This document shows positions 1 through 64,000 of a DNA stretch of 64,000 bases, piece by piece (position 1 is the first letter of the stretch; each line of letters starts with the position of its first letter). Source of the stretch: a virus (taxonomy: Duplodnaviria > Heunggongvirae > Uroviricota > Caudoviricetes); IMG/VR virus record IMGVR_UViG_3300014043_000277; one strand, written 5' to 3'. The notes below the pieces were generated by a model, which worked only from the letters and a program-made list of their open reading frames with translations, was not told where the DNA came from and ran no database searches. The translations under genes were made by a program, and so were the position numbers.

Positions 1-1614
1 TTCAGTTGAACGCATTTTCCTGTCGCTTACAGGTTCCAAATCATCCAGTTCCGTTTTCGCCTGCTCAATCTGTTTTTCAAGCATTCCTATCTGATTGTTT
101 GATTCAGTGAAATTCCTGCGCGCGTCATCATATTGTTTGACTTTCATTTCATCCATTCTGATGTCGGATATGCGTCCGCGAATGTTCCCGGTTTCCTTTT
201 CCGTCGCTTTCAATTCTGATTTCATATCATCAATCGCTTTCAATGCGCTCACAGCAGCCGATTGTTTTGATTCTGCATCAATGATTGTCGTTTTCAGTGA
301 TTCCAGTTCCATGTCATGTGTTTTCAATGCGTTCAGCATGGTTTCAGCTGTTTCCAATGATGCGGTTGATTCTTTTATTGTCTTATCCGCGTCATTGATT
401 ATCCTGTTGAATTCCTTCCTGACATGTTCCGCGTCTTTTATCGGTTGCAGACATGTCGGGCATTTCCCTTCACCGGTTTCCAATGTTTCCATTGAATCCA
501 ACGCCTGTTCGCGCCGCGCTTTCGCATCCGCAATAGCAATGTTCGCATCATCAATCGTCCTCTCAAAACCGCTGATAGTCCCATCAGGTTTGCTGTTTTT
601 CAGTTCCGCAAGTTTTGTTTTCAATGATTCCATTTGTTCATTTGACGGGGCTGCGTTCGCAATGGCTTCCAATTTTGCGTTTTCTGATTGCAATGCATGC
701 AATCTGTTTTCAGCGTCAGTGAGTTGTTTTTCAAGTTCATCCGTGTTTCTGATTGACGGCAATGAATCTTTCATGACTGCAATGTTTTCCATGAGTTCAT
801 CACGTTGCGCCGTCAGTATTTTCAATGTGTTCTTATAACCGTCAATTTCATATGACAGTTTATTCGCCGCATCCCTGTCCGTTCGCATTTTCACTGTTTG
901 CGCCGTCAGTGATTCCTGTGTTTCCAATTCGGTTTTCAATGATGTTTTCAATGATTCGCGTTCCGATTCAATTTCATTGATTTCCTTTTCGGATTCCTTG
1001 ATTATGTTCTCATAATTCGTATCATTATCCGGCGGCGCGAGAAGCGCGAGTGCTTTTTTCAGGCTGTTCGCGTCATCCCTTGCGGCTTTCACGGCTTTCG
1101 TCGCGGCTGTGATTCCAGTGAGTTTTTCAATGTTCGTCTGACGGACTGCCGGTGATTGCGATATGATGTCATCAACTTGTTTCTGCTGGACGAGAACAGC
1201 GGATAGGAAGCCGTCAGTGTCCAAACCGATGGTTTTCGGTATCCATTTGCTCACATTACTCACGGCTGGACCTGCTTCCAGTTTGCCGTTTAACCGGCAT
1301 TCGCATTGGACTGTCCCTGCCTTGCCTTTAATTGATCTGTTCACGATGAGTTCATCGTCATCGTTTATTATTAGTGAAACCTCAACATAGCATGGATCAT
1401 CCTGTGCTGCCGTGTTCCGTTTCAATTCCGTGTTTTTCAATGATTTTGATGGTTTCACACCATACAGCGCCCATGCTATTCCATCGATTATTGATGATTT
1501 TCCATGTCCATTCTCACCGAGAATCGCTGTGATTCCAGTGTCCGCAGGCGTGAACATGTAATCAGTGTGCTTCCTGAAATTGACAAGATGCACATAATTC
1601 AGTTTCAATCGCAT
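1..1614 (-). CDS. sbcC: SbcC/Rad50-like SMC ATPase, N-terminal part (runs off window start; not in the supplied ORF track)
   Basis: Manual translation from ATG at 1614: MRLKLNYVHLVNFRKHTDY...TAILGENGHGKSSIIDGIAWALYG (Walker A), long coiled coil, zinc hook GKCPTCLQ near 450-465. Frame is open to base 1 and the start overlaps the holA stop. Confidence 0.9.
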   Translation of the reverse strand, partial: MRLKLNYVHLVNFRKHTDYMFTPADTGITAILGENGHGKSSIIDGIAWALYGVKPSKSLKNTELKRNTAAQDDPCYVEVSLIINDDDELIVNRSIKGKAGTVQCECRLNGKLEAGPAVSNVSKWIPKTIGLDTDGFLSAVLVQQKQVDDIISQSPAVRQTNIEKLTGITAATKAVKAARDDANSLKKALALLAPPDNDTNYENIIKESEKEINEIESERESLKTSLKTELETQESLTAQTVKMRTDRDAANKLSYEIDGYKNTLKILTAQRDELMENIAVMKDSLPSIRNTDELEKQLTDAENRLHALQSENAKLEAIANAAPSNEQMESLKTKLAELKNSKPDGTISGFERTIDDANIAIADAKARREQALDSMETLETGEGKCPTCLQPIKDAEHVRKEFNRIINDADKTIKESTASLETAETMLNALKTHDMELESLKTTIIDAESKQSAAVSALKAIDDMKSELKATEKETGNIRGRISDIRMDEMKVKQYDDARRNFTESNNQIGMLEKQIEQAKTELDDLEPVSDRKMRSTE

Positions 1615-2600
1615 ATTTCCGCTATCATCCTTATCATTATGTTCCGTGGTGAAAGTTTGCATTTCACGGAAGCGCCTTTCATTTCCGCTTCCGCCTTGTT
1701 TATCGCTTCCAATATTTCAGTTATCCGTTTCCGTCCGAGTTGTTTCGCTCGGTTTATCTTCTTGACCGTCGGATAACCTGATTTACCGGTTTCAGGGTCT
1801 TTCATTCCTTTGCCGGAATATTTCGGATCAGGCAAACCGAGGGTTTTCGCCGCTTCCGAACCTGTCAAACCGTCCGCTGTCATTGTCTGCAATGCGAGCA
1901 ATTCAATGAAATTGTTTTTCAACCAGCTGGTTACAGCAAGTGGATTCATGCCGCCATCCAATACGCGCAGCATTTTCATCATCATGGCGTTCCCATTGTT
2001 ATCCGCTATGCAGTCATCCAATCCGGGTTCCGCGTTCCGCCCGAAACCAATGCCCCAGGGAGGTATTTCACCGGGGGATGTAGTCAAACGGGATTTTATT
2101 TCATCCCATGTCATCGCAGCTTGTACGCGTTCAGGCATTCTGGACACATCGCGGGCAATGGATACAATGTTTTCAGCATCATCACCGGCATATGACAGAA
2201 GTTTGTGTTTAACCGGCTCTGATAGTTTCATTGTGTTCAGGACATCATTTATTTTCTCTGTCCTGTCAGTCATGACTATTCCGCCGAGTGTTTTGATTTT
2301 CTTCTGGATGTCTTTCGCCGGTTTCACGTTTCCTGGAACGGTGGTTATTATCGCAAGGCATTCACCTGTGATTGCATCGGCATCTGAATCCAATGCGTTC
2401 AGCATTGCGTTCAATGTATCCTTATCGGTTATCTGTATTATAGTCGGTGATTCATCAAACAAGGTTTCCCTGTATAAATCACTGACGGCGTTCACTATTT
2501 CAAAATCGGATGCATCCGGTAACCATTCCGTGCGTATCCTGTCGATTGCGCGGCGGCGTCCGGTGTCAATGTCCGAGCATGGCACATACATTATTCTCAT
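1605..2600 (-). CDS. holA: DNA polymerase III delta (HolA)-like clamp-loader subunit
   Basis: Delta-like layout (LLSYAGDD; PPW; GGMNPLAV; C-terminal EAINKAEAEMKG). Start moved to ATG 2600 because an extended -10 (TGGTATCAT) sits 7 nt upstream; the ORF track starts at 2627. Confidence 0.7.
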   Translation of the reverse strand: MRIMYVPCSDIDTGRRRAIDRIRTEWLPDASDFEIVNAVSDLYRETLFDESPTIIQITDKDTLNAMLNALDSDADAITGECLAIITTVPGNVKPAKDIQKKIKTLGGIVMTDRTEKINDVLNTMKLSEPVKHKLLSYAGDDAENIVSIARDVSRMPERVQAAMTWDEIKSRLTTSPGEIPPWGIGFGRNAEPGLDDCIADNNGNAMMMKMLRVLDGGMNPLAVTSWLKNNFIELLALQTMTADGLTGSEAAKTLGLPDPKYSGKGMKDPETGKSGYPTVKKINRAKQLGRKRITEILEAINKAEAEMKGASVKCKLSPRNIMIRMIAEICD

Positions 2601-2640
2601 GCGTTCAATGATACCATTTGAAAGCAAGTGTTAGGAAATG

Positions 2641-2681
2641 GAATAAACCCGCTGGAACCGAGAAAACCAGCGGGTTTATTC
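2641..2681 (-). terminator. Intrinsic terminator-like hairpin
   Basis: Perfect 15-bp inverted repeat gaataaacccgctgg / ccagcgggtttattc downstream of the 2761-3684 gene. Confidence 0.7.
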
Positions 2682-2760
2682 TTTTACAAGGATATTAAAA
2701 TCATCTGTTCGCGTCAGGTGATGCCATCAATGTTATCATATGGATTCATGCATCGGGAAG

Positions 2761-3684
2761 TCATGAGTGGATGAATTCGTCATAATCCGCAATCGCCCAT
2801 TTCCAGAGTTTATAAGCTGGACCTGCGACTGTCTTTTCCCATTTTTTACGTGAATTCTCATCATTGATGTCAACATTGTCCGCATCGGATGTTTCAATGA
2901 GTTCAAGCAGGATGGTGCGTGCAGTCAAATGTGAATTGTAGAAACGGTTCGGCGCTTCCAGTTTGCCATCATAGATTTTCACTTGCATCATGTCCGCGAG
3001 TTTCACGAATTCCTCAGTGGTTGTTTTCAATGTATCATCAGTTGCATCCGGGAATTTTTTCAATAGTGAGAAATACATTTTCGGCATGCATGACACGGCA
3101 TATGAACCGGGGTTAACCGAACCATCGGGATTGGTTCCGAACCATGGTTTGTTTTCAAATTCGCCAGTGTTTGCGGGCATATTGAAACCAGTGTTTTCAA
3201 CTACCGCATTCGCTGAATCGGCGGCTATCGCATCACCGCCTGAATTGTCTTGCGCGGGATCGGTGAGATGCTGACCTGATAAAGTGAGTGTTTTGCCGGG
3301 TTCACCGAAACCGACGAATAGTTTGATTGTGTTTTCCGCAGCGATTGGAGCTGATGGATTGCCGTGCTCATCTGTGCGCAGTGATTTCATGCTGGCTTTC
3401 CTGTCAACGCCACGCTTACGCTGTGTTTCATGACGGAATTCAATCGCCTCACCTGTGTTATGCGCGTTTTCGGCTATTTCGAATGCAGGATCGTCAGTGT
3501 TGATGTAACCGACGATTGGACGTTTCAATCCGTCAACTTTCACTTCTATTTTCTTGCTTCTGTCTCCGCCTTCTATCTTATCAATGAAACCGACGCCTTT
3601 TAATACGAGAACCTCCGCTTTCACGCCGTTCTCATCGCCGCCATCATGTGAAATGAATGGTTTGCATGACCATGTTTCCGCCAT
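2761..3684 (-). CDS. Hypothetical protein with beta-rich N-terminus and helical C-terminus
   Basis: 307-aa ORF with a Shine-Dalgarno (gaaagga) and a downstream terminator; no family recognised. Confidence 0.75.
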   Translation of the reverse strand: MAETWSCKPFISHDGGDENGVKAEVLVLKGVGFIDKIEGGDRSKKIEVKVDGLKRPIVGYINTDDPAFEIAENAHNTGEAIEFRHETQRKRGVDRKASMKSLRTDEHGNPSAPIAAENTIKLFVGFGEPGKTLTLSGQHLTDPAQDNSGGDAIAADSANAVVENTGFNMPANTGEFENKPWFGTNPDGSVNPGSYAVSCMPKMYFSLLKKFPDATDDTLKTTTEEFVKLADMMQVKIYDGKLEAPNRFYNSHLTARTILLELIETSDADNVDINDENSRKKWEKTVAGPAYKLWKWAIADYDEFIHS

Positions 3685-3818
3685 TGTGTTAGTCCTTTCG
3701 CTAATGTATTGGTCTTCCGTTTTTCACTATTGGAATTCCAATGGCTTGCCTACTTCACAATGATACCAATGCGAATAGCATAAGGTTCGCATAAGCCCGT
3801 TTTCACAAAACTTTCACA
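3685..3818 (-). promoter_or_regulatory. Promoter/leader with a 20-bp box shared with the ssb upstream region
   Basis: gttttcacaaaactttcaca at 3799-3818 is identical to 20208-20227; -10 TATCAT at 3760-3765; leader blocks attccaatggctt and ggtcttccgt are also shared. Confidence 0.65.
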
Positions 3819-3900
3819 AATGAGAACGATTATACCATGAATGCAATGTATCACATGTATTCATGTATGAAATATGCCGCTATCATGGTAAAACAAGTGA

Positions 3901-5265
3901 TTATTTATTGTCTGAAATGTCAATAACCGTAGCGTTATCATGCATCCAATCCGGTATCTGTTTCAACCCGTCATTATCCGTTATCAGGATTATGATCTCG
4001 CACTGCCAGTCAGGTAACCATCTTTTGCATGTATCCCATGGAACGAAACCATCAGTCGCCAGCACGAAAACATCCGGTTTATCACGTTTCGGCAGTTCAC
4101 AGATGTACCTGAACGCGGGCATCATGTCGGTTCCGCCTCCTCCGGTGATGTCAAGATCATTCACATCCGATACTGGCTGGACATCTTTCATTTCAGTGTC
4201 AACACAGAACGCTTTCAGACAATCCTCTCCGAGTCCGTTTTTCACTATTTCCTGAGCCTCATTCAACGCTGCCATTATTTCTTTTTTTCTCATGCTTCCC
4301 GATGTGTCTAATGCGAACACCGCCTGTGGATTGAATGAAATGTAACCCGGAATGATGATATCCGGCATGAATGACGCGGCGCGTTTGTTCACTTTATTGA
4401 ATGATCTGTCAATGGACTGGAATGATTTGCTTGTCCTTGCCATTGAAACGATATGACGCAGAATGTCGCGCCAATCCGCTTTCGGTGGTTTCATGCCGTC
4501 AATGAGCCAGTCCGCTATTTTATCCGATGCTGCTCCGAAACCAGCCTGTTTTGCTTGAACCGCACGTTTCATTGTCCGTTCCATAGCGCTTGTTATCATG
4601 AACGCACTGGCGGCATCTATTCCAGCAGAATCCGCCTGTTTGCCGATGAGTTCAGGATTATCATTCGAACATCCCGCCGGTTTCCCATCCTTGCCGTGTT
4701 TACGTGAACCGGAATCTGCCGTTTTGCCTGAATGCGAATCATTTTGATTGTTCCCTTGTCCGGAATCCGATTGTCCAATGTTCCCATTGGATTCATTGCC
4801 GCAATTGCCTGATTGCGATGCGCCGGATTGTTCGAATAATGGCGGATAATATTCCTCCATTGTTTTATAGCGCGGCAGATTATAATCGCGCGGCATCGGA
4901 TAACAGTCAGGCATCGACAATCCGATTATACCAGTGAATTGCTGATCGATTTCAATGTCCTGCGCAAGCAATGATGATTTCCTGTCAGTCTGATGAGCGG
5001 AACGCGCACGTTGGAAATGCATGTTCAAACAATGGCTCACTTCATGACATATGACGAACGCCTGTTCCTGAACCGATAGTTCCCAGAATCCATCCCCGAT
5101 TGCCAATCGCCATTTCTCATCAATGCATGCAATGGACACATCATCATTCGCATATGGTTGAATCATGGAAACCGCGTCAGTCAGTATCGGCGCTTTCGTA
5201 ACCGCCTGAACAATCGCAATGTTCCATGCATCAGCCTGCTTATCACTCAGTTTACATGCGGTCAT
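3901..5265 (-). CDS. Putative metallopeptidase (HExxH) plus C-terminal VWA-like domain (DUF2201-type)
   Basis: ICHEVSHCL zinc-binding motif; Gly/Asn/Ser low-complexity linker; MIDAS-type ALDTSGSM and GGGGTDM motifs. Confidence 0.85.
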   Translation of the reverse strand: MTACKLSDKQADAWNIAIVQAVTKAPILTDAVSMIQPYANDDVSIACIDEKWRLAIGDGFWELSVQEQAFVICHEVSHCLNMHFQRARSAHQTDRKSSLLAQDIEIDQQFTGIIGLSMPDCYPMPRDYNLPRYKTMEEYYPPLFEQSGASQSGNCGNESNGNIGQSDSGQGNNQNDSHSGKTADSGSRKHGKDGKPAGCSNDNPELIGKQADSAGIDAASAFMITSAMERTMKRAVQAKQAGFGAASDKIADWLIDGMKPPKADWRDILRHIVSMARTSKSFQSIDRSFNKVNKRAASFMPDIIIPGYISFNPQAVFALDTSGSMRKKEIMAALNEAQEIVKNGLGEDCLKAFCVDTEMKDVQPVSDVNDLDITGGGGTDMMPAFRYICELPKRDKPDVFVLATDGFVPWDTCKRWLPDWQCEIIILITDNDGLKQIPDWMHDNATVIDISDNK

Positions 5266-5283
5266 GATGACAATGCTCCCATT

Positions 5284-6489
5284 TTATTTACGCATGAACG
5301 CGGAACGATAAGCGGCTTGTAATCTGCCGATTTCATCAGTCAAACGTTCATATGATGCGAGTTTCATAAGTTGACCGACATATTTCGCGCATAAATCCGT
5401 GCCGCGATTCTGCTGGATATACACGAATAAATCAATGACTTTAACAACTTGCGTCCTATCTTGTTCCGCTATTTGCATTATGCTTCCAATTAATTGCGTT
5501 GCCTGTAATGCGTTCACTGAACGCCAGTCAACGATTGATGGATTGTCAATTACTTGCTGCGGGCGTGGTAATGCGGAACCGCCGCCTTTCTTATAATGGT
5601 GCTCAATGTAATCCCTGAAACGGTTAGTCGCCTCATATCCAATCATGCCAAACGCGGCTTTTTCAATGAGTTTCAAACTTATGCGTCCGTTTGAATCGCG
5701 GCACGATGGTATCACACGGGCGAGATTAGTCCAGCTGCGGTTCGTCGGGTACGCTTTCGCCGCGATATCCAATTTTGATGTTTCACTATCCGCTATGCCG
5801 GGATATTTCACGGCACGGTTCTTCTGCGGCAATTTATAAATCAAATCACCATTATCCGTGAGGAAATCCACTATGCGTTTACGCCATGACATTTCCTCCG
5901 GTGAAATGCGTTCAGGATGACCCCAGTTGTTAACAAGTCCTTGTTTCCATGATTCATCGGATGGTTCCCATGGAATGAACATGAGACGGTTACATGTCGG
6001 CAGTGACAATTCAAAACCATTAGCCGCTGATGACACTGGATTCATCGCTCCTATTATCACTGTCTCATCCGGCATTTTATCACCATTCGCGAATTCGCGT
6101 TCATTCAACAAGCACAGCATTGATGCCTGAACAGCAGGATTAGAATTAGAGTACTCATCAAGGAACAATACGATTTTCTTCTCTGTCATGATACGATACT
6201 GCCAGTTCGGAATCGCATATGACTGCACTTGAATCATGTGTCCATTGCCATCATCTACTGTTTCGATGCGCGGGAAACCAGTGATGTCTGTCGCGTCACG
6301 CTGACTTCCCACTATTGTTATCAAACCATAACCCATGTCATCGGCAAGCTGCCTGACAACAGCCGATTTTCCCTTACCGGGATCACCGACAAGCATTAAG
6401 GATTGTCGCGCCGCGACACCTGCTTTAATAACATTCATTACCTGCTCAGTTTCATTATCCGCCATGATAATTGAATATCCTGAATGCAT
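5284..6489 (-). CDS. MoxR-family AAA+ ATPase
   Basis: Walker A GDPGKGKS, Walker B LFLDEYS, GAMNP sensor-1, TCNRL arginine finger, PTNRSW. True start may be 6465. Directly upstream of the VWA gene. Confidence 0.85.
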   Translation of the reverse strand: MHSGYSIIMADNETEQVMNVIKAGVAARQSLMLVGDPGKGKSAVVRQLADDMGYGLITIVGSQRDATDITGFPRIETVDDGNGHMIQVQSYAIPNWQYRIMTEKKIVLFLDEYSNSNPAVQASMLCLLNEREFANGDKMPDETVIIGAMNPVSSAANGFELSLPTCNRLMFIPWEPSDESWKQGLVNNWGHPERISPEEMSWRKRIVDFLTDNGDLIYKLPQKNRAVKYPGIADSETSKLDIAAKAYPTNRSWTNLARVIPSCRDSNGRISLKLIEKAAFGMIGYEATNRFRDYIEHHYKKGGGSALPRPQQVIDNPSIVDWRSVNALQATQLIGSIMQIAEQDRTQVVKVIDLFVYIQQNRGTDLCAKYVGQLMKLASYERLTDEIGRLQAAYRSAFMRK

Positions 6490-6731
6490 TATTATATAAT
6501 GTAATTATCCCGGAACGGAATGAATTTATTACCATTTGCATCCATATGTAATCGTAATTATATCTGTCATGTTCAATGTTTTATTCCATCGTTTTGCCTA
6601 TTCAGGATACTTATATTGGAAATTGTTCATTTTGGCTGCTTTTGCAATGTTTACAATGATATCAAAATGCGCACATTATCAGAAATCAATCGGAATAATG
6701 CGCGCATTGTTTACATTATAGTATATATTTT

Positions 6732-7718
6732 TTATCCTAAGTCCTCGACATGATTGATTTCGCGCTTGGCGTAGAACAGACCGAAAAACCATATCGCCAT
6801 TGCGATTATGAACACAATCCATGCCATGACGCTCTTGAACCAGTAATCACGAGCCGTCTGATCGCTCATATACATGAAAATGAAAATGCCGGGCAGCACG
6901 GCGCTGGTGATTGAAATTGTAGGCATGATTTCAGAAACGGCCTGTTGGATATGGCGATACCTGCGCTGTCGCGCTTCGATTATTTTCTGGATGACTCCCA
7001 GCTGCTCATCCAAATTGATGCCCTTGTCCACACTGAGGACAATGCATGACATCAGGAATTGCAGTTCCTTCACGCTTGTTGTATCCGAGAACCTCATGAG
7101 CGTGTCGCGCAGGTTGCCACCTGCCGTCAGTTCCATTTCCAATGGACGCAGTTCCTCATATAGCTCATCCGGCGAATCCTTGATTGCGCTCATCAATGCG
7201 TTCTGCGGAAGTGCGTTGTTCTGGATGCTTGCGCGCATTGATTGCAGGAAACCGGGAACCTGTCCTGATATCTTACGGTCGCGGCGTTTTGATATGAAAC
7301 CGAAAATGAACGCGGTTCCAATCATGACAAGCACTGTAACCATGAGCGCGGCAATCACCTGTCCTCCGAATAATGCAAGGCAGATGATTGCGACGGCAGC
7401 GAACAGTTCAACCATCCGGATTCCGATGTTATCACGTGAAACCAATGGAATGCTCAAACCTGAACCGATTACACGCTTATCCCAGTATTGTTGCCATTTA
7501 ACCCAGTAGGGATTCTGACGCTGCTGTTTATTGTTGACAAGTTCCGATTCTAATGAATCTGTAACCTGATCCAATAATACCGCGTCCGCATCTTCCTGAT
7601 TTATGGTTTGCCGGATATACAGGAAAATCGCGCCGAATATCAATCCAACCACTATCGAGATGAAAATCGGCATCGGGTCGATTCCTTTTAGCATGTCAAT
7701 CATTTCTGCTGTACTCAT
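6732..7718 (-). CDS. tadB: TadB-like (T2SS F-domain) pilus assembly membrane protein
   Basis: N-terminal TM, two central TMs, QVPGFLQSMRAS...ALMSA...EL helical F domain, two C-terminal TMs; follows cpaF. Confidence 0.75.
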   Translation of the reverse strand: MSTAEMIDMLKGIDPMPIFISIVVGLIFGAIFLYIRQTINQEDADAVLLDQVTDSLESELVNNKQQRQNPYWVKWQQYWDKRVIGSGLSIPLVSRDNIGIRMVELFAAVAIICLALFGGQVIAALMVTVLVMIGTAFIFGFISKRRDRKISGQVPGFLQSMRASIQNNALPQNALMSAIKDSPDELYEELRPLEMELTAGGNLRDTLMRFSDTTSVKELQFLMSCIVLSVDKGINLDEQLGVIQKIIEARQRRYRHIQQAVSEIMPTISITSAVLPGIFIFMYMSDQTARDYWFKSVMAWIVFIIAMAIWFFGLFYAKREINHVEDLG

Positions 7719-7777
7719 TGATTAATTGCTCCTTGTAATGAACGTCTTCAATGTGAATATAATATCCATTGTTTTCA

Positions 7778-9508
7778 TCATTGTCGTTGCGCGGGTTGAG
7801 GCACATGCATGACCGGTGGAACCATTGGACGCTGCGGCGGCATCATTGGACGTTGCAGAACCTGCTGCTGAATCGCGTTTATTGGGACATTATTAACCTG
7901 CTGTTTTGTGTTCATTGGAGTCATGTTCGCATTATTCGCCGGAACCTGCGGCTTCTGCGGTTGATCCGGTCCGTCATCCTCATCCTCCCAGTCAGTCGCG
8001 AACATACGATCCTTAGCGGATACGTTTTCAAGTTTCAGCAATTGGTGCCATGTGAGCAATGGTTTGAAATCCCAATCCGGGATTGTGCGGATACGTTCAG
8101 GTGATAGTTCATTCACTTTAATCCATTCGCCGGTTATTTCACCGTTATCATTCAAACCCTTCTGTTTGAATGTCCATAATGGGATTGTTTTCAATTCCGG
8201 TTCGCCGGCCTGGTTCTGTGTGATATGAGGCGCAACTTCATGGATGCCGGTGATGATACGACGTGTTTTACCGCCTATCGCAAGGAATTTCTTGATTTCA
8301 ATGATGATTGCGAATGCGGATTGGATGGCTCCGAGTGTTTCCGTTCCGACAAGTTCGCCGCCCTGTGAGATTGCCATTTCCACACGGCTGATTGCATGGC
8401 TTGCATTGTTCGCATGGATGGTGCTGAACACCTGGTGTCCCGTGTTCGCGGCGTCACATAAATCATATGCTTCCGAACCACGGGTTTCTCCAATGATGAT
8501 TATCTGCGGGGATAGACGCAATGCCGTTTTCACGAGTTTACGGATGCTGATTTCACCTTCTCCTGTCAAACCTGCCTGTCGTGCTTCCAATGGTGCTGCA
8601 AGCAGTTTGTTCGGGTTCACGTTCAATTCCAATGTATCCTCAATTGTCAGGATTCTTTTCTCATTCGGGAACATTCCAGTGAGCGCGTTCAGCACGGTTG
8701 TCTTACCTGTTGATGTACCCCCTGAAACCAATGCTGACAAACCGAGTCGGATGTATCGTTCCAAATCCAACAGCATTTCCTTTGATGCCATTCCTGTCGC
8801 GACGATATCGGATACAGTCCAGTGGCGGACATCATGGCGACGAATGTCAATGTTCGGTCCTGCCGGGCATACGGCAGGATGAGTCGCTTCGAAACGTGAA
8901 CCGTCATGCAAGCGTGATTCCGCGATGCAGTTCGTTGAATCCAATGATTTATTGTAATCACCGAGTAGTTTCGTGCAGAATTCCAATGCATGAGCCTGAT
9001 TCATGAATGACGCACCGGGGATTCTTTTCAAACCGAGATCGGACTCGAATTGAATGTCATTCGGTCCGTTCACATAAACTTCCTTGACGCGCGGATCGCG
9101 CCATATCGGTTCCAGCATGCTCATTCCGAGGATCTCGTTGACGACGAGCTGCATGAGGATTCGACGGTTCAAGCTGGTTCCGATCCGTCCGTCATTCTGG
9201 TTTGTCCATTCGTTCACCAATGCGCGTATTTTATTCGCTGCGCTCTTGTATTCAATGGATTCAGGGCCGACAAGACGCGCCTGTGAGAATTGGGCTGAAT
9301 AGCCATTCCTGTTTCCTATCTGCTGGAAAATCCATAATTTGACATCATTGACAACAGGCCAGTATGGCGTCAGGAAACCACGTTCCTGATTCATCAGGAA
9401 ATCCAATGTGAGCAGATTATCCTTTTCAACATCCTCTGATGTTGTTACTTTACCGGATTTTGACACTTTCGGTTTAACGGATGGATGATAATTGCCACCA
9501 ATCGCCAT
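7778..9508 (-). CDS. cpaF: CpaF/TadA secretion ATPase (VirB11 superfamily)
   Basis: Walker A GGTSTGKTT, Asp box TIEDTLEL, Walker B IIIGETRG, His box GHQVFSTIHAN; Pro/Gln-rich C-tail. Confidence 0.9.
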   Translation of the reverse strand: MAIGGNYHPSVKPKVSKSGKVTTSEDVEKDNLLTLDFLMNQERGFLTPYWPVVNDVKLWIFQQIGNRNGYSAQFSQARLVGPESIEYKSAANKIRALVNEWTNQNDGRIGTSLNRRILMQLVVNEILGMSMLEPIWRDPRVKEVYVNGPNDIQFESDLGLKRIPGASFMNQAHALEFCTKLLGDYNKSLDSTNCIAESRLHDGSRFEATHPAVCPAGPNIDIRRHDVRHWTVSDIVATGMASKEMLLDLERYIRLGLSALVSGGTSTGKTTVLNALTGMFPNEKRILTIEDTLELNVNPNKLLAAPLEARQAGLTGEGEISIRKLVKTALRLSPQIIIIGETRGSEAYDLCDAANTGHQVFSTIHANNASHAISRVEMAISQGGELVGTETLGAIQSAFAIIIEIKKFLAIGGKTRRIITGIHEVAPHITQNQAGEPELKTIPLWTFKQKGLNDNGEITGEWIKVNELSPERIRTIPDWDFKPLLTWHQLLKLENVSAKDRMFATDWEDEDDGPDQPQKPQVPANNANMTPMNTKQQVNNVPINAIQQQVLQRPMMPPQRPMVPPVMHVPQPAQRQ

Positions 9509-9606
9509 AAAAATATTCCTTCCATGAAAGCATATTCATATTCCGATTATGAAATATCATCATGAAACTGAAAACTCACTGAAAGGAAATAACAGCCATA
9601 CTATGA

Positions 9607-9649
9607 AAAAAGAATGCATGTAATGAGAACAATTGCGTGCATTCTTTTT
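9607..9649 (-). terminator. Terminator-like inverted repeat
   Basis: 12-bp arms aaaaagaatgca / tgcattcttttt with a 19-nt loop downstream of the DsbA-like gene. Confidence 0.45.
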
Positions 9650-9669
9650 CACCTGCGGTTGATCAATCA

Positions 9670-10695
9670 TCATACATGGCTCATGTTCGGCAGTGCTGTG
9701 ATGTATTTCCACATTGAATCAGGATCATAAATACTCATGTCACCGTTTTTGACTTTACCATCAACGAATAAAGCGGGAATGTAATCAGCTCGTTGCGTTT
9801 CACTCATCATGTAACCGAATTGATAGAACGTGCCCTGTTTGATTGAATCGGCGCTTATTTCCGTTTTCCCTTCTTCTTTTGTCACTCCGAGTTCCGATAA
9901 TACTGAAACTATTGTGTTTATGCGAGTGTTAGTGTCCTTTAAATCAGCTGTGTTTTCAAGCATGAGCTTTTCGATGACATTCCATGTTTTCGCCGGATCA
10001 TTATAATCAACCTCACCGAGTGCCTCCACTGCAAGCACGCTGTATTCATTTTCCGTTTGGACGAAACAGAATTCCATGTTAATCAAACCGCTTCTGATTC
10101 CCATGGAAATAGGACTCATGTTCTGCATGATGAAATTCCGTGATTTTGTATCACCGAATGCAAGAACCGCTTTCATGGTATGTGATGGCGTTGGCGCATT
10201 ATTCCCGTCCTTATCGCCTGGTTTGAAACCAATGCAATACATGTTCTTACCATCATTATCCTGTTGGATTATCTGTGTTTTGTTCACGCTGAATTCAGCC
10301 ATTTTACCGGATAACGGCGTTTCAACCCATTTATGATCATATCGTGTAATGGAATATTTCACACTGGTTTTCGGGGCTTCCACGATGTTCCGGACTTTAA
10401 GGAACCATACGGGAATGGCAATGAGCGCAAGGATGAGAATGCTTGTGAATGTTATCAGGAACACACGGTTCGCTTTCAATGTTTCCTTGAATGTCGCACG
10501 CTCAGATTTCTGTTTGACATCATTGATGTCATCATTGGATGCATCATTGGTTTTCATTTCCTTCCGGACTGTTTCCAATGCTTTCTCATAAGCCTTCTGC
10601 ATTACGGGATCATCATATTTCCTATTGTTTTCGGATGTCACGGGTTTATCATTATTGTTCTCTGGTTTCATGTCATCAATGTTATCATTATTCAT
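9670..10695 (-). CDS. Membrane-anchored thioredoxin/DsbA-fold protein lacking CxxC
   Basis: Single TM; AFGDTKSRNF at the position of DFxCPxCxxF; EYSVLAVEAL helix; YIPALFVDGK cis-Pro-loop-like. Start 10695 has an AGGAGG SD and overlaps the sbcD stop. Confidence 0.55.
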   Translation of the reverse strand: MNNDNIDDMKPENNNDKPVTSENNRKYDDPVMQKAYEKALETVRKEMKTNDASNDDINDVKQKSERATFKETLKANRVFLITFTSILILALIAIPVWFLKVRNIVEAPKTSVKYSITRYDHKWVETPLSGKMAEFSVNKTQIIQQDNDGKNMYCIGFKPGDKDGNNAPTPSHTMKAVLAFGDTKSRNFIMQNMSPISMGIRSGLINMEFCFVQTENEYSVLAVEALGEVDYNDPAKTWNVIEKLMLENTADLKDTNTRINTIVSVLSELGVTKEEGKTEISADSIKQGTFYQFGYMMSETQRADYIPALFVDGKVKNGDMSIYDPDSMWKYITALPNMSHV

Positions 10696-11914
10696 CCAAT
10701 GATTCCTCCTGTCCTTTACGAATGTAATCCTTAGTGTTCGCCTCAACTTGTTTACGCATGTTATCATCATTGATGGCGTTGTATTCATTGCTTGAACCGA
10801 GCCATGATGAGTATCTGTCCGCTATGGTTCCATTGGAATCAATGGATGCTGTTTTATCCTGTGCTTTTTCCGTTTCATCAATGGTTTGCGTTGTCATTCC
10901 CCATGTCAATGCGCCGGATGCGAGTTCCGATATTGCTGGCGTATCCAATGATTTTTTCTTCTCCGGTGAAATATTGATGATTTTTTGTCGTAATATCGGC
11001 ATTTCCGCGCCTGAATGCACTGAATCCAATGAACTATGCAAACGGTCAAGTATCAGTCCGCTGATTTCACTTGCCGTCATGTTTTTCGCGTCGATAACAG
11101 GATAATCCGATTGCGGACGCTGGCTAATCTGTTTGAATTCCGGTTTCATGGTTCCATCATTCATGAGAGTCCATTTAGTCCATCCGCGTCCGTATGATGT
11201 CATGCCATCACTGAAACCGCGTCGAATGAGCGAACCATTATATAAAGTCCGTTTGTTTCTGCCGACATAACGGCGTTCATGAATATGTCCGAGCAGACAA
11301 TAATCCCATTCTCCTGTTTTAATCATATCGGACGGGATTATGATTTCACGGGGCGCGGGGGCATCCATGTGGATCACCTGATTGTTCTCAGGGTCAATCA
11401 TGGTTCCATGCGCCGTGAACAGGTTAACCGCGTTTTTGAATGGTTTCACTTTGTCGAAAGTCGCTGCCTGCTCCGAAAAAAGATGATGTGAAACCATATG
11501 CAGCCATACATCCGGGAAAATCTCATGGATAGCATATGGTTCAGCATGTGAATAAATCCCCGCATCTCTGTCATCAATGACTGCACTGGCGGCGATTTCC
11601 GCGCGGATGTCAGATTGATCATGATTCCCGCTGATGCAATACACAGGTATTCCATTATCAGCCAATATTCTGAATTCACGTTGAGCGAACAGGATGCTGC
11701 GGATTGACGGTTCCGGCGTATGGAAAACATCACCCGCAATGAGTACAGCGTCAACAGTGCCTTCACTCAATATTTGATGAACCACCTCATCCAATGCCTT
11801 ATAACCATCCGCTTCACGCCAGTTAATTCCCTGTTTAGTCAGTTTATGGCCTGCCTTATAACCGAGATGCAAATCGCTTAAATGCGCAAGAACATAATTT
11901 CCATGTGAATCCAT
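10688..11914 (-). CDS. sbcD: SbcD/Mre11 metallophosphoesterase nuclease
   Basis: Motifs LSDLHLG, AGDVFH, GNHD, LLGHIHER. Confidence 0.9.
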   Translation of the reverse strand: MDSHGNYVLAHLSDLHLGYKAGHKLTKQGINWREADGYKALDEVVHQILSEGTVDAVLIAGDVFHTPEPSIRSILFAQREFRILADNGIPVYCISGNHDQSDIRAEIAASAVIDDRDAGIYSHAEPYAIHEIFPDVWLHMVSHHLFSEQAATFDKVKPFKNAVNLFTAHGTMIDPENNQVIHMDAPAPREIIIPSDMIKTGEWDYCLLGHIHERRYVGRNKRTLYNGSLIRRGFSDGMTSYGRGWTKWTLMNDGTMKPEFKQISQRPQSDYPVIDAKNMTASEISGLILDRLHSSLDSVHSGAEMPILRQKIINISPEKKKSLDTPAISELASGALTWGMTTQTIDETEKAQDKTASIDSNGTIADRYSSWLGSSNEYNAINDDNMRKQVEANTKDYIRKGQEESLDE

Positions 11915-12053
11915 GTAATCAATGATATCAATATGGTTCTGCGCTGGTTTCCTATTTCCTTGTTATTATCCCATTCATCTACGGCATCGCGATCAGTTTT
12001 AATCACATTATATGCGTTAATGAGTTCAATGTTGTCATGAGCATAATGATACG

Positions 12054-12088
12054 AAAAACGCCATGGTTCTGACTCACATGGCGTTTTT
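12054..12088 (-). terminator. Intrinsic terminator after thyX
   Basis: 12-bp inverted repeat aaaaacgccatg / catggcgttttt. Confidence 0.7.
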
Positions 12089-12103
12089 ATAATTATTCTA
12101 TTT

Positions 12104-13177
12104 TCAGTTACCGAGAATATGACGGCATTGAATCCATCCTGGGGTCAGATTGCCATGCATATTGCCATCATCATGGAACACATCAGCCGGTATCACATTG
12201 AAATCATTCACATCACCGAGACGTTCATATGTTTCGGAATCAATCGCCTGATGTTCCAATGGACTCATGTGCCCATCATGCAACAGGCGTTCCGCTAGAG
12301 CATGATTATCCGATTTTGCAAGTTTACTGCGATCCCTGTATGATATTCGAGCGCATTCCGATGCGGAATCCATAAGAACTCCACGCAGTTCATCCCATGT
12401 CATTTCATTCAATGGTTTCACCGTGTTCATGTCAATGAACGGCAGATGAATGTCAGCGTTGACTGGTTCGCTTGCATCCTGCGCCGCTTTCATTAGAACA
12501 GCGAGGGCATGGATTTCCGGCTGAGCGAATTCACTGATGCGCAAATGATAGAAATTATTCCAATAAGCGCTTGTTATCAGCGCCTCATGCCACATGAATG
12601 GTTCAATGAGACGGTTTGCATTCTGCTTATGGATGTTCGGCGCATTCTCATATTCGGGTCCGGGATTATCATTATTGTAAATATGCTCATAATATTCATC
12701 AATGACATGTTCCCAGTCAGATGCTTTCACCGGCATGGTATCACCGACAAGCATTCTCAATTCGCTTTCAACTGCGGAATCACGGGCTGCAAGCCAGAAT
12801 GATGTCGCTCGGTCAATGTCATCATTGTTTTCAATGAGAGCCCCGCCCATTCCCTTATGGTTCTCCGTGAATAATGGCACATACGGTTCACGCATGACAT
12901 CACCGATTGTGGTTCGGACGCTGCGCGCTCGGCTAGATGCGCTGTTCCTGCTGAACACACGATGAGTGTTCACTTCCGGCAGGATACAACGGGGAAATCT
13001 TGTAATCATTGTCGTCAGACGTTCATCTGAGCCATTGATTGTATCCGCGACGATTATCACCTTGAAACCATGCAGCCTATCATCCGCGTTCTCATCATAT
13101 GTCGCCTGAACGCATTCAACATTCCATGGCATCATGAGTTTTTCAATTTTAATATTCTGGTTGAAATCCATTTTCAC
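12104..13177 (-). CDS. thyX: Flavin-dependent thymidylate synthase, phage-like subtype
   Basis: FPRCILPEVNTHRVFSRNSASSRA (ThyX xHRxxSxxxxSxR motif), CARISY, HMSPLEHQA. Confidence 0.8.
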   Translation of the reverse strand: MKMDFNQNIKIEKLMMPWNVECVQATYDENADDRLHGFKVIIVADTINGSDERLTTMITRFPRCILPEVNTHRVFSRNSASSRARSVRTTIGDVMREPYVPLFTENHKGMGGALIENNDDIDRATSFWLAARDSAVESELRMLVGDTMPVKASDWEHVIDEYYEHIYNNDNPGPEYENAPNIHKQNANRLIEPFMWHEALITSAYWNNFYHLRISEFAQPEIHALAVLMKAAQDASEPVNADIHLPFIDMNTVKPLNEMTWDELRGVLMDSASECARISYRDRSKLAKSDNHALAERLLHDGHMSPLEHQAIDSETYERLGDVNDFNVIPADVFHDDGNMHGNLTPGWIQCRHILGN

Positions 13178-13242
13178 TCCATTCCAAAACGTGTCCGATT
13201 ATTACAATGTTATCATCATCGGAACATCATCGGGAAACGTGA

Positions 13243-13365
13243 ATTTCAAATCTGGCGCGAATTTTACATGTTTTGTGAGGAAGTGGTCGAAAACTATGGT
13301 TTTGATTATTTTAATTAAAATCTCCGTCCACAGAGCGCAATATTACGCGCTCTGTGGACGGCATC
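13243..13365. repeat. 123-bp dispersed repeat, copy A, ending in a 15-bp-arm palindrome
   Basis: Ungapped alignment to 40514-40636 (about 87/123 identical by hand count); palindrome ccgtccacagagcgc-aatattac-gcgctctgtggacgg at 13324-13361. Confidence 0.85.
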
Positions 13366-13462
13366 AAAATTCACGGAAAACGAGATGTTATAAAATACCA
13401 TTAAATCGGTATGTTTTGATAATAATGAAAATGAGAGCCTTTTCTGCATTCAGATCCACGTT

Positions 13463-13482
13463 TTGTCCACACTTGTGGACAT
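13463..13482. promoter_or_regulatory. Palindrome TGTCCACA-CT-TGTGGACA containing a TTGTCCACA DnaA-box-like 9-mer
   Basis: Read directly from the sequence; the same GTCCACA-N2-TGTGGAC recurs at 37499-37514. Confidence 0.5.
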
Positions 13483-13485
13483 TCG

Positions 13486-14436
13486 TCATACTTGCATATC
13501 ATCTGAATTATTCTGAATGAATTTATCATTCGTCGTGAATTTATTATATGTCGGAATATACATGTTCATTGTCAAACCGAATGAATTTGACAATGGGATT
13601 CCATCATCGGTTGAATCCGTTCCGTTACGTGAAATGTTAATCGGCGTTCCGATACGCCCGAAAACATCATTATACACGAACATGTATGAATGCCTGTGCG
13701 CATGCATGAACTGTGGATAAACAAGATCATCATCAAACAATGCATCCATTTCTAATCGTTGCGTGGCGCTTCTGTCCGCTGGCATGTCAGGATGCAATTC
13801 CTCCCATACGTCAATCCATCCCGATGGCGCGAAACCATCCCTTGTTATTCTTCCTTCCAGATAACGGACGGATTGTCCTTTCGGATCAACATGCATGTTC
13901 CCTGCGAGAACAAGCAGCGCCTTGTAATGTTCCTGATTCCGAGTTTTCAGAATGTAAGCATCCTTGTTCACAATGCCTGCAAGCATCATCCTTGCTTCCG
14001 CATGGAACACGCCGGGGACATTTTCAACATTATAGAAATCAATTGTGCGTCCACGATAATACACTGTCGTTATGACGCAATCGGGGGCGAGAATGCGTTT
14101 CATTCCTTTTTTATCAATCATTGACAGTTCAAGATTCCGGGAACCGAGAACCTGCACATTCGGTGAAACCCATGTCATGTTCACGGATGGTTTGCCGAAA
14201 ATCGTTTCCTTGTAATCACTTACTGCAAGATAACCGGATTGACGCAGCGCTCCCTGTAAAGTGTATGATTCAGGTGAAACTCCCTGCATCATTATGACTT
14301 CCGGATCCTCATCCATGAGTAGTTGCAAATATGTTTCGCTCCGTGATTTATAATATGGATGAGCACAGTCAAAATGACAATAATCCACCTGGAAAATGTC
14401 CTTACGGTCAATCCTGTAATCTGGTTCGGCTCCCAT
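13486..14436 (-). CDS. Endonuclease/exonuclease/phosphatase (EEP)-fold protein with degenerate catalytic motifs
   Basis: DPEVIMMQGV (canonical QE), LAGNMH (GDFN), WIDVWEELHP, RHSYMFV (RIDYIF), LSNSFGL (SDH) in the canonical order. Confidence 0.65.
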   Translation of the reverse strand: MGAEPDYRIDRKDIFQVDYCHFDCAHPYYKSRSETYLQLLMDEDPEVIMMQGVSPESYTLQGALRQSGYLAVSDYKETIFGKPSVNMTWVSPNVQVLGSRNLELSMIDKKGMKRILAPDCVITTVYYRGRTIDFYNVENVPGVFHAEARMMLAGIVNKDAYILKTRNQEHYKALLVLAGNMHVDPKGQSVRYLEGRITRDGFAPSGWIDVWEELHPDMPADRSATQRLEMDALFDDDLVYPQFMHAHRHSYMFVYNDVFGRIGTPINISRNGTDSTDDGIPLSNSFGLTMNMYIPTYNKFTTNDKFIQNNSDDMQV

Positions 14437-14437
14437 G

Positions 14438-15223
14438 TCAGTATGCTCCTTCCACTCCGTGCTCCAGTATGGCTTTCACTGCTTTTTTGCCATATAATAG
14501 TTTGAAACACACTTTTTTAATTTGCAATAATGACATGTCATCGAAATTGCCTGAGAATGAAAACACGTAACCGATTCCGTTATGTTTCATTGCTTCCTCA
14601 ACGAACCTGTCCCATGCGTCCAAACCGTATTTCTGACGTTTCATCATTCCGGCGTCACCGTTAATGTTATCAATGATGACAAGCCGTGTTCTGTCAGTGA
14701 ATACTGTTTTCAACCAATCGTCATTCTTCCATGATGTCAGTTTATCCAGCAGGTTCGCTTCTGTTATCATGCTGATTTCACTGACGGGATCGGTTATGAT
14801 TCCATGCGAATACAATGCGCTCACATAAGCATACATCGCCCATGTTTTTCCTTTTGGAATGAGCGTCAATGCGTGTTTCGGATCATTTGAACCTCGGATG
14901 TAATCGGGATTGTCATATTCCCTTGAACCGAGAATAACTGATGCGGGATTACCTGGTGTTGATTGCGCTATGGCATCATTCAACGCTTTTTCAACATCAG
15001 GATCATGAGCGCCGATGCTTTCAATGCTTGCAGAGCGGAAATCCTGTGGACACCATGTCATCCATTGATCCCATGATTCCTCACGATTCTTCTCATTCTG
15101 TTCACGCACGCTGTAATCGCTTATTTTCTCCTGCGCTTTTTTGTATTCATTATAAGCATTGTAGTCAATGGTGTTCCGTCTGTAAATATGCTTGCCATCA
15201 TAACTTATCGGCATGTCATTCAT
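14438..15223 (-). CDS. DnaC/IstB-like helicase-loader AAA protein, degenerate
   Basis: WCPQDFRSASI start of the AAA domain, interrupted Walker A (LG...PKGKTW), Walker B RLVIIDN; two genes downstream of dnaB. Confidence 0.55.
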   Translation of the reverse strand: MNDMPISYDGKHIYRRNTIDYNAYNEYKKAQEKISDYSVREQNEKNREESWDQWMTWCPQDFRSASIESIGAHDPDVEKALNDAIAQSTPGNPASVILGSREYDNPDYIRGSNDPKHALTLIPKGKTWAMYAYVSALYSHGIITDPVSEISMITEANLLDKLTSWKNDDWLKTVFTDRTRLVIIDNINGDAGMMKRQKYGLDAWDRFVEEAMKHNGIGYVFSFSGNFDDMSLLQIKKVCFKLLYGKKAVKAILEHGVEGAY

Positions 15224-15737
15224 TTCCTTTCACATTCAGAACATCATTCGTGATGCGATTATAATCCTTTTCACTCACTCCTGATAGTAGATTCATCGGC
15301 ATTAATCCCTTATCATATTTCAAACCGATTTGTGACATTGTATACTGGTTTATAGGCATCATGCTTTTAATGACGAATAATAGGATTTCAAAAAAACGGC
15401 TTGTCGTCCATGAACCATTATAAACGAATCTGACATAAGCGTTTTCAATTTCATTATGAATGAGTTCATATGAACCGCCACGGGATGCGACATACGGGTC
15501 AATGAAACGAATGTATGTCGTTGTTCCCTGCATGCGTCCAATGAATGCATCCGCCATGATTCCTGATTCAGGGATTTCATTCGCATCATCCTCATCATAT
15601 AATGAGAACAGATTATCATCGTCATAAGTGGATGCCATCCGGCTTTTAACCATGCCATCCTGTTTATCACGGATTGTTTCATTCGCGTCCCTGTCCGCTT
15701 TAACCTGCCTTTTAGTTCTTCTTGCAGCCATTTGCAT
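15216..15737 (-). CDS. Hypothetical protein
   Basis: 173-aa ORF tightly packed between dnaB and the loader-like gene. Confidence 0.65.
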   Translation of the reverse strand: MQMAARRTKRQVKADRDANETIRDKQDGMVKSRMASTYDDDNLFSLYDEDDANEIPESGIMADAFIGRMQGTTTYIRFIDPYVASRGGSYELIHNEIENAYVRFVYNGSWTTSRFFEILLFVIKSMMPINQYTMSQIGLKYDKGLMPMNLLSGVSEKDYNRITNDVLNVKGNE

Positions 15738-15748
15738 CCACTTCCTTT

Positions 15749-17344
15749 TTATCCGAACAGTTCATCGAAACTGTCATCGTCATCATCAATGTCATCCAAT
15801 TGACTGTCGCCTTCAATGCCGTCAATGTCATCATCCACGGTATTGTTAACATAATCAGTCATGCCATCATTGGATGATGGAATATCGTCAATCTCATCCT
15901 CATCCGATTCATCATCATTGTTTTCCTTGATTTCCTCAAATTTCGCGCGCCATAACCATGAATGGCACATGAATGAACCTTTTTCACCGCCACGGTTCTT
16001 CTCAATGATAAATTTCGTCGGAATGTCACTTGCTTTTTTCGTTTCATCCTTACGTCTATGCAATAGGATTATCACGTTAGCGTCATTCGCGATTGCACCG
16101 GATTCGCGAATATGAGCGAGCGTCGGTTCTTCCTCCGCTTCTTCACCGCGCAAACGGTTATCCAATTGGACGAGAATGATGACTGGAATTCCCATTGTCA
16201 TTGCCATTTCCTTCAATGAACGGCTCATGTCAGCTATCTGATTCTGTTTATCATTCCTGTTACCAATGTATTTAATCAAACCGAGATAATCAATGATGAC
16301 AAGATCCAACCCATCCTCCGATTGCGCTTTTTTGGATGCGGTTGAACGAATGTATTCAATTGTTGAATCCTGTGATGTGTCAATGTCGATTTTCAACCGG
16401 CTCACTTCTTTTTCAGCGTTCACAACCATTTCAAGCTGTTTATCATCAATGTTACCTGAAACCAGTTTATTGATTGGAATTCCCGTGATGCATGCGACGA
16501 ATCTTGTTTCAATTTCCTGTAATGTCATTTCCATGCTGAAAAACAGGACGCTCATTCCAGCTGATGCAGCCGCGAGCGCCTCATCAACAGCGAACACGGA
16601 TTTTCCGATACCGGTTCGAGCGCCGACAACAATAGTGTTACCGGGTTGCCATCCATGCAGTTTCTCATCCAATGTTTTGAAACCAGTCGGAATTCCATGA
16701 GCGGCGGCAAGCTGATCACCGGATTCCTTGAATGTTTTCATGCGTTCTTTCAAATCATTAATGAAAGTGTCATAATAATCGGAAATTGATGACGCCATTT
16801 TGCTTGTTTCCAAGCTGCCTGTCAGATCAGTCAATTTGCTCTGTGTGCGTTCAATGACTTCCCTTGCTGTTTTACCTGAATCAATTGTCAAATCATTACG
16901 GACATCATTCAAATCTTTGATCGCCTTCGATTTGATTGACGCATCCTTAATGAAACGAGCATAAGTGTCAACTGTCGCAATGGCACCAGCAGTGAAACCA
17001 TGTTCAAATAATGATAGTATTCTTGCGGCTCCGCCAGCGGCGACAAGATTGCCTTCTTTTTCAAGCTCAATCTGAACAGCATCAGGTGCTATGTCAATAC
17101 TGTTCATCACCATTGTACGCATAGCATGAAAAATATGTTTGCATCCGGCATCATTGAAATCATCATCATCCAGCATGCTCATGACATCCAATGCGCGTTC
17201 CGGTTTCACAAGCAATGATGAAATAAGGTTCTCCTGTGTTGTTTTATATAAATCAGCGCATATTTTGCGCTCATTCTCCTTTTCATCCTGCGCCTGCCGT
17301 TCGGAATCATTAATCATTCCGGCGTCATTCTCATTATCAACCAT
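15749..17344 (-). CDS. dnaB: Replicative DNA helicase DnaB
   Basis: N-terminal DnaB domain; GARTGIGKS, FFSMEM, IIDYLGLI, RESGAIANDANVIILLHR, IIEKNRGG; acidic tail ending SFDELFG. Confidence 0.95.
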   Translation of the reverse strand: MVDNENDAGMINDSERQAQDEKENERKICADLYKTTQENLISSLLVKPERALDVMSMLDDDDFNDAGCKHIFHAMRTMVMNSIDIAPDAVQIELEKEGNLVAAGGAARILSLFEHGFTAGAIATVDTYARFIKDASIKSKAIKDLNDVRNDLTIDSGKTAREVIERTQSKLTDLTGSLETSKMASSISDYYDTFINDLKERMKTFKESGDQLAAAHGIPTGFKTLDEKLHGWQPGNTIVVGARTGIGKSVFAVDEALAAASAGMSVLFFSMEMTLQEIETRFVACITGIPINKLVSGNIDDKQLEMVVNAEKEVSRLKIDIDTSQDSTIEYIRSTASKKAQSEDGLDLVIIDYLGLIKYIGNRNDKQNQIADMSRSLKEMAMTMGIPVIILVQLDNRLRGEEAEEEPTLAHIRESGAIANDANVIILLHRRKDETKKASDIPTKFIIEKNRGGEKGSFMCHSWLWRAKFEEIKENNDDESDEDEIDDIPSSNDGMTDYVNNTVDDDIDGIEGDSQLDDIDDDDDSFDELFG

Positions 17345-17387
17345 GATTCCAATGATATCAATGATTGCATGTATTCAGGAACCGGAA

Positions 17388-17429
17388 ATAAAAAGAGGAA
17401 CATGCGCATTGTCATGTTCCTCTTTTTAT
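17388..17429 (-). terminator. Intrinsic terminator
   Basis: Perfect 17-bp inverted repeat ataaaaagaggaacatg / catgttcctctttttat. Confidence 0.75.
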
Positions 17430-17442
17430 CAATTTTATGTTA

Positions 17443-18468
17443 TCAGTTCTGCTCAATTACTTTCGCGAGTGTTTCAGCATCGGGCTGATTGGAGCGCGCC
17501 ATCACAGCATTCGGTTTTTCGCTTTTGTATGCACGGGGGCAAATGTTCACAAGCGGACACCATGAGCATAATGCTTTCGGTTTTGAATTCGATGTTTTCG
17601 GATTGCATTCATATGTGTTCAGTTTGATTCCGTCATTCACCATATTCGCGACTTTTTCAACATCATCAATGGTTTTCCTGCGGTATTCAGGGTTTTTCAC
17701 ATCCACTGGCAGAATGACACCTGTCGTTATACCATCAGGGTTCTCCGCGACGGGATAAATCAGCCTTCCGCCTTTCACGTTGAAACCATCCGGATATGTG
17801 TTCTTATCCTGTTCCAATAGCATTGCATACATTGTCTGCTGGCGAATGTAACCAAAATCAGCGAATGTATCTTTCGGATCATACTTTTTCGCCTTACGCC
17901 CTGATTTATAATCATCAATGATGACGGTTCGAGGGTCATCAGGATCAGCTTGAATGAGACGGTCAACTTTACCGAATGAACGGCGAGTTGCATTCCCGAT
18001 AATACCGGATACAGGCATTTCCAATCCGAGTTTATGGTTCTTCCATTTATCATAATAGGACGCAATGATGACATCCGTCGCGCTTGCAGGCATTCTGGAA
18101 TAACGGGTAATGGAATTTTCCAGCCAGTCCACGAAAACAGGATTGTCACGGACTTCTTCTGGCGATTCACGTAATGCCGCGCGCATTGCTGCTTCAATCA
18201 AGCCTCTGTTAATTGTTTTACCGCGCGTGCTTTCATCCACTCCGTAATATTTTTCCAATACGAGATGCATGGCGGTTCCACGGACAAGGGGATTATCAGG
18301 CTCCTGTGGAATAACCTCATCTTTCAGATATTTGTCGAACATCGCTTTCGCAGGACAATTCAACATGCCCTCAATGAGAGTAGCTGAAATGGTTACATGA
18401 TTGATTTTATCCTCAATTTCCTCATTTTCAAAATGCAATCCGTCATTGTCAATATACGCTTTCGCCAT
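17443..18468 (-). CDS. RecB/AddB-family PD-(D/E)XK nuclease with four Cys (Fe-S-type layout)
   Basis: NCPAK, GKVDRL, IIDDYKSG, QQTMYA, LCSWCPLVNIC. Confidence 0.8.
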   Translation of the reverse strand: MAKAYIDNDGLHFENEEIEDKINHVTISATLIEGMLNCPAKAMFDKYLKDEVIPQEPDNPLVRGTAMHLVLEKYYGVDESTRGKTINRGLIEAAMRAALRESPEEVRDNPVFVDWLENSITRYSRMPASATDVIIASYYDKWKNHKLGLEMPVSGIIGNATRRSFGKVDRLIQADPDDPRTVIIDDYKSGRKAKKYDPKDTFADFGYIRQQTMYAMLLEQDKNTYPDGFNVKGGRLIYPVAENPDGITTGVILPVDVKNPEYRRKTIDDVEKVANMVNDGIKLNTYECNPKTSNSKPKALCSWCPLVNICPRAYKSEKPNAVMARSNQPDAETLAKVIEQN

Positions 18469-18533
18469 TTGGTTAAAACTCCAGTTCTTCTTTTCAGTGC
18501 TTATTTATGATGAATACTATTATATCACATTAT

Positions 18534-19427
18534 TCATTTACTTGCACTGGATACACGGAAACCTGCTTCATTCTGTAATGTTTTAGCGGTTGCCGCATCG
18601 GAAATCAGCATCAAACCTGATTGATCCGGAGCGATTATGACGGTTTCCGTCATGTTCTGCCCGTCAAGTTTCACGACGGTTGAATATGCGATACTACTGC
18701 CCTGCACTGTGAATTCATTGGTTTCAGTGTCAGTCATGAGAACGGATGAACTTGACGCATCACGGAACGCGAACAATTCAGCTGTCTTATCGCCTGTTTT
18801 AACCTGACCGACATAGCATGTGGCTGCATGTGAATTCAACGCGCAGTCATCCTTCTTATCAATTGATGACACTCCTGGCATTTCAATAGTGGAAACGGTT
18901 TTCTCGCCGTCAAGCTTCACATTCCTGCCATCAATGTTCACAGTTGTGTTCGTGGATGCGGAAACATATGATATGCCGGTGGCGCTTGCAGGATTGCCAC
19001 CATTGTTCGCATTCTCATATTTACTGCTTGGTTTCTCAACCGGCTGTTCCGTCTGCTGTTGGGTGTTGTCATCGCCGGTTATGTTATCAATGAACACATG
19101 ATTCAGCATGTACATGATGGAAGTGGCGATTATCGCAAGTAGAATCAAACAAATGAGTATCATCCTCACTATTTTAGCATTGCTTCGTGTTTCATGTTTC
19201 CTTTTGGCTTGCAATGCGATTTTCGCATCATCCCTGTCAGGATCATTCTTAGTCAATGCATCCCACATGTGATAGGTGGAATCAACGTTCTTCACATCAT
19301 TTGCTTTCATATACTGTATGGATGCGATGTCAATTGCATCCATTGACTGAGCATCCAATTTCTCATGGGGTTCATGATTATCATCATTCATGAACGGATT
19401 ATCATCATTAAGAGCCATCGTATTCAA
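18534..19427 (-). CDS. Single-pass membrane protein with beta-rich extracellular domain
   Basis: Acidic N-terminus, hydrophobic IVRMILICLILLAIIATSIMYML, paired Cys. Confidence 0.7.
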   Translation of the reverse strand: MNTMALNDDNPFMNDDNHEPHEKLDAQSMDAIDIASIQYMKANDVKNVDSTYHMWDALTKNDPDRDDAKIALQAKRKHETRSNAKIVRMILICLILLAIIATSIMYMLNHVFIDNITGDDNTQQQTEQPVEKPSSKYENANNGGNPASATGISYVSASTNTTVNIDGRNVKLDGEKTVSTIEMPGVSSIDKKDDCALNSHAATCYVGQVKTGDKTAELFAFRDASSSSVLMTDTETNEFTVQGSSIAYSTVVKLDGQNMTETVIIAPDQSGLMLISDAATAKTLQNEAGFRVSSASK

Positions 19428-19475
19428 AAATCCTTCCAGTGTTGTTATTTTACCGCTTTAATCAATTATATCAAA

Positions 19476-19516
19476 AATGGGATTGCATGCGTTCATTGTA
19501 TGCATGCAATCCCATT
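19476..19516 (-). terminator. Terminator-like hairpin after ssb
   Basis: 15-bp perfect inverted repeat aatgggattgcatgc / gcatgcaatcccatt. Confidence 0.6.
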
Positions 19517-19534
19517 CATTTATTCGGATGATGT

Positions 19535-20053
19535 TCAGCTGAACAGTTCATCGAATTCGTTTGAACCATCCGCTGAGAGATCGTCATCGGCAGGTGCGGG
19601 TGCCGGACGTGATACCGGGGCAGAGGCACGGCGTGATGGCGTAGACACGGCGGGACGTGAACTACCACCAGTGCGCTTGTTGATTGTCGCAGTTGCGAAA
19701 CGCAGTGAAACGCCAGCGTAATCCGCAATCACATCCGTTGCACGGCGATCCTCACCGGTGTTCGAGTCCTTCCATGTGCGGGTCTTGTTATGACCGATGA
19801 TGATGACCTGTTCACCGCCCTGTAATGAATCATGCAGGTTTTCGGCAAGAGAACCGTAAACGGTCACATTATGCCATGTCGGTTCGCCATCCTCCCACTG
19901 GTTAGTCTGTGGATTCAATGTGCGCGGGGTTGTCGCGACACTGAAATTGAAACGGGCGTTGTTATCGCCTGACGCTGCCGCATAACTACGTGAATCATCA
20001 CGAATGCTGACGTTGCCGACGATGATTACCTGATCTAATATTGCTGATGCCAT
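19535..20053 (-). CDS. ssb: Single-stranded DNA-binding protein
   Basis: OB-fold pattern (IIVGNV; ARFNFSVATTPR; PTWHNVTVYGSLAEN; GEQVIIIG; DVIADYAGVSLRFA) plus acidic tail ending EFDELFS. Confidence 0.92.
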   Translation of the reverse strand: MASAILDQVIIVGNVSIRDDSRSYAAASGDNNARFNFSVATTPRTLNPQTNQWEDGEPTWHNVTVYGSLAENLHDSLQGGEQVIIIGHNKTRTWKDSNTGEDRRATDVIADYAGVSLRFATATINKRTGGSSRPAVSTPSRRASAPVSRPAPAPADDDLSADGSNEFDELFS

Positions 20054-20227
20054 TGTAATTTTCCTTTCCGTTGTTTTTTCTTATGGTCTTCCGTCTTCCA
20101 ATATTGGTTCCGGGATTCCAATGGCTTTTGTTTTCTTTTTTCATCCGATTATCACCGGATTGTTTTCAATGTTATCCCATGAAAACGCATAAAGTGTTTT
20201 TCATGCTGTTTTCACAAAACTTTCACA
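20054..20227 (-). promoter_or_regulatory. ssb promoter/leader with shared 20-bp box
   Basis: Box at 20208-20227 identical to 3799-3818, 33 nt from -10 TAACAT (20169-20174). Confidence 0.65.
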
Positions 20228-20229
20228 TT

Positions 20230-21963
20230 TCACTGTCCTCCTATCGTTCCTGCACCGGGTTTGTCATTGGAACCATTGTTTTCATTATTGTTCCCGCCGA
20301 TTGAACCATTATTGTTCGTATTGGAATTATTGCCATTATTATTGTTCTCATTGGAACCATTGTTTTCATTATTACCAGTGGTTCCATTCTGTGATGATTG
20401 AGATTGATTGTCATCATTCTTCTCATCATAGGCATGAGCCTTATCATAATCTGTTTTCGCATTGTTTTTCGCATCCTGCGCCGTCATCCATGATGCAGGT
20501 ATGGTTATATCCGATGGGATTGACGGGGCAGATGGCTCCTGTTCCTGCTCGGTTTTCAATTCATCCGGTTTCTGATGTGATGATTCACATTCAGCACGCC
20601 ATTCGTTTTTCTGATTGTCATCAGGTGTCGTTTCTGTTGAAGCAGGCTTCCAATCATTCTGTTTAACAATGATGCAATCATTGATTTCATCATTCCATTT
20701 TGCCTGTAATGCCGCGCGTTCCAATCGTTCATATTCCCATGAATACACGCTGTTAACATAAGCATTCCATTCTGGTTTGAACGCAGCGCGTTTGTTATCC
20801 AAATCATTCCATTTTGCTTCCACATCCTGAACCTGTTTTACATATTCATCCCATTGGCTTTTGAATCGTGTTTTCCATAATGATTCCAATGCCCAGTTCC
20901 CGGATGCGCTGTTATAAGCGAGAACGGATGCATCCATGGCATCAATAGTGGTTTTCTTAGTTTCCTTGTATTTTTCATTCAATGATTTCTGATTGAATGA
21001 TGGTATTGACTGTCCAGCCCATTTCCACCCGCATCCAGGCCCCTGATCATCACTGACCTGATAGTCAATGTTAGCTGTTGATGATGGAACAGTTGGAATT
21101 GATGAGAATGATGGTTTCGCTGGCGCGGATGGCAAGGATGACGGGAATGACGCGGGCAATGGCGATTCAGGGACATTTCTTGTTACCGGTGATGCATACA
21201 TTGCATTCACATTGCCTTTGGCATTCAAATATGATTGAGGTATTGCATTCTTGATGATGCTTTTGCTTGTTGAAACCTGTTCGGTTTGTTTCAAACCGAT
21301 GTATTTCGACGCATCATAATAGAATGAACGAGTGGAATCCTTCGATGATTCACTTACCGCAACGCAATTCGTGTCAGATAATAATGATTCCATGCGCGCA
21401 TGGGTCCATTCTGTTATCGATGATGTTTTCTTCTCATCATTCACAAGAATTGACACCAGAGCATCACCGGCAGTCATTATGGCTCCAGTGTTCCATGAAA
21501 CCATGTCGGAACCAGTGTTGTCATTGATGCTGACATTACAGTTAGCCGTCAGACGTTTCACATAATCATCAAAATTAATATGTGCCTGTCCAGCGCCATA
21601 TGCTTGAACGACAATGGAATAATCCTTATTGCTTGCGGCGCGTGCATACACGATTGAATTCGGCATGTCAGGTTGTATGCATGATTCCGGCAGGACATTA
21701 GCGGTGGCAATCGGAATCCTTGTGAGAGCATCAGCTCCGGATGCCGGTTCTAACAGCATTTTTTCAACGAATTCACTTGCCGGGAATGAATCAGCTTTAT
21801 CATTCGTGTAATTCGTTTTCACTTCCGGTGTTTTCGTCGCCTCCGCATAAGCGCCATAACCATTGTACACGAGCATTGAAACAAGCGAAATGCTGGTTAT
21901 GATTGCGATGATTGCTATTATGATGTTTATGATTCTACGTGTCTTCATTATGTTAGCATTCAC
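20230..21963 (-). CDS. Exported or membrane-anchored hypothetical protein with coiled coil and Asn-rich tail
   Basis: N-terminal hydrophobic segment, several Cys, helical C-terminal half, NNNG low-complexity end. Confidence 0.7.
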   Translation of the reverse strand: MNANIMKTRRIINIIIAIIAIITSISLVSMLVYNGYGAYAEATKTPEVKTNYTNDKADSFPASEFVEKMLLEPASGADALTRIPIATANVLPESCIQPDMPNSIVYARAASNKDYSIVVQAYGAGQAHINFDDYVKRLTANCNVSINDNTGSDMVSWNTGAIMTAGDALVSILVNDEKKTSSITEWTHARMESLLSDTNCVAVSESSKDSTRSFYYDASKYIGLKQTEQVSTSKSIIKNAIPQSYLNAKGNVNAMYASPVTRNVPESPLPASFPSSLPSAPAKPSFSSIPTVPSSTANIDYQVSDDQGPGCGWKWAGQSIPSFNQKSLNEKYKETKKTTIDAMDASVLAYNSASGNWALESLWKTRFKSQWDEYVKQVQDVEAKWNDLDNKRAAFKPEWNAYVNSVYSWEYERLERAALQAKWNDEINDCIIVKQNDWKPASTETTPDDNQKNEWRAECESSHQKPDELKTEQEQEPSAPSIPSDITIPASWMTAQDAKNNAKTDYDKAHAYDEKNDDNQSQSSQNGTTGNNENNGSNENNNNGNNSNTNNNGSIGGNNNENNGSNDKPGAGTIGGQ

Positions 21964-21975
21964 CTTTCACATTCA

Positions 21976-22458
21976 TCATTGACGGATACGCATCATTTGA
22001 CGGTAATCATTTGACAATACTTCCAATGTGCGCAGATCATCACGCAGGAATTGCGCTTTCCTCTGCATTTCCGTTTTTTTGAATTGCAATCCAATCACCT
22101 TATCATTCAATTGCTCAACTTCAATGTCAGCCGCCAGTGTTTTGATTTTGTCAGTTCCAGTAGAATCAAGATAAATGCGATTCCATACACGTTTCATTTT
22201 CGTTGATTGTATTGTCAATTCACGATCAATGTCATTCAACGCAAGCGTAACCTTATATAATGACAGCCTGGCGGCGCGGATTTGACGATGAATGGATTCC
22301 AAATCATCATAATCTCCAATCTGACCGGATGAATCCAATTGTTCCTCACGTTCAAGGATATCCGCGAGATCATAATCATCAAAATCATAATCATCCAGTT
22401 TAGGCAATGTCGCTTTCAATGAACGATAATTAGTATTGTTCGTATTATTCGTGCTCAT
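21976..22458 (-). CDS. Small coiled-coil protein, possibly UvsY-like
   Basis: All-helical heptad pattern; directly downstream of radA. Start 22458 chosen from the -10/N7 rule (ORF track: 22464). Confidence 0.6.
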   Translation of the reverse strand: MSTNNTNNTNYRSLKATLPKLDDYDFDDYDLADILEREEQLDSSGQIGDYDDLESIHRQIRAARLSLYKVTLALNDIDRELTIQSTKMKRVWNRIYLDSTGTDKIKTLAADIEVEQLNDKVIGLQFKKTEMQRKAQFLRDDLRTLEVLSNDYRQMMRIRQ

Positions 22459-22494
22459 GAACATAATGATATCAACATGAACTCATAATCGGTT

Positions 22495-23874
22495 TCATAA
22501 TAGTTTTTTGATTTCGCTGACTGAATCAATAATGTCAATTTTCAAACCAGGATAATCTGATTTTTTGATTTTAGCGGCTTTTGGAATCACGACACGTTCA
22601 AAACCAAGTCTCTGCGCTTCACGTAAACGACTTTCAATCATTGCGCGTCCACGTATTCTGCCAGTCAACGCAACCTCTCCAATCCATACTGTCCGCTGTA
22701 AAGGTTCAATGCCGAGCGCACTGCTTGCAATGGCTGCAATGACGGCAAGATCAGCCATCGTATCAGTCAGACGCATGCCGTTAATCGTATTGGCGAACAC
22801 ATCGCATGTCGCCATTTCATCCATCATGTTAGCATATTTACCGAGCGCCGCAATCAGGATTTTCGCGCGACCAGTATCCATTCCACTGAATTGCCTCTGC
22901 GGATTATTATATGCGCTCACTGTAACCAATGCGTTCACTTCCACCGGTAACAGTCTGATGCCATCCTGGCAGAATGACATTGCGCTTCCCTGCATTGGAA
23001 CAGTGTCATCGCCAATGAGATAACCTGATGGGTCTGAAACTGATTTCAAACCATCCTCCTCATGGATGAACACCGCCACTTCATCAGTCCTGCCATAACG
23101 GTTCTTACGGCTGCGCAGGAATTTCAATGGTGATTCATCATCGCTGTCGCCAATGAGAATAGTGTCAACGATATGCGCTATCATGTTGCTTCCGGCGACC
23201 TCATCTCCTTTCGTGAATTGCGAAACGAGAATAACACGGGCACCTGTCCGTTTCGCCCATTCAGTGAACGCATACGCAGCTTCTTTTGATTGTGCCTGCC
23301 CGCCAGCCGAACCGGTTACATTCTCACTTGCCATTGTCTGCAATGAATCCACGACAAGTGCTTGAGCATGCAGTGAATCAGCTGTAGCAATGACATCCTC
23401 AACGGTTTTTGACGGCATGATATGCAGCCTGTCATCATTGATTCCGAGGCGTTCAGCGCGCTGCGCTATCTGCATTTCCGATTCCTCACCGGATGCGTAT
23501 AAAACATTATGTCCCTTGCATGCGAATGCATTCATGATTTCAAGGCATAATGTTGATTTGCCGAAACCTGGTTCAGCGCCGATGAGAATAACCTGACCTG
23601 CAACCATGCCACCCATGAGAAGCCTGTCGAATTCCTCTATTCCTGTTGCTTCCCTTATCAATTCGCCTTTATCTTTTTTCAATTCATTCACAGTGAATGT
23701 TTTCGATTTGACGCCATTGCCAGCATTTATTTTAGCGCCGGGCGATGATGGTTTCGCTGATGCGCCGGAATTCGCCGGTTGCATTGTTCCATATTGGTGA
23801 CAACTGGGACAAATAGCGTATTTCTGTGGTGAACTTGCACCACAATCACTGCAAACATATTTCATAACAGCCAT
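22495..23874 (-). CDS. radA: DNA repair protein RadA/Sms
   Basis: C4 zinc finger CSDC...CPSC, Walker A GAEPGFGKST, KNRYG motif, Lon-like C-terminal domain (GEVALTGRIR). Confidence 0.95.
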   Translation of the reverse strand: MAVMKYVCSDCGASSPQKYAICPSCHQYGTMQPANSGASAKPSSPGAKINAGNGVKSKTFTVNELKKDKGELIREATGIEEFDRLLMGGMVAGQVILIGAEPGFGKSTLCLEIMNAFACKGHNVLYASGEESEMQIAQRAERLGINDDRLHIMPSKTVEDVIATADSLHAQALVVDSLQTMASENVTGSAGGQAQSKEAAYAFTEWAKRTGARVILVSQFTKGDEVAGSNMIAHIVDTILIGDSDDESPLKFLRSRKNRYGRTDEVAVFIHEEDGLKSVSDPSGYLIGDDTVPMQGSAMSFCQDGIRLLPVEVNALVTVSAYNNPQRQFSGMDTGRAKILIAALGKYANMMDEMATCDVFANTINGMRLTDTMADLAVIAAIASSALGIEPLQRTVWIGEVALTGRIRGRAMIESRLREAQRLGFERVVIPKAAKIKKSDYPGLKIDIIDSVSEIKKLL

Positions 23875-23898
23875 GATTACAATGATATCAGAGAACGA

Positions 23899-23935
23899 AT
23901 GTCCGCAGAATGCAATGGCATCATTCTGCGGACAT
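23899..23935. terminator. Hairpin between the 23961 gene and radA
   Basis: 14-bp perfect inverted repeat atgtccgcagaatg / cattctgcggacat; poly-U tail is weak. Confidence 0.45.
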
Positions 23936-23960
23936 GAGAAAATTGAAATGTTAAATTATG

Positions 23961-25007
23961 TCAGTTTTTAGCGGAAACGCCTTTCAGACGATTCATGAAT
24001 TTATCAGCGGAGTTCAATTCCGAATCAGTGAAATCATTGCCGCCATCCAATGGTTTACGGGAAACATTCCCCGTATGCAATGCATCCAGATAAGTTCCAT
24101 TCGGATTTAACATGGCTTGCGCCCTCATAATGTTGCTTCCTGATTGTAATGCTTTTGACACTGCCTCCGGGCTTGCATTCGGGTTAGTCAATGCTATTGC
24201 CCTTGCACGTTCCGGTGTTCCGGGTTCAGTGATTGCCCTGTCAACAATTGATGTCGGGCAATGCTGAGCACGAACGGTTTCCTCCGGATAAGCATTGTAT
24301 AAGGCATTCGCATCGGATTCCGATGTGTTCGGATGATTCACGATATCAGTTACATAAACCTGCTTACGGAAAACATTATTTCCCTTGTTCTGAACTGCGA
24401 TTCCAGTCAATGCATGCATGTTCTCACTGGAAGTGCTGGGATTTGACGCAAGTATATTGAATGATTCTGTCGCAGCAGGCAATTCGGAATCATCATAATG
24501 CGATAATGCCTGTTTCATGTAATCCGGATTCTTAACGACATCCATCATTCGTTTCTGAGCATCTGAATTCATAGGTGCTGATGACATGCGACCAAGTTCA
24601 TGGTTCAAACCACGGAAATCGCTGCCACTATTGAAAATGCCGCGCTTCTTATCTATGTATTTACTGCAGAATTTATTCATACTGGACATATCAATGGCAT
24701 TATGGGATGATGATTCATCAGCTGTTTTTTCAGCCTTATCATATGTGATTTCACCATTAAATCCCATGTGACCCTTCTGAGCACCCTTATAAGCATCAGT
24801 CATTTTATTACCGGCGCGGACACCCATTCCTATGGATTCATTGCTGCCATGAAGTTCCTGATATTTCTGCTCAGCCGCTTTCATCTCCTCCGGGTTGTTC
24901 GGATCATAATGCCCATTAGCGCCATATGGGCAACCACCCTGTGTGGCATGGCATACTTTAAGCCCTTCCGGCGTAACATGCATTTTACCTGCTGTTGATT
25001 CCGCCAT
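23961..25007 (-). CDS. Protein with N-terminal H-C-C-H zinc-finger-like motif and C-terminal LRV/HEAT-like helical repeats
   Basis: MHVTPEGLKVCHATQGGCPYGANGHY; repeats ILASNPST, IVNHPNT, ALTNPNAS, AMLNPNG. Confidence 0.65.
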   Translation of the reverse strand: MAESTAGKMHVTPEGLKVCHATQGGCPYGANGHYDPNNPEEMKAAEQKYQELHGSNESIGMGVRAGNKMTDAYKGAQKGHMGFNGEITYDKAEKTADESSSHNAIDMSSMNKFCSKYIDKKRGIFNSGSDFRGLNHELGRMSSAPMNSDAQKRMMDVVKNPDYMKQALSHYDDSELPAATESFNILASNPSTSSENMHALTGIAVQNKGNNVFRKQVYVTDIVNHPNTSESDANALYNAYPEETVRAQHCPTSIVDRAITEPGTPERARAIALTNPNASPEAVSKALQSGSNIMRAQAMLNPNGTYLDALHTGNVSRKPLDGGNDFTDSELNSADKFMNRLKGVSAKN

Positions 25008-25079
25008 TTCAAATCTCCTTCAAAATCAAATGATTAAAACCATATCTGCCTGTAATCTATCATGTTTTTCACGCTGTTT

Positions 25080-25781
25080 TCATGATTTACGACGTGATGA
25101 TTTATCAGTTTCCTTATCAAGTTCCTTCCTTGCCTTCCGCAGAGCTTTAGCTTTTTCCTTAGCCTTGCGAGCGGTTTCCTCCTTCTCATATTCCTCAGCG
25201 ATGTCAACGATATCCCTTGCATCAGGCATATCATTTTCCAACAGAACGCGCTCATCTGGCGTAGGACGCAGATACGCGGCAATCGCAATGCATCCAGCGA
25301 ATACAATGCCACCGAATAATGTATATAAATGAGAATACGCTGATGCAATGATGAGAACGAGAATAATCGCTATGAAAGGATATGATTGGCGGCGGCGCTG
25401 TCGAATTGAAAAACGCAAACGGAACGGCATGTATGGTGCAACAACCTCATCAATCGGTACATCATCATCATAATGCTTCTCATTTGCGACGCTCTGGAAA
25501 ACCACGATTGAATATGCAAGCATGAAATCAAACACGCCGCCAGCAAGAGCGAGCAGCGCCCGGATCAGATTCCATCCGAGTCCATTCATCGGCATTATGA
25601 AATCAACAAGTATGCTCATGGATACAGTGATGACAATGCCGACAATCGTTATAATCCAGTATTTCCGTGTCGCATGGTATTCAACTGCCGTGTCAAGCGC
25701 GTTTTCAAATGTGAGTTTATCAGCCATTTCAATGGCTTTTTTCTGCCGTTCCGTCATTTCATCATTACTGGACATTTTCAT
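25080..25781 (-). CDS. Four-TM membrane protein with basic C-terminus
   Basis: Two pairs of hydrophobic helices; start overlaps the upstream stop. Confidence 0.7.
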   Translation of the reverse strand: MKMSSNDEMTERQKKAIEMADKLTFENALDTAVEYHATRKYWIITIVGIVITVSMSILVDFIMPMNGLGWNLIRALLALAGGVFDFMLAYSIVVFQSVANEKHYDDDVPIDEVVAPYMPFRLRFSIRQRRRQSYPFIAIILVLIIASAYSHLYTLFGGIVFAGCIAIAAYLRPTPDERVLLENDMPDARDIVDIAEEYEKEETARKAKEKAKALRKARKELDKETDKSSRRKS

Positions 25782-26467
25782 CGACTCCTGCGCTTTCGTG
25801 GTTGTTTCTTCTGTTCGTTAGTATCAGTTATTTTCGCTGAGAACATTATCAGACATGGTTGCGATTTCGACCATATTATGAAACGTTTATAATCCTGACC
25901 TCCGAGCGGATGGAAACGGAACCTTACGAATGATTCGAACACTTTCGGTTTCATTGTCCGTCCTGGGAACACAACTGAAATCAATTGTTTAACCGGATAA
26001 GCCTCCTGCATTTTTCTCAATGCTATCGGAAGGACAAGTTCAACCGGCCAACGCGGATCAACAAGAACAGTGTCAAATAGGAAGAACCCTGCCGGATCAT
26101 CAATCATGCGTTCAATTCCCTGCCATGATTTACGAGCAGGCGGCGTCAATTGCGATGATTTTAATGTTCCGGCGTCACGCGGTGTTCCGCGACGACCCAG
26201 AAACATGACAACAGGACAATCTTTCGCGAGACGATGATTCGGCATGGGGAGTTCATCGTTCCTCAATACAAGCCCGGCAGTATAATAATCAGTGTAACCA
26301 CGCATACGACTGAACGCAGGATCAAGCTGCGATGGCGTTATCAATGGTTCGGTTCCACTTACGGTCATCGCGCAAGTGCAAGCCCATATTATATCATTCC
26401 TTGTTAATCTTCCAATGGCATCCAATGCAGGTGCGCGCAGATCGAGATTTCTGTATTCATCCAGCAT
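25778..26467 (-). CDS. Hypothetical protein with a possibly degenerate GNAT fold
   Basis: FFLFDTVLVDPRW and KVFESFVRFRFHP resemble GNAT beta4 and alpha4 but the R/Q-x-x-G-x-G loop is absent. Confidence 0.5.
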   Translation of the reverse strand: MLDEYRNLDLRAPALDAIGRLTRNDIIWACTCAMTVSGTEPLITPSQLDPAFSRMRGYTDYYTAGLVLRNDELPMPNHRLAKDCPVVMFLGRRGTPRDAGTLKSSQLTPPARKSWQGIERMIDDPAGFFLFDTVLVDPRWPVELVLPIALRKMQEAYPVKQLISVVFPGRTMKPKVFESFVRFRFHPLGGQDYKRFIIWSKSQPCLIMFSAKITDTNEQKKQPRKRRSR

Positions 26468-26919
26468 TAACGGACGCCGCCTTTCAAATAATCAATGATT
26501 GCAATCATGCATTCATAATATCAGGAAATCAATGATTGCAGTTAATTCCAGTTTGATTAAAGAATGATTTAATGACATCATAATCAGATTGTTCAATGGT
26601 CATGTTGCATGATTTCGCATTAGAATCACACATAACGGCAATCCAATCCCTTAGCATATGCAATCTTATAATCCAATGATGCATATGAACCAAGCATGTA
26701 ATCACCGGGACCAGCATTACCTTTCAAATCTCGATTCCGATGAGCGGAAGCAGCAATGAGATGACCTGCGCTCATGTAATTAATATGAATCCTTCAATGT
26801 CGCTTCCAATTGAAAAAGACATTGGAATCCGCATAAGCGACGGAACGACATGATAGATTTGAATCTCAGACGCAACCTGATGCGCAATCAATGGCTAATC
26901 TAACATGATTCCAATGAGT

Positions 26920-27570
26920 TCACTCATCCAACGTTCCATTGATTCTAATGACTGACCGGTCATTACTGATTTCAATGCTTTTAATCGGCATATCAGTTCC
27001 ATCAATGGAAATCACCATGGCCGGTGAACGTCCATAATCATCCACGGCGCGTTTCAATGAATCCAATAATTCCCCTGCTTTCACCGTGTCATCATTGGAA
27101 ATGCCAGAACCAATGCGATCATCACTGGAAATCTTGCCATCATAATCCGGTTCAGGTGGAACCGGCGTTGATGATGAAACCAATGGAGCGTTAACATCAT
27201 CGAAAATGTCAACATCATTCACATTGAAACCGAGCATGCTTTCGTCATATGAAATCGCATCATCATCCGCTATGCTTGTCGTGTTATCGAATTTACGGTT
27301 CGCAGGTTTGTTTCTCTCTGGTTTCCGTGTCGTCATTGGACTCATGTCATCATCGAAAATGTCAGCCGATGGCAAATCATTGGAATGCGTTACAGGGGAG
27401 GTGTTTTCATTACGGACTTCCTCTGATTCCTCCATTGTATCGAATATTTTGAAACCGGCATCCTGTCCAAATGATTTAATAGTGTTGAAACCCATGTCTC
27501 TTTTATCATTCTTTTCAATGCTTTTACGTATTTTATTAATGTATTCGCGATCTTTATCCGATAATGCCAT
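26920..27570 (-). CDS. Acidic hypothetical protein
   Basis: 216-aa ORF with SD (ggaagg); small folded C-terminal segment. Confidence 0.65.
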   Translation of the reverse strand: MALSDKDREYINKIRKSIEKNDKRDMGFNTIKSFGQDAGFKIFDTMEESEEVRNENTSPVTHSNDLPSADIFDDDMSPMTTRKPERNKPANRKFDNTTSIADDDAISYDESMLGFNVNDVDIFDDVNAPLVSSSTPVPPEPDYDGKISSDDRIGSGISNDDTVKAGELLDSLKRAVDDYGRSPAMVISIDGTDMPIKSIEISNDRSVIRINGTLDE

Positions 27571-27634
27571 TTTTCAGCCTTCCGATTCTGTTTACATTTG
27601 AATGCAATTGTTAACATGAAATATCATTTGTACA

Positions 27635-27672
27635 AATAAAAAGCAAGGATTATGGAATCCTTGCTTTTTATT
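27635..27672 (-). terminator. Intrinsic terminator
   Basis: Perfect 17-bp inverted repeat aataaaaagcaaggatt / aatccttgctttttatt, 4-nt loop. Confidence 0.75.
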
Positions 27673-27688
27673 ATGATTATTTTTATTG

Positions 27689-27958
27689 TCAGTTGACACT
27701 TGTTGCGATGTTTTTCGCGTTCTTAATCATTGAACCGTTTTCGCCAAAGAATGCGCTTGCGCCGTAGACAATTACCGCGACAATAATTCCCAGAGCCAGG
27801 AATGAAATGAATTCAGTCCATTTACGGCTGAAAAGGAACTTCAATGACATTGCACCGAGCACCATGATTAAAGCAGGGCCAACCCATTTCTGAACTACTG
27901 ATGTCCATACCTCACTCAAATCAGCCAGATCCGCTGCGTAAACCAAACTATCAAACAT
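27689..27958 (-). CDS. Small two-TM conjugation protein (TcpD/VirB2-like)
   Basis: 89 aa, two hydrophobic helices, strong SD (aaggag), directly downstream of the TcpC-like gene. Confidence 0.55.
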   Translation of the reverse strand: MFDSLVYAADLADLSEVWTSVVQKWVGPALIMVLGAMSLKFLFSRKWTEFISFLALGIIVAVIVYGASAFFGENGSMIKNAKNIATSVN

Positions 27959-28048
27959 GATTTTTTATCTCCTTGTTTTTTGTTAAATAGATGTATCTCC
28001 ATTTGACATATATTATCTATCAAACTGCATTTTATCATTTCATTAATA

Positions 28049-29686
28049 TCATTCTGACGAATCAGATGATTCATTGATTTCTTCACCATCCTGTGGAACA
28101 TAATAATATGGATTTATGTCCTGAATTGAATATTTTCCATTTGCCTCCTTTTTCAATTTGATAATATATCGGCTTGTATATGTAACTGCCCCGGATACAG
28201 GCGCATTAGATTGATCTCCGCTGGAATCAGCCATTTGAGATGATCCATTGATTGCGTCAACCCATTTAACGGTAACAAGTCCCCTGTAATATCCGTCTCC
28301 CGGATCTCCATATGCTTCAAATTGTATACTTGACGAATCATCACTTAAAGTGTAATTACCATCAAGTCCGTTGGTTGCATTTGCAGTATGATCCTTGCTG
28401 ACAAGTGTTGACAATGATGATGAATCACCTGCTCCCCATGCTTTCATGAATTGTATAACAGCATCCTTAGCATTGGTTGTCACTGTTTCATCGGTTTCTC
28501 CGTTGCCCGGTTCTTTAGCGCTGGGCAAATCAGTGCTGGCTCCCATTACAGGTTCTGAAACTATTGTGGGGCTTGTCTTATCAATATAGAATTTTGACGT
28601 TTTCGAATCATAATATACGCCAATATTCAAATACAACCATTTATAAATTACATTTTTTGACTTATCATCTGTGACAGGTTGTCCATTACTTGTTTTATAA
28701 ACCAGCATTCCTACAACATAATTTGCGGTTTTAGCATCCAATGCCTGTTGCTTATAAATGAACGGACCAGATTTTATTTTCTGTTCAAGTGATTCACTTG
28801 ATGTTGGTGTAAGCCCTTGGCCTTGAATAGTATTTGAATTCGATGAATCAAATTTTTGTCCTGCGTAGAAATTCGCAAGCATGGATTGCGCCGCGCTGTC
28901 GCCGCTAATTGGAATATACGCTTCCGCGAACGCCTGTGCTATTGTCGCTCCCTGTTCCAATGGGAAACCGGTTTCACCGGTTGTCTGCATGACTACATTC
29001 TGAACATCCGCTTCACTTAATGTTTTCGGTGGTATAATGGCGTTTTTCAAACCTACAAGAAGAATGAGAATCATGATGGCAAGGAATCCATAACGCCACA
29101 TTTTTGCGCTGCTTTCACTTAACGTGCCATCAGATTTCAGTACTGATTTGTTATTGCGATTATATTTCTGGCGTTTCTTAGGTTTCTTATCCTGCTTATC
29201 ATTATGTTCCGGTAATGTGTCAGTGCCAGCCGCAGCCACGAACGCTTGGGCCGCTGATACATTATCGAATGCTGATGCCATGTTAGCACTGGCTACATTT
29301 GCCGCGAATGACGACTGTTGAGGCTGCTGTATCGGTTGAGCATACTGTTGAACCGTCTGCTGCTGATATGCCTGTTGCACCTGCTCATTCTGGTATTGTT
29401 GCGGAGCTGCTTGCATGTAAGCATTGGACGCAGGCTGTTGAACTGACTGTACCGGTTCATCATCGTAAGCACCGGGTTCCATACCATCGTCAAAATCCAA
29501 TTCAGGTTCTGGTTCAGGCTGCTGGACTGATTGTTGCGTCCGCTGAGGACGGAGAGGCACTGGTTTTGATGCCGCCGCCCTGTTTAATCCGCCTGCATGC
29601 TGTGGTTGTTCAGCCCTGCGTTGACGTAAACCACCTGACGCAGGACGTGACTGTTGTTGCGATGAATTTCTATTCGGTAATGCCAT
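28049..29686 (-). CDS. TcpC/VirB8-like conjugal transfer protein
   Basis: Gln-rich cytoplasmic N-terminus, single TM, two NTF2-like lobes opened by AQAFAEAYI and VIQFMKAWGAGD. Confidence 0.7.
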   Translation of the reverse strand: MALPNRNSSQQQSRPASGGLRQRRAEQPQHAGGLNRAAASKPVPLRPQRTQQSVQQPEPEPELDFDDGMEPGAYDDEPVQSVQQPASNAYMQAAPQQYQNEQVQQAYQQQTVQQYAQPIQQPQQSSFAANVASANMASAFDNVSAAQAFVAAAGTDTLPEHNDKQDKKPKKRQKYNRNNKSVLKSDGTLSESSAKMWRYGFLAIMILILLVGLKNAIIPPKTLSEADVQNVVMQTTGETGFPLEQGATIAQAFAEAYIPISGDSAAQSMLANFYAGQKFDSSNSNTIQGQGLTPTSSESLEQKIKSGPFIYKQQALDAKTANYVVGMLVYKTSNGQPVTDDKSKNVIYKWLYLNIGVYYDSKTSKFYIDKTSPTIVSEPVMGASTDLPSAKEPGNGETDETVTTNAKDAVIQFMKAWGAGDSSSLSTLVSKDHTANATNGLDGNYTLSDDSSSIQFEAYGDPGDGYYRGLVTVKWVDAINGSSQMADSSGDQSNAPVSGAVTYTSRYIIKLKKEANGKYSIQDINPYYYVPQDGEEINESSDSSE

Positions 29687-29736
29687 GAGATTGTAATATC
29701 ATGTGTTGAAAACGATTGCAATCATGATGACAATCA

Positions 29737-30612
29737 TCATCCTTTTAAGCGTTTATCCAATGATTCGCGGAATTTATTCAACCAATCCAATGCCTTGTTG
29801 ACGTTTTTCATACTCTGCTCAGGGTTATCAACCGCTTCCGCTGTTTCATGAGGATCACCGAGTCCATCAACATAAGCGAAAATATAACCAATTGCAAGTG
29901 TACTTGAACCAATGTCGCCAAAATCGTCAAAATCATCAACGCTTCCATCATCCAGACTATCATCATCGCCGGTTGATTGCAGTATCTTATCATCTTGAAT
30001 CGGCGCTACACCAGGCGTTTTCCGTTCCTGCTTTTTCGTTTCCTTGTCCAATTCATCGCCGTCCAGAAGTGAAACACCATCATTTTCAGTGCGTTTCTTA
30101 GATTCTTTTTCCTCCTTGATTGCATTGCGTTCATCCTCCACAATGTCCTTAACTGTTTTCGCAGCTTCCGATGGTGTTTGATCCTTAGTCTGGTTTTTGA
30201 TTTTATCAGTGATTTTCGGCAGCGCTTTTTCAACATCACGCGCCTGCGCTTCCGTAAGCATTATGTTAGTGCCATCAGGAACGACATCCTGAATCGCCTG
30301 AACTACTTTCGCCTGATTAATTAATTGGTATGAACGGCTTTTACTCATGTCGAATTCGGTTACGACATAATCCTCCCATGTGTTGTATCCAAGTGAAACC
30401 CAGCATTTGAATTCATGGGCACGATGAACAAGTACATAAGTCGCCGTTGCCGTCGCTTTAATTTGATCTGTGAGTTCACGGGCTGCGTCTTTTGTCATTA
30501 TTCCCTGTTCGACAAGTGCTTTATCCTCATCGCTTAAATGTGATCTGTTATCAAGCATTTGTTTTTCCAGTATTGTTTCCTGATCAACGAGCCTGTCAAT
30601 TTCATCCGGCAT
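29737..30612 (-). CDS. DUF3102-like helix-turn-helix protein
   Basis: AHEFKCWVSLGYNTWEDYVVTEFDMSKSRSYQLINQAKV followed by EAQARDV, a pattern typical of this phage/plasmid family. Confidence 0.55.
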   Translation of the reverse strand: MPDEIDRLVDQETILEKQMLDNRSHLSDEDKALVEQGIMTKDAARELTDQIKATATATYVLVHRAHEFKCWVSLGYNTWEDYVVTEFDMSKSRSYQLINQAKVVQAIQDVVPDGTNIMLTEAQARDVEKALPKITDKIKNQTKDQTPSEAAKTVKDIVEDERNAIKEEKESKKRTENDGVSLLDGDELDKETKKQERKTPGVAPIQDDKILQSTGDDDSLDDGSVDDFDDFGDIGSSTLAIGYIFAYVDGLGDPHETAEAVDNPEQSMKNVNKALDWLNKFRESLDKRLKG

Positions 30613-31783
30613 TGGTATGTTTCCTTTCTACATTCAACCCGCGTAAACGATTGACTGTTCGCTTTTTCGCAGCGGGATACACGAACCTATTAACCATTCC
30701 GATAATATCATTACGGACATTCTTACGGCTTCTGGACATGTTAATCAAACCAATATTATACCTGTTATTTGAATCCGACATTTCAATTCCGATGATGTCA
30801 TATGTTTTCAATTGTCCACTCCAATCACAAATGAGAACAATTGCATTCTCGTCAATGCGGCTCCGCGCGTATGATGCGACACGATACAAATATTCTCCGA
30901 TTCTGCGATTATGATAAATCAAACCACGTCTGGCTGATTCCACAATGCGAGTGGTGAAATCCAATGGTTGCAATATTACGATTTTACCGGTGTCGGAATC
31001 TTTCGGTAACAATACATAGAATGGATACTTGCATTTATCATAATCAATAACATCAAAATCATCCGATAATGCCTCATGTATTTTCATTGAATGCGTTGAA
31101 TCCAATGATGTCGGACGTGCAGGCATTTTTGATGAACGGCGCTGAAATGCATTCCTTCCGAACATCCATAACAATCCGAAAAGAAGCATTGACGCCGCTG
31201 ATGCTATGGATGATGGAATCAAACCGAAAAACAGGAATCCATATGATGTCATGAACGCAGCCACGGTTCCCATCATCGCGGCTGTCCAACGGGACACGTT
31301 CGTGTCAATCATGTATGATATGCAAATAAAAATGAAAAACGCGCATAATGTGATTGACGGCAGTAATAATCCTGTTATCGCGGAATTTGAGAATGATGAC
31401 GCGAACATCATTTGGAATGCGAGGCATAAACCGAGAACGATTACGGAAATAGTGCTTTTAATGACTGATTTCGTGCTCTTCCATGCTATCATGAGCGCCA
31501 TGATTCCAAGGAATGCAATAAGAGGCACCCACCAGAATGATGTGAATTTGAATAATGCGACGCCTTCCGTGAAAATGAACAATGCAAGAACGATATACAG
31601 CATTTCGCTGTTCCGTTTCATGAAAATACGCCATCCATAGCGTAAACCATGATGTTTCCATGTTTTCATCATGTCAACATCCGCATCAGGCGCATCAGAA
31701 TCATCAATGGAATCATCATTATCATCCACTACGCCTGATGCGTCAACTATCGCCTGTATTTCATCATCTGTCAATTTCGCCAT
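30602..31783 (-). CDS. Polytopic membrane protein with soluble C-terminal domain
   Basis: About six TM helices followed by an alpha/beta domain. Confidence 0.7.
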   Translation of the reverse strand: MAKLTDDEIQAIVDASGVVDDNDDSIDDSDAPDADVDMMKTWKHHGLRYGWRIFMKRNSEMLYIVLALFIFTEGVALFKFTSFWWVPLIAFLGIMALMIAWKSTKSVIKSTISVIVLGLCLAFQMMFASSFSNSAITGLLLPSITLCAFFIFICISYMIDTNVSRWTAAMMGTVAAFMTSYGFLFFGLIPSSIASAASMLLFGLLWMFGRNAFQRRSSKMPARPTSLDSTHSMKIHEALSDDFDVIDYDKCKYPFYVLLPKDSDTGKIVILQPLDFTTRIVESARRGLIYHNRRIGEYLYRVASYARSRIDENAIVLICDWSGQLKTYDIIGIEMSDSNNRYNIGLINMSRSRKNVRNDIIGMVNRFVYPAAKKRTVNRLRGLNVERKHTNAG

Positions 31784-31810
31784 GTGCCAATCGCCTTTCT
31801 CCGGATGATG

Positions 31811-32524
31811 TCACTCGGAATCACTGTTGCTGTTCTGTGCGGCTGATGCCTGATTCTGCAGCATGGTGTATGTCTGCCATCCGAGAACATCGCCTTGCAA
31901 CTTCCAATCGGAGCCATTCCATTTCAGAATGAAAACAATGTTCTGATCTGATGAAACCATTGCTTGAATCGGGATGTAAACAGTGTTTTCGTCCGCGCTA
32001 TATGAAATCAATCGTTCTCCTGATAATTCAACACCGCGTTCCTTAGTTTTCTCATAGGCATTGGCAAACATCATGAGGCCGGTATATGATGCCGAATCAA
32101 GGATTTCACGGCCAATCGCCATTCCCGTCGTGTTAGTTCCCATGCTCACACGGTTCTTGATTTCATCTGGAACAACGGACGTGTCGCCATTCATGATTTT
32201 CTGCAATGTCTCATTGCCTTCTGAGAATGTTTCAGCCGGGAATTTTTTGGAAGTGTCATCAAACAATGTACCGAGCCATGTCATCGCAGCCTTACTGGGA
32301 TTATCCGGCATGTTCCCTGCTTTTGTCTTACTATCATTCGTTTCCTTTGACTGTGATTGTTCAACTGGTTTGTTAGCACTGGATACAACATAGAAAATGG
32401 AACCACCGATAGTAGCGGTTATCAGAATGACACTGACTACAATGACGGCAATTATAGCTTTCATGCTTCCCGTCATTGTTTTCTTTTTCGGCTCATTCTT
32501 CTTTTTCGCCATATCATTCATCAT
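31811..32524 (-). CDS. Single-pass membrane protein, possible NTF2/VirB8-like extracellular domain
   Basis: Basic N-terminus, TM, KAAMTWLGTLF helix, WNGSDWKL terminal strand; ORF track start is 32575. Confidence 0.55.
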   Translation of the reverse strand: MMNDMAKKKNEPKKKTMTGSMKAIIAVIVVSVILITATIGGSIFYVVSSANKPVEQSQSKETNDSKTKAGNMPDNPSKAAMTWLGTLFDDTSKKFPAETFSEGNETLQKIMNGDTSVVPDEIKNRVSMGTNTTGMAIGREILDSASYTGLMMFANAYEKTKERGVELSGERLISYSADENTVYIPIQAMVSSDQNIVFILKWNGSDWKLQGDVLGWQTYTMLQNQASAAQNSNSDSE

Positions 32525-32969
32525 TGTTTCCTTCCGTGTCATCATAATCCATGACTTGCTGCTCCCAGCTGTCATGTCGTATTTTCCATATTGCTATTAT
32601 CATGCCGATTATTATCAATGCGATTATTACAGGCACTGCATATACCGCTGCACGAACCTCATAAATGTTATAAGCGAATTGCATTGATTCCAATCCGGAA
32701 TCCTCATCGCCAGCGACTTTCATCATTGCCCGCATTGTCTCATTATCAAATAATGTCTTATATTGCGATAATGAATTCATTATGCTGGCAATGAGAACAA
32801 GCAATGCGACGGAGATAGCGCTGATGATGCTTATGGTAATTTTAGGAAACTGTGGTTCTTTCACATATAAATCATTTGCTGAATCATCAGTTTCATCAGC
32901 ATCGCCCGTAGCCTGACGAATGAAATCCAATTCATCATCCGTCAGAATATCCTCATTTTTAACGTCCAT
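32514..32969 (-). CDS. Two-TM membrane protein
   Basis: 151 aa, two hydrophobic segments, overlaps both neighbours. Confidence 0.65.
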   Translation of the reverse strand: MDVKNEDILTDDELDFIRQATGDADETDDSANDLYVKEPQFPKITISIISAISVALLVLIASIMNSLSQYKTLFDNETMRAMMKVAGDEDSGLESMQFAYNIYEVRAAVYAVPVIIALIIIGMIIAIWKIRHDSWEQQVMDYDDTEGNNDE

Positions 32970-34377
32970 TCATGATTTCCTTCGATGCGTTATACACATT
33001 AAGAACAGCTGATAGCAGATTCACGCTGGAATCAGGCATGCTGCTCACTGCTTTATCCGCAAGTTCAGTTATAGCATAATGTTCCTTTTTTGTTTTATCC
33101 GCGATGACATCGGAACCGAATTTGGCTCCGATGTCCGCAATGATTCCCAGATCGGAATCATCCAATCTGATAAGATAGAACACTCTTGTCGCAGCTTCCA
33201 TTCCACGCGCCTGCAATAATTCCTGCAATGCCGTCATGACTGATTTCCTTGCATTCAGCACGGCGTAAACCATTTCTGACAGTTCATCATATTTAATGGC
33301 TCCCATGTTCAGGACAAGTTTCACTGCTTCCTTCTCATCACCTGACAGATTATCACGAATCATATCGGTTACCGAGATTATGCGATAAATCATTTCAGGT
33401 TTCGGAACACTGCCAGGTGCCATTGGCGTGGATGACTGCCATGTTGACGCGGATGATTGCATGCCTGCATTGGAATCAGTGTTTGCGGATGGCTGACTTA
33501 CCGGCGCTGGCGTGGTTTGTTGAACCGGTGCTGCCGGTTGTTCAAGTTGAGCGGGCTGCTGATACGCGGAATAATCCGGTTGAGCGGGCTGATTGGACGC
33601 ATCCGCGAATGGATTGGATGCATCCGGTTGAGCGGGCTGCTGATACGCGGCGTAAGCCTGCGCGTAATCCTGAACGGATGATGCTGGCTGAGCATACTGC
33701 TGATTGTAATCCTGTTGTTGCGGATAATCCGATTGCGGCTGCTGATACGCGGAATAATCCGGTTGAGCGGGCTGCTGATAATACTGGTTCGGATCATACT
33801 GCTGCATGCCATTGTCAGCATATGAATTCATGCCATCGTCCAGTTGAGCGGGCTGCTGATACGCGGCGTAAGCCTGCGCATAATCCTGGGATGATGCTGG
33901 CTGAGCATACTGCTGATTGTAATCCTGTTGTTGCGGATAATCCGATTGCAGCTGCTGATACGCGGAATAATCCGGTTGAGCGGGCTGTGGCTCTGGATCC
34001 GCTTGTTTTTGCGGTGCAACAGGTTCCTGTTTCTTACGTGGACGCCCCGGACGGCGTTTCGGTGCCGGTTCAGGTTCCGGCGCGGATTCAGATTCTTCTT
34101 CCTCGTCCGCCGCCGCATTGAAAAAATCATTCGGATCGGCATACGGATCAGCATCCTCTGAATCCGATGGCAAATCATCATCAAACAAATCATTATCACC
34201 ATTATCAGCCTGCGCCGGATTGGATGATGTTGACGCGGATGATGTTTTCATGGATTCATCGTCATCATCAGCTCCGAATCCGGAACCATCAAGGTTGAAA
34301 CCGAGTTCATCATCGTCATCATCGGCCATGTTACCGAAAACATCATTATCATGTAAACTGTTGAAAGTGCTTGCCAT
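32959..34377 (-). CDS. Low-complexity acidic/Gln-Pro-Tyr repeat protein with AT-hook-like motif and helical C-domain
   Basis: KRRPGRPRKK; repeated QPAQPDYSAYQQ; folded-looking last ~140 aa. Confidence 0.7.
   Translation of the reverse strand: MASTFNSLHDNDVFGNMADDDDDELGFNLDGSGFGADDDDESMKTSSASTSSNPAQADNGDNDLFDDDLPSDSEDADPYADPNDFFNAAADEEEESESAPEPEPAPKRRPGRPRKKQEPVAPQKQADPEPQPAQPDYSAYQQLQSDYPQQQDYNQQYAQPASSQDYAQAYAAYQQPAQLDDGMNSYADNGMQQYDPNQYYQQPAQPDYSAYQQPQSDYPQQQDYNQQYAQPASSVQDYAQAYAAYQQPAQPDASNPFADASNQPAQPDYSAYQQPAQLEQPAAPVQQTTPAPVSQPSANTDSNAGMQSSASTWQSSTPMAPGSVPKPEMIYRIISVTDMIRDNLSGDEKEAVKLVLNMGAIKYDELSEMVYAVLNARKSVMTALQELLQARGMEAATRVFYLIRLDDSDLGIIADIGAKFGSDVIADKTKKEHYAITELADKAVSSMPDSSVNLLSAVLNVYNASKEIMNGR
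33546..33987. repeat. Intragenic direct repeats (two ~140-bp near-identical copies offset by 213 bp plus partial copies)
   Basis: tccggttgagcgggctg ends at 33987, 33774 and 33591; encodes QPAQPDYSAYQQ...QDYAQAYAAYQQ. Confidence 0.85.
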
Positions 34378-34389
34378 CCAAAAAATCCT

Positions 34390-36246
34390 TTACTGTGCTA
34401 TTTCCAGCATTAAATCTCCATCACTGTCATCAATGCGGACATGTTTATCATTCTCCAATACAATATCCCCTGATAATATGTTTTCCGCCATTGGAAGAAC
34501 AACATTGCTTTTCAGAACATGGTCTATTTCCCTTGCTCCGAGATTCATGCTTCTCGCCTTGATGAGAATTCCATCCATTGCGGCATCACTCACATTGAAA
34601 TCAACTTTCTTACCATAATTATCCTTTATGATTCCACTGATTTCATGAAGTTTGATTCTGACGATGCGAGCATAATCCTCCCTGCGCAGTTTATTAAACA
34701 CACAGATTCCATCCAAACGGTTGATGAATTCCGGACGGAAGAAATCGCGCATCGCTTTCATGTACACTGTTTCCTCATCATTCACTGTGGATTCACCGAA
34801 ACCGGCTGTTTTCATGTTTTCGGCTTCTTTCGTTCCGAGATTACCAGTCAGTATGAAAATGCAATGTGAAAAATCAGTTGTTTCACCCTGCCCATCAGTC
34901 AAGCGAGCGTCATCAAACACTTGCAGGAACGTATTCCATATGTCAGGATGAGCTTTTTCAACCTCATCAAGCAGCACCACTGATTGCGGATGTTCACGGA
35001 CAGCATTCGTGAGTTCGCCGCCATTATCATAACCGACATAGCCTGGCGGCGCACCGAACAAACGCGCTGCCGTATGCTTATCATTGAATTCACTGCAATC
35101 AATGCGAACAAGATTCACTGGTTTTTCAAACAATGTGTCAGCGAGTGATTTCGCCAGTTGCGTCTTACCGACACCGGACGGTCCCAGGAAAAGGAACGAT
35201 GCGACAGGTTTGTCTTTTGGTTTCATTCCGGCAGCGTCAATGAGAATCGCTTTTGAAACCATGTCAATTGCCTTATCCTGATTGACGACGGTTGTTTTCA
35301 ATCTGTCCGCAAGATGCAACGGATCATTATATTTCAATGTTTTCACAGGTTTCTGCTTCTTATCCTTCTTATTATGAAGTTCATCATTCAGCATGCTCAT
35401 TATCATATCGTCATCATCGAAATCATCCTCATCGACAATCGGTGAATCATTGAAAGCCTCCCTTGCAATGGTACGAGCGGTTTTCGCATTGATTTGTTTC
35501 ACATCGGATTCCATAAGCCATGCATACATGTATTCAATGCGTTCAAGGACATAACCTATTGGTATTTCAATTTCCTCAATGGAACGGAATGATTCAGGAT
35601 GAGTCGGATACACTTGCCTGATTAATTCCTCGATGAATGTTTTCACGGCGACATTTGAAACCGGTTTCACATCATACTGCCCCGCCAATGTGATGTTTGC
35701 GCGATGAGCCTCATTAAGGAATTCCTTCCATTTCATTTTATTATTGACTTGAACCGCCTCAATTTTATCCACTTGCGAGGAATGGTCAGTCATGGCATGT
35801 GAAAGCATGTCATCATCCGCTTCCAATATGAATGATGTGTTCCTGCATTTTGAAATCAACAACAGGAAAAGGTGCAAATCAGGAACGACAATGATGAGAT
35901 GCCTGTCAGTGTTAGTTTCATTAATCGCGGCAGCTGCCTGTAATCCAAATGCAGTCAATGAATTATCCCCTGTCATGAGGCGATTCACATAATCCACTCC
36001 GATGAATTTAACCGTCCTGTGAACATTGCTGCCATTGAATTCATTGATATGATAAGCAAGTTGGTTCAGCATGAATGTTTTCCCGGAACCGCTTTCGCCA
36101 TAGACTATGATGGAACGCGGACGGACCTTATAATTCAGGTTCCTGTTCACTTTTCTCATTGCATCCATTATCGGCTCCGGGATTTCATCAAACGGACGTT
36201 CCGGCATGGACGCATCTGAAAACGGCACGAAAACATTATTATTCAT
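34390..36246 (-). CDS. Clp/Hsp100-family ATPase with intact D2 and degenerate D1, no N-domain
   Basis: D2: GPSGVGKT, RIDCSEF, GAPPGYVGY, LLDEVEKAH, RPEFINRLD. D1: GESGSGKT but Walker B reads VPDLH. Confidence 0.8.
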   Translation of the reverse strand: MNNNVFVPFSDASMPERPFDEIPEPIMDAMRKVNRNLNYKVRPRSIIVYGESGSGKTFMLNQLAYHINEFNGSNVHRTVKFIGVDYVNRLMTGDNSLTAFGLQAAAAINETNTDRHLIIVVPDLHLFLLLISKCRNTSFILEADDDMLSHAMTDHSSQVDKIEAVQVNNKMKWKEFLNEAHRANITLAGQYDVKPVSNVAVKTFIEELIRQVYPTHPESFRSIEEIEIPIGYVLERIEYMYAWLMESDVKQINAKTARTIAREAFNDSPIVDEDDFDDDDMIMSMLNDELHNKKDKKQKPVKTLKYNDPLHLADRLKTTVVNQDKAIDMVSKAILIDAAGMKPKDKPVASFLFLGPSGVGKTQLAKSLADTLFEKPVNLVRIDCSEFNDKHTAARLFGAPPGYVGYDNGGELTNAVREHPQSVVLLDEVEKAHPDIWNTFLQVFDDARLTDGQGETTDFSHCIFILTGNLGTKEAENMKTAGFGESTVNDEETVYMKAMRDFFRPEFINRLDGICVFNKLRREDYARIVRIKLHEISGIIKDNYGKKVDFNVSDAAMDGILIKARSMNLGAREIDHVLKSNVVLPMAENILSGDIVLENDKHVRIDDSDGDLMLEIAQ

Positions 36247-36302
36247 ACTAAACCAACTCCAAATGTTAACTTATTATATTATTATGATATTGTCTGATTA
36301 TG

Positions 36303-37430
36303 TCAGTCCTTGACTGTTTTTGTCAGGATGAACACATTGCCGTCAATGCTTCCATCCGGCAGTACAGATTCGAAAATCACAGGGACATCATCATCAACGT
36401 ATTTAATCATGAGTTTTTCAGTTGAAACACTCATTATTGCCTTTTTCAGTTCATCATGAGAGAACTGCATGACTGTCCGGGAATCATTATTCGCATCAAC
36501 GGAAATCTTATCACTGGGTGATGAATTGCCATTGGAACTGACTCCCAGTTCACCATTCTCCGCCGTCAATACGATTACACGACGGATTTGATCCGCGCCT
36601 GCAAGTGAAATGGCGATATCAGCGGATGTCAACAATTCATTGCGGTTGACAGTGAATGTTTTCTCATTCTCACGGGTTTCAGGACGAGTTGCGGCTGATT
36701 TGATTTTCATCCAATTCAATGCTTTCGCTGTCTGCTTGCGGACAGTTGCAACCATTCCGTTATCAAAAATGAATTTCATGGATTCATCCGATTCCTCAAT
36801 GTCAATGCGCTCCGATGCCGCTTTCAACAGGCAGTTATCAGGAAGCACAAGGAAACGTGAATCATTTGCTCCTTCGGTTTTCTCAAATGGTATGGATTCC
36901 ACGACAAGAGTGAATTTATCCGTTCCCATGACATCAATCCTATCCTTGCCGAAAGTCAAATCAAGCATGCTGACAGCACCGAGCTGAGCGCCTGTTGCGA
37001 TTTTAGCTGTTTTCACTGCGTCCATGAAATCATTGTAATCAACTGCTCCGAGCGATTTGAATTTCTCACGGTCAGATGCAAGGGTTCCGAGGCTGCTCAT
37101 GACGGCAACAGGGAATTTCAAATAACCGTAAGTGATGGATGCCTTATCATCATTCAAATCAAGTTCAACAGGACCATCCGCTTTCTTTTTTGACAATGCT
37201 CCCATCATTTTAATGAGATGAGGACTGGAAAGCGAAAAAGTATGCTTCTCAGTCACTTCCTCAGCATAAGCGGCCTGAACGCGCGAGGAACGCATGCCCT
37301 GGTCGCCTTCCGCGCGGAAAACAACATATCCATCCTCATGCACGTCAACAAGCGTATATGATTCGCGTGAAACGCGGGTTGTCCAATCCACGGCATTCAT
37401 AAGAGCCGCAGCGTCAATGGTAACTTTCAT
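36303..37430 (-). CDS. dnaN: Divergent DNA polymerase III beta sliding clamp
   Basis: 375 aa; three-domain periodicity (MKVTIDAAALMNAVDW; VDYNDFMDAVK; VNRNELLTSAD); VMGTDKFTL matches the clamp ATDxxRL motif. Confidence 0.7.
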   Translation of the reverse strand: MKVTIDAAALMNAVDWTTRVSRESYTLVDVHEDGYVVFRAEGDQGMRSSRVQAAYAEEVTEKHTFSLSSPHLIKMMGALSKKKADGPVELDLNDDKASITYGYLKFPVAVMSSLGTLASDREKFKSLGAVDYNDFMDAVKTAKIATGAQLGAVSMLDLTFGKDRIDVMGTDKFTLVVESIPFEKTEGANDSRFLVLPDNCLLKAASERIDIEESDESMKFIFDNGMVATVRKQTAKALNWMKIKSAATRPETRENEKTFTVNRNELLTSADIAISLAGADQIRRVIVLTAENGELGVSSNGNSSPSDKISVDANNDSRTVMQFSHDELKKAIMSVSTEKLMIKYVDDDVPVIFESVLPDGSIDGNVFILTKTVKD

Positions 37431-37474
37431 TATTCAATCAATCCTTCTGTTCTATCATGTCCCATCATGCGAAA

Positions 37475-38074
37475 TCACAGGAACATGAATTCATCATCGT
37501 CCACATCTGTGGACTTGTCATCAATGATATCATCATCCTGCTTCTCACCGGAATCAGTTTCATCCTTCTCCTGAACGGCGGTATCAGCGATGCCCTCATT
37601 GTTCACATTGGATTCATGTTTTGAATCCTGAACGACAACGCTGGGATCATCATCCGAACCTGTGAAATCAATATTTTCAACATCAATCGGCTCCGGTGCC
37701 TTACGAGCCTTGCTGCGTTTCGGTTTATCCGCCGCAGTGGATTCAGGTTTATCATCTTCATCAGATTCATCTTTTTCTTCTGATTCCAGTTTCGCTATGC
37801 GTTCTTTCAATGAGGCGATTTCCTTATCTTTCGCTTCCAATTCAGCGACGGATATGAATTCCTGCTCGTCATCAATGCTGACATTATTACAGGAATCGCC
37901 AAAACCGAGGCGCTCATCAGTTCCGGCCATTTCTGCGATGCGATTGAAATCATCAACGGCGTCATGTGCTTTCTTACGATAATCATCCAGTTTGTTTTTC
38001 GCATCTGAGCGCATGGATTCATATTGCTTGCGTATTTCCTCGAATTTTTTAAATGAGTCGATGATGTCAGTCAT
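37475..38074 (-). CDS. Acidic coiled-coil hypothetical protein
   Basis: 199 aa, heptad segments, acidic tail ending DDDEFMFL. Confidence 0.65.
   Translation of the reverse strand: MTDIIDSFKKFEEIRKQYESMRSDAKNKLDDYRKKAHDAVDDFNRIAEMAGTDERLGFGDSCNNVSIDDEQEFISVAELEAKDKEIASLKERIAKLESEEKDESDEDDKPESTAADKPKRSKARKAPEPIDVENIDFTGSDDDPSVVVQDSKHESNVNNEGIADTAVQEKDETDSGEKQDDDIIDDKSTDVDDDEFMFL
37499..37532 (-). promoter_or_regulatory. Putative dnaN promoter (-10 TGATATCAT) followed by the GTCCACA-N2-TGTGGAC palindrome
   Basis: caatgatatca at 37522-37532 and palindrome at 37499-37514, about 70-100 nt upstream of dnaN, inside the end of the upstream ORF. Confidence 0.45.
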
Positions 38075-38149
38075 TTCCGTTATTTGTCTCCGTTTCCTTG
38101 AAAAATGGTTTCCTTACATTTAATGTTATCAATTTCACTTGCATACCGG

Positions 38150-40489
38150 TCATTCCAATAAGGTGAGTTCAACTGTTTTCTTCGATCCTTCCGCAAATCG
38201 CGTTCCAGCAGGAACTGATTGAGCGACGACGGTTCCTGATGAATAATTCGCAATGTCATTACCTGAATTGATTTCATTGGTCTTCTTTTTCAGGATTTTA
38301 CTTTCAACACCCGCATTCTCCATTGTTTTCAATGCCGTTGATGCGTCCATTCCGGTTACATTCGGAACGATTTTCACGCCCTTGTTATTTTTCGGAACCT
38401 CGACCTTATTATCATCCTGGCTGTTCAAATCCAATTGGATGTTCGGTTGGCCTGCAAGATTAGTGCTGATTATATCCCTTACTGTCGTCATGGCGGAATG
38501 ATAATAACCATCCACTCCCATTCCGCGATACACATACCATGTAAGAGGATAAGCATAATTACCGCGTGGATCATACACGTTAGCGAACACTGAATACTGG
38601 CCGACAGTGGAAGTCCAACTGGAATTCGCAAGATCGTTCGTCGTTCCGGATTTGCCGACGGTCATGTGTCCATTGACAGCAGCCCCCTCACCGAACCTGC
38701 CGCTTATGCCGGTGTCATTCACATTCGCGTTCTGCGCTTTCAGGACAATGCTTGCCTGTTTCGGTGTCATGACAGCCTCACATCCTCCCGATGACGGATC
38801 ATAAGTGTCTGCGGCTGTGAACGGCGAACCATCAAGCATTGAATAATTCTTAATCGGCGTTGCGGGACAATACACTCCTTTATTCGCGAAAGTGGCATAT
38901 GCCGCTGCCATTTGAATCGGTGAATCCGATGCGACACCGAGAGTGAATGACGCGGAACGGTTACTGATGTTATCGGGAACTGTCAAACCCATCTTACGGG
39001 ACATATCCATCACCTTGTCGATGCCGACCTCGGTCGAAAGTTCGGCGTAATACGTGTTAGACGAATAGGCGGTCGCTTTCAAATAACCGATTCGACCTGC
39101 CTGGAAACTACACCCGTTCCCCGAAGAGTTTCTGATTCCTCCAGCTGGTGTGTCATAACCCGGTTTCGTCCATGGACAATAGCCATTCACCTGATTTAAT
39201 TGATTCTCAGTCCATCCGTTCGCGACTGCTGTCGCCAATGTAATCATTTTATATGTTGAACCGGTCTGAGTTCCCTTGTCCGCAAGAACAACCTGTGTCT
39301 GACCGGCAGAAGTATCAGTACCCCAGTCCCTGTTCGCTGCTATTGCAAGAACGGCTCCTCCCGGCGCGACGAAAGCCATTGGCATTGCGACACGATTGGT
39401 TACACCGAAATCGCTTTTAACCTGCGCTTCCGCCTGCCGCATGAGATTCGCATCCATGTTCGTGTATACAGCCATTCCGCCTTGTGCTACGCGCGCGGCG
39501 CGTTCCTCCGGCGTTGAACCGAACTGTTCATCTGATGACATATAATCAAGAACATACCGGCAGTAAAACGGGAATTCGGAATTACCGCATCCGCCCGCCT
39601 GTTCAGTAACATGAGTTTCAATTTTGGCATTCACTGCATCATCATGTTCCTTCTGATTTATGTATCCATTGGCAAGCATTCTATCCAGCACATAAGTCTG
39701 CCTGTCTTTAATCCAATTATAAGTTTGTTCATCGGAAATGTTTAGAAGATTATATTTGCCTGTATTGTTCACACTGCCTGCAAGCGCGGCTGATTCAGCA
39801 AGAGTCAAATCCTTAGCGCTTTTACCGAAAATTTCCTGAGCTGCGGTTTCAATGCCATACACGTTGCCTGAACCGATTGACACTGTATTCAAGTATTTCA
39901 ATAGGATGTCATCTTTTGAATGTTTCTTCTCATAATCAATTGCGAGTTTCATTTCACGCAATTTACGTGCGATTGTGGTTTCAGTCGCCTCCGCTTTAAC
40001 CGTCTTATCATCAGTCAACGAGAAATATTGCAGATTCTTGATTAACTGCTGTGTGATACCGGAACCTCCACCGGAACCAGTCAGGAATGAACGCATGGTT
40101 GCAATGATGTCAACGGCACCATGATTATAGAAATCCTTATCCTCAGCGGAAATAATGGCTGTACGCATATATTCGGAAACATCATCCAGTTTCGCGACAG
40201 GCTCACGGTTCTCCGACCATACTTCCGCGAACTGCTGACCATCCTTATCATACATTTTAATATGTTCCGCTATTGGAGTATTCGATAATTCCCCGGGGGA
40301 TTGCGTCCAATATGACACGATTGGTTGCAATGCCAGCATCATTACCGACAATAACGCAAACATGGATATGACGCCGACAATTATCATGCCAGCTGATGAG
40401 CATAGGAATCCAATCAGTCCTTTTAACCGCGTTTTCAATGATTTCATGTTAACCATGTTATCATCATTCTGAACAAGCAGGATTATCAC
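38150..40489 (-). CDS. Class A penicillin-binding protein (transglycosylase + transpeptidase + PASTA)
   Basis: TG: SAEDKDFY, GSGITQQLIKN, RKLRE, KDDILLKYLN. TP: STYK (SxxK), SSN (SxN), KSG. C-terminal VPNVTGM PASTA. Start may be 40456. Confidence 0.92.
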   Translation of the reverse strand: MIILLVQNDDNMVNMKSLKTRLKGLIGFLCSSAGMIIVGVISMFALLSVMMLALQPIVSYWTQSPGELSNTPIAEHIKMYDKDGQQFAEVWSENREPVAKLDDVSEYMRTAIISAEDKDFYNHGAVDIIATMRSFLTGSGGGSGITQQLIKNLQYFSLTDDKTVKAEATETTIARKLREMKLAIDYEKKHSKDDILLKYLNTVSIGSGNVYGIETAAQEIFGKSAKDLTLAESAALAGSVNNTGKYNLLNISDEQTYNWIKDRQTYVLDRMLANGYINQKEHDDAVNAKIETHVTEQAGGCGNSEFPFYCRYVLDYMSSDEQFGSTPEERAARVAQGGMAVYTNMDANLMRQAEAQVKSDFGVTNRVAMPMAFVAPGGAVLAIAANRDWGTDTSAGQTQVVLADKGTQTGSTYKMITLATAVANGWTENQLNQVNGYCPWTKPGYDTPAGGIRNSSGNGCSFQAGRIGYLKATAYSSNTYYAELSTEVGIDKVMDMSRKMGLTVPDNISNRSASFTLGVASDSPIQMAAAYATFANKGVYCPATPIKNYSMLDGSPFTAADTYDPSSGGCEAVMTPKQASIVLKAQNANVNDTGISGRFGEGAAVNGHMTVGKSGTTNDLANSSWTSTVGQYSVFANVYDPRGNYAYPLTWYVYRGMGVDGYYHSAMTTVRDIISTNLAGQPNIQLDLNSQDDNKVEVPKNNKGVKIVPNVTGMDASTALKTMENAGVESKILKKKTNEINSGNDIANYSSGTVVAQSVPAGTRFAEGSKKTVELTLLE

Positions 40490-40513
40490 GTGAACATAAA
40501 ATGAAAAACGCTC

Positions 40514-40636
40514 ATTTCAATTCTGATGGAAATTTTATGCGTTTTGTGAGCCACCCATCGAAAACAGGGTTTTCAGCGCTTACGATTAAAACAGCCGTCC
40601 ACAGAGCACAATATTTTCAGCCCTGTGGACGGCATC
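40514..40636. repeat. 123-bp dispersed repeat, copy B
   Basis: Same orientation and length as 13243-13365; conserved blocks gttttgtgag, tcgaaaac, ccgtccacagagc, aatatt, ctgtggacggcatc. Confidence 0.85.
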
Positions 40637-40722
40637 GATTTACACTGATTTTAATATTGTTGAAAAACATGAATAATCATGCTGTTTTTGTCATGCATTC
40701 GATTATTGCACTAAGATATGAA

Positions 40723-40750
40723 AAATCCGAATGGCGAACCATCCGGATTT
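40723..40750 (-). terminator. Terminator hairpin with UUCG loop
   Basis: Minus strand aaatccggatgg-ttcg-ccattcggattt followed by Ts. Confidence 0.65.
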
Positions 40751-40770
40751 GGAATTATTCGATAATATGA

Positions 40771-41871
40771 TTAATCATCAAATGACAAGTCAATGTCATC
40801 ATCCGCCATCATGTTCCCAGTGAGATCATCAAACGGCGCGGCACCATCGAAAATGTCAATACTGTCATCCGCAGCGCTGGGAAGAGGTTTCGCTTTCAAT
40901 CGTTCAGCTGAACGAGGTGAAAGTTTCGGGCTTTCACGTTTCAATGATGCTTTCGGCATTGATTTCCTTGCGGGATGAGCAGGCACATCCGTTTTTGTTT
41001 CACCGAAATTAGATGCCCGCAGTTTCTTAGGTTTCGGACGTTCCTCCGGTTCATTATCAAAAGCGCTCATGCTTTCAGCGAAGCCAGTGTTACCCATTTC
41101 TGATTCAAAATCCTTCTTAGTCTGCAAATCGGCAATCTGTTGGCGCAATTGCTTATTATTATATTGCTCCATTGCAAGCTGATCCTGAACCTCATCATAT
41201 CGTTTCTGCAATTCCTTGATTTTATCGGATGCCTCCGTTGAACTCGACTGTTGTTTCAGTTCCTCGTTTTCCGCTTTCAGTTTACGTATTTTCAAGTTTG
41301 CATTCATGAGTTCATTATTGCTATCACCACCTGCGATAATGTTCAAACCGGATGATTTCTGGATTTCCGCCTCTAATTCCTTATCATGGATTTCATCCTG
41401 TAATTTAGTGCAATGATCCGCAAGTTTAGCGACATCCGCATTTCGTTTATTCAACAAGTCAATGTAATAATCAATGCTTTCAGATGTCGCATCATAGAAT
41501 GATGCAACCTCATCGCGGGCGAAACCATCCGGTTCACTTGCGAATTTGACTTTTGCAAGATCACCCGGCAGAAGAATCCTGTCAGGAACCTGATATGACG
41601 CGGGAATGCCGAGAATGTTCAGCACATCCTCCTGAACTGAAAGGCTTCCTGTGCTCACTGGACCCAAATCAACGCCATCAACCCATAAATGACCGTTGAT
41701 TATTTCCTGATGCTCATCATTCTGATCCTGCGCAGGCTGTTGTGACGCCGGTGTTTCACGTCCTATCGCCGGAACACCTGGAACAGTTTGCCGTTTTTCC
41801 AAATCATCGCCCTTGTTCCTACCGGGAATGATTGAATCTATTTTCTCATTAATCTTATCGAATAATCCCAT
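40771..41871 (-). CDS. DivIVA-domain coiled-coil protein
   Basis: VKFASEPDGFARDEVASFYD resembles the DivIVA F-x5-GY-x3-EVD-x-FLD signature, followed by a long coiled coil. Confidence 0.65.
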   Translation of the reverse strand: MGLFDKINEKIDSIIPGRNKGDDLEKRQTVPGVPAIGRETPASQQPAQDQNDEHQEIINGHLWVDGVDLGPVSTGSLSVQEDVLNILGIPASYQVPDRILLPGDLAKVKFASEPDGFARDEVASFYDATSESIDYYIDLLNKRNADVAKLADHCTKLQDEIHDKELEAEIQKSSGLNIIAGGDSNNELMNANLKIRKLKAENEELKQQSSSTEASDKIKELQKRYDEVQDQLAMEQYNNKQLRQQIADLQTKKDFESEMGNTGFAESMSAFDNEPEERPKPKKLRASNFGETKTDVPAHPARKSMPKASLKRESPKLSPRSAERLKAKPLPSAADDSIDIFDGAAPFDDLTGNMMADDDIDLSFDD

Positions 41872-41911
41872 GATAACGTAATATCATTCTTTCTATGATA
41901 GCAAAATCATA

Positions 41912-44521
41912 TTAAATTTGGAAACCTGGAAGCTGACCGCCTTTCGCGAGTTCATAGCATTCATTGCATAATGCCTGTCCATTCAGCAGGTATTGGAATT
42001 CCTTCCCGCCCTGCTGACCGGCTTTCTGCAAAACACGGTTGCAGTTGGAACAATACACTGTTCTTCTTGCAGCGCGACCAGCCTTGCGATCCTTCTCATC
42101 ACGTGCTTGCAGATAACTGTATCCGAAATTACCCCCCGTGTACATCTTATTATCAATGACTTGACTCATGCCACGCAATGCGCCACGAGTGAATCCACTG
42201 TGTCCACGCTGGAATTTCGCTGGTTTATCACCTTTCGCAGCTGTTCTCAGAGCACCGTCTTTCGTGCCGATTCCATTTTTCATTCCGGAAATACCGCCGA
42301 CAAAACCAGCATAACCCAGATCTTTCGCGGTTGCGGCCATGTTCGCGACTTTTCCGACACCTGCTTGCATTCCTGTCTGCAAATCAACTGCGCCATTAAT
42401 GTTAACCTGACCGAGAATTTTAACGATTGTATTCCGATTCTTATAGAACGCATAGGATGCAATGCATACAAGAAGCATGCTCTTGAACCATCCTGCGAGA
42501 TCATTCATCCCGGATGTTATTTTAATCATGAAAACCATCATGAGCATGAATACGAAACCGAGAACGATTCGTTTCAGGACAACGCTACATACAAGCTGGA
42601 ACCAGCCTTTCAACACGCTTTGCCCTTTACCGCCAGCCCACATGCCGAAAGTCAATGCGACCGGCGCGAAAGCCATGAGAAGAACTGATCCTATTGCATA
42701 AGCAACCACACTGAAACCGATTGCAACAGGTCCTATCATTCCGGCGATTGCGAACACGAATGAAAGCAATGCTATCAGGATACGAGTCATGTTATTGCCT
42801 CCTATCCATACTGTCCAATATTTCGTTGGAACGAGTTTGACATCAGTTTGCATAACGGCATTATCCTGGCTTTTATTCTCATCAGGATTATTAGTGTCTT
42901 TATTAGCGACTTTTTTTGATTTGTAATTGGCAAGCGCGTCAACAACACGCCACCAATCAGTGTTCGCGCCGTCAACAATCACAAGTTGACTTTGATACTG
43001 CTCAGGCTCAGTGTATGCCTTATCCGGTTTTTTCATTTTCTCCGTTTCAGGATCTAATGTCGTGGAACTGATATGATAACTGGTTTGCGTTGAAATCTGA
43101 TAAATAAGCCAATTATTCATAATGGTTTTATTGCCCATTGGAACAGATGCTTTGCCAGCATAATCAGCCTGCCATTTCCATCCATTATCACCGTCTTGCG
43201 GCGCACCATCAGGAATCGCATTATCCAATGTTTGTGTTCCATCGCCATTTGATTTGCCGGAAGCATACAGGTTAGTGTAATCAGTTCCATACTGACCGAG
43301 TGAATATGGAACCAATGTGAATATGCGCCAGTATTCACATTCAACTGAACGGCGAATGGCATCGCTGGATTCCTCAAATTCCTTTGCTATTGATTTCGTG
43401 TCATCATCCATGTTTCCAGTTGGATTCACATAATCAGCTTTAATATTCTTAGTGGTGTTATCCTCATCAGTTGAACATAAGGCATTCTTACCTGTTTCCG
43501 CTGTTGTTATCCCCTGCAATAATAGGTTCTGCCCGAACATTCCAATGTAATTCGGCAATGACACGAATAATGTCGGATTAACCATCATGACTATTCCTGC
43601 GAACATGCATGCAAGCGATTGCACAAGTCCGCCGTATGCTTCACGATACTGTCCTTTAATGAGTCCTTTCACCGCCATCCATACAGCGGTTATTACCATC
43701 ATCATTCCCATTAAATTCATGAAAATATTATTGAACAGTGTTTTGTAAACACCTGAATCCCCTCCGACATAATTAATAACGCCGAATTTCGATGCAACGT
43801 CGGATAATGTCAATTCCAATAGCATGTTCCCGAGCGCAACCATGATTTTCGTCAATGAGAACAGCAGATTCGCGATGATTAGATTCCAGTTGTTCGAGAA
43901 CAGCATGACATTGGCACGCTGACGGACGCGCGGATCAAGTGAACTGTTCCTTGCTGAGAAAGTATCCATTGGACGGTCACGATCCTTATAATAATCATTC
44001 AAATGACCATCCTCCGGATCTTTCGCATCTCCGGTTCCCTTCCCGTTCGCGCGGCAATAATAAATTTTCCACCAGTTCCATTCACCATTATAATCAGTGA
44101 ATTGCATTCCTGAGAATCCGAAACGGTCATAAGGCGTGTATTTCTTCTCAGTTTCATTCGCATTATTCAATATATCCAATTGAACTGATTTGAAATCTTT
44201 TGTCGTTATGAAATTAGTGAAAGTATTCGCGACATTCTGGAAATCAGCCGCCGCCTGCGATTTATATAATATTTGACGTTGGAAATCCTCTGTTTGAGCA
44301 GCTTCGAACAGCAGTTTTATCGCTGGAACATCATCATCTTTCGGATCTTTATCCCATGAGCACATGAGATATTCTATCATGTTCGCATCGGCTTTTCCCG
44401 ATGACGCTCCGATTCCGACAATACAAGCTGACAGAATGCTCATGATTGCAAAAATCATCGCAAGGACACGGCATGACGCATGATGAGTCCATGTTACCAT
44501 TGAATGCGTGTATTCAGTCAT
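41912..44521 (-). CDS. VirB6/TrbL-like polytopic conjugation protein (paralog 1) with C-terminal Cys4 ribbon
   Basis: N-terminal signal/TM, TM clusters, SVECEYWRIFTLVPYSLGQYG, terminal CSNC...CNEC. Confidence 0.7.
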   Translation of the reverse strand: MTEYTHSMVTWTHHASCRVLAMIFAIMSILSACIVGIGASSGKADANMIEYLMCSWDKDPKDDDVPAIKLLFEAAQTEDFQRQILYKSQAAADFQNVANTFTNFITTKDFKSVQLDILNNANETEKKYTPYDRFGFSGMQFTDYNGEWNWWKIYYCRANGKGTGDAKDPEDGHLNDYYKDRDRPMDTFSARNSSLDPRVRQRANVMLFSNNWNLIIANLLFSLTKIMVALGNMLLELTLSDVASKFGVINYVGGDSGVYKTLFNNIFMNLMGMMMVITAVWMAVKGLIKGQYREAYGGLVQSLACMFAGIVMMVNPTLFVSLPNYIGMFGQNLLLQGITTAETGKNALCSTDEDNTTKNIKADYVNPTGNMDDDTKSIAKEFEESSDAIRRSVECEYWRIFTLVPYSLGQYGTDYTNLYASGKSNGDGTQTLDNAIPDGAPQDGDNGWKWQADYAGKASVPMGNKTIMNNWLIYQISTQTSYHISSTTLDPETEKMKKPDKAYTEPEQYQSQLVIVDGANTDWWRVVDALANYKSKKVANKDTNNPDENKSQDNAVMQTDVKLVPTKYWTVWIGGNNMTRILIALLSFVFAIAGMIGPVAIGFSVVAYAIGSVLLMAFAPVALTFGMWAGGKGQSVLKGWFQLVCSVVLKRIVLGFVFMLMMVFMIKITSGMNDLAGWFKSMLLVCIASYAFYKNRNTIVKILGQVNINGAVDLQTGMQAGVGKVANMAATAKDLGYAGFVGGISGMKNGIGTKDGALRTAAKGDKPAKFQRGHSGFTRGALRGMSQVIDNKMYTGGNFGYSYLQARDEKDRKAGRAARRTVYCSNCNRVLQKAGQQGGKEFQYLLNGQALCNECYELAKGGQLPGFQI

Positions 44522-47500
44522 CAGTCATCCTTCCTTTTCCTGGTTGCCTTGTTCTTTCTTCTTTCCGCTGCTTTCTCATGTTCGCGAGTATTATAATCCT
44601 TTTTGAAATCCATGCTCGGCTCGGCTGGTGCGGATGTTTCATGGAATTTCGGCAGATTACTTGATTCGGAACCGAATTCAGATGGTTGGACATGATGAGC
44701 TGACCTATCAGCATTACCGATTATAGTGCTGTCTTTCACTGATGCTGAATCATAACCGATTCTCCTGCGTGTTTCATTATCCACTTGTGATTGTATTTTA
44801 TCACCGTCTTTCTGGTTCTGACGCAGAATATCACTTAATGAACCATGATTCTTATTATCGGATTTGCCGCTGTATTTACTGCTGGATTGCAGCAAACGGT
44901 TATTTCGAGCACTCTGCTTCGCTTTTCCTTTATCATCGCGAATATATTCATCGTCATTGGCATCACGACGAATGGCGAACCGGGATGATTGCACTCCACA
45001 TGACGCAGCCATTTCAATAAGATCATTCGCGTTCTGCTGCGCAGCTGCAAGCAATTCCTTATTATCCTTTTCGAAATCAGCGATTACTTGGGCCTGATCA
45101 GCTTTTGAATGACCTTTAGCAACTGCTTCAACATGTAATGTTCCATCATTATCAATGTAAATACCGCGAATCCTGTCGCTGAATTCAGTGTCTTTCATGG
45201 CTTCATCGAGTTTATCAAGATTCATTGCAAGTTTAGCATCAGCTATCAATGTTGCTTGTTGCAGGACACGGTTTTCACTGGCACCGCCAACAAGACTGCT
45301 TACATTGCGTTCATAATCAGCACGAGCCTGCGCCTTGCGTTTCGCCTGCTCATCTTTTGAAATCATTGCATTAGCATTAATATTCTGGATTTCACTATCA
45401 TACTTACGTTTGAACGCATCTTTCATTGCCTGATAGTTTCCGGCATGAGCGGCATCAATGCTGTCATCATTGAACGGATTATTCAGAATGTCATCGCTGA
45501 TGGATGCAATGGTTGCACGGTCAGCGCTGTTATTGAAATGAGCGTTAAGTTCATCACGCAATTGTTGCAATGCCGCCGCATCAGCAGGAATGTATTTCGC
45601 CGCAATCTTATTGACAGCATCGAGCTTATGATATGCGACATCCTGATTCGCGAAATGCTCACGTAAACGAGTGCCAGCATGCAGTTCCTCATTTGATGGA
45701 TTAGCTATCGTGCCTTGTGCAGCAGCCTGCCGTTCCTCTTCATTATTGAACACTATCTGCTGAGGCGTCGTCAGATGAACATTAGCAGTGAACGCAGCGG
45801 TGCCAGCATCAGCATCTTTCACGCCATTCAATGCGGTTTCACGGAATTTACGTTGCAGCTCATCAGGAAGCATAAGTACAGGACGTCCATCCGGTCCAAT
45901 CCTGTAAGTGGCTCCGAGCTGTTCCATTTGCTCCTGTGTCATGTGGACATTATCAGCATCGGAAATATTCAGCATATCATTGATTTCACGTAAATCCACG
46001 CCTTTCATGAGTTTAGCGGCATCCTCATAGTTATTACCGAGCAATGAACGTGCGATATCAGGATTATTAACCATGATGTTATCATAAGCATGTTGAATCA
46101 TCGCGGCTTTCTCATCCTTGCCTGTCTGTATCACCTGCCCAGTCAGGAAATTATTACCTGCTTTACGGTTCTGCTGTTCAATTTCCATTCGGGCACGTCC
46201 CAGTGTATTCTTAATCTGCTGTGTGCCTTCATTATGAGCACGATAAGCAGGATCATTAAGAATGCTTGCGCGGACATTGAAATCAGTATCGAATTTCTCG
46301 CCCTGATTCTTTATCGCATCAATATTAGCCCGGTAATTCTTCTGAACGTCCGCTTCCTGTTCATTCAATTCCTGCTGAGCTTTCTGATATGCATTGCCTG
46401 AAATGGAACCATGATTATATGAATCCATTATCTGCTTGCGTTTCTTGTTAATGTCAGAAAGTTCCTTATCACGGATTTCAGCTGCTTTATCACGCTGAGC
46501 GGAATCCCAGCGATTGAATACACTGCGCGCATCATTGCGTTCAAAACCGCCAGCGATGACACTTCCGACGAGTGAACCTGCGCCTTGTGTCAGTCCACGC
46601 TGCATGCCGCGTAATGTTATCATGGCGCGGCTGTTATTCAATTGGTTCTTAATCCTGTCATCCATGTCATTGAACGCTCCTGTCTGTTCATCAATCGGGG
46701 CAGTGAACATTTTAATGATTTCCTTGCCATACATTGCAAACAGAATGCTGAGGCAAGCCATCACTATCATGTTCGCGACGGCATCATCAGTGTTAGTCGC
46801 CGCCACTTGAATGAGAATGATGATTTGGACTGAAAGCAATGAAATCAGTATAATGCGTTTGAACGCCAGACCGAGAATCTTGAATGCCCATGAGCGCATT
46901 TTAATACGACCGGCACCGGGAATGATTCCAATGAGAAGCATGACTGGTGCCATTGCAAGCAATAAAGCCATCATGAAAGTCGCTTCTATTTTCGCGAGCG
47001 CGAACATTCCGATTGACATTATGCCTCCGAGTGATGATAATAATGCAAGCAAACCGACTCCGAACCGGTTACCGCCGCCAATCCACCAATTCCAATGGGA
47101 CGTATCCTTACCTGTTGCATTATCCGGGCCAGCCTGCAAGTCAACGAGGCGATACATATCGGAATCAGTTGCAAGCATTGTCTGCGTGGAATCATCAGTT
47201 GTTGACGTTCCGGAAATCTGCTGTGAAAGCTGATACAGCGCCCAGTTGTTAATTGTTGTTCCACCTCCCATGTCAACGGCGGCATTGCCGACAAGTGTAT
47301 TAGTGGCATCATCTGCATCCATGGTGCCATATGATGTCTTACCATCATATGGCGCGTAACCTTCCGCGTAAAGTTTCGTCGTGCTCACACCGAACTGTCC
47401 GAGGGACCATGGTTCAAGGACATAAGCATCCCATATGTTGCATTCAACTGAACGCACAATTGAATTCGGATCGAACTTCTGGCTTCCATCAGGTGATTCA

Positions 47501-50124
47501 TAACCTTTAGAATCCAGTTTTTCAGATGGCGTTCCTGTTGCCGAGCATAGTTTTTCATTCGGTGATGCTGATTGCAATATGACTGCCGCGAAAGCTTTTT
47601 CGACTGCTGTCGGATATTCGTCAATCAGTTTGAATGTCGCTGATGGATTCTGCAATAATACAACGCCGATAATAGCGGACAGGCATACGAGAAGAACCTG
47701 TTTGATTCCTTCCCTTGAACGTCCGGCAATGTATTTGAACAGGACATACATCACACCGAGAACAATGAAAATCTGCAAGCATTGCATGTACATTGAATCA
47801 CGTAAAGTTTCAATTGTACCAACGACAATATCCTTAATACCGAGGGATTCCAATAATGGCGTGAATGACAGATTAACCATGAAATTGATTCCCATGGCGA
47901 CTTTCTGTGAAATTGAAAGGAACGCACCGGCGAACCGTTCAGGGTTCAAATGCAGAATGTCAAGAATTGAAATACCTTTAACCGCAGCACGGCGAGTATC
48001 GCGATGACTGTTAATCTGCTGTGTGGTTCCAGCCTGACCATTCAATGCCCCCACTATTGGTTGACGCATTTTGCCTTTCGCACAATCATTCGGTGTAGCA
48101 TTGCCGTTCTCATCAATGCTGAACGCAGCCTGACCCGGCCATTGCAAACCTGCTTCCAATGCAAGATCAACAGAGTCATTACCGGTGGTGTTGTTCGCTG
48201 AACTCATTCCGATGTTTGGACCGCCTTTACCATCAGTGCAGAAAAACATGATCGCATTGTTCGCAAGTTTCTTCTGGACTTCCTGACGGATCTCATCTTC
48301 ATTTGCACCATTGAACAAATCCTCTATGACTTTCTGGATTGCGTTGGTGTTAGCGTTCTGCTGTTTTTGCTCCTCATCCTGAACCCATTGTGTTTTACGG
48401 GTATTCCAATCAGATGACAGTTTCTCATATGCTTTATCCAATGGCGAGCGTGTTTCATCGCCTGCATCAGAACTGCCATCATTACCATTATTGTTATTGG
48501 AATTTGCGGTTTTGAAAAACGCATCATAATCAGATGTTTTTATATTAAGGTTTTCCTCACCCCAGTCGAACTTATCCTGATTCTTCTTAATCCATTCATC
48601 CCATGCTTTCTTATATAAAGCCATTTTCTCCTCATCTGATTTATCTTTCAAATCAGAACCAGATGGCGCTTTCGGGCTATTATTCGGGAGTTCTGCTTGT
48701 TTTTCAATGGCATCAGTGTCAACATCATGTTTACCTGCTTCCTCTGACACTTTATCCGCTGCTATTTTCATTGTAAGATAGCGATAAATAGCGGATTGTT
48801 CGGAATCTGACAACACACGGACATTATAAGATGAATCACGATAAAAATCGTTCCTATTCCAGCTGTTCTCCTGAATGACACCATGCTCATAACCATTCAT
48901 GACGCCATTTATAAAGAAATATAATGTTCCAGTTATAGAGCTTTTAATAACCTTGAACGGCCATGATAGTATCGCCCCTGCAAGTTTCAGAAGATTACCG
49001 GAATTCCATGCATCAACAACATCCTGATTAGCGCCCGAAACAGCATTGCTGAAAGCACTTTTAGCGGCTGCGACAAGCGTTGAGAATATTTTCATGTTCG
49101 CTGACAAACGAGCCTCAGTGGGAACGTCAATTTTATCCCATTCACCCTTATATGTTGTCCATTTCAGATTATAACCGAAAATTTCCAAACCAGTATACTT
49201 ATTTGAACCTCGATTACCTGCAATCGGAACTTTTGTTTCACCATTGGAATCAGTTGGAATCAAACCAATCGGCAACCCGATATTGAATGGTGAACGCCCT
49301 GAAATCTTATTACCGTTCTGAATGCCGGTGTCAAAAACAGTGTAAACAATATCCTGATAAGCCTGAGTAACAATACCGGGAACATCACAGTTAGTGTTAT
49401 CATATGCGGACGCTGAATCCAATCCTGAACAGGTATGATTACCCATCTGCCATTTTAAAGCGGCAGTACGGTCATCGGAATCAGAATTCGGAATATCATT
49501 ATTAATATAATATGATGGATTAATGGTTCGTGAAATAATCATGCTCCATGTGTCGAAAACGCTTGTTTCGGCAAACGTGGACTGGCAATCACCGGTTTTC
49601 TTATCGCATTTGTCATAACCATATTTTGATTTCTTGTATGAACTGTAATCGCCATCAGTTATGGTGCCGGTGAGATTATTGTAATTCCATTCCGAATCAC
49701 CGGTTTTCTTCTTCTTGCCATCCTTATCAGTGCCGGAATCAGACAGATTATCATTATCATTATCATCACCGGTTGTTGTAGCATCAACATCCTTATTTTT
49801 CAACCAGCATATCTGGCGGGCGTCATTATCGCCAGTGTCATTCGTGTCCTTGCCGTTATTGCCGGGGCATCCTGAATATTCGCTTTCATCAGAACCCGGA
49901 AAATCAGTTCCATCATCATCCGCTTTCGCCATTATAACATTCGCAAGACTGGATAATGATGACGTGTCCTTGCCATCATTATCCTCATTAGCGGAAATGA
50001 CCGGAATAGCAGTGAAAACAATACCTGCGACCATGAGCGTGATTATCAGCATGCTCATAATCCGATGACTGACCGGCATTCCGTTGTTCACCTTGCCGGT
50101 CATGTATTTCGTGTTTGACGCCAT
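44521..50124 (-). CDS. Giant VirB6/TrbL-like protein (paralog 2, 1867 aa)
   Basis: Large extracellular N-domain, TM clusters, SVECNIWDAYVLEPWSLGQFG, long helical cytoplasmic tail; TGATG overlap with paralog 1. Confidence 0.7.
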   Translation of the reverse strand: MASNTKYMTGKVNNGMPVSHRIMSMLIITLMVAGIVFTAIPVISANEDNDGKDTSSLSSLANVIMAKADDDGTDFPGSDESEYSGCPGNNGKDTNDTGDNDARQICWLKNKDVDATTTGDDNDNDNLSDSGTDKDGKKKKTGDSEWNYNNLTGTITDGDYSSYKKSKYGYDKCDKKTGDCQSTFAETSVFDTWSMIISRTINPSYYINNDIPNSDSDDRTAALKWQMGNHTCSGLDSASAYDNTNCDVPGIVTQAYQDIVYTVFDTGIQNGNKISGRSPFNIGLPIGLIPTDSNGETKVPIAGNRGSNKYTGLEIFGYNLKWTTYKGEWDKIDVPTEARLSANMKIFSTLVAAAKSAFSNAVSGANQDVVDAWNSGNLLKLAGAILSWPFKVIKSSITGTLYFFINGVMNGYEHGVIQENSWNRNDFYRDSSYNVRVLSDSEQSAIYRYLTMKIAADKVSEEAGKHDVDTDAIEKQAELPNNSPKAPSGSDLKDKSDEEKMALYKKAWDEWIKKNQDKFDWGEENLNIKTSDYDAFFKTANSNNNNGNDGSSDAGDETRSPLDKAYEKLSSDWNTRKTQWVQDEEQKQQNANTNAIQKVIEDLFNGANEDEIRQEVQKKLANNAIMFFCTDGKGGPNIGMSSANNTTGNDSVDLALEAGLQWPGQAAFSIDENGNATPNDCAKGKMRQPIVGALNGQAGTTQQINSHRDTRRAAVKGISILDILHLNPERFAGAFLSISQKVAMGINFMVNLSFTPLLESLGIKDIVVGTIETLRDSMYMQCLQIFIVLGVMYVLFKYIAGRSREGIKQVLLVCLSAIIGVVLLQNPSATFKLIDEYPTAVEKAFAAVILQSASPNEKLCSATGTPSEKLDSKGYESPDGSQKFDPNSIVRSVECNIWDAYVLEPWSLGQFGVSTTKLYAEGYAPYDGKTSYGTMDADDATNTLVGNAAVDMGGGTTINNWALYQLSQQISGTSTTDDSTQTMLATDSDMYRLVDLQAGPDNATGKDTSHWNWWIGGGNRFGVGLLALLSSLGGIMSIGMFALAKIEATFMMALLLAMAPVMLLIGIIPGAGRIKMRSWAFKILGLAFKRIILISLLSVQIIILIQVAATNTDDAVANMIVMACLSILFAMYGKEIIKMFTAPIDEQTGAFNDMDDRIKNQLNNSRAMITLRGMQRGLTQGAGSLVGSVIAGGFERNDARSVFNRWDSAQRDKAAEIRDKELSDINKKRKQIMDSYNHGSISGNAYQKAQQELNEQEADVQKNYRANIDAIKNQGEKFDTDFNVRASILNDPAYRAHNEGTQQIKNTLGRARMEIEQQNRKAGNNFLTGQVIQTGKDEKAAMIQHAYDNIMVNNPDIARSLLGNNYEDAAKLMKGVDLREINDMLNISDADNVHMTQEQMEQLGATYRIGPDGRPVLMLPDELQRKFRETALNGVKDADAGTAAFTANVHLTTPQQIVFNNEEERQAAAQGTIANPSNEELHAGTRLREHFANQDVAYHKLDAVNKIAAKYIPADAAALQQLRDELNAHFNNSADRATIASISDDILNNPFNDDSIDAAHAGNYQAMKDAFKRKYDSEIQNINANAMISKDEQAKRKAQARADYERNVSSLVGGASENRVLQQATLIADAKLAMNLDKLDEAMKDTEFSDRIRGIYIDNDGTLHVEAVAKGHSKADQAQVIADFEKDNKELLAAAQQNANDLIEMAASCGVQSSRFAIRRDANDDEYIRDDKGKAKQSARNNRLLQSSSKYSGKSDNKNHGSLSDILRQNQKDGDKIQSQVDNETRRRIGYDSASVKDSTIIGNADRSAHHVQPSEFGSESSNLPKFHETSAPAEPSMDFKKDYNTREHEKAAERRKNKATRKRKDD

Positions 50125-50190
50125 TATTCCTCCCCGGCTGAACCAAATGAAAATACTATTTCATTATCTATCAGAACGCTATTACCGCGC

Positions 50191-50772
50191 TCATCCTTCA
50201 TTCATAGCCATGAGAACGCCGGTGCATTCATCAGGAACAGAATTGCAAATATGACAACTATATGAATAACGCTGTGATTGTTGCTTCCAGAATTCCGGGA
50301 AATAAGCGACTTTCTTAAAACCGAGATCATACAGGAACCGTTCGCTTCCAATTGTCGGCATGTTCGGATAATCATCATATTCCTTAGTTGCGGGTTCACG
50401 CATGAGCAACTCAATTCGATTAACACCGACTGCACTCATTGCCTTCAACACATGAAAAGTGATTATCGCTCCATATGAACGATTCCTGTATTCAGGCAGG
50501 ACGCAGAGCATGTCAATGATTCCGACACGATACTTGAAATTACCATTAGTCAATTCTTCAAAATGATATAATGCGAAACCGACTGACACTCCATCAACTA
50601 TTTTCCACATAAGACTGAATGGCGTGTCATCATCATCACGCGAACGCCATACAGCCTCCAATGCGCCTTCTCCAACGGCGGCGGCTGCAATATCCTTAAT
50701 GTCCTGTGGTATTAACTCATAAGTAAGGCGTCCATGACGCGCTTTCGGATTATTATTCGGTTTCAATCTCAT
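50191..50772 (-). CDS. GNAT acetyltransferase with C-terminal Cys cluster
   Basis: IIDMLCVLPEYRNRSYGA motif A, FLYDLGF, CHICNSVPDEC. Confidence 0.8.
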   Translation of the reverse strand: MRLKPNNNPKARHGRLTYELIPQDIKDIAAAAVGEGALEAVWRSRDDDDTPFSLMWKIVDGVSVGFALYHFEELTNGNFKYRVGIIDMLCVLPEYRNRSYGAIITFHVLKAMSAVGVNRIELLMREPATKEYDDYPNMPTIGSERFLYDLGFKKVAYFPEFWKQQSQRYSYSCHICNSVPDECTGVLMAMNEG

Positions 50773-50784
50773 GACATGATAATA

Positions 50785-51075
50785 TCATTCCAAATCCTTA
50801 ATCGCTTTCGTTATCTTATTATTAACAAGAACGCTTAAACGATAACCACCATTAGTGATTCCATAATGACCATGAACCTGATCCCAGTATTTACGAGGCT
50901 GTTTCTCATACACTCTGAATGTAATAAGATCAGGAATCATGAATTCACCTGTATCCAGAATGTCATCAAACGCAACCTCCGATAAAGCCGTCAGAACACG
51001 TTCAATCTCACGCTTAGGATAACCGGTTTTCTCCTTGATTTTACCAGCGAGTTTATTTTTAGTGCTCTGAGTCAT
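50785..51075 (-). CDS. HU/IHF-like nucleoid-associated protein
   Basis: 96 aa; LAGKIKEKTGYPKREIERVL helices, IPDLITFRV strand, QPRKYWD arm. Confidence 0.7.
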   Translation of the reverse strand: MTQSTKNKLAGKIKEKTGYPKREIERVLTALSEVAFDDILDTGEFMIPDLITFRVYEKQPRKYWDQVHGHYGITNGGYRLSVLVNNKITKAIKDLE

Positions 51076-51515
51076 AATAATCCCTTTCCGACGACGCCAG
51101 CAGCTGAATATGACAATGCAACCCATGCGTAATCACGACACAGTTTCTCGCAATCATGAACTATCGCATCCAATGTATCACCATGTTTATCAGGAATCAG
51201 CCCGCCATTCTTGCCTTTACGGATTTCCAATGAGAACAAATTACTATTCTCATTACTATCATCCCAGTCGCTATCCTTGCCCACAGTGAAAACAATGCTG
51301 CCAGTAAGCATGTCAAACGACGCTTTATAATCATATTGGAAACGTGCTTCGACCTGTTCTTTCATGGCCAGCATGACTGCTTTACGAATGTTCGCATCGC
51401 AATCATTCACGGAACCACCCCAGCGTCTCAGCGCATCATTGAAAATCTTATCCGCAGTGTTATTATCAGGGAACACTTTCTTCATATTCAATTTCGCTTT
51501 AATGGTGTTATCCAT
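51072..51515 (-). CDS. Hypothetical protein
   Basis: Start MDNTIK chosen from the SD aggaaagg; stop overlaps the HU-like start. Confidence 0.55.
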   Translation of the reverse strand: MDNTIKAKLNMKKVFPDNNTADKIFNDALRRWGGSVNDCDANIRKAVMLAMKEQVEARFQYDYKASFDMLTGSIVFTVGKDSDWDDSNENSNLFSLEIRKGKNGGLIPDKHGDTLDAIVHDCEKLCRDYAWVALSYSAAGVVGKGLL

Positions 51516-51585
51516 TCTTTCCTTTCCTGCTGGACGTATCATGTTTCCAGCTGTGTTCATGATATCAATGCGTTCATAATGTGAA

Positions 51586-54500
51586 TTATTTTGAACTATT
51601 GGATGATTCGGAATCCCATGCCGGATTATGGAAGAACCAGTAATTTGAGCCTTGTTTGCCACCAGCCGCCTCAATTTGCGCTTTTGTCATGGTTCTGCCG
51701 CCATTATAGCCTTCCCAGCATCCTGATGACGCGCAATTGTAATTACCTTCTGAGACAGTGATTTTCCAGCCTGATGGATCATCCTCTACTTTTTCAATGA
51801 CCATGACATGTCCTGTTGGACTGCCGGATGAACCTAATAATCCATAATATGATAAACCATCGCCAACGGCTGGCTTATCAGGATTAGTCCATCCATGCGC
51901 AGTCGCGTTCTGACCTATTTGACCACCGTTACCCATATATGACCAGTCCTTATTCCCATGCAGCATGTAAAGACGAGTCCATGCATACCATACGCACTGA
52001 TAACGAAATGGCGCTGCGATCGGACCATAATCACCTGATTTGCATACTTTCACTGGCGTGTCACATAACCAGCTGTAATCGCCTTTACCGACCTTGAAAT
52101 CAGTGTTCGCACCTGTATTATTCTTAGACATCATGCATTGGACTGATGAATCTGCGTTTTTTGTTGTTGACGGATTGGATGAATCCGTTCCATCGCCGCC
52201 TTCCGCGAGTTTATCCGGTTGAGCCTCAATGCTTTCACAATTAAACTGATCACAAGCCTGTTTAGCCCATGCTACAATCTGATCGACTTTTGACTGCCCG
52301 TCTGAAAGAGAGACGCCCTCATAGAATTGAGACCAATCTTTCGCGGCTTGGCCTGGGTCTGATGCGGCACCAACTGTCGTTTTTGCTTGATGATATGAAC
52401 CGTTTAATTCAAAACCAACAAGCTTTAATTCGTTTTCCATTGTTAACGTGGAATCATCGCCTGCTTTAATGGAACCTTCCGATGTTATACGATTACCATT
52501 CACGCTATTGGAATAGCCTGACCATTGGAAAATACCTGCGACGCCACCGCCTGTGTTTTTCGCTTTCGGGTCAAAACCAGATTCACGCATTGCAACAGCA
52601 AGTGCTCCGGCAGCACCAGCGCCGCTGAATCCCATTTCCTTCGTAAGATATTCAAAAATCTGTTTGGCATTCTCGCCGCTGAAATCACCTGCCGCGCCAG
52701 ATGACGTTCCTGTGTCACTTGTTGAATTGCCCGGCGCGCGCAGAACATATGACATGTCCGATGGAATGTCATTTGATGTTGCAATTTCATCGCCTTTCTG
52801 ATCGCCAGCCTGCGGCCCAGTGATGCCACCATTCTCATCATGATGAGCACCAGTGAATTTACCATCACCGGAATAAATTTCCGTATGATGATCGCTCCAC
52901 ACGATATCACCGCGTTTCAGAACGCTTGTATCATGACCATCCCATGAGATTTTCTGGAAACCAGCAGCCTGCAAAACACCGCCTTCCGCGCCGGCCTGAT
53001 CAATATTGCTTCCAGTTGCGAAAGGATAATTAATGCTTAATTGTATACCAGCGCCTTTCGTCACGGCAAAATACACTAATGATGAACAATCATAATCAGG
53101 ATTACCTTGACGATTCGGCTGTGAATAACCATGTGAATCATCCGCTGCTATTTTCTCAGCCCAGGACGCAATGGCTTCATTGCCGCCACCGGAACCATCC
53201 TTGCTTGGACATAAAATACCACCATTGCCATAAGTATACAGGCATGTTGCGATAATCATTGATATTACAACAATGACAGTAATTATCCATGTTACAGGAC
53301 TTGTTACGACAGATGCGATGCTCTTAGCCAAGTTCACAATCCTGTTCGCGAGCTGTTGAGCGCTGCGAATGGCGTTCTGAGCAATCCTGTTCGCGCCACC
53401 GAGCGCTTTCGCCGCAGCGTTGGAACCACCATGTTTCCATGCCCAGTTACCGACATTGCTTCCAAGTTTGCCAATGGATGATTTACCCGGACCGAACAGA
53501 TTACCATCACCGTTCTTCTGCATGCGTCCATTGATGGCATTGGCGACATTTGACAAACCATTGTTAACACCATCGCTTGCTTTCGCCGCAGCGTTGTTAA
53601 TCGCGGCATGAGCATCAGGTTTCGCATCAGCAAAACCAGTGTCAATATGCTTCTGGCCATTCCTATCCTCAGTCCATCCATTCTCATCAGGCTCCGGTTC
53701 ATCCATGAACTCATCAGTTGATGGCGTGTCCAAATCGCCATCAACCATGCCATCATCATAATCCGCAGGATTCTCACTATCGGATGGTATTCCAGTCTGT
53801 CCACTGTCATCTGTTGGCATGTCCGCATTGTCATCGGAATCATTCCCATCAGGAACCTGCATTGGCGTTTCGTCGGCGGATGGAGTGGATGATGAATCAG
53901 GATTATTAGCCTGCTGGTTCTGATTAATCACTGGCGAATCATCATTATTAGTGGTTGCATTGGATTCATTGTTCGCATTAGTGTTCGTACCATCCCGCTG
54001 CGGTTTATGCGGTAAACGGGTTTGCGCCGGTTGTTCCTGACCCTGAGCGGTGGCGGGAACGGCTGTTGCAGCAGCGGCAGAGGATGGCTTATGCGGTAAT
54101 GGTTTGCGCACGGCAGCGGCAGCTGCTCTTTCCTTAGATGTTTTAGGAAGAACCGTCTTTTTACCTGTTTTCGCTGAGGAACCTACATTATTAAGATACT
54201 TGGCATATTGTTCCTTATACACTGAGGGCAGATTGGACGCATCAACCATTTTTGATAAACGCGCTTTTTCATCAGGCAATGCTTCTCCTGCTGGCATGTC
54301 ATTAATCATGCCAGCATATGCTTTCATGTTGTCATTTAATTCACTTATCTGCTCATCGTTGGTTTTACCCTGGAATTCAACAAGAAAATCCCGTTCAATA
54401 TTCGCCATGTAAGCATCTGTTTCAGATGATGGCGTTTCAGTGCCGTCAGTTCCATCATCGGAATCAGCAGGAATGAAATCATCAGGATTGAAATCAGTAT

Positions 54501-54723
54501 TATCCAGTTCACCGAAATCAATGTCATCAAGATTAAAAGATTCAGCCTGAGCGTCAACGTTATCCGCAAGCTGATTGAATCCGGAAACATCAGGCATGGG
54601 CGGATTTACAGGCATGCTGGAATTAGCGGATTGAATGGTTTCATTCACTGCTTGCAGCTTCTCTGCTTTCGCCTGTTCATCAATTCGTTTAGCTTCCGCA
54701 TCCGGATTCATATTCTTATCCAT
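51586..54723 (-). CDS. Conjugative cell-wall hydrolase (VirB1-like): low-complexity N-region, TM, NlpC/P60-like amidase, phage-tail-lysozyme domain, CHAP
   Basis: YDCSSLV...HHTEIY; FEYLTKEMGFSGAGAAG...RESGFDP...GIFQWS; YQCVWYAW...GHVMVIE...SEGN. Confidence 0.85.
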   Translation of the reverse strand: MDKNMNPDAEAKRIDEQAKAEKLQAVNETIQSANSSMPVNPPMPDVSGFNQLADNVDAQAESFNLDDIDFGELDNTDFNPDDFIPADSDDGTDGTETPSSETDAYMANIERDFLVEFQGKTNDEQISELNDNMKAYAGMINDMPAGEALPDEKARLSKMVDASNLPSVYKEQYAKYLNNVGSSAKTGKKTVLPKTSKERAAAAAVRKPLPHKPSSAAAATAVPATAQGQEQPAQTRLPHKPQRDGTNTNANNESNATTNNDDSPVINQNQQANNPDSSSTPSADETPMQVPDGNDSDDNADMPTDDSGQTGIPSDSENPADYDDGMVDGDLDTPSTDEFMDEPEPDENGWTEDRNGQKHIDTGFADAKPDAHAAINNAAAKASDGVNNGLSNVANAINGRMQKNGDGNLFGPGKSSIGKLGSNVGNWAWKHGGSNAAAKALGGANRIAQNAIRSAQQLANRIVNLAKSIASVVTSPVTWIITVIVVISMIIATCLYTYGNGGILCPSKDGSGGGNEAIASWAEKIAADDSHGYSQPNRQGNPDYDCSSLVYFAVTKGAGIQLSINYPFATGSNIDQAGAEGGVLQAAGFQKISWDGHDTSVLKRGDIVWSDHHTEIYSGDGKFTGAHHDENGGITGPQAGDQKGDEIATSNDIPSDMSYVLRAPGNSTSDTGTSSGAAGDFSGENAKQIFEYLTKEMGFSGAGAAGALAVAMRESGFDPKAKNTGGGVAGIFQWSGYSNSVNGNRITSEGSIKAGDDSTLTMENELKLVGFELNGSYHQAKTTVGAASDPGQAAKDWSQFYEGVSLSDGQSKVDQIVAWAKQACDQFNCESIEAQPDKLAEGGDGTDSSNPSTTKNADSSVQCMMSKNNTGANTDFKVGKGDYSWLCDTPVKVCKSGDYGPIAAPFRYQCVWYAWTRLYMLHGNKDWSYMGNGGQIGQNATAHGWTNPDKPAVGDGLSYYGLLGSSGSPTGHVMVIEKVEDDPSGWKITVSEGNYNCASSGCWEGYNGGRTMTKAQIEAAGGKQGSNYWFFHNPAWDSESSNSSK

Positions 54724-54728
54724 GTTAA

Positions 54729-55457
54729 TCAGATGACCTCCATTATGTCCGCTATTCTATCCCCGGCATCACGAACCGTATACATGTATTCAGTTCTCAT
54801 CGTATTCACCATCACTGTCGGAAGACGATTCTCCAGAATCGCATTTGATGGAATACGTTCACGGAAATTACCCGTGCCGCCATACATTGATGTTCCCAGC
54901 ATTATGCTTTGATCCAACGCGAACCTACGAATGTTTAAATTGAATGGTTGTCCATTCGCTGATTTATCAATGAATGGAATGACTTTCCTGCGAATTGTTT
55001 CAGGTTCCGCATGTTTGTCGAATCCTCCCAATAGCGAAACTGAATCACCGCTTTTCCATAATGCCACCCATGCGCCATCATCATTGGAAAGTACGCTCAT
55101 CGCAATATAGCCAGTTCCAAGACTGACCTCAATGAGAACATATGATGACAATTCAGTGATTATCATTCCGAGCTGATAACCCATGAGCGAAACAAGCCTG
55201 TCATTCGCATTGAATTCATGCAAGCCAATGGAATCATCAAATCGTGTTTCCAATACGTTATCAGCCATGAGAGCAGCATAACCACCCATGAGGAAATTCC
55301 GGTCCTGTAAACGGGAAGGCAATAATTCCAATGAATTCAATACTGCATTGCGAACAATGTCATCAGGCGCGAAATAATCAACCAGAGCATAGAATTCATC
55401 AACTCCCATACTCATGTTGACAGCTCCTGTTTCCATCATTTTCTTTTCAATGAACAT
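54729..55457 (-). CDS. Hypothetical protein
   Basis: 242-aa ORF coupled (TAATG) to the upstream VirB6-like gene and 5 nt from the hydrolase. Confidence 0.65.
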   Translation of the reverse strand: MFIEKKMMETGAVNMSMGVDEFYALVDYFAPDDIVRNAVLNSLELLPSRLQDRNFLMGGYAALMADNVLETRFDDSIGLHEFNANDRLVSLMGYQLGMIITELSSYVLIEVSLGTGYIAMSVLSNDDGAWVALWKSGDSVSLLGGFDKHAEPETIRRKVIPFIDKSANGQPFNLNIRRFALDQSIMLGTSMYGGTGNFRERIPSNAILENRLPTVMVNTMRTEYMYTVRDAGDRIADIMEVI

Positions 55458-58400
55458 TACTTCCTATCCTTCCTGCTATTACGGAAATAATCCGATGACA
55501 ATCTGCGTGCATGACGGCCTGATTTAGCGTCCTCACGACTTATTGTCCCTTTTCCGAAATTGTCAATTTTGCTTTGCAATTCATCACTGTTAATTCCGCT
55601 GCGTTCCATTGCCGCTTGCACAACCGGGGAATCCAAACCTTCACCATTACGCAAAGCGGTTTGAACAGCATAAACATCCTTAGCATAATCAGCAGCTGCC
55701 TGACCCTGCATACCTGCGCCTGATGGATTCACGATGTAATCAGCGATGGCATTCGCCTCATTGGCACCGCTTATCTGATCACGTTGATGTTGTTTCAATG
55801 CTTCCATGTGCGCGACTTGATCAGCCATTTCCTGCTGTCGTGCAGCCGCTTTCTCGGCATCACGCTCAGCGAATGTCCTGACATGCGGTTTCGGACGTTC
55901 ACGGCGAGAACGTCGAGATTCCTGCTTGCTTTCGTTTGCGGCGGGACGCTGCTCCTGCGTGCGCGCAGGTTCCTGCTGTGAATGCGTTTCAAATGGATTA
56001 TTCTGAGCAGAAGATGTTGTCTGTGTCACTGGACGCTGACTTGATTCAGGTTTCCTGCTGGCGGATGGTTTCTGCCGGGATGAACCAGTCGGTCTTGTTC
56101 CGCCGAATGCCTGCGCGGTTGTATCCATGTTGCGTTCATATCTGCGTTCATTGCCAGTCGTGATATAATGCGCGGCCTCGGCAACACCATGAGCAGCGGC
56201 GCTGACTGCGGCTGCTCCATCAAGAGCAGCTTCTCCGACGCGCGTGCTGCCAAATGAATCCATGACATCATTCGTCTTATTGATTACAACATCAGCTGCG
56301 GCTTTCGCAGTGAATTGAGCCGCATCCGCGACGCGGCGTGGAGCATCAGCGACACTCTGAGCGGTTTGTTTCACGGATTCCTTCGTATCATGGATTGCCT
56401 GCCGCGCATCAGTTCGATAACCACCGGCATCACGATATTGCTGAGCCTGAGTCAAATCCATTTGCGCTTGTTGAGCGGCAGCACGATAAGCAGCGGCTGC
56501 ATCCATGTCGCCATTCGCTGCTGCGGATGCGGCAGACCAGTTAGCGTTATCCAATCGTTCCTGCGCCTCATGGATATCCAGGTTCGCCTGATGGTTGCCC
56601 ATTACTGTTGCGGCACCATCAGCAGCGGCGGACGCGGCACGGGACGCCACTTGTCCACCGACTTCCACTGCGCGTGATGCGACACCGGCACCGGCATTAC
56701 CGACATTCTTCAATGTATCCATGCGTGCAGCGCCGTCAGTGATTGATGTAGGAACAGCAACACCGGATAGCCCCTTGCTTTCCAGATCCTGTTTCAAACC
56801 ATTCAGACGTTCAATTTCTGAATGCGACCACATAGCACCTGATGAACGAGAAGTTACCGAATCGGCAATATTGCGAATCTGATCAGCTTTCGCGTGCAAT
56901 TGTTCAGCGTTAGCATGGGCCTCATTATAAGCGGCTTTCAAACCTAGAGCTGAACGGCTGGATACACGTTTGGCTTCAATGCCGTCAATCTTGCTTTGCA
57001 AGCCCTGCGCGCGCTGCTTGGCAAGCGCGAACGCGCGATCACGTCCAGTGTTGCCATTCTCATCCTTTCCTTCAGCAGCTATTTTAGCTATGTCAGTTCC
57101 ATCAAACTCACCTGATGCAAGAGCCTGTTCAAACTGATCACGCACATAATCATCACGATTATTATACTGCTGGTATTCAGCGTGATTATCAACGGCGTTC
57201 TTATCGTTAATCGCCGCGTTCAATGCATTATACTTCTTCTCGTCGCCTTCATTAGCGAATTGCCATTCATAATGAGTACCGTCTTCCGACAACTTGCGGA
57301 TGCCCTGAGATTGCAATTCATTAAACGCTTGCTGGTTCGCCCTGAAAGCATATTCCATTGCCATGTGGTCATTCTTGTCTTTCGCGGAATACGTTCCAGT
57401 CGCGGCATCGAATTTAACCTTATCTGCCCCGCCATTAGCATACCAATCAGCGAACTTCTGATCATCCTCCATTGCTTGTTGACGTTCAGCGTTATTAATG
57501 GTATCCATTGCCATTGAACCGGCAGCATCCTCATCGCGAGCGGCCTGAACCTGCTGAGCCGCAATGTTGTCAATGTCAACACCATTAAGGTTGTCATAAT
57601 CCAATATCTGTCCGTTCTCATCAACAAGACCCTGCTGAGCCGCACCATTGAAATCATTGAATGCGGCCTGCTCAGCGGCGCGCGCATCAGCATCTTGACG
57701 TTCAGTTTCCTCCTTCAATCGTTCGGCTTTCTTAATGGCATCATTACGGCGTTTATCATAAATTCTATCAGCTGACTGGAATGCATTGCCGACAAAACCG
57801 CCTTTCCTCTTGCCTTCCTGCATGAACTGATACTTGCCCATATCAGAAGCAGAACGCAGACGATCACCGAGCGAACCACCACCCGCCATGAAACCGGCGA
57901 GCGCACCGGCACCGGCAGCGCCTTTCAAATCATCAGCCGTCCGCATCGCTTTCTTCCATTTTTCACCGAGCGCATTGGATAATTTCTTGCCCCCAAGATC
58001 GACATTACCGAAAATTTCAATGAGTTCGGGCTGGTATGTTTTCAATGTGACCGTCATTGCAATCACGAACACAAGAATCAAACCGGCGTTTGACGTGGAA
58101 CCGAGAATGGCTCCGTAAATTTCCACCACCATGCTTATCCACATGATGATAAAGAAATATTTAAGGATTGTTCCGATTTCCAGTTCAAGCCATCCGAGGA
58201 AAATCTTCTTGCCTGTTGTCGGATGAATTCCCACAAGCATGAAAATCGGCGCGAATACTGTCAAGATTGTTCCCATGAACAAATAACCGATTGCCTGCAC
58301 TGCAGCGCCCGGATTTTCAAATGAGAAACCGACGATAATCATGAAAAAGCAGAAACTTGCAATAATGGATACAAGCGCAAGGGAAGCACGGGTGAAGCCT

Positions 58401-59848
58401 GCACTGCCATTCCACATTAAATATGAATGAGAAACATTATCCGAACCCTCACCGGTATCAGAACCAGCCTGAGTCATCGTGTAAATGATATAATACCAGT
58501 CATTGTAAACATTTGCATTCGTTTTAATCTTAGATGATGAATGATAATCACCGCATCCTGATCCCATGCCATCATGGACATCAGTCATCAAATCCAATTG
58601 ATATAATGCAATGTTATGATAAACAGGGCTTCCCTTGCATAGTTCGCCTGTTGACGCCGCTGTAAGGCTCACGCCTGCATTCTCCCATATTTTACCAACC
58701 TCATCCTTATCCTTAACGGATGTGACAAGTTCAGATTGGTTATAGGTTCCGACTTGTTGACCTTCCAACGCCTCATAACTCATGCCGAACTGACCCTGCG
58801 CCCATGGTTCCAGCATGAATGCCTTCCATATTTTGCATGTGCTCATGCGCGCATCAATGGCAAGATGATCACTCATGTTAATGCTCTTATTCGGATCAAT
58901 AAGGCATAATGTCGCTGGATTAGCAGTTGTATCCACTTCTTTCACTTCTGACGTGTTCTCAGTTGACAGGCAGGACCGCCCATTCAATGATTCAATGACA
59001 CATGAACCCAGCATGACCGATGCATTCATTGGCGCGGCTGCGACAAGCATAGGATTGGATAACACTATGACGCCAAGAATGAATGACAGTATCGCCCATC
59101 CGAGGCCGAACCATGCATTCCTTGTCTGTCCTTTAACAATGCCTTTCCACAGCATCCAGACAGCGACAGTGACGAAAACAACACTGGCAAGACCAAGATA
59201 TAAACCATGATAAAGATTACCTATGATTCCACCGTCATCGGAACCATCTCCGCCGATTATTCCAATCAGATTAACGCAGAAACCAGTAGGATTCTTAGGA
59301 TCCTGACAAATAAGATTCGGGTTCACTGCCCATGTTACGAACATACTTGTGAATTTGACAACCAGACTTGATATGAACAATATTATATTCGCAAGCATTG
59401 ACATGAGAGATTTAGTTACGCAACCGATTCCATCATGCTGCTCATCAGCCATTTCCTGGACGGCTTTTTTCTTATCGTCATCCGTTGCGTTTTTCAACTG
59501 GCCGAAATCAAAAACGCCTTTCTTATCATCCGCGACATTCTTGCCATTCCATGTCGTCCATACAAGAGACCCGGAATACACATCCATCGCGGAATATTTA
59601 CCACCTGAATCCATGATGGTGTCAGTGCCGTCAGTCAAGGAATCCTTAGATGAACGATATGACGTTTCAAGACCAAGATCGGAACCGCACATCAAATCAT
59701 TAATGAATGCAAGCGCGTTTGAATTATTAGCGAAAGCGACGGGAACGACAAGCGCCATTGTCATCAATGCCACCATAATGGATACAATTATCCGTTTCAA
59801 GCCTCCTGCGCGATAAGTAACATCGCCGTGTCCCACATAAGATGTCAT
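55457..59848 (-). CDS. Giant VirB6/TrbL-like protein (paralog 3, 1463 aa)
   Basis: Same core motif MSTCKIWKAFMLEPWAQGQFG; TM clusters; Ala-rich helical tail. Confidence 0.7.
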   Translation of the reverse strand: MTSYVGHGDVTYRAGGLKRIIVSIMVALMTMALVVPVAFANNSNALAFINDLMCGSDLGLETSYRSSKDSLTDGTDTIMDSGGKYSAMDVYSGSLVWTTWNGKNVADDKKGVFDFGQLKNATDDDKKKAVQEMADEQHDGIGCVTKSLMSMLANIILFISSLVVKFTSMFVTWAVNPNLICQDPKNPTGFCVNLIGIIGGDGSDDGGIIGNLYHGLYLGLASVVFVTVAVWMLWKGIVKGQTRNAWFGLGWAILSFILGVIVLSNPMLVAAAPMNASVMLGSCVIESLNGRSCLSTENTSEVKEVDTTANPATLCLIDPNKSINMSDHLAIDARMSTCKIWKAFMLEPWAQGQFGMSYEALEGQQVGTYNQSELVTSVKDKDEVGKIWENAGVSLTAASTGELCKGSPVYHNIALYQLDLMTDVHDGMGSGCGDYHSSSKIKTNANVYNDWYYIIYTMTQAGSDTGEGSDNVSHSYLMWNGSAGFTRASLALVSIIASFCFFMIIVGFSFENPGAAVQAIGYLFMGTILTVFAPIFMLVGIHPTTGKKIFLGWLELEIGTILKYFFIIMWISMVVEIYGAILGSTSNAGLILVFVIAMTVTLKTYQPELIEIFGNVDLGGKKLSNALGEKWKKAMRTADDLKGAAGAGALAGFMAGGGSLGDRLRSASDMGKYQFMQEGKRKGGFVGNAFQSADRIYDKRRNDAIKKAERLKEETERQDADARAAEQAAFNDFNGAAQQGLVDENGQILDYDNLNGVDIDNIAAQQVQAARDEDAAGSMAMDTINNAERQQAMEDDQKFADWYANGGADKVKFDAATGTYSAKDKNDHMAMEYAFRANQQAFNELQSQGIRKLSEDGTHYEWQFANEGDEKKYNALNAAINDKNAVDNHAEYQQYNNRDDYVRDQFEQALASGEFDGTDIAKIAAEGKDENGNTGRDRAFALAKQRAQGLQSKIDGIEAKRVSSRSALGLKAAYNEAHANAEQLHAKADQIRNIADSVTSRSSGAMWSHSEIERLNGLKQDLESKGLSGVAVPTSITDGAARMDTLKNVGNAGAGVASRAVEVGGQVASRAASAAADGAATVMGNHQANLDIHEAQERLDNANWSAASAAANGDMDAAAAYRAAAQQAQMDLTQAQQYRDAGGYRTDARQAIHDTKESVKQTAQSVADAPRRVADAAQFTAKAAADVVINKTNDVMDSFGSTRVGEAALDGAAAVSAAAHGVAEAAHYITTGNERRYERNMDTTAQAFGGTRPTGSSRQKPSASRKPESSQRPVTQTTSSAQNNPFETHSQQEPARTQEQRPAANESKQESRRSRRERPKPHVRTFAERDAEKAAARQQEMADQVAHMEALKQHQRDQISGANEANAIADYIVNPSGAGMQGQAAADYAKDVYAVQTALRNGEGLDSPVVQAAMERSGINSDELQSKIDNFGKGTISREDAKSGRHARRLSSDYFRNSRKDRK

Positions 59849-59930
59849 GTAAAATCCTCATTAGATAACCGGTTTATATCTGGATAATATCTATCAATCA
59901 GCATAAAACAATCATAATGCTTAAAATAAA

Positions 59931-59968
59931 ATAAAACCGGATAATAATGACGAATCATCCGGTTTTAT
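59931..59968 (-). terminator. Terminator-like hairpin after PIN-PhoH gene
   Basis: 12-bp arms ataaaaccggat / atccggttttat. Confidence 0.6.
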
Positions 59969-60010
59969 CATTAATATGTTCTAATGATTACATGAACGCA
60001 TGTGAGAATT

Positions 60011-61360
60011 TCATCTTCCCAGCAGATTACTGGCAAGCTGAGCGAGTTCACTGCGTTCGGATTTAGTGAAATCAATATGCGCGAACATGCGATTATCACG
60101 TAAATCATTAATGAGTTGTAATATTGATGTGGATTCTGAAATATACGGGTTATCATTCTGCAGAATGTCAAAAGTGAGAACAATGCGTGTGTTCTTACCG
60201 AGACGAGCGAGGATATCCAAAAGCGTGGTCCTATCCAATGATTGCGCATCGTCAACAATAATGAACGCATCGTCCAATGTCCGTCCACGCAGGAATGAAA
60301 TCGGGGAAACCTCCAAATCATCCTCATGGCGTTTTTTCAATGAATCCACATCAGACGCCGTTTTCTTACCGCTTGACATGCGATCAATCCTGCCGACATT
60401 ATCCCATACTGCCTGCGACCATGGAGCTATCTTATCATCAATGTCGCCCGGAAGGAAACCCATTTTCTGCTGGCCGAGTTCATACATGGAACGGAATACT
60501 ATCACCTTGTCAACCTTGCCTGCTTTCACCTCATGCATGCCTTCCGTCAATGCAAGGAATGATTTACCGGCACCGGCGACACCGCCTAGAGTAACAACCT
60601 GAATGCTCTCATCATTAAGATAACTCATCGCCATCTCCTGTTCAAGGTTCTTAGGACGGAACGCCTTGCCCATATTCACATTAGGATCCAATGCATGCAG
60701 TTCATCACCTTTCTTAATGACGTAATTTTCATTGCCGTCAGTGTCAATGATACGGATGATAAGATGATACGGCATGGAACCGCCACGCTCCTTGACTTCC
60801 GTTTCAATGAATTCAAAAATGTCATCATCATCCACATCATTCAATGGTTTGAACGCATGCATGGTATATAAGCCAGTGAATTGCTTGACGTTACTGTTAC
60901 CATATTCTGATGCTTTCAAACCGAGGCCGATATCCGCTTTCAAGCGCATTGGCAGATCATTGCTTATGATTTCAACCTCACGTCCGGTTTCCTTTTTCAA
61001 ATTAGCGGCTATCGCAAGGATTTTACTGTCATTCCTGTCATCCGCGAGTTCACCGAGAACATCCATGTTAGTATGATCGGTTTCAATGCGGACAGTGCAT
61101 CCATTATCAATCACCGCGCCGGAACCGGACAATGTTTCACCACCGAATTCCTCACGCAGTTCCTCAATGTAATGCAATACAGCTCGGCATGCCCATCCTG
61201 AACCGACATCGCCGCGATGTTCCTCCAATTCCTGCAACACTATCATGGGAATGACAATGTCACGGTCATGCATCCTATGGAAAGGTGCGTCCGCCGCGCC
61301 TATGAACACGTTAGTGTCAATGACGGAAATAATCCTGTCCTTCTTACTTCGAGCAGCCAA
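60011..61360 (-). CDS. PIN domain + PhoH ATPase fusion (PhoH2/YlaK-like)
   Basis: PIN: VIDTNV, LQELEE, NDSKIL, SNDLPMR. PhoH: GVAGAGKS, FLRGRTL, IVDDAQ, RLGKNTR, SERSELA. Confidence 0.9.
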   Translation of the reverse strand: MAARSKKDRIISVIDTNVFIGAADAPFHRMHDRDIVIPMIVLQELEEHRGDVGSGWACRAVLHYIEELREEFGGETLSGSGAVIDNGCTVRIETDHTNMDVLGELADDRNDSKILAIAANLKKETGREVEIISNDLPMRLKADIGLGLKASEYGNSNVKQFTGLYTMHAFKPLNDVDDDDIFEFIETEVKERGGSMPYHLIIRIIDTDGNENYVIKKGDELHALDPNVNMGKAFRPKNLEQEMAMSYLNDESIQVVTLGGVAGAGKSFLALTEGMHEVKAGKVDKVIVFRSMYELGQQKMGFLPGDIDDKIAPWSQAVWDNVGRIDRMSSGKKTASDVDSLKKRHEDDLEVSPISFLRGRTLDDAFIIVDDAQSLDRTTLLDILARLGKNTRIVLTFDILQNDNPYISESTSILQLINDLRDNRMFAHIDFTKSERSELAQLASNLLGR

Positions 61361-61432
61361 TTTTACAACTCCTTCATTTGAATGTTTAATTATATAATCC
61401 TGTTTATGAAACCGGATTTGAATACAATGATA

Positions 61433-62140
61433 TCAGGCAGCTGCATTCACAGGAATCCTGTTTTTCAATGAGAACCTGATTACGCCATCATCCGGGTGCC
61501 TGAACGCGGCATCCCATTTGCCGCGAATGTCAGATGCGACATTGCTTCCGAATGCAATCTGACTGTATAATGGCGTCATGCCACCAACTGTCATCATGGT
61601 ATCGCAGAATTCAGCAAGTTCACCAATGAGACGATTATTCTTACGGAAAGATTCCATCATGATGACATTGGATTCACAGCATGATGCAAGCATTCTCAAA
61701 TCATTCATTATGAGCGTTTTACGGGCATCACTGACGCCATGGAACAGTTCGCAGGGTGAAACCATAAGGATGTGCCTGTAATCTCCTGTAAGAGCCGTTT
61801 TCAAGGCTTTACGGGCATTATGAGATGATTCATTGCAATCAATGATAATGGATGCTTTCAATGATGACAATTGCATGCGATACCATTCACGCAGAATATT
61901 GAATTGTCTATCTGAGGACGGTGAGAAAAGCACCATTGCGTTCCCGTGTTTGGTCAAATCCATGATAAGCGGATGTTCCTGCGAAAAACCGAGTGATAAC
62001 CACAGCATTCCCTGATTCAACATTTGCCTTCCGACGCTTCCGAACAGATTTGACATGAACCGAATCTCCGTTCCCATTATCATGTTTTCATTCAAATAAT
62101 ATCTATCCTTAAAACTCATGAGAAACATATATGTCTTCAT
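61433..62140 (-). CDS. Possible degenerate RecA/SF4-helicase-fold protein
   Basis: KTLIMNDLRMLASCCESNVIMM and IGELAEFCDTMMTV echo the DnaB/RecA-fold C-terminal motifs; no Walker A visible. Confidence 0.45.
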   Translation of the reverse strand: MKTYMFLMSFKDRYYLNENMIMGTEIRFMSNLFGSVGRQMLNQGMLWLSLGFSQEHPLIMDLTKHGNAMVLFSPSSDRQFNILREWYRMQLSSLKASIIIDCNESSHNARKALKTALTGDYRHILMVSPCELFHGVSDARKTLIMNDLRMLASCCESNVIMMESFRKNNRLIGELAEFCDTMMTVGGMTPLYSQIAFGSNVASDIRGKWDAAFRHPDDGVIRFSLKNRIPVNAAA

Positions 62141-62275
62141 TCATGAGAACATTATTGCTATCAATCATGTGAGAGGACACCGCACTTCAGGGCGGTGATG
62201 AATCACACACGCATAACCAACTCTCTATGTAGTGCTTTCAATCGAGAATGTTATCTGATATTTTTAAATCAAACT

Positions 62276-62304
62276 TTGCATTATCCAAGATGATATGATA
62301 TTAT
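62276..62304 (+). promoter_or_regulatory. Housekeeping-sigma promoter of the tnpB remnant
   Basis: TTGCAT (62276-62281), 17 nt, TATTAT (62299-62304) with TG extension; ATG 7 nt downstream. Confidence 0.65.
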
Positions 62305-62311
62305 AGTAAGT

Positions 62312-62484
62312 ATGAGTTCATACAGGCGTTATAATTATCGGCTGCTTTGAATATTCTTGACGCGGCTGGACTAGCCGAGTCGTTAAACGCCCGTAGAGGT
62401 GATGTAAGACGGAGGCTGGCGCAAGCAAGTCGCAACGCTGACGCCAATGATGCGGGAACCCACCGAACCGCAAGCCTCCATTAA
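62312..62484 (+). pseudogene. tnpB: tnpB remnant: first ~10 codons fused out of frame to the last ~47 codons
   Basis: MSSYRRYNYR (TnpB-like start) joined at about 62341 to AALNILDAAGLAESLNARRGDVR... (post-zinc-finger NAAxNI segment). Confidence 0.8.
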
Positions 62485-62562
62485 GGCGACCAGCGTAGGA
62501 ATCCCACGCCTGAAGGCGTGGGAGGAAGTCAACATGATGAACACATTGGGCACAATAAAAAA

Positions 62563-62595
62563 AATCAGCGACAGAAGCGGTTTCTGTCGCTGATT
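62563..62595. terminator. Intrinsic terminator (possibly bidirectional)
   Basis: 14-bp perfect arms aatcagcgacagaa / ttctgtcgctgatt. Confidence 0.7.
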
Positions 62596-62629
62596 CAAAT
62601 GGAATCATATTATGTGTTCAATCAATCTA

Positions 62630-63526
62630 TCACGGATGGCTTGGGCCTGTCGCAGCGTTCAACGTTGACTGGCTCCATGCCGCGATGGCGGATTTCTTTA
62701 TCTCAAACCGCTGAACATTCCTTGTTGATGTCGTGATGTTCAAATCAGTATCATAATTAATAGTAGTGTCTTCCGTGTAATGCTGGTTCGTTATTGGATT
62801 ACCGAGGAAGAAATTGCCACACCAGTCCTTCACTTCAATGTTAATCTGATCTGACTGGCTACCTGAAACACCGCGATTGCCAGCATCGCTTCCAGTGGTT
62901 ACAGTTTCACCATTTGACAATGAATTCTGCCTATCTGACGCTTTACTGCAAGTTATCTTTATTTTGAATGCCGTGTATCCATAATCAGAATCCGCTGTTT
63001 TCACATCCATGCCTTTCGCAAGGGCAAGCTGACGATAGGTTGCAACCTGAATGGAATCCGCATTCGATGCTACATCATTATCAATATTGCCATCAGTGTA
63101 AGCATCCTCATTGTAAACACTGTCCTTCATATCTGATTCGGATGCGGAAATGAAATCATTCGCATCCGCACGGCCTGTTTTAATCAAATATGTTTTCAAT
63201 GCAAGCTGAGTGGACAAACCGACTTTACTGGAACCATCCTGACCGGTTTTCACGGCGTTCACGGCACCGTCCCTTGTCAGCCATCCTGTGTTCGTGCATT
63301 CAATGTTACCAATACCATCCTGCGCACGAATACCTGCCTGAACTGATTCCAATGCTATCTCCTCCAAATCCGAGCGGACAACCACGTTTTTTGAAAAATC
63401 GAGGCTCCATCCTATCATGAGAATGAAAAACGGGAAACAACATACGACGGTAACAATTACGGAATCCGCCTCATCGCTTGTTAATTGCGAATTCACATAT
63501 TTCAAATAATCCCTGAACATACTCAC
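62630..63526 (-). CDS. TadE/TadG-like pilus accessory protein
   Basis: N-terminal hydrophobic helix then DFSKNVVVRSDLEEIALESVQAG, typical of Tad pseudopilin N-domains; several Cys. Confidence 0.6.
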   Translation of the reverse strand: MSMFRDYLKYVNSQLTSDEADSVIVTVVCCFPFFILMIGWSLDFSKNVVVRSDLEEIALESVQAGIRAQDGIGNIECTNTGWLTRDGAVNAVKTGQDGSSKVGLSTQLALKTYLIKTGRADANDFISASESDMKDSVYNEDAYTDGNIDNDVASNADSIQVATYRQLALAKGMDVKTADSDYGYTAFKIKITCSKASDRQNSLSNGETVTTGSDAGNRGVSGSQSDQINIEVKDWCGNFFLGNPITNQHYTEDTTINYDTDLNITTSTRNVQRFEIKKSAIAAWSQSTLNAATGPSHP

Positions 63527-63534
63527 CTCCTATC

Positions 63535-64000
63535 TCAGGCAGCGCAATCACTTGCAAGGCATACTTCTGACTGTGCTGACATTCGTAGAATACCGGAATT
63601 GAAACCATGTCCTGATTCATCAGCATCTTTTGATGTTGACTCCGCATTATCATCACGAATATTATTCACATCATCAGCCTGTGAATAACCAAAATGATTC
63701 CATCCGCCAATGAGACTCATGCTTCCACCCGGAATGCCTTCATACCAGTATTTTGCCTCGCACCATGTCGCCTGACCTATTTTCTTAGTGAGATCCGGTC
63801 CGCATTTCACATCATATATATTGAAAGCAATATAACCTTTATTCTGCACAATGCCGACTGCGGTTTCGCATGCAACCATGTCATCACCTGCAACCACTTG
63901 ATGCCCGTCAGCTGTCTTAACCTGTTTAATAAAAACATCTTCAGTGCTTCCCCCACTGGCATTGGATAATGACACTCTCGTATTGCATGCATTGACATCA
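63535..64000 (-). CDS. Probable TadE-like pseudopilin, 5' end outside the window
   Basis: Frame is open to the window end; Cys-containing beta-rich domain directly upstream of the TadG-like gene. Confidence 0.45.
   Translation of the reverse strand, partial: DVNACNTRVSLSNASGGSTEDVFIKQVKTADGHQVVAGDDMVACETAVGIVQNKGYIAFNIYDVKCGPDLTKKIGQATWCEAKYWYEGIPGGSMSLIGGWNHFGYSQADDVNNIRDDNAESTSKDADESGHGFNSGILRMSAQSEVCLASDCAA

What the first reader, a model, noticed from the sequence alone, without database searches (positions are those of the whole stretch)
62169..62552. Mini IS200/IS605 element reduced to promoter + TnpB guide-RNA cassette
Seen: a deletion joins codon ~10 of tnpB to its last ~47 codons, leaving an intact -35/-10 promoter, about 190 nt of the 3' end, and both subterminal hairpins. 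The right end has GAAT before the hairpin and terminal TCAA. GAGA before the left hairpin would predict a TCAT left cleavage site, and TCAT occurs at 62165-62168 and 62141-62144. Known: GAAT/TCAA is the IS608 right-end guide/cleavage pair; TnpB omega/reRNA derives from the 3' end of tnpB plus the right end, and the flank supplies the guide. Inference: a protein-less cassette that could load TnpB in trans with guide catgatgaacacattggg... and cut element-free alleles of competing plasmids, while staying mobilisable by TnpA.
Basis: partly seen in the sequence, partly recalled or inferred. Interest (0 to 1): 0.75.

Follow-up and report, generated by a model that had tools for sequence, protein, structure and literature searches.

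The report
Protein-less mini TnpB transposon keeping guide RNA
This is a 371-bp gene-less miniature of an IS200/IS605 (TnpB) insertion sequence that recently jumped into a giant gut plasmid-like element and still carries the promoter and the whole guide-RNA scaffold; this kind of element is already described, but its empty and filled sites in nature are unusually well documented here.

Summary
The element is real, but it spans window 62162-62532 (371 bp), not 62169-62552. Near-identical replicons with an empty site (L002, L003, L026/L027) show a precise insertion 3' of GCTAT (62157-62161), with no duplication.

It is a deletion derivative of a tnpA-less tnpB insertion sequence. It keeps:
- the left-end hairpin
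- the tnpB promoter and codons 1-10
- the last 191 nt, which hold the whole covariation-supported RNA scaffold
- the right-end hairpin and terminal TCAA

At least ten copies exist, each at a different site. They include a 96.5% identical sister copy 7.9 kb away on the same replicon and one copy with an intact 428-aa TnpB. Four different internal deletions all keep the promoter and end 4-34 nt upstream of the scaffold. This suggests selection for a promoter-plus-guide-RNA cassette.

No cognate TnpB or TnpA lies on the ~85 kb I could read; the only TnpB there is 25% identical.

Guide-RNA-bearing PATEs that need TnpB in trans were described by Meers et al. 2023. This scan had already flagged the sister copy on the same genome (e1-1730421). 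Verdict: a new member of a known kind, of modest interest.

The parts
62157..62161 (+). Target / transposon-adjacent motif GCTAT (flank, not part of the element)
   Evidence: It is present in the empty alleles. It lies 5' of 9 of 10 copies; the tenth has GTTAT.
62162..62532 (+). Whole miniature IS200/IS605 element (PATE-like), 371 bp
   Evidence: It is the exact insertion relative to L002, L003 and L026. It is 96% identical end to end to the copies in L018 and L031.
62174..62177 (+). Left-end DNA guide AGGA, directly 5' of the hairpin foot
   Evidence: By the IS608 pairing rule (from my own knowledge) it predicts C-T-x-T, which matches CTAT. The B. longum relatives have GGTA with a CCAT flank, so guide and flank co-vary.
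62178..62197 (+). Left-end subterminal hairpin (8-bp stem with one A.G mismatch, TTCA loop)
   Evidence: conserved in all copies.
62198..62274 (+). AT-rich spacer holding short remnants of the deleted tnpA (minus strand)
   Evidence: Local matches to both ends of tnpA in L001. The same spacer is present in the tnpB-only parent.
62275..62304 (+). tnpB promoter-like site: TTTGCA, 18 nt, TG-n-TATTAT
   Evidence: conserved in all eight aligned copies. It predicts a start near the ATG at 62312, that is, a leaderless transcript (inference).
62312..62350 (+). Residual 12-codon ORF (tnpB codons 1-10, then out of frame); deletion junction at 62340/62341
62348..62532 (+). Omega-RNA (reRNA) scaffold region
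   Evidence: Consensus structure of 53 pairs: 97.2% of cells paired, 12 pairs changed on both sides, 0 of 500 shuffles as good, slid controls 31-47% paired.
62499..62502 (+). Right-end DNA guide GAAT
   Evidence: invariant in the alignment.
62503..62522 (+). Right-end subterminal hairpin (8-bp stem, loop TGAA instead of the family's TTCA)
   Evidence: The TGAA loop is shared with the sister copy at L031:2695-3065.
62529..62532 (+). Right cleavage site / transposon-encoded motif TCAA (element end)
   Evidence: All copies end in GTCAA, followed by unrelated flanks.
62533..62548 (+). Flank that would be transcribed as the 16-nt guide (CATGATGAACACATTG)
   Evidence: Position relative to the RE. 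It is identical to the target in the empty allele of L002.
62562..62596 (-). Context: intrinsic terminator of the upstream minus-strand gene (62630-63520)

Best explanation
Shown: window 62162-62532 is a non-autonomous, protein-less miniature of an IS200/IS605-family element (a PATE).
- It descends from a tnpA-less tnpB insertion sequence of the ISDra2-like TnpB clade through an internal deletion.
- It inserted precisely 3' of GCTAT, in the intergenic region between two minus-strand genes of a giant plasmid-like replicon.
- The insertion is recent: replicons that are 98-99% identical have the site empty, and a 96.5% identical sister copy lies 7.9 kb away.

Inferred: a Y1 TnpA supplied in trans moves it by single-strand 'peel and paste'. 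TnpA would use the two subterminal hairpins and the guide/cleavage pairs AGGA-CTAT and GAAT-TCAA.

Inferred: the retained tnpB promoter transcribes about 30 nt of tnpB 5' sequence, then the complete 185-nt omega-RNA scaffold, then the flank CATGATGAACACATTG. A cognate TnpB made by a full-length family member would trim and load this RNA. It would then cut any element-free copy of the site (GCTAT plus the 16-nt match), whether a donor joint left by excision or an empty allele. Recombination would restore or spread the element.
For: Insertion and mobility:
- Empty versus filled alleles show no target duplication.
- Ten copies carry GCTAT (one GTTAT) on the 5' side and unrelated 3' flanks.
- The same T1 junction occurs in four copies at four different sites: window, L018, L017 and L031. 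So the mini form itself transposed.
- The TGAA loop variant of the RE hairpin is shared by the two copies on this replicon, so that version was mobilised.

Parent and TnpB:
- The tnpB-only parent has the same LE and promoter, 95.7% identical.
- Its TnpB is intact: Pfam OrfB_IS605, Cas12f1-like_TNB and HTH domains. It matches ISDra2 TnpB 8h1j at E 1e-57, and by eye its sequence keeps RuvC-like (GIDMG, METLN, DRDWN) and Cys4 motifs.

Selection for the cassette:
- Four deletion types (T1-T4) all keep the promoter and ATG.
- All four end 4-34 nt upstream of the first helix of the RNA structure.
- Every LE-bearing copy in the fetched loci keeps the whole scaffold.

RNA structure:
- It is supported by covariation.
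- Mini copies keep it as well as full-length ones: 0-3 broken pairs of 53.

Target and co-occurrence:
- A perfect TAM-plus-16-nt target exists in a natural empty allele (L002).
- The cognate TnpB and this replicon type occur in the same metagenome, JGI 3300032038.

Literature: Meers et al. 2023 (PMC10055086) describe the mechanism and PATEs that encode omega RNAs.
Against: - There is no tnpA or cognate tnpB in the 64-kb window or in the further ~20 kb of the replicon I reached. The only TnpB there, 485 aa and inserted in nadV, is 25% identical over 204 aa and has an unrelated right end.
- No TnpA partner was found.
- The window copy has two private stem-breaking substitutions in the scaffold (G.A and C.A), against none in its 5' half.
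- Within the AT-rich lineage, paired columns vary only slightly less than unpaired ones (21% versus 32%, p 0.09). About half of the changes in paired columns break a pair.
- No Rfam family matches the region.
- There are no expression data.
- The copies were partly found with a pattern that lies inside the scaffold. This biases the sample towards copies that keep it.
Confidence: 0.5

Rival explanations
1. Same element and same origin, but in this replicon the RNA part no longer works. On this reading it is a decaying hitch-hiker. It survives only because TnpA can still move anything carrying the two hairpins, and the promoter and scaffold are kept by chance or because of deletion hot spots.
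For: - No cognate TnpB on ~85 kb of the replicon; the resident TnpB is unrelated.
- Two private stem mismatches in the window copy's scaffold, with all five of its private changes in the 3' half.
- Weak paired-versus-unpaired contrast among the copies.
- Truncated remnants of the family exist: L016 7088-7235 and a 20-nt RE stub in L018.
Against: - Four different deletions stop just short of the scaffold and all keep the promoter. This is unlikely if only about 50 nt at each end mattered.
- Mini copies L018 and L016 have 0 broken pairs of 53.
- Wobble-preserving and compensatory changes occur among the mini copies.
Confidence: 0.37
2. One reading: the cassette is a weapon of plasmid competition. 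It uses a TnpB from the host or from another replicon to destroy co-resident rival replicons that lack the insertion, rather than to keep or restore the transposon.
For: - Filled and empty alleles of the same replicon family circulate in animal-gut metagenomes.
- One empty allele is a perfect target.
- The close empty alleles (98-99% identical flanks) carry derived changes at exactly TAM -5 (G>A) and target +1 (C>T). This is what escape from cutting would look like.
Against: - The two SNPs lie in an intergenic stretch with 7 differences in about 200 nt, so the clustering is only about p 0.02 and was noticed post hoc.
- There is no evidence that filled and empty replicons meet in one cell.
- Homing or retention (Meers 2023) explains the same facts without a benefit to the plasmid.
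Confidence: 0.08
3. The insertion matters mainly as a regulatory change. Its outward promoter would make an antisense RNA across the upstream gene's terminator and 3' end, or the insertion would move upstream sequences away from the promoter of the 207-aa gene.
For: - The element sits 105 nt upstream of the 207-aa gene's start codon. It points towards the terminator and 3' end of the 296-aa gene.
- The sister copy is also intergenic.
Against: - The promoter-like sites of the 207-aa gene (62076-62124) lie downstream of the insertion point and are intact.
- Copies sit in many unrelated contexts.
- Nothing ties the family to particular genes.
Confidence: 0.05

Closest known systems
PATE-like minimal IS200/IS605 elements encoding omega RNAs (Geobacillus stearothermophilus ISGst families; Meers et al. 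2023, PMC10055086)
   Same: - No protein genes.
- LE and RE hairpins shared with tnpB-bearing relatives.
- An omega-RNA region that would need TnpB in trans, and mobilisation by TnpA in trans.
- A TAM next to the LE that pairs with an LE DNA guide.
   Different: - A different host and carrier: a giant AT-rich plasmid-like replicon from animal-gut metagenomes.
- A different TAM (GCTAT).
- The tnpB promoter is retained in every deletion type.
- Here the parent, several independent deletion derivatives and natural empty sites are all seen together.
- Nothing has been tested experimentally.
ISDra2 TnpB and its right-end (omega/re) RNA, Deinococcus radiodurans
   Same: - The family's TnpB (P0003) matches ISDra2 TnpB structures 8h1j and 8bf8 at E 1e-57 over nearly full length.
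- The RNA derives from the 3' end of tnpB plus the RE, with the guide read from the flank.
- The target motif is a pentanucleotide.
   Different: - ISDra2 has TTGAT as its TAM (my own knowledge).
- I could not compare the RNA scaffolds, because no ISDra2 RNA was available in the tools and no Rfam model matches.
- The window copy has no TnpB.
IS608 (Helicobacter pylori) TnpA end recognition
   Same: - GAAT 5' of the RE hairpin with terminal TCAA, identical to IS608 (my own knowledge).
- Insertion 3' of a short target, without duplication.
- The cleavage site is specified by the tetranucleotide 5' of the hairpin foot. The same rule turns AGGA into CTAT here and GGTA into CCAT in the B. longum relatives.
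   Different: - The IS608 target is TTAC, with LE guide AAAG.
- The spacing from the cleavage site to the LE hairpin is 16 nt here.
- The rule was applied from memory. I checked it only through the guide-flank co-variation between these two lineages.
tnpA-tnpB IS605-type element on Bifidobacterium longum megaplasmids (NZ_CP065398.1, 174.7-176.5 kb)
   Same: - 84% nucleotide identity over the last 185 nt, and 87% over the LE hairpin.
- The same promoter position and the same RE.
- Its TnpB is 75% identical to the AT-rich lineage's TnpB.
   Different: - It is autonomous (tnpA present) and GC-rich.
- Its target is CCAT and its LE guide GGTA.
- It is not the direct parent.

Membership tests
IS200/IS605 family (non-autonomous derivative / PATE) | Subterminal imperfect hairpins at both ends, no terminal inverted repeats | tested here: met
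   LE hairpin at 62178-62197 and RE hairpin at 62503-62522. Both are conserved in all copies.
IS200/IS605 family (non-autonomous derivative / PATE) | Insertion 3' of a short specific target without target-site duplication; seamless empty site | tested here: met
   Empty alleles read GCTAT|CATGATG (L002) and ACTAT|TATGATG (L003, L026). The filled allele reads GCTAT-[371 bp]-CATGATG.
IS200/IS605 family (non-autonomous derivative / PATE) | Cleavage sites specified by tetranucleotide guides 5' of each hairpin | tested here: met
   GAAT goes with TCAA at the RE. AGGA goes with CTAT at the LE, and GGTA with CCAT in relatives, so guide and flank co-vary. The pairing rule itself comes from memory of the IS608 work.
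IS200/IS605 family (non-autonomous derivative / PATE) | Sequence homology to an autonomous tnpA/tnpB element | tested here: met
   Matches to the B. longum plasmid IS at the LE, the tnpA remnants, the promoter, the tnpB start and the 3' end.
IS200/IS605 family (non-autonomous derivative / PATE) | No coding capacity, multiple copies at different sites | tested here: met
   Only a 12-codon residual ORF and an out-of-frame C-terminal fragment remain. There are at least 10 copies with different flanks.
IS200/IS605 family (non-autonomous derivative / PATE) | A Y1 (HUH) TnpA available in trans | tested here: inconclusive
   None in the window or in any fetched contig of this lineage. The homologues I sampled sit in unrelated GC-rich ISs. 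Host genomes are not available.
TnpB omega RNA (reRNA) | Encoded by the 3' end of tnpB plus the right end, with the guide read from the flank | tested here: met
   The region aligns with the 3' end and RE of intact tnpB copies: L017, L001, L004 and L012.
TnpB omega RNA (reRNA) | Conserved secondary structure | tested here: met
   53 pairs, 97.2% of cells paired, 12 pairs with changes on both sides, 0 of 500 shuffles as good. The long-range helix 1 has only one-sided changes.
TnpB omega RNA (reRNA) | Match to a curated RNA family model | tested here: not met
   No Rfam 15 hit at E<=1 in 60000-64000. This may only mean that no model of this scaffold exists.
TnpB omega RNA (reRNA) | Transcribed, processed and bound by a cognate TnpB; directs TAM-dependent cleavage | not testable with these tools
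   Needs RNA-seq and an interference assay. The cognate TnpB candidate is P0003.

The most novel reading that the evidence does not exclude
Guide-RNA-only mini elements are not debris. They would be a selected life-style: 'guide-RNA hitch-hikers' that parasitise a TnpB encoded elsewhere.
- Repeated independent deletions converge on the minimal cassette of LE, promoter, scaffold and RE.
- The close empty alleles of this very site carry derived changes at TAM position -5 and target position +1. These would be natural escape (drive-resistance) mutations.
- If so, this locus is a field record of RNA-guided allele conflict between variants of a giant plasmid.
Probability: 0.2. Interest if true: 0.6.

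Novelty: new member of a known kind. Interest (0 to 1): 0.33.

Why it matters
The locus gives a complete natural series for one TnpB transposon family:
- an autonomous relative
- a tnpB-only parent
- four independent gene-less derivatives
- two sister copies on one replicon
- filled and empty alleles of the same site, including a perfect target and a TAM/seed variant

That makes the proposed trans use of omega RNAs by PATEs, and the predicted TAM (GCTAT), directly testable with defined natural sequences. It also explains why assemblies of this replicon break at this point: contigs end inside the repeat. It does not reveal a new kind of system.

Tried and rejected
- Rfam scan of 60000-64000 at E<=1: only a chance sRNA hit, and no omega-RNA model.
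- Megablast of window 52000-64000 against plasmids, and distant blastn of the locus against phages: no match.
- No whole genome is held for this window.
- First genome contigs pattern, two conserved scaffold blocks: 0 hits.
- Three viral-contig scans (junction, scaffold, LE): 0 hits.
- MAFFT global alignment of the mini against the full-length left half was misleading. I replaced it with BLAST and manual junction reading.
- Exact look-ups of the 298-aa and 235-aa ORFs failed because the called genes start further in. The 296-aa and 207-aa forms worked.
- Hunt for the TnpA partner through homologues of the B. longum TnpA: thousands of actinobacterial hits. The two I sampled sit next to unrelated TnpBs in 62% GC contigs.
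- Search of 236 genomes of the family of G001: only full-length relatives at <=83% identity, and no mini copies.
- I tried to identify the carrier of the cognate TnpB contig through its IF3 gene. The protein is <=45% identical to any named IF3, so that contig also looks like a giant mobile element rather than a chromosome; the host is unresolved.
- tblastx of the metagenome contigs against the window plus L035 found nothing shared except the element.
- Near matches of the 16-nt guide inside the window are more frequent than in shuffles (12 versus 2.5). None is preceded by CTAT, so I rejected them as self-targets.

Full report
**What is in the sequence**

The window between 62140 and 62600 is an intergenic region between two minus-strand genes. 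The downstream gene is 207 aa as called in public contigs (61433-62056). The upstream gene is 296 aa (62630-63520) and has its terminator at 62562-62596.

I ran tblastn with the TnpB and TnpA of a full-length relative on a Bifidobacterium longum megaplasmid (L001). In the 64-kb window it finds only TnpB aa 1-10 (62312-62341) and aa 380-429 (62335-62484), out of frame with each other. It finds no TnpA.

A deletion, with its junction at 62340/62341, joins codon 10 to the last ~50 codons and leaves 191 nt of the 3' end. Both hairpins are present: LE at 62178-62197 and RE at 62503-62522. GAAT abuts the RE hairpin, and TCAA (62529-62532) ends the element.

**True boundaries**

The neighbouring 207-aa protein led to related replicons. 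In three of them the two flanking genes are only ~200 bp apart. The alignment shows a clean 371-bp insertion in the window:

- L002 reads ...TTGCTAT|CATGATGAACACATTG...
- L003 and L026/L027 read ...TTACTAT|TATGATGAACACATTG...

The element is therefore 62162-62532. It is inserted 3' of GCTAT (62157-62161) with no duplication.

The tetranucleotide next to the LE hairpin foot is AGGA (62174-62177), not GAGA. By the IS608 pairing rule (my own knowledge), GAAT specifies TCAA and AGGA specifies C-T-x-T, which is what is found. The B. longum-type relatives have GGTA there and CCAT in the flank. Guide and target therefore co-vary between the two lineages.

**The family**

One metagenome scan with a 25-nt scaffold pattern gave four contigs of JGI sample 3300032038, at 40-44% GC like the window. 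BLAST of the element against them found:

- three more complete mini copies
- three further deletion variants
- two truncated pieces
- one copy with an intact 428-aa tnpB but no tnpA (L017 8427-9910; protein P0003)

P0003's left 185 nt (LE, spacer, promoter, tnpB start) are 95.7% identical to the window element. P0003 has the three Pfam domains of TnpB and matches ISDra2 TnpB structures at E 1e-57; by eye its sequence keeps RuvC-like and Cys4 motifs.

All copies have GCTAT (one has GTTAT) on the 5' side and end in GTCAA. Their 3' flanks are all different.

The window's own replicon is covered by 100% identical contigs L031 and L035. It carries a second complete copy 7.9 kb to the right, inverted and 96.5% identical. 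That copy has the same junction and the same unusual TGAA loop in the RE hairpin, where the rest of the family has TTCA. The mini form, including the TGAA variant, has therefore itself transposed.

The site is polymorphic in nature:

- Filled in the window, L028, L029, L030, L031, L032 and L034. In all of these the contigs break inside the repeat.
- Empty in L026/L027, L003 and L002.

**Deletion types**

The coordinates below are relative to the 1487-bp tnpB-only parent. The ATG is at 151 and the first base of the RNA structure is at ~1301.

| Type | Copies | 5' break | 3' break | Note |
|---|---|---|---|---|
| T1 | window, L018, L017, L031 | 184 | 1294 | |
| T2 | L016 | 167 | ~1267 | between two GGCG |
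| T3 | L019, two copies | 289 | 1271-1294 | 18-nt filler of uncertain origin |
| T4 | L017 4882-5440 | ~154 | ~1297 | ~220 nt of other sequence in between |

T2 and T1 each keep sequence the other lacks, so they are independent events. T1 could be nested in T3.

All types keep the promoter and ATG, and all stop 4-34 nt short of the scaffold. TnpA should need only the ~50 nt at each end (my own knowledge of IS608). If so, 3' end points clustered in a ~35-nt stretch of a ~1.1-kb gene are unlikely by chance. My rough estimate is 1e-3 to 1e-4, depending on how many events are independent.

One caveat is that the contigs were found with a pattern inside the scaffold. An LE-anchored pattern run over all fetched loci found no LE-bearing copy that lacks the scaffold.

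**RNA structure**

I took twelve sequences of the last ~190 nt: eight from the AT-rich lineage and four GC-rich relatives. They give a consensus of 53 pairs in 10 helices:

- 97.2% of cells are paired.
- 12 pairs show changes on both sides.
- No shuffle out of 500 reaches any measure.
- Slid controls give 31-47% pairing.

Helix 1 pairs 62348-62356 with 62524-62531. It would define the 5' edge of the scaffold but has only one-sided (U.G to C-G) changes.

Mini copies keep the structure as well as gene-bearing ones, with 0-3 broken pairs. Within the AT-rich lineage the signal is weaker. 21% of paired and 32% of unpaired columns vary (p 0.09), and roughly half of the changes in paired columns are disruptive singletons.

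The window copy has two private disruptive changes, G.A in helix 6 and C.A in helix 8. All five of its private changes lie in the 3' half and none in the 5' half. The sister copy lacks both mismatches.

**Promoter**

TTTGCA-18-TATTAT with an upstream TG (62275-62304) ends 7 nt before the ATG. It is conserved in all eight aligned copies. A leaderless transcript is my inference.

**Cognate proteins**

None is in the window. In L035, which is the same replicon type, the only TnpB within ~20 kb to the right is a 485-aa protein splitting nadV. It is 25% identical to P0003 over 204 aa and has an unrelated right end, so it is not a credible partner.

P0003 lies on 39-kb and 100-kb contigs. They come from the sample that also holds this replicon type with the empty site. 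Those contigs share no other genes with the ~85 kb I could compare. Their IF3 gene is far from any named bacterium. No TnpA partner was found. Recent TnpA activity is inferred only from the insertion polymorphism.

**Targets**

The would-be guide, CATGATGAACACATTG, has a perfect match next to GCTAT in the empty allele of L002.

The closer empty alleles (L026, L003) have flanks with 24 differences in 3.56 kb. They differ from the filled allele at exactly TAM -5 (G>A, 62157) and target +1 (C>T, 62533). L002 shares the window's state, so these two changes are derived. Seven differences fall in the ~200-nt intergenic stretch, so two of them next to the junction is only about p 0.02, and I noticed it post hoc. 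I report it as a lead, not a finding.

No TAM-preceded near match of the guide exists elsewhere in the window.

**Comparison with what is known**

Meers et al. 2023 (PMC10055086) describe PATE-like minimal IS200/IS605 elements in G. stearothermophilus. [quoted passage not shown] They also show that TnpB cuts the donor joint to restore the transposon.

An earlier follow-up of this scan (e1-1730421) had already identified the sister copy on the same genome as the guide-RNA end of a miniature TnpB transposon. I confirmed that copy and its relation to this one.

**Verdict**

It remains unproven, because no cognate TnpB or TnpA is seen on the replicon and there are no expression data. This is a new member of a known kind.

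Noticed in passing
L031:2695-3065 (= about 70456-70826 in window numbering, beyond the window's end): A second complete mini copy on the same replicon. It is inverted relative to the window copy, 96.5% identical, flanked by GCTAT and a different guide (ATTCGCTTTGTCAAAT), and has the same TGAA loop in the RE hairpin. Public contigs of this replicon end inside these two repeats.
   Followed up: yes
window 62157 and 62533 versus L026/L027/L003: The close empty alleles carry G>A at TAM position -5 and C>T at the first target base. The more distant L002 shares the window's bases. This may be escape from RNA-guided cutting or may be chance (about p 0.02, post hoc).
   Followed up: partly
L035:630-2087 (minus strand): A 485-aa TnpB of a different family (25% identical to P0003) splits a nadV (NAMPT/NAPRTase) gene next to the primase-type Rep gene of the replicon. 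Its right end is unrelated to the mini element.
   Followed up: partly
window 62511-62514: The RE hairpin loop is TGAA, the reverse complement of the family's TTCA. This is a loop inversion inside a perfect palindrome. It is shared by both copies on this replicon, so it is compatible with transposition.
   Followed up: partly
L017:8082-8301 (minus strand): Another right-end-like terminus (…GGGAGGAAGTCAA) with a different upstream sequence lies ~345 nt downstream of the tnpB-bearing copy. It may be a second, unrelated mini element.
   Followed up: no
L018:3425-4609 and L018:2225-2243: A different TnpB gene (33% identical to the B. longum TnpB) whose 3' end shares 83% over 59 nt with the element, and an isolated 19-nt right-end stub.
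   Followed up: no
L020:4442-4966: The contig carrying the cognate TnpB encodes an IF3 that is <=45% identical to any named bacterial IF3 but has 94-97% relatives in unnamed contigs. This suggests a translation-factor gene on a giant mobile element.
   Followed up: partly
window 40513-40636 versus L016:4843-4966: The 123-bp backbone repeat of the window, noted by another reader, has an 83% match on one of the metagenome contigs that carry mini copies. This hints that the contig belongs to a related replicon.
   Followed up: no
window, 12 sites (e.g. 36324-36339): The 16-nt guide sequence has 12 matches with <=3 mismatches in the window, against 2.5 expected. None is preceded by CTAT, so this is probably compositional or codon bias of the minus-strand genes.
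   Followed up: partly
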